Assembly: GCA_965287045.1 (NCBI GenBank)
Contig: OZ336892.1
Location: 38,068,001 to 38,132,000 of the forward strand
DNA length: 64,000 bases
Source: Carcharhinus amblyrhynchos
Lineage: Eukaryota
Reading direction: 5' to 3'
The notes under the pieces: generated by a model
Databases searched by the model: none
Seen by the model: the letters and a program-made list of their open reading frames with translations, nothing else
Told to the model about the DNA's origin: nothing
Shown here: piece by piece, positions 1 through 64,000 of the stretch
Layout of the letters: every line of letters begins with the position of its first letter
Numbering within the stretch: position 1 is the first letter of the stretch
Made by a program: the position numbers and the translations under genes

Positions 1-380
1 GTGTCACAGTCAGTCTCCAGCTACCAGACTATCCATAACATCAGCTTCCCTTCTGACCTTGAGATGTGCTCTGACCTCACATCCTCTCCATCACCAAGAC
101 CACCTACAATCATCTCCATAACACTGACTCTGCCCTGTGTCAGCACATCTGCTGCCGAAAGCTTCACTCTTGCTTTTACTATCTGACAGTTCATTTCCTC
201 TGCTCACTGCATCTTCCATCCTACGTAAACTTGAGATCAGTCACCACTCTGCTGAGTTCCATTCAGCCATTACTTCCATGTTTGCTAAGCAACACTGGCT
301 CCCAATTCACCAACATCCCAAATTTAAAATCTCTTCCTCATATTCAAACTTCCCCATGTCCTTTCCTTTCTACCATCTCC
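1..380 (+). mobile_element. Decayed L2-type LINE fragment
   Basis: Resembles L2 ORF2 3' region (tctgctgccgaaagc..., cactggctccca..., aatttaaaatc). Recognised by eye. Confidence 0.5.
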
Positions 381-389
381 AGCCCTGCA

Positions 390-1670
390 GCACAAGAAAT
401 AGAAGTAGGACTGGACTAGATGGTTTATCGAGCTTGCTCCACCACTCAATACATTCATGACTGATCTTCATTTTCCTGCCTGCTCTCTATACCCCATTCC
501 CTGAAACCCAAAGATCTGCGTATTCCAACCTTAAATGTATTCAATGATGGAGCATTCACAGTCCTCTGGGGTACTGAGTGAAGTAATTTCTCCTCATTTC
601 AAACCTAAATGATCAACCCTTTATCCTGAGACTGTGTCCCCCTTGGAACCCTGCCTCCTTGTTTTAGATACCCCAACCAGTGAAAAGAAGCATTCACCCC
701 ATTAAGACTCTTCAGAATCCTGTATGTTCAATAAGATCACCTCTCATTCTTCCAAAGTCTACCAAACAAAAGCCCAATATACTCACCTCTCATCACAGGA
801 CAATCCTCTCAACCCATGGACCAATTTAATGAACCTTCTGCTGTACTGCCTTCAATGCAAGTATATCCTTTCCTAAATGTGGAGACCAAAACTTCACCAG
901 GTCCCCTAGAGGTGGCCCTCCTGGATCTCTGTGCTAATCCAATTCTGGCCTCCTGTGGGTCTGCCACTTTCTTCATCCAGTAAAACAAGCCTTGTCTGTC
1001 CAACCTTTCCTCATAAGACAACCCATTCATTCCATGTAGCGACCTGGTAAACCTCCTTCAAACCAAATCTAATACATTTAAATCCTTCCTTAAATAAGGA
1101 GACCAAACTTCTGTTTGTCTCACCAATTTTCTATATAACTGAAGCTTAACATTCTTTACGTTCAATTCTTATAATAAAGGATAGCATTCCATTAGCTTTC
1201 TTAATTACATACTGTGCCTGAATAGTTAATCACCAATAGTGGGTTCTCCCTTTAGAATTTTTCTTCCTTGTAAGAATATACTTATTCTGGGTATTCTGAA
1301 ATATCCCCTTAAATTTCTGCCACCGTTTCTCTGTTGATCTATCCCCAAAACACAGTATCCCAGTTCACTTCAGCTAGCTCAGCTTTCCTGCCCACATTGT
1401 TGCTCTTATTTAAGTTTAAAATGCCAACCTTAGACCCACTCTTCTGCATTTCAAACTGGGTGCAAAATTCAGGTATATTTTGGTCACTGCTACCTAGGGG
1501 CACCTTTACCCTGAGATCATTAATTAATCCTATCACATTCCACAATACCAAGTCTAATAAAACCTGCTCTCTGCTTAGTTCTGGAATATGCTGCTCTAAG
1601 AAACTCTCACAAAAACATTCTGTGAACTCCTTATCCAGGCTACTATTGCCGACCTGATTTTTCCAGTTTA
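390..1670 (-). mobile_element. Decayed CR1 (HER1-like) LINE fragments
   Basis: Minus-strand ORF remnants MNGLSYEERLDRQGL and EFTECFCESFLEQHIPELSREQVLLDLVL...LGSSDQN match CR1 ORF2 motifs. Confidence 0.8.
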
Positions 1671-2863
1671 TTATTGCAAAAATATACTTCAATTCATAAA
1701 ACATCTGAAAGAACATTACAACTATTTCAAAACGGCCAGACAAAGCGCAGTAATATTCCAGTTCTCCACATCACGTTGCACTTGGTGTTTTAGTCCCGTC
1801 AAAGAACAGTTATAGATATTTCAAAATGGTCATTACAAAGGGTGCAAAGGTGTTTAAGTTATCTACCTAGAGTGAGTTGCACGCTGAGGTGGTTTCATAC
1901 AATTGTGGTGTAGGCAATATTCACCATAAGCATAGAATAAGTCATACAGCCAGAGGGTGAGCTGTACAATTCATTCCCCTCAGCCTGCTATGGCTGAAAG
2001 GTTTTAAAGATAGCAACCTTCTCCATTATGTTAACCATGATTATAGCCATCCCTTAATCAGGCGCACCCAATACATTTTCTTGTATACATTACCCCACAT
2101 TATAGTCAGGAGGCCTGTAGACCACATCCATTAGTGACTTCTTTCCCCTACTATTCCTCATCTCTATCCAGATCAATTCCACATCCTGACCTCTTGAACC
2201 AATGCCAACCCCTCCACATTTACCTAGCTTCCTAATCTTCTTAAATGTCAAATATCCCTCAATCTTCAGGACTCAATCCTGTTCATTCTGTAGCCACAGC
2301 TCTGTATTGGCTATTAGGCCATATTTATTTACTTCAATGAGTACTATCAATTCACTTATTTTGTTACGAATGCTTTGTGTATTCAAGTACAGAGCCTTTA
2401 CTTTTTGTTATCTTTGTAACATCTAGCCTCGATTGTGGAATTTTTAGGATTTTCTCTACCTTCTCCTCCTGCCATTCGCTGATGCTTATTTCCCAATTTA
2501 CTATTTTCCTCCCTTTGTTTCTATTCTTTGATATACCACATCTTTTTATATTTGATCCCTTGTCCTACTATTTAGTTTAAACCCTCTCTACTTCCCTGTT
2601 TTTGAGATTTGCAAAATCACAGTTCGGGTGTAGGCCATCCCAACAGGACAGCCAGTACTGTTCCCAGTACCCCACAAAACCAGAACCCACTTCACCTACA
2701 CCAGTCTTTGAGTCACTCTGCTGCCCCTATTAAATACATTAATGAGGCTCCCATCTGCTTCAGTCAAAACAGAATTAAAACCAATCCTTGAATGTCTGAA
2801 TAGGGTGAAATGTCACACAAAGTTGCAGCTGGTTTGTCATACAGGTATTTCCTGGAACCTTAC

Positions 2864-2950
2864 CTGATCTGTCAGACAGATACTGTGTGTGTCCATCTTG
2901 GAGCCTGTTGAGAGAATCCACTGTAGCTTGACATCTCGTGATAAGATAAT
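2864..2950 (-). CDS. HIP1: HIP1 coding exon (about exon 20)
   Basis: 87 nt, gcag|AT...G|gtaagg. Translates DYLITRCQATVDSLNRLQDGHTQYLSDRS. Confidence 0.92.
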
Positions 2951-3939
2951 CTGCAGGAAGCAATTGATTACAGTAAGGATTGCAGTAGGTTATGCGTTTC
3001 TCTCATTAAGTTGACTCGAGCTGCAGTAATCATACAATGTGTGGCATGAGAAAGGTGTTATCTAGGGATAGTGAACAGCTGGGCATTACCGTGTAAGTCA
3101 CACAATCTTTGCAGATCCAGGATAATTTTCCAAGCGAGATTCTTGGTATGCAGCCTCACAAAGTGGGAGTGGCTGATACTGTACTACCTTCATCACATTA
3201 TAATCCCATCTCCAACTCACACTGTGTCTAGCAAGGCACCATGCTAGGAACAGGCTCTCACAGTTGACCTTCTGACTTTTACCAAAGTCAGAGTTCATTT
3301 TGAGGACACAGTGAGTGGCTGAGCTGATTCCACCCATTTCTGTGAGCAAGAGTTGTGCGTCCCAACAGCGGTGGAATTAAAAGCAGCAACGTGCAGTTAC
3401 TGTTTGATATTGCTCATATTCCACAGGGATAAAGCTATGGTGCTCTAGTTCAATGATCATTGCTGCTGGATTTGACTCACTGCACAGTTAACTGAACATC
3501 CAAAATGATTTTATCTATCACTGACTATCCAGTCTGCCACGGGTCTGTAGGTATGTGCCACGACAACTGGATATTCCAGTACAGAACAGCACCTAAAGGT
3601 GTCTGAGCAAGTCACAGGGAGAGACACTTGTAGATTTCACTACCTCTGTCCTGACTGTCCGCATCTCAGCTATCAACAGGATGAAAGGGTAAATTCGGAT
3701 TCTAGCTTTCTATAGAACAACAGAGTCAGCTAATGACATTAACTCAGAAAGCTTGCAAGAGCTTTCACTTTTCTCAGCAGTTCAGGGAATTGGCAAGATG
3801 TTCTGATGTAATGAGGACCAAAGATACTCATGCTGGGCTCCATTTGAACTGTGGTTGAAGGACAACAATATTCTAGCCCTAATGTGCTTCCCTGAAGCGC
3901 ATTTCAACTGGGTGTGTTTTACTGTTGTCAGATAAGTTC

Positions 3940-4237
3940 AAGTTCATTTTAGTGTCACAAGTAGGCATGCATTAACATTGCAATGAAGTTACTGTGAAAA
4001 TCCCCTAGTCGCCACACTCTGGTGCCTGTTCAGGTACACTGAGGGAGAATTTAGAATGGTCAATGCACCTAACCAGCACATCTTTCAGACTGTGCAAGGA
4101 AACCAGAGCACCCACAGGAAACCCAAGTAGATGCGAGGAGAATGTGTAGACTCTACACAGACAGTAACCTAAGCCGAGAATCGAATCTGGGTCACCTGGC
4201 GCAGTGAAGGTGCACTTTTAACCACTGTGCCACCCTG
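3940..4237 (-). mobile_element. tRNA-headed V-SINE/HE1-type SINE (duplicated copy)
   Basis: Reverse complement has A-box gtggcacagtggtt, a B-box, core gggtttcct...gggtgctctggtttcc and tail ggggattttcacagtaacttcattgc. Confidence 0.8.
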
Positions 4238-4295
4238 TCAGAGACTGAATTTCTTACTGATAGATGAATCTGGACTACAGTCACTCAATGCTCAC

Positions 4296-4468
4296 TTTTT
4301 CATTCAGCTGATTCTGCAGCCTCTCAACCGTTCGGCTGGTATTGTCCCTCTCTGCTGATAGAGTCTCCTTCAGCTACTCCAACTCAGCATGTAGTCTGGT
4401 TAATGTACTCTCCTTCTGATCAACAGCCTCACTTAATGCCTTCTTTTCTGATTGCAGGGATTCGATTG
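4296..4468 (-). pseudogene. Duplicated partial copy of HIP1 exon 5537-5731 with an in-frame TAG
   Basis: Near-identical to 5537-5709 at offset 1241. The donor gtgagc is retained. CAG has become TAG at 4376-4374. Confidence 0.9.
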
Positions 4469-4631
4469 CAAAAACAACTTTTTGCACTTAGGGAGTGCAG
4501 AAACAACTTTTTTCTATCTCAAACCTCAATCAACTTCAAAATCACTTCACACATCCTTATTATTAACTAATTAAACTACATTTTGGTTCAAATCCTGACC
4601 AGCCCCATCACCTCGTGCCTTCCGTATTTAC

Positions 4632-4779
4632 CTGCGGAGCTCGTGCAGCCAACGTGAAGGGGATCATCCAACCTGCTGAGTGCATCTTGAACAATTCCCT
4701 CTGCCTCCTCCAGTGCACAGCGCAGCAGAGCAAACTGCTCATCCAGCAGTTGCTTCTCCAGCGTTTGCTCATGGTTTTC
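4632..4779 (-). CDS. HIP1: HIP1 coding exon (about exon 19)
   Basis: 148 nt, ttag|GAA...G|gtaaat. Translates ENHEQTLEKQLLDEQFALLRCALEEAEGIVQDALSRLDDPLHVGCTSSA. Confidence 0.92.
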
Positions 4780-5180
4780 CTAAAGAATACAGAATGTGGG
4801 ATGTCACCACGGTCTGTTTGAAACATATACAGCCAGTCCAGTTACACAGCAGAAACACAAACGCCACCCAGTCTGGGATGTCGGGGTCTGGGTGGCTTGT
4901 GTGAAATTGTTGCAGAGAGCGCACAGGAACATGGAGAGACAATCTGGTGCAGTTACTACAACTCTCATTACTAAGTAGTTCAGCACACAATCTAGACCAA
5001 TACTTCAGTTCTGTACAGAGGGGATGCTGTATTATCAGCAAGTGTTGCCCTTTAGGTAATATTTTAAATGGTTCTGGTGGATGTTAAAAATCCATCCAAA
5101 AAAAAAACACAGCCACAAGCAGAATATTCACCCCAGTGCGCATTTCAACTGGGTGTGCTTTACTGTTGTCAGATAAGTTC

Positions 5181-5478
5181 AAGTTCATTTTAGTGTCACA
5201 AGTGGGCATGCATTAACATTGCAATCAAGTTACTGTGAAAATCCCCTAGTCGCCACACTCCGGTGCCTGTTCGGGTACACTGAGGGAGAATTTAGAACGG
5301 TCAATGCACCTAACCAGCACATCTTTCAGACTGTGCAAGGAAACCACAGCACCCACAGGAAACCCAAGCACATGCGGGAAGAACGTGTAGACTCTACACA
5401 CACAATAACCTAAGCCGAGAATCGAACCTGGGTCGCCTGGCGCTGAGAAGGTGCACTTTTAACCACTGTGCCACCCTG
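5181..5478 (-). mobile_element. tRNA-headed V-SINE/HE1-type SINE
   Basis: Same structure as 3940-4237, with B-box ggttcgattc. Confidence 0.8.
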
Positions 5479-5536
5479 TCAGAGACTGAATTTCTTACTG
5501 ATACATGAATCCGGACTACAATCATTCAATGCTCAC

Positions 5537-5731
5537 TTTTTCATTCAGCTGATTCTGCAGTCCCTCAACCGTTCGGCTGGTATTGTCCCTCTCTGCTGAT
5601 AGAGTCTCCTTCAGCTGCTCCAACTCAGCATGTAGTCTGGTTAATGTACTCTCCTTCTGATCAACAGCCTCACTTAATGCCTTCTTTTCTGATGTCAGGG
5701 ATTCAATTGTTGATGCCATAACTGTGCTTGC
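5537..5731 (-). CDS. HIP1: HIP1 coding exon (about exon 18)
   Basis: 195 nt, polypyrimidine tract then ttag|GCA...AAA|gtgagc. Translates ASTVMASTIESLTSEKKALSEAVDQKESTLTRLHAELEQLKETLSAERDNTSRTVEGLQNQLNEK. Confidence 0.9.
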
Positions 5732-6344
5732 CTAACAGAGAGAGGAGAAACAAAGTGAGAAAGTATTCTGAACTTTACTGAACAAAATAAACACATACTT
5801 CCACAGTGTTTTAAAGCTTAAAAACAAATTAAAAGGGATTGAAAGGTAATTTTTTAAAAAGTATTTTATTTGTCCCTTTTTTAAAAAAAGGGATGTTATA
5901 TAGTAATGTGTACACCACAATGAAGCAAACACGAATACACTTTCAATTTTTAATAACAATTGAACTGTTTTACATTGTTGCAATTGCATTTTAGTTTTGT
6001 TATACGTTTAAGCAGTTGCAAGGTTGCTTTAAGAGCTGTTCACATGATTTGACGGTGATGTCATTGGGGTGTTTTATGCAGGCAAACTGTACAGGTTTTA
6101 CTATCAGTTTGTACTCTGAGCAGTGCTAAGAACATCTCTTTCAATGAAATCTTTATGGTAGTTGTGTTAGTTTGAATCTGCTTGTGGAAACTATGTCTTT
6201 TCTTTTTGTGCAAAACCCACAACTCCTAACATAGGACATTGCAAGTCTGAATTCTGTTGTTAACTTTGTGCAAAGTTTGATAGAAAGGATAAAAAACAAA
6301 CATTTGAATGAATGGTCATAGACCTCAAACGTAAACACTTTCTT

Positions 6345-7470
6345 TCTAGGCGCACAGGAGCAGGAGTTGAACATCCAGCCCTTCAGCCTGTTTTGCCTAT
6401 CAATTAGATCTTGGTAGATGTGTTGTAGTTTAACTACATCGACCTGTCTTCGTCCCATAATCCTTAACACTTTTGCCCAAGTCTAGCAATCTCCATTCTG
6501 AAATTCTCAATTGACCTCTGCCTTGGCAGTATTTTTAAGAGAGTGCTCGAGATCTCACAAGCCTCTGAGTAAGAAATATAGGAACAATGGTAGACCATTT
6601 GGCCCTCAAGTCTACTCCACCCCTCAGCTAGATCATGGCTGATCTTTATCTCAATACCATTTTCTGAGTATAAAAGTGCTTCCTGACATCAACCCTGAAA
6701 GGCCTAGCTTTAATTTTCTAGTTATTCCCCCTTGTTCTGGACTAGGCAGCTTTTCTCCATATTCCATATCAACTCCTTTAATCATCTCAGAAGACCTCAA
6801 TTGGATCATTCCTCACTCTTCTACATTCAAGGAAATACAAACCTAGTGAGTGCAACCAGTCCGTATAATGTAAGCCTTTAACTTTTGCAGGTGATAACTG
6901 AATGCTTGCAGCATGTTCCGTTTTCATAAAGGAACACAGGGTTAGAAATATAGGAACAATGGTAGACCATTTGGCCCTCAATTCCACTCAGCTAGATCAT
7001 AGCTGATCTTTATCTCGATACCATTTTCTGCACTATCCCTTGAAATCATTGAAATCTATAAATATAGATATAAATGAGCCTCTGCAATCCTTTTTTGAAT
7101 TTTGTATGCTTCAAAAAGATCACCTCTCATTCTTCTAAGCTCTAGGGAGTACAGGTTCAATCTCCTCAATTTCTGCTCTGCCCCAGATGGACCTTTGCTA
7201 CATTGTTGCAAGAATATGTTTCCTTGGGTAAGGAGACCAAAATTGTGCACAATAGTCCAAATGTGGTCTCACCCAGGCTTTATACAACTCCAGCAGGATT
7301 TCCTTATTCCGTACTCAAATCCTCTTGTAATAAAAACCAACGTTCCATTTGCCTTCCTAATCGCTTGTTGCATCTTCACATTAACTTTCAGTGACTTATG
7401 AACAAGGACACCCAGGTCCCTCTGGGCATCATCATTCCCAATCTCTCACAAAGTAACAGTTACTCTGTAT
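6345..7470 (-). mobile_element. Cluster of CR1 3'-end fragments
   Basis: LRRLNLYSLELRRMRGDLFEAYKI and LHSLGLYFLECRRVRNDPIEVF. A 3' UTR segment is repeated at about 6572-6665 and 6943-7030. Confidence 0.8.
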
Positions 7471-8085
7471 TTCTGTTAACTGAATAAAATGACTTGACTA
7501 TAATCATTGGTTGTTTAAATAAAACTTTGCGACACGTATAGATAGTTAGACCAATATGAGACAAATGAATCTAAATCCAAGTTAAAGACTCTTTCAATCA
7601 GAGACATTAGTGAATGAACTACACTGCCTCCAACCTCTGCAATGTTTCCCTTTGCATTCACAAAATAACTGTGTGCTTCCCACATGCCGAAGCACCTCAC
7701 ACACTTGTTAGAGCAAATTTCAACTCTGATTCAGCAAGCATCACTCTCATTGCACAGACTTTGACCTTATCAGCATAGTGGCCATGTTCAGGTCAACGTC
7801 TCGAGAATCACAATAATGATCTCGCTTGTATTACCAGCCGCACTCACTAAAAGGTTGAGGTCATCGCTTCAGATTCTGGCTCTCATCTCAAAATGATTTT
7901 CCATCATGAATGACAGCAATGTGAATATCATCTTGACATTTCAGTTTGAAATGCAGCCCTACTGGGGAAGTTAAAAAAGCCAGGAGCCACCTCCTCTCCT
8001 GCTCAGCACACCTCAAACAGCAAATGCCTAACCTCTATACAGCAAGGGTGGGGAAGTGGGAGGGTGATTGTCACCTGAAGAAATA

Positions 8086-8172
8086 CCCCCCCCCCGCCCG
8101 CCCCCCCCGCCCCGCCCGCCCCCTGCACCCCCCCGCCCCGCCCCCCCACTGCACCCCCCCGCCCCGCCCCCC
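8086..8172. repeat. C-rich low-complexity tract (G-rich on the HIP1 sense strand)
   Basis: Runs of C interrupted by g/gca. Confidence 0.9.
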
Positions 8173-8625
8173 AAATTTGCCAATCTCAATCAGTGCTCCT
8201 AAGCTGCTGCTTTGCATCTGACCCATGCTTCCCTTGTCAGGAGTGACAGCTGGGGAGAGTGGACATAGACTGGTGCATTTAATTTAATCATGCATAACAC
8301 CACATCCAACAGTAATCCTCTCAACAAGTACACGCTACAGATTTGCCAGCAGATGTGGGTGATCATGAGCCCATTTTTCCTTTTTATTCTCTGGGGTGCT
8401 CAGGTTGCTTACAGCATCTCAATTTCTACCTCAACCGAAGTCAGGTAGTGCAACAAAAGAGATCTGAACCAAACGTGAGATGCTCTGGTTTGGATGGTCC
8501 AGTTCACAGCCCTGTCTGAATAACTTTAAACTTTTTTTTAGTTTAACTTACTTGGACTAACCAAACGGAACAAAGAGTTCTTGACCCCCAGCCTCTAAGA
8601 TTGGAGGCTGCAAATGTAACCTCAC

Positions 8626-8727
8626 CTGCTGGGAGTCAGCATGCGAGCTTTTCAGGGTTTCCAACACTTCATTCTTGGATCGGAGTTCCTTCTGCAGGGA
8701 TTCGAGGGCACATGTCTGCTCCTGAGC
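8626..8727 (-). CDS. HIP1: HIP1 coding exon (about exon 17)
   Basis: 102 nt, ctacag|GCT...CAG|gtgagg. Translates AQEQTCALESLQKELRSKNEVLETLKSSHADSQQ. Confidence 0.9.
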
Positions 8728-9441
8728 CTGTAGTTTCAGCAAAGAGAAATTTATCAGCAGGAAAGCCAGCGGACTGACTGCAATTTCACATTTTCAAAGA
8801 GTTGAAAAGGCTCCAGAAAAAATAAGCCCCAGTCTCAGGAGGAAAAAAAATCCTTCCCTTTACACATCTCCACATCAATGCCAACAAATGATCCATTACC
8901 CAGTAGAAATGCAACCAACTACATCTCTGTTCAGCAGCCTCTGCCAGAACTGTCTGTGGATGCATAGGAATGGGTTTGGCTGTTGGTCAAAGGTCCTGCC
9001 AACATGTGAGCAACAGCTTGCACTTGTGCAATGCCTTTAACATAGGGAGGTGTTTCACTGGAATGTTATCACACAAAACGTGACACTGAGCAGCACATAA
9101 TATTCAGATAGGTGGCGAAGATTTAGTCAGAGGTAGGTTTTGAGGAGCATCGTAAAATCAGAGTGAACTCAAGAGGCGGAGACGTTTAAGGAGGGGGGGG
9201 GGAGAGTTGGCAAGGTACTAGGGGATGGACGGCATTGCATGGAAGTAGATCCCAGCATGAGAGATGGAGCAAAGGTAAAGGAGGTCACAAATTCTGCAGA
9301 AGAGTGCAACAGATCGAAGATGAGTCTTCCTCTTTGCTGGATTAGGACCGCTGCACCAGCATTCGAGGTTACACAGGTCCTAAGCTCAATCATCACTGGA
9401 CAGGGATTCGTTCTGTGATCTGGTTTAGCTGTTTCACTCAC

Positions 9442-9558
9442 TTGCTGCTGAATATCCTCTTTCAGCTGATGTACTGTCTCCTCCAGCTCCTTCTTCACCT
9501 GCTCCATGTCCTCCTGCGTCTGGCGAAACGATGTCATTTGCTTTGTTACCTCTGCGTT
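9442..9558 (-). CDS. HIP1: HIP1 coding exon (about exon 16)
   Basis: 117 nt, atag|AAC...CAA|gtgagt. Translates NAEVTKQMTSFRQTQEDMEQVKKELEETVHQLKEDIQQQ. Confidence 0.93.
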
Positions 9559-11371
9559 CTATATGAATTAAAGCGGGAAACGTCAATGGGATAATCAGTC
9601 TGCACTTTCACATAAGAACACAAGAAATAGGAGCAGGAGTAGGCCATCCAGCCCTTCGAGCTTGCCCCGCCATTCAATAAGGTCATGGCTGATCTGTCGT
9701 GGCTCAGTTCCACATTCCCGCCCTCTCTCCCCATAACCCTTAATCCCCTCGCTTATCAAAAACCCATCAACCCGTGTCTTAAAAATATTTAGCGAGGCAC
9801 CTCACAGTAGGCCAGAGAACACATCCAGAGCATGCCTTGGCTCAGAGACACTCAACAGCAGAGTTCATCAGCATGCATCATTCTCAAACACCTCGTCTGA
9901 GTTGGTTAACAACCTCTTCAACAAAGATCATCCCTAAACCGTTTTGCCATGACCTCCACCTGCGTCTCCCCCACCCATCTCCACATCTTCAAAAGCCCCT
10001 CTCTCTCCAGACAGCTTCCTGAGAAGTACAAGAAGGCTTTTACCAGAATCATACAGCACTGAAGGGGCCATCTGACCCATCATGTTTGTGTCAGCTCTTT
10101 GAAAGACCCATCCAAATAGTATCATCTCTTGTTCTTTCCCGAGGGCACCCAAAGTTTTCTTTCTTCTATTTGTTTTTGCATCCACCACTTTGTCAGAGCA
10201 TTCTAGATCATCAGGACTTGCAGCCTAAAAAAACCACATCTTTCACGAATTTTCTTAAAGTCACTCTTGTTACAGATAAGACTGACTTTCTAATGTCTAC
10301 TCTCTCTGCCTCCCAGCTGCAACTAGTAATTCCTCCAGCCAGTTAAACTATTACGTCTTTGATTAATTCATTCTGATATCAATTACATGACTCAACTCCA
10401 GGTAATGCTTAACAGACTAGCCATGCTCCCAATATTACTGATTTAATTAACTGGCTTTTATCCTTGATCTATTTTTAATCATATATTCTAATGCTTACTT
10501 AATTAGTTGGCTTTGATATTGTCTACTTCAACAAATGTTTGTGTCTGATTATTGATTTAATTCCTCAGCTCCAATACTATTTATTTATTCATTCATGGGA
10601 TGTGTCATTAACCATAAAAGTCTATATACAGATATTCACAAAGAAAAACTGAGCAAATGCTACTCTACTGGTCAAGAATTATGGTCATGTTTTATTCCAA
10701 CATGGAGAATGTCCTCAGATGCAGCCGTTTATAAGCGTAATTCTTCTATGTAAACTGCTACCTTGACAACATCTTTTCTATGTTTCAGCCACCAGACCTC
10801 TCAAGTAACTCGGACAACATGCCCCTCATATGGGCTACTGATATCTCAGTGAGATCAGAGGTCCATAACCCATCTCCCCAACCAACCCCCGACTTAATGG
10901 GTTTCTTGCATTCTAACTGGGCAATGTGCTTCCAGCAAACTTTCCAAATCACTAAATTAGGTCAGAAATAATTTCTCAGGAGCACTCAAACCATACAATA
11001 TTAACACGTGTTTTGGTGAACAATAGGGTTTTATTGAAAGCATCTTTTATATGTTTTTCTTTTCAACTTATCTCTGCAGTCAGAAAGTTTATAGCAATCA
11101 CTTATTTCACATTTAAAGTAAGAGGGCATGAAAACAAGGAAAATCAGCTTGCAGCAAGAAGCAATAACAGTCAAAGTAGCAAGGTAGGTGTCAACTGCTC
11201 CATTCATTCATTGATTTCCTGCAGCCACTCCTATTCTATTAATTATTAAATCATTAGCATACCCACTGTTCCATTAATTTATTAGTCCACTTGTAATGAC
11301 AGTCCATTATTTATTTATGTTCCATCTACATCATTCATTTATTTGGACTTTGTTATCACACTTTACAAATG

Positions 11372-11486
11372 GCGGCATAGTGGCACAGTGGTTAGCACTG
11401 CTGTCTCTCAGTGCCAGGAACCTGGGTTCAATTCTGGTCTGTGTGGAGTCTGCACGTTCTCCATGGGTTTCCTCCAGGTGCTCCTG
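11372..11486 (+). mobile_element. V-SINE/HE1-type SINE, 5' part
   Basis: ggcggcatagtggcacagtggttagcactgctg...gggttcaattc...gggtttcctccaggtgctcc. Confidence 0.8.
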
Positions 11487-11695
11487 GGGGTTTGGGGGGG
11501 ATGGGGGTGGTTTAAAGTCACTGGGAGGTGGTGATGTGGCAGACATGTTGAGGACAGAGTTCCAGGGACAAGGATACACAGTGGCCTATCATTTATCTGC
11601 TCGTGCCTCCTTACAGCACACCTCCATTCTCCAGCCAAACTAATCCCAGCTGTCCAATAATCCAGCTACTTGGGAGGTTGTCTTCCTCTACTCTG

Positions 11696-11775
11696 GGTGG
11701 TGGTGGTGGTGGTAGTGTGTGTGTGCGCGAGTGTGCGCACACGCGCGCGTGTGGGGGGGGTAGGGTGGTGGTGTC
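11696..11775. repeat. Compound (GGT)n/(GT)n/(GC)n microsatellite
   Basis: ggtggtggtggtggt...gtgtgtgtgtgcgcgagtgtgcgcacacgcgcgcgtgtg. Confidence 0.85.
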
Positions 11776-12806
11776 GGCCTGAGGACTCTGTCTTCTCGGC
11801 TCGGGGCAATGGCTGATGTGTAAAGCCATTTCCAAGATAAAAGCAAAATACTGCAGATTCTACAAATAAGGTAAAACAGAAAATGCTGGAAAAGAACTCA
11901 GCAGACCCAGTAGTACCTGGAAGGAGAAACAGACTTAACGTTTCATATCAGTGTGGCTTTCCTGCAAAGCATTAACGTTACCAAGTCTTGAACCAGATAG
12001 GGCTTGAGAACTGAAAGCACGTGGGTCAATTTTCATCTCACTGGCACATGGACGTGAATCAGCTGTATATTTTAAAGTGCCAATGTTCTGTGTCTCAGAC
12101 AACCCAAGAGCGATACAAGTTTCTAACCGATTACTATGAGTTGCACAGTCAGGAAATACTCAGAGCACAACTCCCATTAAAACTCAGCTTTGCTCGAGGA
12201 ATTGATAAAAAGATCAGCCAGCTGGAAAATGTGTTCAGTACTGGACAGGCAGAGAGAGACAGAGAGAGAGACAGCCACTCAGAAACATCCTGATCAAAGT
12301 TAATGTACTGTAGCACAGAAAATGAGGCAGGGAAAGTTGTATTGGAGTGCTCTGTCACAGAACGACGCAACACAATGAATAACTAGCCCTATTCATATCT
12401 CAAATTCTTAAGTTCGTTTTACTCCCTCTTCCCAAAGGGTTCTTCCACTTGAAGCCAGCAGATGGTGCAGTCGGCCTAGCCTTTACTTTAAACTGCACAT
12501 TAAAGCACAGGTTTCACCTTTTCGCGAAAAGGAATTGCTGCCTTTGTCTTAAATGGGGGATAAAATCAGAGCTGACTGCCTTGCACAGGAATGGCTCAGG
12601 CGTGCTGTGAGAATTCCTCATTAGGTTTTGTTTTTATTTCTATAACCAGCAGACTGAAAAATCAAATGGTTCCTCAGCTTATCCTCACTATGTATTTTCA
12701 CAATTTGAAGAAAGGGAGTCCATCTGAAATGTTAATAAAGCAAATAAATATCAAGAAGGGGAGCTGATCAATCACATCATCCCATTCATCCCTTCAGTAA
12801 TTCGAC

Positions 12807-13245
12807 TCACCCAGTCCAGCTCCCCCAGACCACCCCCGCTCCCCAGACCATGCCCCCGCTTCTCCCAGACCACATCCCCCTCTCCCAGTCTGGCCTCCAA
12901 TCCATCCAAACTGGCCCCCACTCTGGCTCCCTGAGACCAACCCTTGCTCTAGCCAGAACCACATCCACCCCCCTCCCCCGCTCCTCCACACCAGCCCCCA
13001 ACTCTGCCCAGAACCGCATCCTCCCATCCCACTCTGCCCAGACCACCCTCACACACCCAGACCAACCCCTGCTCCATCCAGAACTGCATCCTCCCACCTC
13101 ACTCTGCCCAGTAGCACATCCTCCCAACCCACTCTGCCCAGGCCACCCTCACACACCCAGACCAATCTCTGCTCCATCCAGAACCGCATCGTCCACCCCA
13201 CTCTGCCCAGACCAGCCCCTACTCCAGTTCCCCAGACCAGCTCTC
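12807..13245. repeat. Degenerate C-rich minisatellite
   Basis: Recurring cactctgcccagacca, ccagaaccgcatcctccca and ctcccccagacca units. Confidence 0.85.
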
Positions 13246-13329
13246 AAAGTTTAAACCAGGTAACTTGACCCCAATTGATCAAGGCTTTACCCTGGGAATA
13301 AATTAGCAACTGACTCGCTGTCACTTTTT

Positions 13330-14070
13330 TTTAAAATCAGAAACAGGCACAATGTGTGTACAAGACCATTCTGTCTGCATAGAACATGGCTCTGTGTAAC
13401 TCCCAGTACATCACACTGGGAACCTGACTAACAATATTAAACTGGTTGTCAGAGTAATTCTCAGCACACAGCATTATTTACCAAACATTGTCCAATGACT
13501 GAATCACATCTAAGGTTGAACATGATGTTTTGAGCTTTGCAAGCTTCAGCCGGTTGGTTACAATCTGTACCTCGCACATTACAAACTGTGGCTGGGACAT
13601 GCTGCCTAATATGATCTGCCAGTCATTACAAAGTACAGCCTACATACCTAGCATCACACAGGCACTGAAATTCATAAACCACACGGCTCATTTATGTGAT
13701 AGACTCAATGTCTTTTTAGCTCAGCAGCAGCAGCCTGTTAGTGGTGAATCCACTTGCATTGCTACCGTATAGTAGCGTGAAGCAGCTAGCTTCACCTGTT
13801 GCTCAAAGTTTTAAGATAGCTCGCCCTTTCAAGGTAATCTGTGGTAGGCTGACCACTTTTCAGCGCTGGAGTGATGGCCTTAGGTCCAGTCATGAGTTTG
13901 CACAATATGCAGTGCAAAATGATCTGATCAGGGCTGCCATTATCCCACAGGATGTCTTTGATGTGCCCTATTTCAGCATCAAGCTGGTATGGTGAGCAAA
14001 TGGCTTGGACTCTACTTACAAGATTACCGATAAGACCAATCTGATAGCACGAAGTATCTCAAAAAATGGG
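13330..14070 (-). mobile_element. Penelope-like element remnant (RT thumb plus GIY-YIG endonuclease)
   Basis: Minus-strand translation gives YQIGLIGNLVSRVQAICSPYQLDAEIGHIKDILWDNG and VVYEFQCLCDARYVG...LADHIRQHVP. Confidence 0.75.
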
Positions 14071-15160
14071 TTGTGTCTGTCCAGTACTCAGGCACTGCTC
14101 CCGTGGCATGCATGATGTTGTAGGACCCTCCTCCTCCAGTGTCTAAAACTTCAGAGGGAAAAGCCGGCAGCACAGGGTGCGGGCTACACACTGCACTTCC
14201 TGCCCAAGTTGACACTGAAAAAACAGAGAACATTTTGCTCTTTGCCTCATCACTGATACCCCCTTACAAAGGAGATGATTCCCAATGCTACTTTCTGACT
14301 CCTCCTCTTCACACCTTTTTGAAGGGTGGCAATCAGAATTGTTAACGGAGAATTTCAGATAAAGAAGTCCCTTTGGCGCTCATCCTCCAGAACATCACCC
14401 TTACTTGCAGTCTTCTCATTCTTGATTCGTGTCCTTTCTACCCTTTTCTGTTAAGGTCCAGGTCCAGCAGATGTGCTAACCCAAAACGCTATACTGTGCC
14501 AAAAAACTCAAACAGCCCTGGGAATTGCTTATGACAATTACACTGTGCAGTTACACACAGACTAGTTAACAAATATAGAACCTGCACTGACAGTTCCATC
14601 GTTTTGTGTGCTGCATATTTTCTTGTGTTTAGTATTCCAGTCTGGTTCACATTCCAAAGGTGAGGAGAGTAATCTGCTTTGCCAGATATCTAGTATTACC
14701 CGAAGATGTTAACAGAGAATTCTTATTTTTACATAGGCCACTGGGGTAGAATACATGCAACTGCTCCTCTCTTTATGAGGCAGATGAAAATAGCACAGAG
14801 TTGGGATGAGGTGCAGACTATATTATTTATATATTAAAAAATACATGAATGAACAGCATAATTTTCTATGTTGCATTTAAACAGCTTCCCCCTCCAGTGG
14901 CATTCTGGGAAACTCCAAGATAGATGGATTCAAGCTGCCCATCTCCCTTAGAACCTTCAGGTAAATCTCTACCCTTTGACATGATTTAATCAACTTCTGC
15001 CTTAGCCAAGTCTCTGGTTGCAAAAGGAGCTGCCTTCTCACAATGATCTAAAACATTTGAGGGGGTATGTAACAATTACATTTCTACCAAACAACTACCA
15101 AAGTGAGCTCCAGGTCGCAAGCTTTGGGAATGGATCCCTCAAGCTGCATATAGTGCTACA

Positions 15161-15912
15161 TGTGATGGTAGTAGTGCAATTGATATGGATATGTATGGTT
15201 TTTTTGTATTCAAGGTGAATGTTTAAAAATTCAGCTTTATGCTGCAGGCAGTCAGTAAGTCTGGAGTGAATTCCACTCAGATGCTGGGAGAGCAGGATAA
15301 TTGTTCATTCCAACCTTGCAAGTGGTTATGTTAAATAGAGTTAATGGACTTTTGTTTACTTAATTCCCCTGGACTTTCGGATTAGAGTGACTGACAGGAT
15401 CACATGACATTGTGGTTTATGTACAGTCTTGAATCTATAGAGGAGAAAAACAGGCTTTTGCAGAAAGGACTTGGAGTTTGCCTTTTCTTGTTGAAGTTAG
15501 GAGAGTTTTGCAGGGTTCTAAAAGCTCTATATCTCTCTGAAAACTCCAAGGCTGTCTACACTCATTATAGCAAGTGTATTTGTGATTGCTAAATATATTT
15601 CAAATGGCCTTTATGTCTCTAAGAGGAACGTTGCTTATTTGGAACTGAAACAGACGTAAGCTACAAGAGTTTCTTTCTTTCATTTTTAAATATCAGTCAA
15701 CTGTTAATAGTTAAGCTGCTTCATTTCATTAGAGTCATATTTAAAATGTGTAATTAAATAAAGTTTTGTTCTCCTATAAAAGATCCCTAATTAGTCAGGC
15801 AATCATTCCTGGAAGGAAGTATCCTTTCCTCATTTATACCAAAATAGAAAAATTGTTAGGGTCTAGTCTGGCTTCCTAGTGTAATTTGGGGTTCTGGTCT
15901 GGGACCCCAACA
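15161..15912 (+). mobile_element. Possible solo LTR
   Basis: Has TG...CA ends (ends ccccaaca) and AATAAA at about 15757. The 5' boundary and target-site duplication were not resolved. Confidence 0.35.
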
Positions 15913-16059
15913 AAAGAAATACAACTTAAAAAACGAAATCAGCCTCAGGTTAACACAACAGAATCCAGTTTACCCTTGGCAGATTTAGAAATGTTTTGAA
16001 GCACATGTGGAGTTTATTTCTCTCCCCCAACCACCCCCCCATAGCCTGTCCTGGTCCTC

Positions 16060-16601
16060 CACGCTGACAGTATAGTTAAGAAAGCCCACCAATGCCTCTA
16101 CTTTTTCAGAATTCTGAGGAAATTTGACAGATCAGCTGCAACTCTCACCAACTTTTACAGATGCACCATAGAAAGCATTCTTTCTGGTTGTATCATAGTT
16201 TGGTAGGGCTCCTCCTCTACCCAAAACTGCAAGAAACTACAAAAGATTGTGAATGAAGCTCAGTCCATCACACAAACCAGCCTCCCATCCACTGACTCAG
16301 CAAAGGAGCCAACATAATTAAGGACCCCACATACCCTGGGCATTCTCTCTTCCACCTTCCTCCATCAAAAAAAGATACAGAAGTCTGAGGTCATGTACCA
16401 ACTGACTCAAGAACAGCTTCTTCTCTACTGCCATCAAACCTTTGAATGGACGCACCTTGCATTAAGCTGATCTTTCTCTACACCCTAGCTATGACTGTAA
16501 CACTACATTCTGCACTCCTTTCCTTCTCTTTGAAGAGTATATTTTGACTGTATGGCACGCAAGAAACAACACTTCACGTGACAACAATAAATCAAATCAA
16601 A
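16060..16601 (+). mobile_element. Rex1/Babar-type LINE 3' end
   Basis: KKAHQCLYFFRILRKF...TLTNFYRCTIESILSGCI, ending in an aataaatcaaatcaaa tail. Confidence 0.75.
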
Positions 16602-19249
16602 GTGTTGCGCAACATGGGCATCAAGAGTGTTTCTTTCATTAATACAAATGTCTGTGGTTAAGCCTAAAGGTTCATGTCTGTTTAAGTTTGTCCTTAATAA
16701 AAATCTTGAAGTCAAAAACTGACAGTAAAAGTAAACAGGAGTGTGCTCCTCTTGCATGAAGCAAAATAACTTTTTGCAAATAGAACCAAAGTAGAGGTTT
16801 TCAACTTGCCACAAAACAGTCTCTGCTTTAAACATTTGGGGATGCCCAAGACATGCAAAGCTTTAATAAAACTGTCTTTCCTCCTTGACATCAAGTTCAA
16901 AATAAGCATCAAGTGCTATTGTTTCAACATGATCTACCTCAGAACAGTCACCTTGTGAATAAAGTAACCTCTGACCCAAGTGGGTGTAGCTTACATACAG
17001 GGAGGTGCTCAGGAAGGACAATAAGCAAGTCTGTATTGAATGGCAAGAGCTGACCCAAGTCTCACTGCAGTCAAAAAGTTTGGACTTTATTTTCTCATTT
17101 AAACAAACAGACCCCCATGTTAGTTATTCCGTAAAGTTAGTTTTTGTTTGGTTTGATGTTTTATTGCATCTTCTCACTTATTTTCTTTTGTAACTAAACT
17201 AGTGGTTCTCATGCGAGCATGCACCGAGTTAGTGATGTGCCATGTTCTGGTTTCTAAGGTGACAGGAGATTGAGATGGACATTCCAAGTGTTTGCTTCAT
17301 TATTAGGCCTGGGTTACAATAATGCACTGACAGCATGGGGTACAAACCCAGGTTTCAGTTCACTGCAGATACTTCGGAAAGCTGCGGTCTAGCAAGGGAA
17401 ACGAAGGAAATGTGCTGGGCAAAAGCCCAAACTGTAACAATCTATCATTATGAATGGTGAGCCTTGCAGAGGCACAGACTGAATATCTCTCTATAATCCC
17501 CATTTGTCAACCCTACCACTGAACTCTTTTATACCGCATACCGCCCCGGGTTTCCTCAGCAACAGCCACAAATGCTCACAGAATGCCTCTGTGGCAGATA
17601 TTCACATCAGGAAGTGGGGTGTGCATACCTTTATTCATAACCTTGGCTCGGTCAATCATCTACTGGAAGTTTGCTCTAATTCTCAAAAAAAAATCTGATA
17701 TTATCCTCAACTACATCAGGGCTTGTCTCTACTACAGATAGGCAGGGCTGATTTGAGAGGTTTGGGCTTCACTCCTATTGTGCAGGCCAAGCATCAAAAG
17801 AGTGGGCTGTTATTCCAAGGGGATCAAAGATATGGATTCCTGATGGGGAATTCAGAAATTTACGTGCATGTTAAAATGCGAGGACAACAAATAAATGGGC
17901 CGCAAAAATAATCAGAGAGCAATAACACAGGATTAGTTTCAGTTCAGCATGTCGGCAAAATATCTATTCTACTGCTTTACCTCACCATATCAGAATGATA
18001 ATCTTCTCTTCAGCTTTATAATCACAATCCAAATCCTCTCCTAACTCCAGTCTACTGTTTGCTCCCCATGTTCGCTATTTCACCTTCAAAGCTAGCTTTT
18101 CTTTCATCACATCACCTGCTCTCTGGTGTTATCTCCCAAAACCATTCTCTACTTACTTCCAAAAAAATTCTATCCTTTCAGCCACGTCTCAGCACAGACC
18201 TCCCTCCCCCACTCCCTTCAATTCCTTTCCCTTCTCGCTGCTCATGTTTCTGCCTTGCTAAGTTACACAAAGGCATGATACTCTGCAAGGAACCTGATAT
18301 AAATTGCTTTTGTCCATTTTCAACAATCATGAGGTTACTTCCCGATCAACAGAAAATGCTGCAGTTAAGTTCATCCCAGATGATTCTGATAAATCGGAAC
18401 GCTTAACCAATAATGGTCAAACAACTGTACGGTTGACTGTACGGTTCCTGATGTAGGTGCCTGGACTTCTTGGAATCTCCCCCACTAATTAATCACCCCA
18501 TACTCAAATGCTGAAGCCATTCAGCCTCATCATTCCATTTTGGCAAATTGCAGTTTTCTTCTTGAAAGCATCTCCTCGGGAAACATTGCTGTCTACTATT
18601 TTTGGAAAGAAGTGCTTCCCTCAGGGTTAACAGAACACAACAGTAAAATGTTTTTGCTTTGTAAGAAACACAAATGTAAGTCATCTAAGTAATCTCTGCT
18701 TAATCCTTATAGGTCTGTGATGCATGAGCTGCCTTTAAAAAAACAGATAGCAAGTGGATATTATCTATCGATGAGTCTGCTAAACACAGATGTTGTATCT
18801 GGCGTGTACGGAGAGTTGATTTAACTGTTGGATTCTGCAGTTAAGAGCTCTAACCCCCTCTCACAGAATAGGATACTTTCCGACCTGTTAAAATCAAATA
18901 CCATCATCTAACGCAAACACATTCAAAAGAAACACAACATAGCATTAAACGTTTTTAAAAAAAAAATCACAAAGGAGTGGATTCTAAAATGCTGACATGT
19001 TGGTGCTTTAAGGTAATTTAAATATGCTAACTGGCCAATAAGGAAACTCCGACAACAGGGGAAAACTGCTGTGCACCAATTCCTATCACTTCACTCAAAT
19101 AAACATTAGACAATTCTGTCCAATGTCAGTATATGTGACACCCGACCTGCTCGAAGGAGAGGCATGGGGAAGGGGCAGCATGTGCAGAGCGATAGGTATA
19201 TTCAACGCTTCCAGTTCAGGACCATCTCTGGGTATGGTGAAATATCAGA

Positions 19250-19542
19250 TGGTGGCAGCAAAGTGGTTAGCACTGCTGCTTCACAGCGTCAGGAATCTGG
19301 GTCCAATTCTCGGCTTGGGTCACTGTCTGTGCAGAGTCTGCACATTCTTCCCACGGGTTTCCTCGGGGTGCTCTGGTTTCCTCCCACAGTCTGAAAGACA
19401 TGCTGGTCAGGTGCACTAGCTGTGCTAAATTCTCCATCAGTCTACACGAACCAGAGTGTGGCGAATGGGGGATTTTCACAGTAACTTCATTGCAGTGTTA
19501 CTGTAAGCCTACTTGTGACACGAACAAATAAACTTTAAACTT
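19250..19542 (+). mobile_element. Near full-length V-SINE/HE1-type SINE
   Basis: tRNA-like head, central V-domain-like core and the same tail as the 5181-5478 copy, in the opposite orientation. Confidence 0.8.
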
Positions 19543-20444
19543 TTAGAACTATGACCTCTTGTTTTAGATTGCCCTACAAGATAAAAACATTCCCTCCATG
19601 TTTACTTTGTTAATCTCCCTTATCATCTTGTACACCTCAATTAGATCTCCACTTGGCCTAAATTGCCCAATGATATTACATACATACATAAGTTTGTGAA
19701 AATAATTGAAATGCAAGTTAACGAGTTATGGGTCAAAAAAGACGCAAAGGAAAATAAAGAGGAACACTTGGCTAACTCAATGAAAAACAGTTTTCATACA
19801 AATTTGTGTAAACCTCATTATTAAAAGAAACAGGAGTTAATTCTGGTTGAAAAGTATTTTGTTGCACAAGCCTAAACCAGATGTGGTGAAGGCAGGTAGA
19901 AATAATGATTCCAAATGGTAAAAATGGACCCAATTATCAGTTAGCAAAATCAAGCCTCAGAACATGTACCTGTTGAGATTGCACTTGACACTATTAGACC
20001 AAAACACGTCATCATCGATCCTCAGTTTCTGATAGAAACAAATAAAGGACGGAGATTCTAACATATCAAACACTTGCAACAATAGGGGTTCACTGTAACA
20101 GACCTACAAAACATGGCAAAACATTATCTCTCACCCTCCAACTACGCCCATCACTTCTGCCAAGGCTGGAAAATTATACATCACAGCAACCTGCATGTGC
20201 AGAAGGACATTGTGGCTCTTTGAGTGTCTGAAAGCATGGAGAGTTTAAAAGCCATGCTAACCATTGCTCTAAACAGTCTTTGGACCTGCACTTTAGTCGG
20301 GTGAAAGTCAGAGTATCAACCCAGCACCCTCTCAGGCGTTCCCAGATTCCTTAGGCTTGTCAAAACCTGCACTAATTCCAGTGGGGGCACAAAGGTCCGG
20401 CACCCTGCACCACTCACCAAATCAGCAGCTACCACAGCATTTTC

Positions 20445-20935
20445 GTGTCGGTCAGAAAGTTTTGCATTCAGGTTTCATTCCAGAGATCCGAGCACATAAT
20501 CTAGGTTGACAGTCATGCCTAAACAGGGAACACTGCACTGTCGAAGATACTGATCCGAATTTTACCATCCCATCCGCCACAGGAATTGGAGTGGGCAAGG
20601 GGCAGCCCATGAAAAGATCTGTTGACCTTGGGCAGGATTTTACAGTTTTGGGATGAGCGAGGCCTTAAAATCCTGCCCGCCTTTTTTTCATTTGAGATTT
20701 TAAACCTAACCTTGCTGGCGGACATAAACAATCCTACACCATGATTAAAAAGGAGAGCAGGAAAGTTCTCTTGAACATTTTTACCTCAACAAGCACCTAA
20801 AACAGGTGAACTGGTCATTTATTTCATCACTATTGTGGGAACTTACTGCACACAAACTGATTACAACATACAACATTGACTGCATTTCTAAAGTACCTCA
20901 TCTAGTGGTCAGAAAGGTGTTACATGTCTTTCTTT
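20445..20935 (+). mobile_element. Deu-type SINE interrupted by a MITE (about 20555-20680)
   Basis: The SINE resembles 42714-43385. The insert gaattttaccatc...taaaatcctgccc has inverted termini, and a related inverted copy lies at about 41438-41551. Confidence 0.55.
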
Positions 20936-21186
20936 CATTTCCCTGGGTGGACCAAGTACTCAGGTGACTGTGCAAGCAGCCAGAACAGTTTTTACAATAT
21001 TGTCCACACAGACCTACAGCCTGTCCAGGATTTGCAGTCATGAAAAAATCATGAACGTGACTTAAAAGCAACCGTGTGTAAAGTTTCACATGTGGAGTTG
21101 CTTCAATACTGCAGCTGTGTTTCCCACATTTTAAAGTCTCTCTTTTACCGAGTTGCACATTATCCTGGCATTCAAAAACAACGTGC

Positions 21187-21275
21187 CTTCCGCAGTAGAT
21201 CCGCATGGTTCTGAACCAGCTCCGTGTACTTCTCCTTTAATTTCGTGTACCTTTGTTCATTGGCTTGAGCTTTCC
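21187..21275 (-). CDS. HIP1: HIP1 coding exon (about exon 15), clathrin light chain-binding DLLRK, with a GC donor
   Basis: 89 nt, cccag|GG AAA...AAG|gcacgt. Translates RKAQANEQRYTKLKEKYTELVQNHADLLRK. Confidence 0.93.
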
Positions 21276-21334
21276 CTGGGAAACAAGAAAAAAAATTCTC
21301 CTGTCTATAGTTTGTCATTAGACTCAGAGATATA

Positions 21335-21755
21335 CAACATAGAAACAGTCCCCTGCCCAACTCATCCACAACAACCAGGTTTCTGAAAGAGAACTAGTCC
21401 CATTTGCCTGTGTTTGGCCCATAACTCTCTAATCCGCGCCCATCTTTTAAATGTTGCAATTGTATCTGCCTCTACTACCTCCTCTGGCAGCTCGTCCCCT
21501 ATATGCACCACCCTCTGTGAGAAAAAGTTGCCCCTCGGGTCCCTTTTAAATCTTTCCCTCTCACCCTAAACCTATGTCCTCTAGTTTTGGACTGCCCTGC
21601 CCTGGGGAAAAGACCTTGGCTCTTCACCTTATCTATGTCCCTCATGATTTTATAAACCACTACGAGGTCACCCCTTATCCTCCCACACTCCAGGGAAAAA
21701 AGTCCCAGCCTATCCAGCGACTCCTTATAATTCAAACCTTCCAGTCGTGGTATTG
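21335..21755 (-). mobile_element. CR1 LINE 3' end
   Basis: YKESLDRLGLFSLECGRIRGDLVVVYKIMRDIDKV...TRGHRFRV. Confidence 0.85.
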
Positions 21756-22503
21756 AGGTTCACATTTCTGAAACATTGTCATGTTTAAACTTTATCCTTT
21801 AAGTTAGCTCAAATTCGACTGCTCCACCAACAGTGATGCCAAGTCCCACACATCTCAGCTCAGCTGGGCAGTTTGATCTCAACCATCCAGCAGCTGGTGA
21901 ACTACAATTAGGTTTGATACAACTGGGGTTGAGAATGAAGTACAAGTCATCTACTGCTAATTATTATCAGAGGCTCTTGCTTGGAAGTGTGCTTATGAGG
22001 ATGTTGTTAGGAGGCAGAATACTGCAGTGATTTTCCATCCTCCCGGATCCGAACAACCAACTGATGTTCGTTCTGCTTTTTGATACTCAAATGTCGAGTC
22101 ACTTTACATTAGCAGACTCACTGCTTTCAATAAGGGAGGAAGATGAAGCATGTTCCCAAAATCATACAGCCTTCCAATGCTGTGAATTCCGTTCCCTCGC
22201 AGCAATTTTAGATCCAAAAAATGGCAACACAGCTGACGTACAGGGGTTCAGACTGAACCTTGGCAATGGGTCTGATTGGTCCAATCACAGTACAGGGGAT
22301 CCAATCTGTTATGGAATGGGTAGGTTGAAGGGACACTGAACCCTGGTTGACTGGTTAAGATAATCATTAAATTCACAATGGCAGAGGATTTCTAACGTTA
22401 TTCATTGCATATACGGAATAAAAAGCAGCAGCAGCCAGAGGAATACATCAAAGTATGGGGGCAGTGGTTAATCTTCCCACTTGAAAATAAATTTGGCACT
22501 TAC

Positions 22504-22687
22504 GTTCAATCTCTGTGAGGCTCCTCTGGGCTTTCTCTGTGTCATCTTGTCTCTTCTTCACCTCCTCGAGCTCAGCCTTCAGGAATTCATTCTCATCCAA
22601 CGCTTGCTGCTTCAGGTGCTGCTGCTCAGCCAGTTCTGCCTCTAACTCACTGATTCGACCCTTCAGCTGAGAGATCAGGCGCTTGCT
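22504..22687 (-). CDS. HIP1: HIP1 coding exon (about exon 14), coiled coil
   Basis: 184 nt, ttcag|AGC...C|gtaagt. Translates SKRLISQLKGRISELEAELAEQQHLKQQALDENEFLKAELEEVKKRQDDTEKAQRSLTEIE. Confidence 0.96.
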
Positions 22688-25389
22688 CTGAAACAAGCAG
22701 AAGGAGCTCTTGTGGGATTTGCAACTCACCCATTTCCAATGTGGAAAAACTAAGGCCCACAGGGTAAGGTACCACAGGATGAAAGTAACAGCAGGGAAGA
22801 AGCCAATTTCTGAGGGGCTACCATCCTGTGAAGGACTGTGGGATATTTCCTTAAGATGTGTTGTTGAGATAAATGACAATTAATATAAAAATTGGGTTTT
22901 TAAAAGTCTTATGTTTATATGAGGAGAAAAAGCAGTAGAGTGCCACAGATTTGAGGAAAGAATGAGTTAAGAGTAGGAGACAATAGGAGGAGGCTTCAAT
23001 AAAAGGAGGATAGTGAGTATGTACAACTGGGTATTACGTTCAAAAGCACATGAGACAAAGACACGCACAAGTTGAAATCAAGAGACAGGAAGAAGGAATC
23101 ACTGTCAGAGACACCTTTTCTTGCATTCATCACATCTATTTTCCTCTCCGACACCTAAAACAACTTTACACATTTGTTACCCAGACAGGAACAGCACTGT
23201 TCCTGGGAAACTGGAGCATTTACATAGTGAATCATACTCTGTCTCAGTGAAAATGATCCCAACATTTCAACACACTGCTGTCGCCAGAGTCATGATGCAT
23301 TTTAAGTACTTGCTATTGGTAAAAAACCTCAAGGTAAAGTTAACTTGCACTGATAACACTTCATTTCAATTTGCTGCAATAGTGTCAAACCTGTAACATC
23401 AGTACTTCACCTTGTCACATTAAGCTGTTAGCAATAATGGCAGTCAATTGCACTGTACATTTGTATGACACGCCTGTTTGTTACAGAGCAGAGAACTAAG
23501 TGGTTTATATTGAATAGTTAATGATTCTGTTAAAATAGTAGGCAGAAGAATGTCATAAAAATAATTGACCATGATTATTTCCACAATAATCTTCGGGCTC
23601 AAAATGCTTTTTCCAGACACGGACTGTGTTTTGGACAGGCAAATTCTGCAATTGTCTGGCTGGAGGTTTTCCATAGTTGAAGTAGACATGGTATAAAAAC
23701 TATAGTGAAATCCTAATGGCACCATTGTAATGGGAGGAGGTCAACCTGACTGAATACAGCAGTTTCCAGGAACCAACAGAGCTCTCTCTGTACATAGCTT
23801 CATTCATGTTTTAAAACCAACTCTGCTTCAAACAGTTTCAAGTCGGCTCTTTATTCATAAAAAAAAACTTTCTTTAATTTAGCTGAAGTGAGCGCTGAAC
23901 TGGCAGGTCGGGGGAAACTGAGATGTTAGACCAGGACACATTCCAGGCATCAATATGTCAAACAAATGAATTCCTCTCTGTAAACTCCATTCAGTTCCAC
24001 ATAATGGATATCCGTACTGGCCTTGCAAATGGAGTTATTCCTTCTTTTATGCTACTTGTCTGTCTTAAATTGTTTCCAGGGTTGTCTGGATAGAAAGAAA
24101 CTTTCACTTAAATAACAATTTATCAGATCTCTCAGAAATGTTCCAAAATAGTTCCCAAAGAATTACTTCAAAACGAGCCCTTTTTTTCCCTCCCCACAGG
24201 CATATGTATCAGTCAGCTTGCCCAAAGCAAGGTCCCGCAGGCAGCAACAAGATGGAAGGCATGGCCTCCTAGTGCAGAACAGCAATAACCAGATAACAGA
24301 ATATCAAGGAATATAATAGAATACAAGCTGAAAGAAACAGGGAACAAATGATACCGTCTCTGGTCAACCTGCACTTGACTAATGTCCAGTGTAGACTGCA
24401 GCTTCCCATGCTCAGGGAGGCAAGCATAACAATTAGGTGGAGAGACTAGAGAGGTTGTGTTGTTTAACATTGAGCAGAAAAGTATTCAAAATCATCAGGG
24501 GTTTTGAAATGTAAATAAGGGGAAACTGTTCACAATGGCAAAGATTTGGTAATCATATATTTAAGGTAACTGGCAAAAGAGTCAGAGGTGAGATGAGATT
24601 TTTTTCCTACACTAATTGGTACTGCAATCTTGAATTCACTGCCTTATTGGAGAATCCCTTCAGTAGAAATTTTAGAAGGGAATTCAATAAATACTTGGAA
24701 GGATAAAACTTTGCAGGGAAATAGTTCTTTGAAAGTGCTATAACAGACACAAATGGATCAAACGGCCGCATGCTGTGGTGTAAGATTCTAAGATAATAGT
24801 AAACGGTGACTTCATTTGGTAAATGTCGAGTTTGGCAGCCTTCTTTCGTCTGTCTCAATTTTTTTGTCTGCATCACTTGCCCCACTGAATGTTGCTGGCA
24901 AATTATCATGTCTTTTGGTCATGAGTCAAGTAGAAGCAGTCAGCTACATGGTGGAATTATATTCGAATCAGTGGTGCTTGCCATGGTCAGTGACTTGCAC
25001 TAATCAAAATCAACAGTCTAAAACTTTAATGGTCTGGGTACTATGTTGTCACGATCACTTACTGTTATCAGCACAGTTCGCTGGCAGTGATCATTTAAAT
25101 AGAAGCTGTTGAAAGGCAAGTGCCTCAGTTGGATCATTAATCTACATCATCTAACACATTAACTGCAAACATTATTTCTTCACTGTAAAGAATTCCAAAG
25201 ATAAGTCAATGATTAGTGTTTAGACCTCACTGGCACTTGAAACTGCTGAGCCCCGTCACATTCAGATTGTTGATTTTGGGTTGTAAGCAAAAACGGGACA
25301 TTTTAAATAGCGGCAGTATTCTGAACAGCCAGTTAGAGGCAACAGTCCGAGTGCCCACTTCATTATCAAGAATCTGTGCTTACTGTAGA

Positions 25390-26420
25390 ACGTTCAACAT
25401 AGAAAAACATCCCAAAGTGCTTCACAGTGCAAACAGATACAAAATAAATGCCAATCCAAAAGGAGATACGTTAGGAAGGGTGGCCAAAAGTTTCGTGAAG
25501 AGGATAAGGTTTTAATAAAGACCCAAAGAAGCTGAGGGAGAAAGATTTGAAGGAATCTAAGGACAAAATTCCAGAGGGAATTGGGTTGAAGGGCTGCCAA
25601 TGATGGGAAAGACTGAGGGAAAATGGCAATCCTCGCAAGGAAGGGGAGTGGGTTTTCAGGGCTGGAGATGGGGTAAGGCAGCAAAGGGGTGTACAAATTA
25701 AGGATAAGAATTTCAAACTGGAGACCGGGAATTGGAAGCCAATATCGGAGAGCGAGCACCAGAGTCCTTGATAAGAGGGACATGACGTCAGATGGCTTCC
25801 AGTCAGCCGAGTTTATTTGTACAGAAGAGGACGGAAGGGCAGCCAGAAGAGCATTAGAATAATCCAGTCTGGAGGTGACAAACGTTTGGACAAGAGCTTT
25901 AGCAGACGTAATGAAGCTTCTTAAGAAGGACATGATGTAGGGACAGAGCCAAGTGAAGTTAATATTTATGAAGGTCTCAGAGCTTTCCTCAGCATTGACT
26001 ACAATCTGATTCAACGTGAATCGGCAGTCAGGAATGGATCTGAAAACAAATGACAAAAAACATCTTCAAAAGTTTAACTGGAGGAAACAGTGATGGATAT
26101 CAGAAAAGCAGTTTCCCAACTCCGACATTCGATAGGACCAAGAGCTGCCTGCTGTCAGCCCACCCGATGGAGGACAAAAGGAGCAGCCTTGTGGATGAGG
26201 AAAAGGAGGGCAGATAGATCCTGGGGCAAATTCCAGAGGTAACAGCACACATGGTGCGAAGAGGAACAATAGCTGGAGATGTTCAATTTGCAATTGGGCA
26301 GGTCAAAAGTGGAATCTTGCAAAGATCATCACTGCACTGGACACCAGAGGAGAACATTTGAAAAACATAGTACAGTTAACCATATCCATGGCTGTAAGAC
26401 ATGTCAAGAACAGGATGCAG
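25390..26420 (-). mobile_element. Decayed L2-type LINE
   Basis: AKALVQTFVTSRLDYSNALLAALP is a typical L2 ORF2 C-terminal motif. Confidence 0.75.
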
Positions 26421-26563
26421 AAAGTACACCATGGAGTCAGTCTCATTCTTTGACTGGATTCATTGTGTCATTGTTAAGTGGCAACAGCTGGCTATATCAA
26501 ATCAACTGGTTCCCTTGATTCTAAGGTACAGATCCATGAAAGAACGATAAACAGACAGCCTAC

Positions 26564-26636
26564 CTCTACTTTAATACTCGCCATTTCCTCCTTCAGTGAT
26601 GCAATCTCCCTGTAGAGTTGTTCAATCAATTTATCC
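26564..26636 (-). CDS. HIP1: HIP1 coding exon (about exon 13), start of coiled coil
   Basis: 73 nt, ccag|G GAT...GAG|gtaggc. Translates DKLIEQLYREIASLKEEMASIKVE. Confidence 0.93.
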
Positions 26637-26756
26637 CTGGAAGCAAAAAAAAGTTCAAGTACATAACAATGTTATAGCATTAACAACAAAATTTATTGTG
26701 GACTCAGATACTAATTAGAAAGCCAGCTGATGAACTTTAGCAAAAGTAATCAGGTG

Positions 26757-27270
26757 CCAGAGTGCAGAGGAGGTTCACAAGAATGATCCCTGGAATGAAA
26801 AGCTTGTCGTATGAGGAATGGTTGAAGACTCTGGGTCTGTACTCGTTGGAGTTTAGAAGGGTGAGGGGGGATCTTATTGAGACTTGCAGGATACTGAGAG
26901 GCCTGGATAGAGTGGACATGGAGAGCATGTTTCCACTAGTAGGGAAAGATGGAACCAGAGGGTATAACCTCAGGCTAAAGGGACAATCCTTTAAAACAGA
27001 GATGAGATGGGATTTCTTCAGCTAGAGAGTGGTGAATCTATGCAACTCTTTGCCACAGAAGACTGTGGAGGTCAGTCATTGAGTGTCTTCAAGACAGGGA
27101 TAGATAGATTCTTGATTAATAAGGAGATCATGGGTTTATGGGGAAAAGGCAGGAGAATTTGGGGGGGGGAGAGAGGCGGTGAAATGAGAAAAATATCAGT
27201 CATGATTAAATGGCAGAGTAGACTCCACGGGCCGAGTGGCCTAATTCTGCCCCTATGTCTTATGGTTTTA
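26757..27270 (+). mobile_element. CR1 LINE 3' end
   Basis: VQRRFTRMIPGMKSLSYEEWLKTLGLYSLEFRRVRGDLIET, ending in a tatgtcttatggtttt tail. Confidence 0.9.
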
Positions 27271-29698
27271 TTGACAGTCTCCACCTCGGGTGGAATTATT
27301 TGGTATAGATTGGGATTTGAACCTTATCTGTCTCACAGTGCAGAGCACTCACCTGGTGTTGATCCTGGGAGTACTGTAGATAAGATTTCAACTAACCTTA
27401 ATGTTTCTGTACTGAGCTTAAACATAAAAGTAAAACAAATTGCACACAGAAGATTCCAGTTGTTGAAAATGTGCAGGTTGCAGGTCTCTGATTTAAAGAG
27501 GTGATTCACCATTATGATATGAAACTTCTACAAAGGAAACTTATTCCACCGGCCAATGGCATACTGAACAAAACAGAATTGAGAATGCCTTAATCCAGGT
27601 GTTCTGCATCTGAAATTCAGAGTCAGGAAACAAAGCATATTTTGCCAAATGACAAAAGGTAAAATATTGTGGATGTTGGAAATCTGAAATAAAGCAGAGG
27701 TTACAAACTCTTAAGACCAGGTCTTCTTACATACATGCTACATTCTGACCAATGAAGAAATACAGAGTAGTGAAGATTCCATAAAACTGAGGAACAAAGA
27801 ACGAACTATGATTTTAAAAAAGGTGAGTCACAGTAGGTGCTGGTTAGAGGGGCGGAGAGGGCGATTTGGTGGTATTAAAGAAAAAGCAGTTTGGAAGATG
27901 GAGGGCAGAAATTTTATACACTGAATGATCTTCAAACATTAACACAATATAAAATTGAGACAATGGACTGACGATATACCAGGTAGTTTAGTGAGCCAAT
28001 TCGGGCAGTTCATTCGACATACTCCTGTTTGCACCAGGTTAAAACTATAGTGATAGGACAGAGGAAAAACACTAGCAACACAGAGAAAAAGAAATAATGG
28101 AGTCAATGTCCATTGTAATCATGAGCATTTATTTGGTTGTGTTACTGTACCTAATTTGGGATTGGCTATAGTGATCACAATCTTTTCCAGTCTTGCTCCG
28201 CACCCACAATTTAATGAGTTCCTGGCTGCTTGCATGCAGTAATAGCTTTATTACTCCTGGCTATTCAATCCAGTACCTTTCTAGAATCTAGCAGACACTG
28301 AACCCTTCACTCATGGAAACAAGATTAACAAAATAAGATCAGTAACGATCAGCGTAATAACAATGGGAAATATTTCAGGTTACTGGTGAAATTTTCTGTC
28401 CTGAAATATTTTTCCACCCCATTTCATGATCACCATGAACAACAAGAATACAGCAAAACGGTGCAAATCAACATTAAAATCTACCAGAAATGAACAACCA
28501 GTTCAATGATAAACACAACCCCACTGTGTTAAAGGGCTGGTTGATGCAATGAATCTTTGGGATGACTTCCCTATTCTCTCACTAATCAATGGAAGGTCTG
28601 ATCCAAAGTTAAAAACAACAATGAGTATTGATTCAAGCCTGGAGGGATTCTGGGTATCATGTTCTATTCGCTCCTTAAATTCATGGAGGTCACTGCATTA
28701 GCGCACAGACTGATCATTAGTGACGAACTCCAGCATCACTTCTGTTGTTAAATGCACATTCTGTCATCATGACTGAGCACCAAGAAGAAATCATCTCTAC
28801 TGGAGCCAGGGTTCAGATAGCAGAGGTTCATTCAACCACGTTTAGGGATTTGATATTGACCCATGGAAGCAAAATAGAAGAAAAGCAGATGCGGTAACTT
28901 TCACCCCTTAAGATACCTTTGACCTGATTTGAGAACTTATTGATTTGGATTGAACTAGTGCTATCGATTGCCAGAATTATACTGACAGGCTTCCCAAGTC
29001 TTTGCTCCAATTTCTACTGGAGAACTATCTATTGAACACTTGACTGGATGCAGGTTGGTGAGATATTGTTCAGTGAAGAGAATAACCACATGAATTTCAC
29101 CTAAAAAAGGAGGTTACATTCAAACCGAGGTATTCTTCCACCTGCACAGGTTGGTAGCAGATCAACTGTTCCTCAGATTCGTTTTGTTTATGATATGAGA
29201 ATTAAATACCTTTAGGATAAAGCCTAGAATTCATTCTGCAACACTGGGTGGAATGTTCTCATTTTTTGTCAAAGTGTGAACTCAGGCAGGGAAAGTAGAG
29301 TATAGCCTGCCAGCTTTTCCAACCGTATTTGTAAACACTTGGAAAAAAGAGTGGGGGCGTGAGGGCCTGCTAAATACACTAAAATGTATCCAAATGGGGT
29401 TCCCGTCATTGATAGCCGAAACTCCTTTATGTCATTGGTTGAGGGAAGAGTAGGGACAAATCAAGTGGAGAAATCCCCTCAGCCTAAAAGCCTTTCAGAA
29501 TCCCACCTTGATCCTTCGCCCCTCCACCATTCCAGTCCACCATAAGCAGGGATGGAAATTTCACTTGCACTCTGCATGATCAGGAAGACTCACTGTCTGA
29601 GGCTTGCACACCACTACTCGGGAAACACATGGGGGCTACATTATCATCAATTATTAAACAACAAAGTCCAAGATTTTCATGACATCCATATTCCTTAC

Positions 29699-29796
29699 CT
29701 TTCATCCTTAGACATTCCATTCTGGCTGTTAAAATTGAATGGGTCAGTAGGACCAGGACTTCCAAAGAGGTCATCAAATTTATTATCAAATAAATT
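29699..29796 (-). CDS. HIP1: HIP1 coding exon (about exon 12), AP2-binding FxDxF and DPF motifs
   Basis: 98 nt, acag|AAT...AG|gtaagg. Translates NLFDNKFDDLFGSPGPTDPFNFNSQNGMSKDE(R). Confidence 0.96.
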
Positions 29797-30379
29797 CTGT
29801 AAGGAAGAGGGTTAAACGTGATTAAAAGTAACCATGGCTAGTATATAGTGTGCAAGATTTCAGTCTGTGTGCAGTTCACAGGTGCAAAGCCACCTCATCT
29901 CTCCAACCACTACAAGCACACAGGACACGCCTAAGAATGGGAGGAAGGTATTTAAGTTTTCAGCCGCTGAGTGATTTAGAATCTGAAAACTTGAGTACCA
30001 TGTTGTTAATTCTAGGAGAGAAAAGGAAATGACATTGGGAAGTTGGGGTAAGGATAACAAAGGAAATTATTTCCTCCACTTTTTGGTAAGGCCGCTGACT
30101 CATCCTGGAGCACAGTCAAGGCTCCAGTCACCCAACCAAGTAATCATTCTCTTATTTAAGCCCTAATGTCAGTAATTGTACTCAATTTTGAGGGTACCAG
30201 AGTTGCGCCTAATCACATGTATTCATATACATACTTTCTAAAAGGGTCATCATTGGAGAGGGAATGCTAGCTGTATCTGTGGCCAGGATTTTACAGCCCC
30301 ACTGCAGTGCATCTTCCACCAGCAGATGCGATGATCCATTTAAATTGCAATTTATTTCAGTGAGACAGTAATATAGCAC

Positions 30380-31050
30380 TGTGCAGGAGGGGCCATAATG
30401 GTCAATGTCTGCCAACATGCAGAGGATTACCACAGACCAGAAACTGAACCAGGACACAAGGGCAGGTCATAGGCTGGAATTCCTTGGCAAATATCTCACC
30501 TCCCAACTCCCCAAAGCCCGTTCACCATCTACAAGGCACAAGTCAGGAGTGCGATGGAATATTCTCCACTTGCCTGGTTCAGTGCAGCTCTAACACTCAA
30601 GAAATTCAATACCATCCAGGCCAAAGCTGCCTGCTTGACTGGCATCCAATCCACCACTTAAACATTCAATCCCTCCATCACCAATACACAGTGGCGGCAA
30701 CGTGTGCTATCTACAAGATGCATTAACAGCAACTCACCAAGACTCCTTCAACAGCATCTTCCAAACCCACATTCTCTACCACCTTAAAAAGGACAAGGGC
30801 AGCAGACAGATGGAAATATCACCAGCTGCAAATTCCCCTCCAAACCATTCCATCTTAGAAATTAATTGCCGTTCCTTCACTGTTGCTGGGTCAAAATCCT
30901 GGAACTTCCTCCCTAATAGCACTGTGTAAGTACCCACACCACTTAGACTACAGCAGTTCAAGGTGGCGGCTCATCCCCACCTTCTCAAGGTCAGTTAGGG
31001 ATGGGTAATAGCTGAATAAACGTTAGATTGGCCAGCGTCATTACATTCCC
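30380..31050 (+). mobile_element. CR1-clade LINE 3' part (second family)
   Basis: accatctacaaggcacaagtcaggagtgcgatggaatattctccacttgcctgg. Related copies lie at about 36556-37060 (-), 44455-46340 (+) and 50040-50490 (+). Confidence 0.65.
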
Positions 31051-31329
31051 AGGAATTGAACCAAGACAGTCACAGCCTGTCTGTAGGGCACACTGCACAA
31101 GCCAGCTGAGTCCCTTTTCCCGAAGGCAATATATAGTTTGCCCTGAAAGTGACAGAAAATCCAGATAAGAGAAAATGCTGAAAATACTCAGCAGGTCAGT
31201 GTTCACAAATTGTCTACAAATGTCTACAAGATACACCAACAGCATCTCATCAATACTCCTTCGACTGCACCCTCCAAACCCACACTTTCTACCACCTCAA
31301 AAGGACAAGGGCAGCAGATAGATGGAAAT

Positions 31330-32900
31330 TACAAATATTGACCTTTCATCAGAACTAGAAGTTAGAGACATAATGGTTTCTTTAAAAAGTACAGAGGCAC
31401 GTAGGGGAAGAGAAGGATGGCAGTGTGGATAGAAAAAGAGGTTTGTGATATTATGGAAAGCAGGAGATTAAATGACATAAGGAGTGGTGGAAAGGGCAAA
31501 AAGGAGTTGTAATCAAACAAAGAAAAAAAGATAAGTCAAGAGGAGTAGTAAATATAACAATGGCAGAATCATTATGAATGATAGCTGTCCGAGCAGATGG
31601 GGGTAATGATTACAATCTGAAATTGCTGAGTGTAATGTTGAATCTACGAATTTATGGTGATGTCTATTCTAAGGAGCTATTTCTAAAGCTTATGTTGAGT
31701 TTCATCATAACAGTGCAGGAGGCTGTGGAGCCAAGTCAGAATGGGTAACGAATTAAAATGCTCTAAGTCATGCTCATAGACTGAATGGAGGTGAACCCAG
31801 AGGAATCACACAATGTGTGCTTAGATTCCCCAGTATAGGGAAACAGAAATAAAGTATACTAATTTGAAAAGCCCCAGAAAGACTGTTTGGGGTCCTGGAA
31901 GGTGCGAGGAAAAAAGGTTAAAAGGCCAGATGTTGTATATCTCCTGTACTTGTGAAAAAGGGAAAGACCATTGTGTGGAATTGACATGATGCTGGGGAAG
32001 GAATGGTCCCTCTGGAATGCTGAATATGATGCTAGTTTTATTTGGTTCAGGCTGGCGGGATTAAAGGGGAGAAGGGAACTCGATCATGTTTATAGGGAGG
32101 AGGGGGTGAGAGCAAAGATGTAGGAAATGGAAAAGGCACAGTGGAGGAAATCCTTAACTGAGAATAAAGGAAGATATAGCAGAAGCACTGTTATAAAAAG
32201 GTGGCATTGGCAGAACACAGATACGACAGAGAAGGAGAAACTGGGAATATGGAATAGAATCCTTGCAGGAAGCGGGGTGGGAAAAAGTATAGTCAAGGTA
32301 GCTGTGGGAATTATTGGAGCTTTCAGTAGATACTGGTCGATAAATCATCTGTAAAATGAAGACAAAGAAGTTGAGAAAAGGAAGAAAAGAATTTGAGGTG
32401 CATTATGTGAGAATGAATAGAAACTGGAAGCAAAATTAATGAAGTTTTTTAGTTCGGGACGACAGCAGGAAACAGCACAATAGTCATCAACATACAGGAA
32501 TAAAAGGCAAGGGGGAGGACCTGCGTTAGAACAAAGAATATTCCACATATCCCATAAAAAGGCAGGCATTGCTAAACCGATTTAGATTTCCAGAGCAATA
32601 CCTTTTATTTAGAGAAAGTAGTGGAGTTAAAGGAGTTGTTGTTGAAGGTGAAAATAAATTCAGCCAAGCAGAAGAGGCTAATGATGGATGGAGACTAATT
32701 GGACATGTGACCAAGGAATAAGGAGGATCTCAGGACAGCTTGATGGGGAATAGAGGAGTAGAAGGGCTGGACACGCCTGGTGAGAAAGAGAAAGTTAGGA
32801 TCAGGAAACCAGAAAATATCAAAGAAACTGAAGGGAATCAGAAGAGTCTCAGATGTCGAAGGGGAGAGGCTGGATAAGGAGAAAAAGAAGTCGAGCTCAG
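31330..32900 (-). mobile_element. Decayed Penelope-like element
   Basis: Remnants LFLYVDDY (RT YxDD) and HSYLDYTFSHPASCKDSIPYSQFLLLCRIC, with a terminal ctgatgaaaggtca hammerhead-like remnant. Confidence 0.75.
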
Positions 32901-35399
32901 AAGAACAATAACAATGATCATGCAAGAGAATGCTGACCTTCAACCTGGAGTGATCACTCCAACAACCTGCAGTTATATAACCCCTTTAACATAGTAAAAG
33001 ATTCCCCAAGACACTTCACAGGAACAGCAAATAAAGCTGAACACCACAGCAGACAAGATGATTCAAAGATAAATGATGTGAAGCTTTGTCAAAGAAGTTG
33101 ATTTTAGGAAGTCTCTCAATAGGGCTGAAAGAGTTAAAGGTGGAGAGGTTTAGGGGGAGATTGCCAAAGCTTAAGACTGAGATAGCTGAAGTTATGAAGG
33201 GAAGAGCAACCTTGCAGTTGAAGACAGATACCCTCTGAAGATGATAAACTTGGCTAGCAAACAAACATGTACATGAAAGGCCAAAATGCAGATTGTGGGA
33301 TTGCATGGTGGAAGTTGGCAGGCCAATCATGTGAGCACGTATGTGACAGTACAACAGCAAGGTGATCCACTTGGATTTCCCAATTATTATTTCAATTCTG
33401 GCATTACCAAATCTATCCACACAGTCTATGGTCAATCTGATAGCGGATTTGGAGAGCTGCTGGACAGACTGAATTTTTATTCAGAGGCCGTATCTACTCA
33501 TGATTTTTTTGCTTTTCACAGAAATGGAACTGTGGCAGCTACTCTCGTGAAATAAAGATGCAATCTTCTGCAGTCACGACTCAGCCACACAAGTTCCACA
33601 AAGCCCTCCTGGAGCAGCTCCATACAGAATACTAAAGATTCCAGACTGGGTCCAGATGAAAGCACAGCTCCCCTAATGGATGCAGCTAATAATCCTTCAA
33701 ACCTCTTTAGCAAAGCAATGCATAAAACTGTTCAGAGAGAAAGCAATTATCACTATGGTAACAATTCCACCTCTGTCACAACGTCTCTCCTATACATTAA
33801 TCCTCCCTACTGCATGATGATAAAAGATTCAAAAAGAAAAAAAAATGTTCACAATTTCACAAGTCTCTTTTCAACTGTCGGTTCTTTTCAACATTTACTA
33901 TACATTCTGTTGAAGAAAAAGGAAGGAAAACCTTTCCCTATTATAAGCTTTCCGTCTGTACTTCACTTATTTGCATTATAATCCAACTTCTGCAACAGTC
34001 CCCTTCCCTACATAAATCCTATATCTGTCCAAAGCCATCTCCTTCTCTGTTACAAGCCACAAACTATTGCATCCCCAGGCCAAAAACTTAATATTTAGTG
34101 AAACATGAGTATGACTCGGAATCAAACATTACTTTGCATTAGTTTGGTACCTTTAAAATGTTAAGCGATCATATCCAAATTCTAATTTATCTTGTATAAA
34201 ATACAAGAATGAAGGGTGTGTAGTTTTCACAATGAAATTAGTCACCTCATGACATTCCTTATGCTATGAAATATACATAATTATAGACATGAGTCAAAAG
34301 GCCAGTTTCAAGCTTGCCGTTGACAAGCTAACTGATCTTTTCTTTACACAACCCCCAGATTTACTTTGGTATCTGAGGGGAAAATAAATCAGCTCCCATT
34401 TAGGCTGGGGGGGGGTGACAGAGCAGAGGCGGGGTTGGAGGAGTTGGGGGAGGGGGGGGTAGAATTAAGGGTCCAAATTGGACACACCTTTACACTGTGA
34501 GGAGATCACTTTTCTTTCATTGTTGAAAGGTAGGCTACCAATACAGCATGGGTAAAATCTTAGTTGACAGCCGAGTTTACAGCTAACGGATCCCTGAGGC
34601 TTTCCATTTGTTTCATACATGCAGTAATTTGCATGAATAATCGCTTTGACCACAAGACAGCTCAGGTGCCCCCAGGAACCATCAGGCCATGAAATGTACA
34701 AGACCTTCCCCTCTTTTGGTAAACATTATAAATCACCAGGACTCTATGATTCTATGACTGCAATAATAACCCTGCAACTGATCTTATGTTAAGAAAAGTG
34801 ACTTGCAAATTAACCCCTGACAAGCTGATTGTCTAGAACAATGCATACGTTTTTGAAAAAGGAGGGTTCTATTTTAAAGCACTTGAGAAGCAGCTAAGGA
34901 AAAGGATTTGGAGATGAAATTATCAAATTCAGCACAGGTTCAGAAGGCAGTAAAGTGGTAAAAACCATTAAACCAGCATTTCCAAAAAAGAATCTTGGCC
35001 TCCATTTTTTCAAAGTGCACTGTATGTGATGATTCTGTTCTTGCCTAGACACATCTTTTGTTTCTCGACTTGCCCCCATCATATCCTTTTGCCTGGCACC
35101 ATTACACCTTCTGTTATTTAAATCACTCCTGCTTTTCACTCTATCAAACACCTTTTTTGTTCTTTCCTCCCTTACCATCTTTCCCCGTCTCTATATTTAC
35201 TTAAAATACATTGCATGTTTTTCAGCTCTGATCAAAAGGTCATTAACTCTGTTTCTCTCTTCACAAATACTGACTGACCTGCTGAGGATTTCCAGCATAC
35301 CATCTGTTTTTATATTATAAAAGTATCTGGATGTTAGCACTGAGCACCCGAAGAGCCAATTTACCCAATTACCTCTGAAGTAGATCAGTCAGAATAATT

Positions 35400-35945
35400 A
35401 ATGTTGACATTTTATAAATCAAATGAGAATAAGAAACAACAAGGGGCAAAAAAAAAAACATCGCTGGGGATGGTATACAGACCACCAAACTGTAGTGGTA
35501 ATGTTGGGAAAAGCATTTGACAGAAAATCAGAGATGCATGTGCTAAAGGAACATCTGTGATTATGGGTGACTTGAATTTGCAAATAGATGGGGAGAGTCA
35601 AATGAGTTACAATGCAACAGAGGAGGAATTTCTGGAGTGCATACAGGATGGCTTTCTGGAGCAATACACCGAGGGCCCAAAAAGGAAACAGGCCATCTTG
35701 GACTGGGTATTGAACAATGAGAAAGGATTAGTTGGTAATCTAGTTGAGAGAGAATCCTTGGGGATGAATGGCCATAAAGTGGTAGGATTCTTTGTCAAGG
35801 TGGACAATGATATGGTTGATTCTGTGATTAGCGTCCTGAATCTCAATAAAGCTAACTATGATGGCATGAGGCATGAATTGGCCATGCTGGACTGAGAAAA
35901 GATCCTGAAAGGAAAGACAGTGGACAGGCAACAGCAGGCATTTCA
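35400..35945 (+). mobile_element. CR1 endonuclease-domain fragment
   Basis: IMGDLNLQID...EEEFLECIQDGFLEQYTEGPKRKQAILDWVL. Confidence 0.85.
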
Positions 35946-36082
35946 AGCCATTCAAAGCAATCACCTAATCGGCCAAATGGACAAGTTACAAGAACATCTT
36001 AATGTGTGGTGAACAATGTCACGTTAACCACAGCAAAGCTTACACAGCTACACCAGTCCTCACAAAGCTCCACTTTCCATAC

Positions 36083-36226
36083 CTGCTGGGATGAGGAGTT
36101 CATCTCCACCAGGTCATCGGTTTCCACAACTGGCTCGCTGTCGGGAGAGGTGGACTCGACAGGGATGACCACAACAGGGCTGACATGCTCCGATAACGCC
36201 GAGGCTCGCAGGAAGTTAGGAGGATT
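36083..36226 (-). CDS. HIP1: HIP1 coding exon (about exon 11), end of ANTH plus clathrin-box region
   Basis: 144 nt, gcag|AAT...CAG|gtatgg. Translates NPPNFLRASALSEHVSPVVVIPVESTSPDSEPVVETDDLVEMNSSSQQ. Confidence 0.96.
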
Positions 36227-37069
36227 CTGCAAAGAAACAACTGATCGTTAACGATAAATTAGAACACGCTGAAAGTACATATTCAGTGCGAAAACATTTG
36301 AAAAGAGCGGGCAGGTTAAATAAAGCTTTGGGAACAAACCCATTAGTCTGCATGCAAAACATCAACTTTCTTCACTTTTTCAGGTAATTTGGAGGAGAAA
36401 ACACAGAAAGAATCATCATGTAAAGGTGCTATCAACACCACTGCAGAACTTCTAGATCAATGTGACTTCTAGGTCAGTATTTAACTGCAAATTGAAAGAG
36501 AGAAAATGGTGGTAAATTGCTGAATTTGATCGACTTCAAAGGTGATTTTTTTCCATTTGTTGATGGGATGTGGGTGCCTTGGTTGTGAGCTCCATTACTG
36601 AATGACTGTTATCCATCTGCTGTACCTACACCAACAATGCTGTCAGGAGGAGAGTTCAGAATTTTAATCCAGTGACAGTGAAGGAACAACGACAACTTTG
36701 AGTCAAGATGATGTGCAACCTGGAAGGAAGATTGCAAGTGGCGGTGTTCCAATGGGTCTGCTGTACATCTACCTCTTGGTAGCAGAGGATGCAGATTTGA
36801 AATGAGCAGTCAAAACAGCTGTGGTGAACTGCTGCAATGCATCTTGTAGATGGTACACACTGGCAGCAGAGGGAGCGGATATTTAAAGTGGTAAATGGGC
36901 TGCTTTCTCCCGAAAGAGATTCATGAGTGTAGCTGGAGATGCAGTTATTCAAACAAGTTGGGAGTAACCCATCAGTGTTCTGGAACGCACTTTGTCAATG
37001 GCGGACAGGTTTTGGGGAGTCAGGAGGCAAGTTGGTCACTGTAGAATTCCCAGCCTCCAACCTGCTGAA

Positions 37070-38415
37070 ACTTGTTAAATCTCCTGGACTTGGTGATCTA
37101 CATCCCAGAGTGCAAGGGGTACTGACGAGTGTTGGTCATCTCCCAAAATTCGATAGATTCTAGAACAGTCCCTGCAGTTTGGAAGGTAGCAAATGTAACC
37201 CCACTATTTAAGAAAGGTGGGAAAGTAGCAGGGAATCATAGAATAGAATTCCAACAGTGTAGACAGAGGCCATTTGACCCATCAAACCTGCACCGACAAC
37301 AATCCCATCCAGGCCCTATCCCCATAATCCTATGCATTTATCCTAGCTAGTCCCAGGTCACTAAGGGGCAATTTAGCATGACTAATTGAATTTCTACAAT
37401 GCAGAAGGAGGTCATTCAGCCCATCAAGCCTGCACCAATACAGTCTAACCCAGACCCTATCCCCATGAATTCACCTACAATACAGCATGGCCATCAATCT
37501 TTTGAGGATGTAATCAGCAGAATGGATAAGAGGGAACTTGTGGATAAGGTCTGGATTTTCAGAGGGTTTTCAATAAGGCCCCACACATGAAGTTTGGAAA
37601 CAAAATTAGAACAAATGGGATTAGAGGTAATATACTGGCATGGATAGAGAACTGGTTAATGGATAGAAAACAGAGAATGGGAATAAACAGATAATTCCCA
37701 GGTTGGCAGGCTGTGACGAGTGGGATACCAGAAGGATCAGTGCTTGGTCCCCAGCTATTCGCAATCTACATCAATGATTTGGATGTTCGGACCAAATATA
37801 ATATTTCCAAGTTGTTGATAACATAAACTAGGTAGGAATGAGAGTTGTGAAGAGGATGCAGAGACTTAAGAGGATTAAGTACAGGAGTAAAGGTGGCTTG
37901 CTGCAATCGTATCACATCCTGTGAGACCATATCTGGAGTATTACGTGAAGGTTTGATCTCTTCACCCAAGGAAGGAAGGATATATTTGCCATTTTGGTGT
38001 GCAACAAAGGTTTTAACCAGACTGATTCCTGGGATGGCATGAAGAGAGATTGAGGAAACTAGGCCTGTGTTTTCAAGAGCTTAGAAGAATGAAGGGCAAT
38101 CTCTCATTGAGACATATAAATTTCTGACAGGGCTCAATAATGTGAATGCAGGAAGGATGTCTCCTCTGACTGGTGTGTCGAGAATCATGGGACAATTCCA
38201 GAAAAAGGGGTGGGCCAGTTAGGGCTCAGATGAGGAGGAATTTCGTCACTAAGTGGATAACAAACCTTTGGAATTCTACCTCAGAGGACTATAGACGCTC
38301 AAGACAGAGATCAATAGATTTCTGGACATTAAAAGACATCAATGGATAGGCAGCAGTGCAGGAAAACGGGATTAGGGTAGAAGATTAGCCATGATCTAGT
38401 TGAATGGCAGAGCTC
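37070..38415 (+). mobile_element. CR1 RT region and 3' end, with two minus-strand SINE tails nested at about 37235-37495
   Basis: KSPGLGDLHPRV, VPAVWKVANVTPLFKKGG and [20 protein letters not shown]. Confidence 0.85.
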
Positions 38416-38825
38416 AAGGTCTCTTTGGCTTTGCTGCACAGTGGGAACTTTCTGCACTACATCAAACCCTGGGGAGTGTGCAACAGGTTATGTAAACAAA
38501 GGTCACTGCTCCATTATTACTAATGGCATCATGGCAGCACCAATACCAAGTTGGCACTACACTCAGCCCTGCCAATGTCACCTGCAGGGGTGAGAATAAT
38601 TGAAAAACAGGTGGCTGCATTTATTTAAGCTGTCAGATTCAACTCTCCACTGGCCTCAGGGTTAGGAAATGGAAGAAACAAAGCTGACAAGTGATGATCC
38701 ACCTTGCGCCTCGTTATTAAAACTTCCCTCGCATAACGAAAAGCAGCGCCTGGCAATTAGCTCTATACAGTAAGAAGTCTCACAACACCAGGTTGAAGTC
38801 CAACCAGTTTATTTGATAGTAAACC

Positions 38826-38861
38826 CACGAGCTTTCGGAGACAGTGTTCCCTCCTCAGGTG
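38826..38861 (-). ncRNA. Minimal type I hammerhead ribozyme motif in a Penelope-derived terminal repeat (38767-38865)
   Basis: Minus strand reads CAC CUGAGGA GGGAACACUGUCUCC GAAAGCUC GUG: core CUGANGA and GAAA, stem I CAC/GUG, palindromic AGCU stem III. Confidence 0.7.
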
Positions 38862-39086
38862 TGTGGAAGCCAATCAGTTCTATATACGTGGATCTTAGAA
38901 CCCAGGTGAAGTAAAGATTTTTTGGCCATTAACTTTTGGAATCCTCAAATTGGTTTCAATTTGATCACCAACAGCTCTTATCCTCTTGGACAATTGTTCT
39001 AGAATTTGGAGGTTCTCAGTGAACGCTGGAACCCTAAACTATGCATTGCCACCTCACGAGAGTGTCTCTTGTCAATCATTCGGCAC

Positions 39087-39382
39087 AGGGCAGCATGGTA
39101 GCACAGTGGTTAGCACTTCTGCTTCACAGCACCAGGGGCCTGGGTTCAATTCCTGGCTTGGGTCACTGTCTGTGTGGAGTTTGCACATTCTCACCACGTC
39201 TGCATGGGTTTCCTCCAGGTGCTCCAGTTTCCTCTCACAGTCCAAAGATGTGTGAGTTAGATGGATTGGCCATGCGAGGATAAATGTATGGGGTTGTGGG
39301 GATAAGGTCTAGGTGGGACTGTGGTTGGTTCAGGCTCGATGGGCTGAATGCCTCCTTCTGCACTGTAGGATTCTATGATTCT
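39087..39382 (+). mobile_element. HE1-type SINE with CR1/HER1-derived tail
   Basis: gggcagcatggtagcacagtggttagcac...gggttcaattcc, ending ctgcactgtaggattctatgattct. Confidence 0.85.
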
Positions 39383-41721
39383 AAATATTTGGCGAATCCA
39401 TCTGTAATAGTCATATGTCGTTATTGTTGTTGCTCTACAGCAAACGGTCTAGTTATATAAAAATATGATCCAGTTGGCCTGATGCATTGCCAATCTCAAT
39501 TATAGAGTACCTCGAGATTACAGTCAGATTCCCCAGCTACAACTTCCAATCCTTTTTTGGAGAGATTAAGTGCTTTGCTGTCCAGTGGGAATTTTCTGCA
39601 CTACATCAAAACTCTGGCGAGTCTGCTACAGGCTGTGTAAACAAAACTCAGCAGCGGTGGGAACACCAGAGTTGCCAACATCCAGACTGTAGATATCAGG
39701 AGACTGCAGATGCTGATAGTTATGCATTAAACAGACTCATCCACATTCTTCACTGATGCTAAAAGTTCCATATCTAGTACAATCACACAACTGCCAGTCC
39801 CAATGCAACAAAATCATGAGACAATCTGTTGTGTCATAAAGTTAAGAGCACCTAACATTGCATGAGCATTAGAAGTTTGTGCAGCCACTTTCTAGCAATA
39901 AGGATATGGTATCCAGGGTGAGTAGGATTGGTTGGAGAGAGAAGTGGCGAGACCACAAAGAATGGAAATTGGTTGAAAGGATGAGTCCAGAGAGAACAAA
40001 CCCAACACGAGTGCAGAGGCTGGTCAACTTCAAAAGAAGTGGCAGAGGGTCAAAGCTGGATAAGTACTAAACAAATCCAAGAGCCAGGCGGCAAAGGTAT
40101 TGAAAATTACAGCAAGTGAGCACTGTTAATTCGGGAGCACATGTCACAATATCCAAGTTCAACATCTTGGGAGAGGTACAGAACAGCAGACATCACCAAA
40201 TAACCAATCGGAGCATTTGGATGGAGCACGGCGTGAGGGAAAATTCCAGGGCTTCCATAAGATATGGGATCAGGAAAGCTAAACTTTGATTCAGGACAAG
40301 GAAAAGAGAAAAACATTAGACATCTTCTAATACCCTTTCGAAAAGCTCAGGCCAAGTACACAAATTAACAACCTACATGTACACAAGACCCTTAGAACAG
40401 AATTTAAAATGGTTCAAATTGCAAATCTGAGTAAATCTGGTCAAGTCTGGTTAACTGTCATCTTAAATCTTCTGTCTTGTCTACCTCGCCTCTAACAATA
40501 AGTGTGACAAGCTCATGGACTTTAGCAAGATTCAAGCCATACAATCAGTTGCCCCTGCCATTTCCCTCCCTTTCACAACCCAAAATGCCAAATATCACCC
40601 AAGACTCCCCCACAGTTTGGGTGCTCCCTTGGCACACCAGGGGCATAGAGAAAGAAAATGAGAAGACCCTTCCTTTTCTGATCCCTATCTGACAAAAGTC
40701 CCGCAGGAAAAACAGCAAGTGAAAACGAGCACAAGAGCAAGTATCAACCTTGTCTGCAACATTCTTTCTGGTAGAACAGCCTGCCGACAGTGTCCAGGCT
40801 GACATGAGGAATGCCCAAAGTATGAAAAAGTTGCTGCACTGTGGCCCCGAGAGAGACGGGCATAAAACTTGAGTACGAAGAAAGAAACTATCGGATTCCA
40901 AGGCGTATTTTTAAAAAATCATTTAACATTCAGAAATATCTACACATAGAACACACAAAAGCAACTATGCTCTATTTCTGTGGAAATTGAATTTAAAGCT
41001 TGGGATTCCGTAGCATTCAAGTGTGATTGCAACTGTGTAATATATGACAGCAATGTATTCCCAAGTCTATCCGGATGGATAATCACTTCACAATTATATA
41101 CAGAAATAGGCTTCTACCACAAAGAACGATTGTGAAAATAATTAGACACACCTATGAATACTTTAATTAAAATCTGCTGAGCCTTCATTTAACTCACTTG
41201 AGGATTGAGACTAATTTTGTACAGCGTGACCAATTGCTTTCTCAATTTTTATTCAACACAGACTGAGTGATAAAGAGCAATTTGGTGCAGTTAACTTTCA
41301 GGGGGAAAAAGCTGAGTAAAGAGGGAAGCAAGACTATGAAGAAGTAACAGACCTTTCACCCCTTCTCGCTCCCATTCGAGAACTTTGAAATTCGCACACA
41401 GCAAAGTTAAGGACTGTTAGAGTGAAGAGAAATGAACTGGAATTTTACCACCTCGCCCAAGGTTCATAATATTCTGCCCAAGGCTAAGAATGCCATTCTG
41501 CGAGCCTTGCCTGCCCTGATTCTGGGGCGGGCATGCCAGTAAAATTATGGCAGCAGAGTTCTGAGCACTAGCTCAGATCAAGTTATTGTTGTGTAAAACT
41601 GGCAAGATGATCCAGTGCATTGGGATAACGGCCATTGGAAACTGTTGGTTCATTCAGAGAAAGAGTTGCAAGCAGCATGGGAACTCAGAATGCAGGAGGC
41701 ACATTACTCATAAAATAAGAA

Positions 41722-42070
41722 TTTTTTGATTTTGATTTATTGATGTCACACGTTAGTATACAGTGAAAAGTATTGCTTCTTGCATGCTATACAAACAAAG
41801 CATACCATTCATTGGGAAGGAAAGGATAGATTGCAGAACATCGTATTACAGTCATAGCTAGGGTGTCTCAGTGCAAGCTAAGTCCATTCAAAAGTCTGAA
41901 GGCAGCAGGCAAGAAGCTGCTCTTGAGTCGATTGATATGTGACCTCAGACTTTTGTATCTTTTTCCCATCGGAAGGTGGAGGAAGAGAGTATGCCTAGGG
42001 TACGTGGTGTGCTTGATTATGCTGGCTGCTTTTTCTAAGCAGTGGGAAGTGTAGACAGAGTCAATGGATG
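41722..42070 (-). mobile_element. Rex1/Babar-type LINE 3' end
   Basis: Reverse complement of the 3' part of 16060-16601, including the tttgattttgatttattg tail. Confidence 0.7.
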
Positions 42071-42713
42071 CATTGTTTGACTGTGAGAAGAAACTCGAGA
42101 TACTGGCACTATTTCTACTGAAGTGATGAAGCCCAAGAGATGAGAAAATAGGCTGTTTTACAGTCTCTCCCTGTTCATTCTACCTTCATTGATTAGGACT
42201 TTAGTGTCAAGCAATTTATCAATTGACACATAGATTACAAAAGCAAGGAAGCTATGGTGAGCTTTTATAAAACATAGCAGATTTAGTAGAAATCTTTTCA
42301 ATTGCTGACAACTCAAGGATTATTTTTCATTCCTCCTCTTTCCCATTGCCACAACCACCACCTGCTGTTTCTATACTTTAAGAAGGGAAGTTAAGGGATG
42401 AACGCTACAATTTAGCTCTTCTGGGTTGGAACATAGGTCAAGATTAGGACACGAAGGTTAGTACACCTGACTGATAGCTTGCAGGAAATTCTATTCATTA
42501 AAAGAAATGGTTTGGGCTTCAGAATTCCTGATCTGTGATCCTGTTACACAGAAAACTGCACTGGCAGAGTGAAACTGAAAGATCTGCTCCTGTTTTTAAC
42601 TCGCTTGGAGGCAAAATTCAAATGCTAATTTTAAATAAGGAAATTGCAAGAGCAAAGAAATAATGCTAGATTTCTTTAAGACATTAGTCAGACCAGACTT
42701 AGTGCTGTACTAT

Positions 42714-43385
42714 CAGCCATGGCTCAGTCAGCAGAATGCTCACCTCCGAATTACATGGTTCTGGGTTCAAGCCCCACTCCAGGGCTTGAGCACAAAAATC
42801 TAGAATGATACACCAATGTAGTACTGAGAGAGGGCTCTGCATCATCAGACGTGCCTTCTTTCAGATGAGATGTTAAACTGAGGCCCCAACCAGCCTGCTC
42901 GGGTGGATGTAAAAGATATCATGGCACTATTTCAAAGAAGAGCAGGGGAGTTGTCCCCAGCTTCCTGGCCAATATTTACCCCTCAATAAACATCATAAAA
43001 ATATGGTATCTGGTTATTATCACTTTGCTGCTTGTGGCTGCCACTTTTAGGCGGGTTTGTCATTTGGGGGCGTTCAGTCATAATCCCACAGATGGTAGCT
43101 TCGCATCACTGGCTGCTGAGCCAAGTACGTACACCAAATGTCTGAACTTACAGTTCCTCTCATACTGAGCAGGATTACTATTGCAACAAAACTTTGTCAT
43201 CATCAGGAGGGTAAAACTAACCTGTCAGGTCTAATCACAGCTCACGTTCCTTATTAATGGGTGGACAATCCAACGCTTGATCAATTTTGCTTCACAATGA
43301 CAGAAAGAGCCAACATCGGAGGATCAAAAAGCGACGTACAACAATGGCTACATTTCAATATATACTTCACATGGAGAGCACGGTG
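42714..43385 (+). mobile_element. Deu-domain tRNA SINE (SacSINE1-like), split by a 28S fragment
   Basis: A-box tggctcagtc and B-box gggttcaagccc, central gggtggatgtaaaagat...tcctggccaatattta. The tail acaacaatggctacatttcaa resumes at 43338. Confidence 0.7.
43047..43337 (-). pseudogene. 28S rRNA-derived fragment (3' part of domain V through the sarcin-ricin loop)
   Basis: Reverse complement reads acgtcgctttttgatcc...aagcgttggattgtccaccc...gacaggttagttttaccc...cctgctcagtatgagaggaac...gcgaagctaccatctgtgggattatgactgaacgcc, matching eukaryotic LSU rRNA with substitutions and small indels. Confidence 0.93.
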
Positions 43386-45760
43386 ATTATGAAAAGTACA
43401 CTATAAATGCAAGTCCTTTGTTTTCTTTTGCTGTATGTAGTTTTGGATGTCCCATTGTAGAAAGGAAAAAGTTCACTGAACACTTAGAGAACACAGGTTT
43501 AGCAGTACAGTGGCACAGACACAAACCCATACTTTCAAGACGATATATCGTGTCTCTAATATTCTGGCCAGAACAGGGGTATGTGGGTAACACACCCATC
43601 AATCACACCTACAAGCCAAAGCTGTAAGTAACCAAAATTGATTTGACATCAAATTCTGTTTGCAACAGTTTATAAAGACTCCCTCTAAATAAACTTTGCT
43701 TTGCTGTCTGCTGAAAAATGCATTGTTTGGCTGTGAGGAGAGACTCAAGATACTGGCACTATTTCTACTGAAGCGATGAAGACCTAGAGATGGGAAAATA
43801 GGCTGTAAAACAGTCTTTGCCTGTTCATTCTACCTTCATTGGTGAGGAATTTAGTGGCAAGCAATTTACCAATTGATGCATAGATTACAAAAGCAAGTTA
43901 CGGCGAACCTTTACAAAACAACTGGTTCAGTGCACAGGATTCTGGACATCACACCTAGGAAGTGCATGAAGGTGCAGAAAAGATTTATAATGGTTCCAGG
44001 GATGGAAGACAAGAGTTACAAAAACAGATTTACGAATCTGAGGCTGTTTGTTTTAAAAGAGGTTAAGAAGAAATTTGCTGGAGTCTAGCACAATAGATAG
44101 GGAGAAAACGTTAGTAATAATCTTTTCCGTGAGTTTTCTATAGCCTGACATTTGATGGTGTTTGAACACAGCTATACATCCTTGGCTGTGGGCTTCAACC
44201 CAGATTTCTACTCCTATAAAATGTGCTAACTGGCTGCCTACCGAGCAGTGCCTTACAGCAAAAATCTCTTGTACGTAATTCCAGCAATTCCGCTCGGCAT
44301 ACTATGCAGGTACTTTAAGCCAAGTTCAGCTGGTGCCACTCAGAGTTTTGCTCGAGTCTGATGGGAATTGTATTGTGCTATGTTGTCATTTATCAATCAA
44401 CAATGTTGTGGTCATAATCTCCACTTTGTTACTATATGCAAGGGTAAACATGCAGGTACGGTGACATAGTGGTTGTGTAATCGAAAGGCTTGGATGTGAT
44501 CCAATAAGAAAATTCAAATCTCACACAGAGTTGGGGAATTTATATTCAGTAATTAAAATAAATATGGAATTAAAAGGCTAGTATCAGTATTGATGCAAAG
44601 ATTCATCTGGTTCACTTAGTGGAGGAAATCTGCCAACCTTACCCAGTCTGGTCTACATGTGGCTCTTAGCCACCCACTAAAATGGCCTAACCAGTTGCAT
44701 CAAATCACTACAAAAAACAAGGATAATAAAGCCAGATGGACCACACACCATCACTCTAGGCACCAAACAAGACTAAGGCACGACAATACAAATGGCCCTC
44801 CAAATTTCTCCTTAATGGGAACTTGTGTCCAAATTGGGAGATGTGGCCCACAAGCTAGTCAATCACAGGTTAATGCAATTATACTCAAAAGAATCATTCC
44901 GCCAACATCCCAAACACCAAAATAGTCAACCTGACCCATTTTCTGTCTGTTCTTCGGCAGGACAGAACCAACCAGAGGTGAGGGCACACAGTCAGGAGGA
45001 TATTGCTCTAGGTGTTTCCAGAATCGACCCTGGACTCGAAGTCTCATGACATCAAGTTAAACATGAGCAAGAAAACTTCCTGAAGGTCTCTACTCTCCCT
45101 CCGTTGATGAATCAGGACTACATGTTGAATGCCACTTGTATGAGGCACTAAGGGCAGAAAGGACACACATTGTACTCTGGGTGTGGGCCTTCAATGCTGA
45201 TCATCCACTGTGGCATCAATATTATAGGGGTGACCACCTGCAAGGTCCCACCTTCACAATGAGGACACTCTCAATTGCACTGTGTGGCACTAACACCATG
45301 CTAAATGGAATAGATCTGGAGGAGAGCAGCTCAAAACTAGCAGCCCATGAGGCACTAAGAGCCACAAGCAGCAGCAGAACAGTACATCACTATAATAACC
45401 TCAAGGTCCAGCATGTCTGTCATTACAATTACCAGCAAGCCAACCCAGTCTCAATAGGGTAGGTGTATAAGAGTAGCCATGAAAAGCACCAAGCATACAT
45501 AAAAGTGATTTGCCAACTTGGTGAAACTAAAACACAGGATTGCATGCATTCTAAACGGAAAAAACAGCATGATATAGGCAAAGCAATCTCACGATCAACA
45601 GGTCAGATCAAAGTTTGACAGTCCAGCTACATCCAGATGTGAAGAGTGGATGACAATTAAATAATTAGAGGGGAGGGAGGGTCCATAAGTATCCCCATTT
45701 CAATGGTGGGGAGCCCAGCACTTCAGTTCAAATGACAAGGTGAAGCATTTGCAACCATCT

Positions 45761-45956
45761 TGTACATGGGATTTAATGGGATTGAGGGTGTACATGGGAT
45801 TTAATGGGATTGAGGGTGTACATGGGATTTAATGGGATTGAGGGTGTACATGGGATTTAATGGGATTGAGGGTGTACATGGGATTTAATGGGATTGAGGG
45901 TGTACATGGGATTTAATGGGATTGAGGGTGTACATGGGATTTAATGGGATTGAGGG
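45761..45956 (+). repeat. Perfect tandem repeat, 7 x 28 bp
   Basis: Unit tgtacatgggatttaatgggattgaggg starts at 45761, 45789, 45817, 45845, 45873, 45901 and 45929. Confidence 0.97.
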
Positions 45957-47030
45957 TTATAGATAGGCCTGGTAGGTAGGGATATGATTGGTGCAACTTG
46001 TAGACCAAACAGCCTGTTTGTGCTGTAGTGTTGTGTGTTCTATCTTCAGCCAAAAGTGCCAAATGCTGATCCACCTTGGCCTACTCTTAAGATCTGCAGC
46101 ATCACAGAAGCCAATCTTCACTAAGTTCAGTTCACTCCAGGATATCAAGAAACAGCTGAGCACAATGAATACATCTATGGGTCCTGACAACAACCTAATT
46201 GCCACGCTGAAGATTCACGGTCCAGAACTAGACGTGACTCCAGTTGAGCTGTTCCAGTACAGTTACAACGGAGGCATCTGCCCAAGAATGTGGAGAATTG
46301 TCTAGGTGTGTCCTGCCCACAAAAAGCAGGTCAAATACAATCAGGCCATTCACTCCTCCTCACCCAACTCCCCAACATAAGTAATTTGTGGGAATGGGCA
46401 AGTGTAGTAATTGAAACTGACAAAATACTTGTTCTGCCACATATCCTAACACCATTCTCACACTGGACAATGGGAATCTCTGCAGCCTTGGCAAACATTG
46501 TATCAGCACAAATGAGAAATGAATCTACCCACTATTACATAGGCTCTGTTCACACATGTGCGATTCTCAACTATTTTATAATATCAGCACAATGCATTCA
46601 ACCGGGTACTTGTTCAGGTTAGTTTCCAAGAGATCAGCGGCCACAATGTGGTTCTTGCCCACTCGATGCTCCTAAATGTCTTGCCAGGTTTTAGTAAGTG
46701 CAACTGCATTTTACATACACCATGAGAGACATGGCAATCTTGGCACAGTATGCCATGCACAAGGCCAAGAGATTCACATTTCAATAATGGGTTGGCCTCA
46801 TTTGGCATTTTAATCCACAATATTGAGTGGTTCTATTATTTTCACTGCCTACGAGTTGCAATGGTATGAAACAGATTTGAAAACAGTCTGTGAGCTGCCA
46901 ACTGAACACACGTCAGCTGGTGTTGGTGTTATCATCTCCTTCTCACCAGTAGCAATTTAAAATGTTTGCTTGCTACAGAATGTGCACAAACGGCATATCG
47001 GTCTATTTTTAATCTTCAAAAGGAGCTTAC

Positions 47031-47106
47031 CTCTGGGAGCTGTGGAATCTGGATCAGCCGCTTGAAATATTGTAAGTTGCTGGATCTATAAAGTAATTCT
47101 TTCAGT
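47031..47106 (-). CDS. HIP1: HIP1 coding exon (about exon 10)
   Basis: 76 nt, ccag|...GAG|gtaagc. Translates LKELLYRSSNLQYFKRLIQIPQLPE. Confidence 0.96.
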
Positions 47107-47169
47107 CTGGGGGGGAAAAAAGTAAAATTAAGTATACAAATGCCTTTAAAGGTTAAATTTGAGTTTGAG

Positions 47170-48790
47170 AAGAGCAACCTCTTCCTTGCAGATACTGAAT
47201 GGCAACTCTCAGACACTTTGTCCTACTTCCACCAGACCAAGACCCCACCACCAAACACAAGCCATTGTTTTCAGAACAGTCATGCACTTTGTCTCCTCTG
47301 GTGATCTTCCCTTCAAGGCATTCCATCTCAGTTTCCCAATCCATACAGCTCTCTTCTACCTTCTTCCCAAAATCCATAAACAGGAATGCTCTGGCAGATC
47401 GATCTGTGCGGCCTGTTCCTGGCCCAGTGAAGTGATTACTTTGAGTCACATTCAACTCGAAACATTCACCGTTCCTCTCTTCACAGTTGCTGCTGAACCT
47501 GCTGAACATTTCTCGCACTGTTTTTATTTCAGATTTCCAGCTTCTGCAGTATTTTGCTTTGATTTCTTCCTACCTTGACTCCAGCTTTCTCTGACAGACT
47601 GAACTTGTTTCCATTTTTGCTGATAGACTATCAACTAATATTCAATAAGCCCATCAACTCCTATAACTACCTCAATTGCACTTCCTTCATCATGTGATGA
47701 CTCCCAGTTCCTCCAGCTCCATCTCAACTGTTCCAATGGCGCAAACTTCCACACCAGTGTTTTGGAGATGTCTTCCTCTCGCCACCGAGCCCCAGCATGG
47801 TTGACAGCACCCTCAATCATGTCCACCATTTTTCTCATCCTTTCCCAGAGCCAATATAGAGTTCCCTTCGTCCTCACCCTCCACCTCATCAGCCTCCATA
47901 TTCACTGGACTAATATCCACCATCCCCAGCGTGAAGCTACCATCAAACACACCTCCCACCCCACCCCTCCTTTTCAACATTCCAAAGGGAATGTGCCCTC
48001 AGTAAGAATCAGCCCCAACACTCTGTCCTCTTTGCCACAACACCTTTCCATGCAAAAGTAGGAAACCTAACAGCTGCTCTTTTGTCTCCTCTCTCCTAAA
48101 CATCTGAGGCCCCAAACACTCCTCCCAGGTGAAGCACTGATTCTTGTGCACTTCTTCCCATTTGGCCGACCATATTTGCTGCTCATAATGTGATCTCCTC
48201 CAAACTGGGGAGAGCCAGTGCAGATTGGGTCTCTGCTTTGCTGCAGCCCTCCATTCAGTCCATAAGTACAAACCTGAGCTCTGTCATTTTAATTTGCCAC
48301 CTTGTTCTCACACCTACATCTCTGTCCTTGTCCTCAGCTTTAGAAAGAGCATCTCAACTTATAATTAAGCACCCTACAGCCTTCTGGGCTCAACAATGGG
48401 TTCAACAATTTTAGACCATAATCTCGAGCCCCCTGTTTCTTTCCCTTTTGACTTTTGTTTTTTATTGCTTGCAGACAAATCTGCTCTGGGTACATCTTTT
48501 ATTTCTTTATTCCTTTTCTTGCCCCTATACCATTCCCTTTTGCCCAGTAAAACTAACTTTCCTGTTGTTCAATCTCTCCTGCCTTTCACCCTATTTCAGG
48601 TGTTCCTTTGTCATTGTCCTACACACTCCCTGCTCAAATCTGATGTTTCCAGTTCTAATGAAAGGTCATTGACCTGAAATACTAACTCTGTTTCTCTCCA
48701 CTGATGCTGAATGATCTGCTGCATACTTCCAGCATTTTCTGTTTGAGTTTCACCTCTCCAGCATCCACGATATTCTGTTTTTTGATTAGT
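47170..48790 (+). mobile_element. Decayed Penelope-like element
   Basis: FYLLPKIHKQECSGRSICAAC is a PLE RT motif. A GIY-YIG remnant lies at about 48130-48220 and a degenerate hammerhead (ctaatgaaaggtcattgacctgaaa) at about 48655. Confidence 0.8.
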
Positions 48791-50494
48791 ACTGAATTAG
48801 AGTTATCTTACTGAACATACTCTAACCCTTTAAAGCGTGGTCACAATGTTTAATGTTACAACTAAACTACAGGAATGATCACACTGAAGCCAACAACTCA
48901 TCGTGCTACCTCAGAGCAAGCTGATCTTTGGTCTACAGAGCTGCAAGCACCAATAATCCACCACCAACAATTTGTACTTACGTAGCACTTTTATTCCAGA
49001 AAAACAATACTATTAGTGCGTCATAGAAACAACAGAGAAACTCACACTGAACCAAAAGAGTTATTAGGAGGGTGACAAAGAGGAAGTTTAAAGCCTTAAA
49101 AAAAGAGGTTGAAGAAGGGAGTTTCAGATCTAGTTAGTTGAAAATAAAGTTAACACTCTGGGCACCCAACACAACAGGAAAAGATTAAGAGACAGAGCAC
49201 GGGTGAATGAAGAACTTGAGATTGGTTGTAAATCTGGAGATTATAAAAGTTGATACAGCATGTCCACAAATAGAAGTAAACACAAGGCCATAACGTGAAG
49301 GCATGGAGACACTAGGATTCAATCTGGACTAGCAAAGAAAGAATGATGGGGGAAACAGGGTTTGCTGTGGAACAGGATATGGACAGTTGAGTTTTGGATG
49401 AGCTGAAAGTGTAAATGAGAGGTCAACTAGTCCAACAGTCGAATGGTGGTGTTTGGAGGCACAGATGTGAGTTTCATCAGTTTTAAGTGAGACCTTATGA
49501 ATTTAACTGAAGGACACAGGAGGGGCAATCAAACTACTAGGATTGAATTAGAGACCTTAAAACGGTCAGAGATATCGAATCATTGGCAAAAGACTGAGAA
49601 GTTCAAAAACATTAACAGGCAGTAACAACTACAGGAATAGTAAACAGGGTAGAAACAGCATGAAAGGCAGAGAGAGAGTAGGATTCTTAAAATGCATTGA
49701 AGAGATTTCTATTTGCCGTTATGTAGCCAGCCAAACAAGAGAGGGACAGTTCTGGACTTTGTATCAGGGAATTAAGATGGGCAGCTGAAGGGGTCATCAG
49801 TTGGAGATTGAAGTGGTTATAATTGAGATTTAGAAAGGACAAAGATAGACCAAGAAGTAAAAGCTCTCAATTGAGGAAAGGTTAATTTCACTAAGCTGAG
49901 ATGTGATTTCACTCAAGTGGACTGGAATCAGCTTGTCAAAGGATAAATCAATGCCTGATCAGTGGGAGGCATTCAAAGGGAGATAAGGAAAATGATCCAT
50001 GAATATAGGGGGTGTGCGTGTGCGGTTTTACCATTGACTAGAACCGGAACTGGACCAGCTACATCAGTACTGTGGCAACAACAGCTGGGAATTCTGCAGC
50101 GCATAACTCTCCTGTCTTCCCAAAGCCTGTCCACCATCTACAAGGCATATGAGTGTGATGAAATATTCTCCACTTGCCTCCCAGAAAAGAAAAACAATAA
50201 ACGGGGAAAGAAGAATACTGGTCCAAACTGCTTTTTCCTTCTGGGTAATTGGGTGCCGCTCCAACACTCAACAAGCTTGGCATCATCCAGGAGAAAGTAG
50301 CCCACTTGATTGGCACCCCATCCACCACCTTCAACATCCATTTCCTCCACCACCAAGGCACATGGCAACATCTGTGTGTACCATCTGCAAGATGCCATGC
50401 AGAAACTCACCAAGGTTCCTTCAACAGCACCTTCAAAACCCGCAACCTATACCACCTAAAAGAACAAGGGCGGCAACTGTGTAAGAACACAACT

Positions 50495-53400
50495 TGCTTT
50501 GTTTTTATGCTGTAGGATGACCAATATAATCATTGTAAACGAACTTTATTAAAAAGAAAATATATACACAATTGCAAGTTTGTAACTGATAGATATGTAC
50601 TATCCGACCTCTTACTTCCAGATCAGGTGACTCAGTGAAGTATACAGGGCACCATGTTATATCTAATACCACAATCTCTCTGATATCATGACATTACCTT
50701 AAACAAAAAACAAAAGTATTTCCGACTCGTTTCTGTTTGAACAAAAGAGACGACGAATATAGCCTTCTCAAGTTCACAAAGTCTTCTTGGACAGTCCGAT
50801 TTTGTCTTTTACTCATCTGTGGTTTTTCCATAATGCTTCAACTGAATGTGCTGAATGGCGACAGAGATGATTTTGAAGGAGAGGACCTTGTTCAGCTCTG
50901 TCACTTTCACTTCTTCGTTAGCTTTCAGGACTCTTCAATCTTTACCTGGTTATCTATTGCTTCACGAGCAGATTCTGGTTCTTGATCTTCAGCTCCACTT
51001 TCTGGTTCAGGTCTGGATACGCCTTCATTTGTTTTCCACAGGAATGTCTGGTTTCTTCCTGACAGCTTCATGTTTGGAGGCTGCACCATATAAGACGTTG
51101 GTTCTCCTGTGATTCCTGTGACAACAGCAATCCCAACAAATCCCTTCTTGCTGAATCCTTCCCTTTTCTCTCACGTGCAGTTCAGGCAGAGGTTCGGCTC
51201 CTCAGTCAAAGCACTGTTTCTGGTGCCGCTGCATGTTGTAGCTCAAAGACTGGAAAAATAGCTGCTGGGGCGAAGTTAGCCCAAGTGATTTTTTTAAGGT
51301 CTGCAAGATATGTTCCACCATTCTAGTGGATTGCGAATATTTGAGACTTGACGTAATGTGGCAAAACTCCCAGTCTTGTGCAAATTCGTGAAACTCAGTG
51401 CTCGAGGATTGTGGACAGTCGTCCGAGAGGAGCACATAACAAGCAGAGACTGACTTCAAATGAGTTACGAGTGTGATGCCTTTACTCCTCAGCAGCAAAG
51501 ACTCAATACTTTAGAGTAATAATCTATTGCGAGTGGGTACTCAGGTGCTCACTGTGGTCAATTGTTGCCAATTTTCTGTCTAGGCCTCTCTGGAAGTGTG
51601 GTTGAAGGAGTTCTTTTTGTTGTGATTTACTGTACTTTTGGCAATACGTACGCAAGTTCAGTGTTAACCCGATTTGTGCTCCCATTCCAGGCTAATACAT
51701 TACATCTCTAACTCTTCTCCTGTATGTTTCTATGCCACAGTGGCTTTCATGTGCGTGCTGCAACATTTCTTTCCTTGGTGTTGCATGAATTATCTTTTCT
51801 TCTTTTAAAAGTATTTCTTCTGCTGCATGAAGTTCCTGAGAAAAGTTCCAGCACTCTCGTACAGCAGAGGGACCTCTGCTCCAACGTGCGAGCAGTTATT
51901 TTGCACGATTTGATTTGAGACCAGCAAAGCGACCATCTTTCTTTGTCGCTTCCCTGATCTTATCTAGATTGTTAGTCACAGGTAAGTTCCTTGTCCCAAT
52001 GTGAATCTGTATTTCTGTTTCTTTATCATCTTCCATGATGGGTCAGTGTGCATGTGACAGTGTGTCTGGGATATACATTTCTTTGCCTGGTTTGTATTTA
52101 ATGCTAACCAAAAGAGAAAATGCTGGAAAATCCCAGCAGGTCTGGCAGCATCTGTCAGGAGAGAAAAAAAGCTGATATTGGGTCCAGATGACCCTTTGTC
52201 AAAGCTGAATGTAGTTAACGCTGACTTGATATCTCTGCAGACACATTAATTCTCTTGGAATTCTTGGTGGTGCACATTCAGGGGCTTTTCATAACTTCCA
52301 AAGGTCTACAATCAGACTCTACCTCCAAAGGTTGCATAAACAAGCTGGTGGAAGCGTTCTAGGCCAAGCACTAGGTGAGCATTTCTTTCTTTATTTGGGG
52401 ATAGCACTGCTGTGTTATAGTTATTGCCTTTGAAGTATATGTCACTGGTGCTTTGTTTTGTAAGAAGACAGCTCCCAGCCCAGTTTTTGAAGCATCCACT
52501 GATATCTCGACTGGCTGACTGACATTGTGATACTTTAACGCTACTGCCTGGGTCAGTGTTTTCTTTAGGCTGGTGAAACCTTCTTGGTGACTTTGTTCCC
52601 AGTGCTAATTCACAACATTTCGAACTTTGAGAAGGATTATTAGGTCTGGCGCGTGGAATCAATTTCCCTACGAAAGGTCACCATGCCCAAATCCTCTCCA
52701 AGTTTTTCTAACATTCTAGGGTGGCATACTCATGACTGTTTCAATTTTACTCTGGTCTGACTTCAATCCCTCACTTGTTCCCACATGCCCCAAGCACTTC
52801 ATTTCATCAAGACCTGATTTTCACCTTTCCTTCTTAGCTTTAAGTTCTTCTCTCAAGTTCTTGCCAGCACCCACCTCAGCCTGCAGTTGTGTTCTTCTCC
52901 TGTTGCACATTGCCGATATGGTTTCCACACCCTTTAACAGCTGCTTCACTGTTTTATGGAACACCTCCGGAGCTGAATTAATACCAAAAAGATAAAGGTA
53001 AAAACCTGTAGTGCCTGTATGCTGTGTTGAAGGTACGGAGATTTGAGTGCTGTTCATTCAGTTTGACCTACCATTGCATCTTAGACTGAATAGCATTCAG
53101 TATCAACGAGCTTACACGTGATCTCTTCTATTGTGAGCTAGATAGTGCTGTCTTTATACTGCCTGGTTTAGGTCTCAGGGGTCCAGTCAGACTAGCAGAT
53201 TCCCAGCTGATTTTTCTACAATTACAACTGGATGAACCACTTAGTTGGCACATCAATTTTCTTAATGAACTGAAGTTTCTCCATTCTATCCAGCTCTGCT
53301 TTCAGTCGATCTCTCAGCATTACTGGCATTTTACTGGGTGGGTGCATTTGGGTGTCACAGTTTCGTGGATCTTTAATGGGATGTTCTCCCTTTAGGCAAA

Positions 53401-54133
53401 TAAGCCCTTAGAACGCATCGTGACACTCACTCAGGGTGTCATCAGAGGTCACCGTCATTATTTTCTTCATTAGCTACGGATTTTCATGCGCTTTAGTTCC
53501 AAGAATGGGTGTAGTATCATTTCTCACCACTCTCAATGGGAATGCTCGAGACTGTTTTTTGTAGTTCACTTCAAGTGTGCATTGGCCTTGTGCAGCAATG
53601 TCTTCACCTGTGTAAATAGACAGTTTCGCTTTAGTTAATGGTTTTCTTTTACTTATCTTACCAAGCAGGCTTTTCCAGCACCTGCCTCAGCCTGTGCTCA
53701 TGTCCCCCTCGCGTAGCAGGAAAGGTGCAAAATAGGTCTCCATAAAATCAAGTACTTGGGACATGTGCTAACGAGCGATGGACTCACATTTGCTTGTACA
53801 CCAGTGCCAAAGCTTGAAGCTCACCAGAAATTTTTAAACCAACCTTCCAGCCGTCTTCTTTCAAATTTGCAGTTACTGCATCAATGAAAAGTTCAGATTC
53901 ATTTGCACTTTGTTCCAATTCCACACCTTAGCAAAGTGATTTAGTTTATCACAGCTTTTTCCATAACCTGGACAATTACATCGATGGCTTCAAAGTCTTC
54001 ATTTAGTTCACTCCTGACACCATGTTTCATTTTTATGTTGCAGGATGACAAACGTAATTATTGTAAACTAACTTTATTAGGAACAGAATATAAACACAAC
54101 TGCTTGCAGCTTCGGCCTACAGTTTGTGTGTAC
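50495..54133 (-). mobile_element. Degenerate Gypsy/Ty3 LTR retrotransposon with two diverged LTRs and a tRNA-Leu primer-binding site
   Basis: LTRs start at 50495 and 54023 (tg(c/t)tt..tttttatg(c/t)tg(t/c)aggatgac...actttatta). PBS at 54009-54022. Remnants: gag CPGYGKSCDKLNHFAKV, RT FGINSAPEVFHKTV, integrase SDDCPQSSSTEFHEFAQDWEFCHITSS. Order is gag, RT, IN. Confidence 0.88.
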
Positions 54134-55201
54134 GATGAAATTAAAAAAGCTAAAGGATGGCATGAAAAAATACTGACAAAGAAAATCAAGGAAAACCCAC
54201 AGATTCTGTATTCATCACTTTCTGCACAGGGAAAAGCAAGGAGCAGAAGGAAGAAACAAGAGTATGGGATCTACGGCAGGGGAAAGGTCTGACATTGCAA
54301 AGGCAAAGGTTTAGTTAAAGGTTATGAAAAGATGTGGTAAAGGATGGGGAGCCAATGGAAGTCGCCAAGAATGAATATAGGAAGCATAGTTCTTGAAGGG
54401 CTAGAACTTATGCAAGTTGGGTCTCCAGGGTTGATAAGGAAATATTAGAAAGCTAAGTCTAGTCATAACAAAAGTATGAATGAATGTTTGAGAAGCACTT
54501 GGATAAGGCAGGAACAGAGAGGACTAATAGTAGACGTATCTTGGTAATGTAGACTTTGAGGCTTGGCTAAAGGTTGAGTAACACGCCAAGGTGGCTTAAG
54601 CACAACTGGTATCCAGGAAGGTCAAGTGGACATCCAGAAAGAGGGTTGCAATCAGGGGCTGGAGCTCAGTTTCCAGTAATGAGATAGGTGGCTTTGATCT
54701 CGTAATCTATGAGCTGCTGACTTATTCTAGATTGTACGTAAGACAGGCTGTTGAACTGCACACTGACAATCCCAAAATCCAGAATGTCGGTGAAGTAAAC
54801 CCGATTGTCACAGATAAGTAGACAAGAATTGATCACTGACAAATCAACCATAATCTTCAATAAATGCTACTTACAATAGCAGAATCTCTAAATGTTAGCA
54901 ACAGACTGATTGATACACAATGAAAAATTAATGAGCTAGCAATAACATCAAAATGAAATACACAGAAGGAATTGAACACATGTACTACTTGGGGAGAACA
55001 GATGCTACTTATCAAAAGACACATTTAAAAATGGGCAAGTTAGACATCAGTAAATTTTCTGGGGGTTCACGGTCAGAGTGCTTCCAGAGACATAACAGCA
55101 TGTTACCTCAAAAGTGGGCCAATATATAAAAATGCTCATAGCTCATAAATACTTTGAGACTCATTCTACCATCCTCCAACCTGGCCTGGTGTCCCATCTT
55201 G

Positions 55202-55405
55202 CACAGTAAGAAGTTTCTCAACATCAGGTCGAAGTCGAGCTTTCAGAGCGCTACTCCTTCGTCAGGAGAACTCCCACTTACCTGACGAAGAAGTAGTGCT
55301 CCGAAAGCTAGTGGCTTTTGCTACCAAATAAACCGGTTGGACTTTAGCCTGGTGTTGCGACTTCTTACTGTGTTTACCCCAGTCCAACACCGGCATCTCC
55401 ACATC
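55202..55405. mobile_element. Penelope-derived inverted-repeat element with two hammerhead motifs
   Basis: Outer arms cacagtaagaagt (55202) and acttcttactgtg (55372). The + strand has cctgacgaagaagtagtgctccgaaagctagtg at 55281-55313. The - strand has cctgacgaaggagtagcgctctgaaagctc at 55266-55237. Confidence 0.75.
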
Positions 55406-56063
55406 CCATCTTGCATCCTTTGTTTCTCCAATCTGGTCCTCTGAGAGACTCCTGCTCCCCTCTCTCTCTCTGCCCGGCCACAGGCCAGAGACTTCAGTAT
55501 TCTCCATCTCCTCCTTTATTAACACCCTCAACCTCAGGGCATCCCATCCCCAACTCCCAAAAGACTGATTAAAACCTATCTTGTTCAACGTCCCTTTGAC
55601 CATTTCCTTTAAATTCATTCCATGCATTTCCTGTGTTACAACAGTGACTACACTTGCATTAACTAGAAAACATTGTGGGACATCTTGTGGTCATGAAAGA
55701 TGCTATATAAACACAAAATTCATGACTCTTTCTCAAGTCTGACAGCAAATTGTGAAGTGCCTTAGGAAATTTTCCAACATCAAAAGCACTACACCAATTT
55801 AAAGAATAGTTCTTAAAGATATCAAAATATTATATGGCAGAAGGAAACACTTCCCCAAGCAGTGCAATAGAGAAAGCTGACATTCAAAAGCACCAATATT
55901 CAGTGAAAAGCACTAAGTGGTTGCTGGGATGCGTACTACACTCAAAGTGGCAAAGAGGGATGAACAGTAATATCGATAACCTTCCTCCTGTTTTCAGAAT
56001 GTTAATTACTCTGAGGTAAAGTGCTGACAGGAGGAGATAAGCAAAGCGCTTGTTGCTACTTAC

Positions 56064-56121
56064 TTTCTGAACTGCTCATGGAATCGGTCTCTGTGGCCTT
56101 GTAAAGTGTCTGCCGGGAGAC
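56064..56121 (-). CDS. HIP1: HIP1 coding exon (about exon 9)
   Basis: 58 nt, ttcag|...|gtaagt. Translates CLPADTLQGHRDRFHEQFR(K). Phases match both neighbours. Confidence 0.96.
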
Positions 56122-56618
56122 CTGAAGAGAAATTGTAATTTTAAAACTGATCTTCATTAAAGCAATTTGGAAGGGAAGCATAGAACATAGCAAATTGGAT
56201 TCATTACATAAAGCACAGAAAAATTTAATTGTTTTGAGAGCGTTTCCCACTAGGGAATGTAGTTTTAGACAGCTGAAAATCAATGCGATGCAGATCACTA
56301 TGTGTGGTGCTGGATGCAGAAAACATTTCACTTTTTCCTAATTTATCATTTGTTTTTGCCACTACGTGGGGAATTAATTTATTACAGGAGTAAAATTAAG
56401 CAACCAAGCTGATGGATAAAAGATATTTGCTTCCTGAATATATGAATGTCAAGGTTGAATCTTGGATTTGTACTCAAGCTTCAACATTCATATAAGAGCA
56501 ACTGGAAGATTGGCTGCCCCTGCGGACATCCTCAGTAGCTTAGTTTCAGAACAGGAAACAATGCATTAAGTTTTCATCACGAGGAACACCAAGTGTCTAA
56601 TCAAACTCGGTACAATCG

Positions 56619-56990
56619 GATCCCTAACACGGAGAATCATTGATCCCACACATCCCCAATGTCCAGAGTCACTGATCCCACAAAGGTGGATGGTCAGATC
56701 ACTGATCCCACAGATCTCTAATGCCCAGAGTCACTAATCCCACAAAACCTGATGGTCAGATCACTGATCACGGATCCCCAATGCCCAGAGTCACTGATCC
56801 CACAGATCCCCAATGGCCAGATCTCTGTTCCCGCACAAACCTAATGTCCAGAATCACTGATTCCACATTTCCCCAGCATCGAGAATCACTGATCCGACAG
56901 TGCCCCGATGCCTGGAGTCACTGATCCCACAGATCCCCGATGCCCAGATTCACCGATCCCACAGATCCCTGCTGACCAGAGTCCACTGCC
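56619..56990. repeat. Degenerate minisatellite, about 32-bp unit, about 11 copies
   Basis: Consensus agagtcactgatcccacagatccccaatgccc. Confidence 0.9.
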
Positions 56991-57621
56991 CAGTTGCTGA
57001 GACACTCAAAGAGAAGTGATGGATATCAGTCAGGGCCTTACAAACCAACTCTCCTCAGAGAAATGTTTGCCAATCCCAGGCAAAAATGATTCCACAGAAA
57101 GACCAGGAAATGGAAATGAGACTGCACTAACAGTTGGCTGTCTCTGAGGCTCACGTGACAGGTACAGCCTGTTTTTAGATTAGGCTGTTTTCCAGTGAAC
57201 TCGTAAATGCATCCAGTGACTGAAAATCTCAAAGTTATTCTAATGATACTAATTTGGTCACTAGATCCAGGAGAGATTGCTGAAGGCCATATTTTCAAAC
57301 TGGGCTCCACGTGGGAATTTATTACCAAGTTTTGTTACTTTGCTGTCAAAGTAATAAAAAGTATGTTTTATTTACCTTATGGTAGCTGACGTAACTTTTT
57401 GGAAGTAAGGACGTGAAAATGTTAATAGTTACAAAGGTCACCCCATGTAAAGTACATAATATTATACATAACTTCTTCAATAATGCACTCCCCAATGCTC
57501 GAGGACTGCAGCCGACTCAGCTATTCAGACTGTACGGCCAACAGTAATAAGGCATAAAGAATTGTCCTGCAAGAAACTTGTGACATTATTGCCTTTTGCA
57601 GCAAACTATGTTCATACTTAC

Positions 57622-57762
57622 AGGAATGTAGCTTGAAGAGGAGTTTAACAGTGTAATCATAGAGGTGACTGCAATCAAGAATAACCTGGATTAAAGGAGC
57701 CAATCGACACTGCCCAGCTGCTGTTACAGAGACTGATCTGGACATGTCCAGGGAACTGAAGA
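57622..57762 (-). CDS. HIP1: HIP1 coding exon (about exon 8), ANTH domain
   Basis: 141 nt, ttttgcag|...|gtaagt. Translates VFSSLDMSRSVSVTAAGQCRLAPLIQVILDCSHLYDYTVKLLFKLHS. SLDMSRSVSVTAAGQ distinguishes HIP1 from HIP1R. Confidence 0.97.
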
Positions 57763-60585
57763 CTGCAAAATAAAGGGGAAAAGAGTATTTCAGCACACGG
57801 AACCACAGCAACAATTCTGCACGTATAAAGTACATTCAGCAATCAATTGCTGCAGCTCAACACTCGAGATAGATTTCCCCTTACAATCCACAGTAAATGA
57901 CCATCTGTAAAATGCACTGGATATATCCCCAAAAGCAATAAATCAGAAAAGAGTGTCTCTGTGTATTCAAAGAATATCATTTGGTTTAATAAAATGATTA
58001 CAATGGGTCAATCCAGAAATGTATTGCCCAATTAATGGAGGTGCATGGACTGCTTTGTCCTGGGAAACAGTGGAGGCAGACACTACTGAGACTTGAGGAA
58101 ATATTTAGATAAATATTTGAAGTCAAGGAAGGTGCATGTCTATCGGAAAGTGCAGGAAAGCTACATTCTTTTGAAACGGCATAACAAAGAGCCAGCACAA
58201 ACATAATGGGCTAATTACCTCAGTCAGTGCTGTAAAGTTCACGCGCCCCATAGCCTTCCAAATTTTTATTTGCTTCTCCTTGATATTTGCTATGTTTAGC
58301 TTGTTTTTCTTCTTAATTTCTCGGAAGTTTTTTTCCAATTCCCATTTTAATTTCTGTACTCATCCAAAAGTTCCAGTTTTTGTCACATTATCTTCCTCAC
58401 TCTATTATAATTATCTCTACTTTCATCACTTCCACTGCACTGCCATATCCCGTTTTAACTGGATAGGAAATCAAGCTTTGTGCAACATACAACCACATTA
58501 TAACATTTATCTGAAGCTCTTCCTCATTTTTGGATTGGAAAACTTGGATGAGCAGAAGGTGCTGGCGCTGCAAACTGAGTTGAGGTTCGCCAATATCAAT
58601 AGCCACAATATAAATAGTGAGTGTTCCTCCAAGTTAAATAAACCAACTATATATCTTGAATGGCGAGTTATACCATGCCCACTCCACTACTTGCGACACC
58701 ACCACCACCACCCACCACGGTACCATCCAGAGATAATACTGATATGGTCAGGCGCATTTTAAATTATTCAATTTCAGGGCAGACTGGGGAATATACCTCA
58801 TTTATTGATATTTCTCTTTCAAAGATTAAACATTCACATTCAAAGTTCATCATTCTATTAAGAATAGCACAAGTTATTCACAACAATTTTTATAGAAATA
58901 TACAAATGTGGGTGACAAACCCAGTAATCTCCAGGTTAGCAAACCATGCCTATCCTTCAAATGAAGTCATTGGTTATTTCAAGCTTTTAACCACATCCTT
59001 TATTTGCATTACACATTGTGGCATCATATTCACAGACTCTGCCTGGCAAAAACAAGCCAATTGACCTGAACTCAAGCACACTGTTTCAGTGTTTTGAGTA
59101 CGATAGCGGCATTGAAAATATCCTGCAGAATATACTGTTTTAGTTAATGCAGAAACATTATGTTTCAAACGGTTTAAGTATTTTACGAGTAATTGTCACA
59201 AATGTTGCACTGCTTTCCTTTTTTAAAATGTACTACACAATGCTGTTTGATCCAAAAACACATTGGTTCGTTAATTTACATTACTAATGGCCACATCCGT
59301 GTAAATAATAGCACATCCTGTAATTTGAATGAGCTAGCTGTGTAGCCACTGTGAATGGTTCCTTATCTCTTATTACAGAGACATTTGTTTGAAAACTTCT
59401 GAATTTAGTGCAACTCAAAAAAGAAAATATATTTATATTGATTATGATTGGATTACAACAACTCTACTCAACTCCATATTTGAGAATTTTGCAAGTAACA
59501 TCAGTAAATTGTAGATTTCACAAGTAACATTCATCAAAAATATTAACTTCTAAGGAATGTCAAAGGGATTTTTTTCAGCTACTCCACTGTTTGCATACAG
59601 CCATACCCACCAAAAGCAATATGAGAAGCCAAATCTTACAAAACTGGCCTTGCCAATACCCAAGACTTTGTCTTCCGAACATCACGTTTATTCAGAATAA
59701 AAGATAAATGCCCCACAACAAGCATTTCACTATGTGGGCTTGTCCATAATTGTTAGTAAGATAGCAGAGTGTGAACCCAAGTATGCAGTCTGGTGACAAT
59801 ATTGCAAGGTAGCAATTTCAAGGAGGAATTGAGAGAATTAAGTGAACATTGGCTAACTACTACATGACTGAGAGAGGCAATCGTTTCTAAAACCTCTTAG
59901 CTTTCAATGCAGATCTCCTGAAATGTTGTTCATGGCAAATCGGAGGGCATGCTGCTTGATGAGGGCATGAGTACTGTAACATTTACCTTAAAATTTATTA
60001 TTCCAATAATTGCTTGTAATACTGAAATTGAATGTTGCTGAAAAGAGACTGAAGTTTTTCACTGCGCATTCAGGACAAACTCAAAAATACCAAATCTCAA
60101 ACAATCACAACAACTTATATTACAGAAGACTGCTGACTGGCTGGCAAGTTGACTTAAATTCACCAAGCTGTTGCCATGGGGAAAACAACAGGGAGCAATG
60201 ACTCCTCAAGCTTTCAGGTAATTCAAAAAAGCCACAAAGCTTAAATATATTCCTTTTGTTTGTAGAGTGCGAGTTACAACATACAAACAAATGTAGTTTC
60301 TAACATGCATAATTGAGCTTTGTTGTAGACTTTACCAATTGTTAAACTGGCTGTTAGTGTAGCTATTAGCGCAAAGATTGTTCAGCAAGTACTGCCCAAT
60401 CACAGAGTCAGTCTTTGGACGTTTTTCTTTGGCTTGGTATGTACAGTCTACTTAAAGCAGCTGGAGGCGCATTTTTTTTTGTTTGATCGGCCAATTGTTG
60501 GGACATTTGGCCTATGTATCTGGCATCGCACCTGCACTGAAATTCACACACCAGATTGCTCAAGCTGTATCAAACAGGACATTAT

Positions 60586-60866
60586 TTTGGACTGATGGCA
60601 ACACTTTATTCGTGGACAAAACCACAAGTGCCAACACTGCTTAACAGCAGCGTGAAACTGCTTGCTTAACCTTTGCTGAAATTTTTGGGTCCAGGATTGC
60701 CATTGACCTGGTTAATTGGGCCAAAGGCCGCCACTTTCTGACCTGAAAAGTGCTGATCTATCTCAGATTAGCAACAGCAAAGTATCCCAAAAATCTCTCA
60801 AAGATGCTGTTTCACGCTGTTACTCTGCACTACTTTCCACTAATAAGATGTTGCCATCAGTCCAAA
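60586..60866. mobile_element. Fold-back MITE-like palindrome
   Basis: tttggactgatggcaacactttattcgtgga pairs with tccactaataagatgttgccatcagtccaaa. The inner arms cagcgtgaaac and gtttcacgctg also pair. Confidence 0.7.
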
Positions 60867-60889
60867 GAGACATTCTGCCTACCACATAG

Positions 60890-61240
60890 TTAAGCAATCT
60901 CATGTACAAATTTCAGCACTGTGCAACAAAAGGAAGATAGGTCATATATCCCAACTGGTTGATCAAACACTATGTTCTGTTAGTTGTTTGTAAAAGATAG
61001 AGTCGACTTGTGAACAACCAGCCTGTGCTCGCAAACCTCGCAAGACGAAACATCTACTGCTGTGATTCCATGAACGGGCAGCACTTGCTGAACAATCCAG
61101 AGTACAACAGCTACACGAGCAACCCATTTAAGATAATCAGTAACATCGCTCATTTTCACTTGCTATAAGTGACACACAGTTGTCCTCCACAACCTGTTCT
61201 CTACAAACATAAGGAATGTGTTCAAGCCTTGCACCTTTAC
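60890..61240 (+). mobile_element. Penelope-like GIY-YIG fragment
   Basis: CDSMNGQHLLNNPEY..YTSNPFKII, similar to the element at 13330-14070. Confidence 0.5.
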
Positions 61241-62179
61241 TGAATTACTGTAAGCATGGGAGGTCCTATCTTCCCATTGCATTCTCTATGGCCACACCTG
61301 AACAGTCGACTTGCCAACCAATCAGCATTCTTTTCCACGTCAGTATAAATGTTCAGAACCGTTTGAAATTTGGGGTTCAAGTTTGTCCAGAGAATGCCAG
61401 ACAAAAATTTTTGACAACATGCCTCTCTTTTCAGCAAATAGTTATTATTCTGCTCCAAGGGCACTGCTGTGCTTAATGAAGCTTGCCCCTCCAGGGTCTG
61501 AAGGTTCAATTGCACATTTTCAAGACAATTGAGGAGTGGTTGTTCCTCTGCAGATGAGCAGCAGGAAATTACCATTCAGCTTTTTCCTTCAATAAAAATG
61601 GATTGTTTTACATTGCGTGACAGAGTAAAAATCTTTTAAAAACTAGCTAGATATACTGCATAATTTATGGCATTGCCTTTTTCATTTGCTTCCGAGAATT
61701 CCCATCTCTGCAGGCTACAGATGTCAAACAGCCATGGAAGGCCAGGATGCAATCAACATCTTCACTACAGGATCATCAGCCAAGAATAAACAAGTATTTA
61801 TATAATATCTTATCGAATCTCTCGAGAGATCTCAAAGCTCTTCAAATTCAATGGTTATTAAGTGTAGCCACTGTTGTTACGTGGCGCAGTGGTCCCTGCA
61901 GAGACCCACAAATATGAAAAGGGAGCTAAATTCCAGCCGAACTATTTTATTATCGTGCTCATTGTGAAAGGACACTGGGTGAAATTGCTCTTCAACTAAA
62001 GCTGTTGAATCATTTTCAGGTGAAATATTAAAAGAGGCATGGAACACCGGAATAGCTTCAATTTAATAGCATCATCCATGACATGGCATGTCTGTAACAA
62101 AGCAGCAGCTTCTCAGTACTGCACTGATATGTCTGCTTCGACCATGTTTCAGTCTTGGAGTGGGTGTGAGCTCAAGATT

Positions 62180-62362
62180 AATTTTATTTATTTATGTCAC
62201 AAGCAGGCTTACATTAACACTCCGGTGCCTGTTCGGGTACACTGAAGGAGAATTTAGCATGGCCAATGTATCTAACCATCAGTTCTTGCAGATTGTGGAA
62301 GGAAACTGGAGCAGCCGAAGGAAACCCTTGCAGACAAGGGGACAATGTGCAGACTACGCAGA
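62180..62362 (-). mobile_element. V-SINE/HE1-type SINE, 3' part
   Basis: Shares acactccggtgcctgttcgggtacactga.ggagaatttag with the 5181-5478 copy. Confidence 0.75.
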
Positions 62363-62655
62363 CAATGAGACAAGCGGGAATCTTCCGATTCAGAAGAGGG
62401 ATCTGCGAACTGAGGTAAGCGGACAAATGTATCGAAGGTCAGTATGCAACTGATGGCACATCAATCCAGCTTGCTAAAGACTATTGGGAGTGTCATGTAT
62501 TCCAGTAGCTAGCAGTCAGGACATTGGCAACATTTTCTGAGGACTTAAGTAGACTGCATTCGTACCAACGTGGCTCATGTAGTGCTGTGTGATATGAGAA
62601 AATAAAGACTGTACGCCATACCCAGTTCAATTTAAAATCAAAAATTGCAACTTAC

Positions 62656-62717
62656 CTGCCTGGAAAAGGTTGAGCTCACATTCCAGATAATCAAACATTT
62701 CCACTGTCAACTGAAAA
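62656..62717 (-). CDS. HIP1: HIP1 coding exon (about exon 7), ANTH domain
   Basis: 62 nt, tag|T TTT CAG...CAG GCA G|gtaag. Translates FQLTVEMFDYLECELNLFQA, essentially identical to vertebrate HIP1. Confidence 0.95.
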
Positions 62718-64000
62718 CTAACAAGAAAACAGAAAAGGCATCCATCATCCAAAGGTTTCATCAGTGGCATAAATACATTCTCATGTGTTCATTTGATCCC
62801 CCATCATATCCATGTAAACTGGACCTTTCAAACCAAATGGGAGGCAAACTCATTTGTGCTGGCTCCCAATCTTGGGCAATGCATGCCAATCTCCCAGGAA
62901 CAATGGAGCACTGCAGATAGGAGGGTGGTCTGCAATAGGAGGGTTGTTTGCACAATACAGGGTGCTCCACCATCTTCCCAAATAGATCAAGATACTAAAA
63001 GGAACTAATGAAAAGACTGACTGAGATGCAATACAGAGCTGTTCATAAGAATTCTGTAACAGATAAATTGTCAGGTAGTTTCATGACTCTATGAGCAGCA
63101 AATCAATCTCTTTCATCCCTCTATCACCTTGTAAACCTAAAGCAAGAAACAGTTCTGGATCATTTACCTGCTAAATAGCTAAATCAGAGATGGAGTTGAG
63201 GCATGTATAATAGACAATAACTGACAAGAGGGGAAAAACTTAAAAGTCCTGAAGTGTAATCCTACAATATAACTAAGCTTCAGCATAGATAAGAACCCGA
63301 GCTGTGAGATGAAGAAAAGCTGAGACAGGGAACAGGAAATCCAATGCACCAAAGAAACAGGAACAATACTGAAAGAGAGATGCTTGGAGAAATGAACCAA
63401 CCCAGCTTGCACTGGTTTCATCATTTTTGGTCAAGCACTAGTTGAAATTGCACGCTGGCTACAGAACAAAAAGGTATAGGAGTAAATTGTTAAAGGGCAA
63501 GTTTGGGATGTCAGGAAGTGTTTTTTTGATGACCTTCATTCTTCAGAGTTAAGGAAATCCATCTGGTTCTGGCAGCTAGACAATTGTCCTGCAACTGGGC
63601 AATAATTTACAAGGTGTCACACTGTACCGAAAACCAGCCCTACATACACCGTGTGACACTATTTGATTTGCAACCCCCATCCAGTTCAGCAGAACTCAAA
63701 GTTCTGTTATTAGAGCATGAAACAGAGACTTTTTGTAATCATCTGAAGTGTTGTATATCAGGCAAAAAAATGTACAGCTTCATAACAGTTTTCTAACATC
63801 CTGATAGGGTATTCTTTCTTGAGGCAAGCAGGGGAGGCAAAAACTTCAAATTTATTCAACAAGAGTTAGATTGTTTTATAAAGGATTTGTAAGTTTCTCT
63901 GGAATAGTTAGATGGATGAAATGACATCACTAGTCTCAACTTCTAAATGAAATCCTAGTGATACCACTGACAGGAGCTTCCGAGATAATCCCGAGTACTT

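What the first reader, a model, noticed from the sequence alone, without database searches (positions are those of the whole stretch)
4296..4486. Duplicated HIP1 exon with a new in-frame acceptor and a stop codon: candidate newborn poison exon
Seen: 5138-5709 (3' 173 nt of an exon, its donor and a SINE) is copied to 3897-4468, one intron downstream of the next exon. The original acceptor was not copied. The new flank supplies ttgtttctgcactccctaag| ending at 4487. Splicing from the phase-1 donor at 4632 gives G|TG CAA AAA GTT GTT TTT GCA ATC GAA, which is in the original reading frame and hits TAG at 4376-4374. The 191-nt cassette would also frameshift the next exon. Inference: inclusion would give either an NMD substrate or a HIP1 lacking the actin-binding talin-like domain. 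AAG is a weak acceptor, so inclusion may be rare.
Basis: partly seen in the sequence, partly recalled or inferred. Interest (0 to 1): 0.72.

Follow-up and report, generated by a model that had tools for sequence, protein, structure and literature searches.

The report
Decaying partial exon copy, shark HIP1
A 572-base piece of the shark HIP1 gene, holding most of one exon, was copied into the next intron before several related sharks split; the assembled mRNAs of related sharks skip it, so it is likely a harmless, decaying copy and not a newborn regulatory 'poison' exon.

Summary
5138-5709 is copied to 3897-4468 (28 of 572 mismatches, no gaps). A 191-nt cassette 4486-4296 would read in the original frame into TAG at 4376-4374. 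The gene is shark HIP1 (98.4% to Mustelus asterias). The copy is not an assembly artefact, and it is not newborn: its junctions are bridged in contigs of three related organisms that differ from the window by about 1-2%, while the copies differ by 5.5% in the intron part. Three of three RNA contig sets (3 studies) join the flanking exons directly and show no cassette junction, though contigs drop rare isoforms. The AAG acceptor is weak, and two relatives lack 3 nt just before its AG. The copied exon changes at about the intronic rate. 92 of 94 equally scoring decoy exons in HIP1 introns would also be 'poison'. Verdict: most likely a neutral, decaying partial exon duplicate, probably a DNA-repair insertion (0.8). 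A regulated poison exon is not excluded (about 0.06). The scan noted other exon duplications in this genome; a word search for this kind of finding returned none.

The parts
5537..5731 (-). E1, source exon of HIP1 (195 nt, phase 0-0; residues 558-622 of the M. asterias protein)
   Evidence: spliced to E2 and to the upstream exon in RNA contigs
5138..5709 (-). Template of the duplication: last 173 nt of E1, its donor and 399 nt of intron with a SINE
4632..4779 (-). E2, 148 nt, ends in phase 1; donor CAG|GTAAAT
4469..4515 (-). Junction scar: 17-nt direct repeat with 1 mismatch, an 8-bp hairpin and a 6-bp hairpin; holds the candidate AAG acceptor ending at 4487. Organisms B and C lack 4489-4491
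4296..4486 (-). Hypothetical 191-nt cassette (18 nt of scar + 173 nt copied exon); not seen spliced
4374..4376 (-). TAG from CAG, in the E1 frame; the TAG allele is also in contigs of run X3
4290..4298 (-). Copied donor AAA|GTGAGC, identical to the working E1 donor
3897..4468 (-). The 572-bp copy
3937..4240 (-). High-copy SINE inside the copy (its twin lies at about 5178-5481); the family name is not tested
   Evidence: 7 other matches at 71-82% in 104 kb; 85,000-127,000 contigs laid per run, nearly all on this element
2864..2950 (-). E3, 87 nt, phase 1-1; joined directly to E2 in RNA contigs

Best explanation
The feature is a real, old partial copy of one HIP1 exon, sitting one intron downstream of its source, that the assembled mRNA of related sharks skips and that is likely decaying neutrally without any role. 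Shown: the copy, its two junctions in several organisms, its lack of an intact acceptor, and direct E2-to-E3 joining in RNA contigs. Inferred: it arose in one step, when repair of a break in the E2-E3 intron copied 572 bp from a template 1.2 kb away and left a scrambled repeat-and-hairpin scar at the 5' junction. The scar happens to hold a weak AAG acceptor. The spliceosome likely prefers the E3 acceptor. Any rare inclusion would be splicing noise removed by NMD, with no selected function.
For: (1) Age. The intron parts of the copies differ at 22 of 399 sites (5.5%). Orthologous contigs of organisms A, B and C differ from the window at about 0.8-2.1% (e.g. 9/1146, 13/678, 14/653). The 3' junction is bridged in X5, X6 and X7, and the 5' junction in X3 and X7. 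(2) RNA. X22 and X23 (organism B, which carries the copy) and X19 (organism H; copy status unknown) each gave one contig running E1-E2-E3. The loose end at 4632 equals the first 30 nt of E3. No joint 4632-4486 and no loose end at 4296 is listed. (3) No constraint seen. Exon part 6/173 against intron part 22/399, Fisher p=0.40. Four changes fall on the copy branch (T>Q by 2 nt, Q>stop, G>R; M. asterias has the original residues) against 4.8 expected at the intronic rate. B and C lack 3 nt directly before the AG. (4) The acceptor is weak. It scores below all 24 HIP1 acceptors in the full model, and 524 of 5195 intronic AGs score as high. 94 decoy exons in 79 kb of HIP1 introns pass both thresholds, and 92 of them carry a stop or frameshift. 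(5) The scar. 0 of 3000 random 51-nt windows hold both its direct repeat and its hairpin. (6) Such copies are common: 4,027 unannotated intronic exon homologues in human genes (PMC9013439).
Against: Contigs drop rare variants, and NMD would deplete the isoform, so one search shows the main form only. The copy carries a real working donor and the exon's own sequence, which random decoys lack. The acceptor rank depends on the model: it beats 8 of 24 real acceptors on the pyrimidine tract alone, 3 of 24 with position -3, and 0 of 24 with -4, -3 and +1; the model rests on only 24 sites. One of the 24 real HIP1 acceptors is itself AAG, and a branch-point-like YTNAY is present. The constraint test has little power (4 against 4.8 changes). 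PMC9013439 reports that some unannotated intronic exon copies are expressed tissue-specifically. The origin by repair insertion cannot be told from tandem duplication plus deletion without an allele that lacks the copy.
Confidence: 0.8

Rival explanations
1. Leaky pseudo-exon. The real donor and exon sequence define the cassette well enough for about 1-5% inclusion. These transcripts are destroyed by NMD and slightly lower HIP1 output, but without regulation or selection.
For: Donor identical to the working E1 donor; 13 of 16 pyrimidines in the tract (real acceptors 9-16); YTNAY present; one real AAG acceptor in the gene. Unproductive splicing is pervasive: 15% of human protein-coding transcript molecules (PMC11387194 abstract).
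Against: No branch kept in 3 of 3 RNA contig sets at contig depth 11-24. -3 A and +1 T are each found in only 1-2 of 24 real acceptors.
Confidence: 0.12
2. Regulated poison exon. The cassette has been recruited as a tissue- or condition-specific AS-NMD switch for HIP1 dose.
For: All parts needed are present. The cassette stays poison without the TAG, because the shifted frame stops two exons later. The copy has persisted across at least four lineages. B and C would have CAG in place of AAG.
Against: No inclusion seen. The acceptor has an indel between close relatives. No slowdown of substitutions. A low-depth contig of organism B stops fitting at 4444, inside the cassette (depth 2, a hint only). 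Persistence is expected of neutral DNA over 1-2% divergence.
Confidence: 0.06
3. Source of a truncated HIP1 protein (about 708 aa: ANTH plus clathrin-binding coiled coil, no actin-binding I/LWEQ) that acts as a dominant-negative adaptor.
For: Domain positions fit: ANTH 35-299, clathrin-binding 478-576, I/LWEQ 879-1027. One annotated ray isoform (P0019, 850 aa) also lacks I/LWEQ.
Against: The stop lies at least 11 junctions upstream of the end, so NMD is expected. All four copy-branch changes are amino-acid-changing or nonsense. None of the 34 annotated shark and ray isoforms compared has an extra segment here; whether those species carry the copy is unknown.
Confidence: 0.015
4. Assembly artefact.
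For: None found. X3 may come from the window's own study, so it is not fully independent.
Against: The copies differ by 4.9%. The 5' junction is bridged with 0 differences in X3 and also in X7; the 3' junction is bridged in X5, X6 and X7.
Confidence: 0.005

Closest known systems
Unannotated intronic exon homologues / tandem exon duplications (Ivanov and Pervouchine 2022, PMC9013439; parts 1-3 of 4 of the text read)
   Same: A homologue of an annotated exon in an intron of the same gene, at over 80% identity and unannotated.
   Different: The copy is partial, lacks the intact acceptor, jumps over one exon into an intron of another phase, and cannot replace its source as a mutually exclusive exon. 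No conservation peak or split reads were found here.
Poison exons, as characterised by Carvill and Mefford and cited in PMC8819188 (12 passages read); cryptic poison exons in PMC11632617 (abstract)
   Same: Inclusion would bring a premature stop far upstream of the last junction.
   Different: Known ones are conserved and measurably spliced. Here splicing was not seen and the 3' splice site differs between close relatives.
Templated insertions from nearby templates by SD-MMEJ or MMBIR (PMC2943611 and PMC8421209; abstracts only)
   Same: Nearby template, and short direct and inverted repeats at the junction.
   Different: 572 bp is long for polymerase-theta insertions (recalled, not checked). 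The pre-insertion allele is unknown, so tandem duplication followed by deletion remains possible.
Vertebrate HIP1 (Sla2/HIP1/HIP1R family)
   Same: 847 of 861 residues identical to M. asterias HIP1; ANTH, clathrin-binding and I/LWEQ domains.
   Different: None in the protein. The gene is intact across the 24 exons modelled.

Membership tests
Poison exon | Spliced into a measurable share of transcripts | tested here: inconclusive
   3 of 3 RNA contig sets show E2 joined to E3 and no cassette junction; contigs cannot show rare forms.
Poison exon | Introduces a premature stop that meets the NMD position rule | tested here: met
   TAG 1067 nt and at least 11 junctions upstream of the last modelled junction; the frameshift also stops two exons later. 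Conditional on inclusion.
Poison exon | Exon and splice sites conserved beyond neutral intron | tested here: not met
   3-nt indel next to the AG in organisms B and C; 4 copy-branch changes against 4.8 expected. Low power.
Poison exon | Inclusion rises on NMD inhibition, or is regulated | not testable with these tools
   No raw RNA reads or NMD-block data were offered.
Tandem duplicated / mutually exclusive exon | Homologous copy of a neighbouring exon in the same gene | tested here: met
   173 nt at 96.5%; the only such copy among 24 exons in 104 kb.
Tandem duplicated / mutually exclusive exon | Both splice sites kept, with phase and position that allow it to replace its twin | tested here: not met
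   Intact acceptor absent; lies after E2 in a phase-1 intron; 191 nt breaks the frame.
Templated repair insertion (SD-MMEJ/MMBIR type) | Nearby template and short direct or inverted repeats at the junction | tested here: met
   Template 1241 nt away; 0 of 3000 random windows hold both repeat types (pattern defined after seeing the scar).
Templated repair insertion (SD-MMEJ/MMBIR type) | Pre-insertion allele shows the flanks joined, with microhomology at the switch points | not testable with these tools
   All three relatives laid as DNA carry the copy; no outgroup DNA of this intron was available.
HIP1 (not HIP1R) | Best matches are annotated HIP1, and a separate paralogue exists in the genome | tested here: met
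   18 of 19 hits named HIP1 and 1 unnamed; a second family member on contig C20 is only 76-89% identical in two exons; calling it HIP1R is recalled.

The most novel reading that the evidence does not exclude
A poison exon caught in the making from recycled parts: a partial exon copy brings the donor and exon body, and the DNA-repair scar brings the acceptor. Closely related sharks would carry different stages (AAG plus internal stop here, CAG in two relatives), so the birth of an AS-NMD switch on an endocytic adaptor could be followed species by species.
Probability: 0.06. Interest if true: 0.5.

Novelty: new member of a known kind. Interest (0 to 1): 0.15.

Why it matters
As it stands it matters little: intronic exon fragments are common and this one shows no sign of use. 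It is a clean example of how a local duplication leaves a latent splice unit, with a real donor waiting for an acceptor. If inclusion were shown and differed between the AAG and CAG species, it would give a natural series for testing how poison exons originate, which is usually studied only in old, ultraconserved cases (recalled).

Tried and rejected
1) 'The stop is absent in relatives' and 'gene conversion between the copies' (my first reading) were dropped. The contigs collapse the two copies into mosaics: X3's own contig 4195-4452 mixes original and copy alleles. The G at 4376 in X5, X6 and X7 therefore does not show the state of their copies. 2) 'Organism A has lost the acceptor' was dropped: its unfit letters lie beyond the stretch end and the contig simply ends at 4509. 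3) 'RNA structure hides the AG' is uninformative: the AG is paired at 0.92-0.99, but 9 of 14 real acceptors are also above 0.75. 4) Tandem duplication of the whole 1241-nt unit: no remnant of E2 was found after the copy (best tblastn E=4). A weak DNA similarity (7 of 600 real windows) is one of four flank comparisons and far below the 95% expected; I treat it as chance. 5) The 3' flank similarity is not significant (164 of 2000 shuffles). 6) Rfam gave no match in 2800-6000. 7) No listed holder run is on record as RNA; the three laid were guessed RNA, and their contigs are spliced. 8) The Fisher test used 23 intron mismatches by mistake; it was redone with 22. 9) MaxEntScan and SpliceAI were not available. 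10) I laid 7 of the 24 listed runs; organisms D-G and I were not examined. 11) Literature searches found no paper on this shark HIP1 feature; supplements were not read.

Full report
1. Observation. A local alignment pairs 5709-5138 with 4468-3897 at an ungapped offset of 1241. There are 28 mismatches in 572: 6 in the 173 exonic bases and 22 in the 399 intronic bases. A search of the whole genome with 4240-4560 finds only these two places. The candidate acceptor ends at 4487 and the copied donor starts at 4295, so the cassette is 191 nt. After the phase-1 donor of E2 it reads in the E1 frame for 37 codons and stops at TAG 4376-4374.

2. The gene. E2 matches proteins annotated as HIP1 in sharks and rays (18 of 19 hits named so). 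Using the window and 40 kb of adjacent contig, I modelled 24 exons. They translate without an internal stop and match M. asterias HIP1 at 847 of 861 residues, which points to a carcharhiniform shark. A separate family member lies on contig C20. Pfam places ANTH at 35-299, the clathrin-binding domain at 478-576 and I/LWEQ at 879-1027. An included cassette would give about 708 aa without I/LWEQ. The stop would lie 1067 nt and at least 11 junctions before the last modelled junction. Even without the TAG, the shifted frame stops two exons later.

3. Real and old. I laid four DNA contig sets on 2800-5130. X6 has only 25 letters on the copy side, and X5 has no cover there. The 3' junction is bridged in 3 of 4 runs (X5, X6, X7); X3 has no cover there. 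Organisms A, B and C differ from the window by about 0.8-2.1% in orthologous contigs, while the intron parts of the two copies differ by 5.5%. The duplication therefore predates these splits by a clear margin (inference; 7 of the 28 differences are CpG transitions). I give no date in years.

4. Is it spliced? I laid three runs guessed to be RNA, from three studies (X22 and X23 of organism B, X19 of organism H), on 4245-5130. Each gave one contig of 1047-6480 nt at depth 11-24. The loose end at 4632 is the first 30 nt of E3, and the loose end at 4468 is the uncopied start of E1 followed by the upstream exon. The 'goes back' joint 4778-4295 is the normal E1-E2 junction laid on the copy, because E1 was outside the stretch. 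So these are spliced mRNAs of the form E1-E2-E3. No joint into 4486 and no cassette-to-E3 end is listed. This shows the main isoform. It cannot exclude a rare, NMD-depleted one. Organism B carries the copy; for H this is unknown.

5. Splice signals. The donor is identical to the working E1 donor. I scored the acceptor with a small model built from the 24 HIP1 acceptors. It beats 8 of 24 real sites on the pyrimidine tract alone, 3 of 24 when position -3 is added, and 0 of 24 with -4, -3 and +1. Between 142 and 524 of 5195 intronic AGs score as well. In its favour, one real acceptor in the gene is AAG and a YTNAY motif lies upstream. In 79 kb of HIP1 introns, 94 decoy exons (the cassette among them) pass both thresholds, and 92 carry a stop or frameshift, so 'poison' is the default outcome. 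An AG this good lies within 20 nt of a random intron point in 13.8% of cases, and in a given open frame in 4.1% (8.5% within 60 nt). The in-frame fit is mildly lucky and is irrelevant to a poison role.

6. Constraint. The exon part does not differ significantly from the intron part (Fisher p=0.40). Against the M. asterias protein, four base changes fall on the copy (T>Q, Q>stop, G>R), and the original's differences are synonymous. At the intronic rate 4.8 are expected. Organisms B and C both lack 4489-4491, so their site would end in CAG with a shorter tract, about equal in my model. The direction of that indel is unknown. Whether the relatives' copies carry the TAG cannot be read from collapsed contigs. 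All of this fits neutral drift, with low power.

7. Origin. The 47 nt before the copy hold a 17-nt direct repeat and hairpins; 0 of 3000 random windows hold both a repeat and a hairpin of that size (a post hoc pattern). They weakly resemble the original acceptor flank (67 of 5000 intron windows and 1 of 23 other acceptors score as high). This fits template-switching repair that copied from 1.2 kb away (PMC2943611 and PMC8421209, abstracts). Tandem duplication of the full 1241-nt unit would first have doubled the frameshifting E2 with both splice sites, and no E2 remnant is found. One-step insertion is therefore more parsimonious. This step is inferred, not shown.

8. Comparison with what is known. 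PMC9013439 (parts 1-3 of 4 read) lists 4,027 unannotated intronic exon homologues in human genes and finds that some are expressed. [quoted passage not shown] This cassette meets only the last. PMC11632617 and PMC11387194 (abstracts) show that cryptic poison exons sit in conserved intron regions and that unproductive splicing is widespread. Five searches found nothing on this shark locus. Earlier scan notes list other exon duplications in this genome and none matching this kind by words.

9. Verdict. It is most likely a neutral, decaying partial exon duplicate (0.80), then an unregulated leak (0.12), a regulated poison exon (0.06), a truncated protein (0.015) and an artefact (0.005). Interest 0.15.

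Noticed in passing
window 21187-21181 (minus strand): The HIP1 exon 21275-21187 needs a GC donor (AAG|GCACGT) to keep the frame: a GC-AG intron.
   Followed up: partly
L004 about 928 (minus strand): The last modelled HIP1 coding exon uses an AAG acceptor, the only one among 24.
   Followed up: partly
window 4444-4329, run X6: Organism B's copy-junction contig stops fitting at 4444 with 55 unplaced letters, and bin depths suggest only one contig covers 4329-4443; its copy may be interrupted. Depth 2, so it may be an error.
   Followed up: no
window 4464 / 5705: This synonymous CpG-context site differs between the copies in the window, but both copies agree in organism C (A) and apparently in B (G): recurrent CpG decay or local gene conversion.
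   Followed up: no
L007 (G000:C20 about 28.78 Mb) and L008 (G000:C1 about 38.55 Mb): A second HIP1-family gene (76-89% identity in two exons, likely HIP1R) and a more distant I/LWEQ gene (39%, likely a talin); the names are recalled.
   Followed up: partly
window 6569-6666 and 6941-7030: Two short segments repeated 364-372 nt apart at 94% identity in the intron upstream of E1; another local duplication or repeat fragments.
   Followed up: no
window 8080-8190: A C-rich low-complexity tract (G-rich on the HIP1 sense strand) about 440 nt downstream of the exon 8727-8626.
   Followed up: no
P0019 (protein hit, no locus): An annotated ray HIP1 isoform of 850 aa lacks the I/LWEQ domain and ends in an unrelated tail; a gene-model prediction only.
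   Followed up: no
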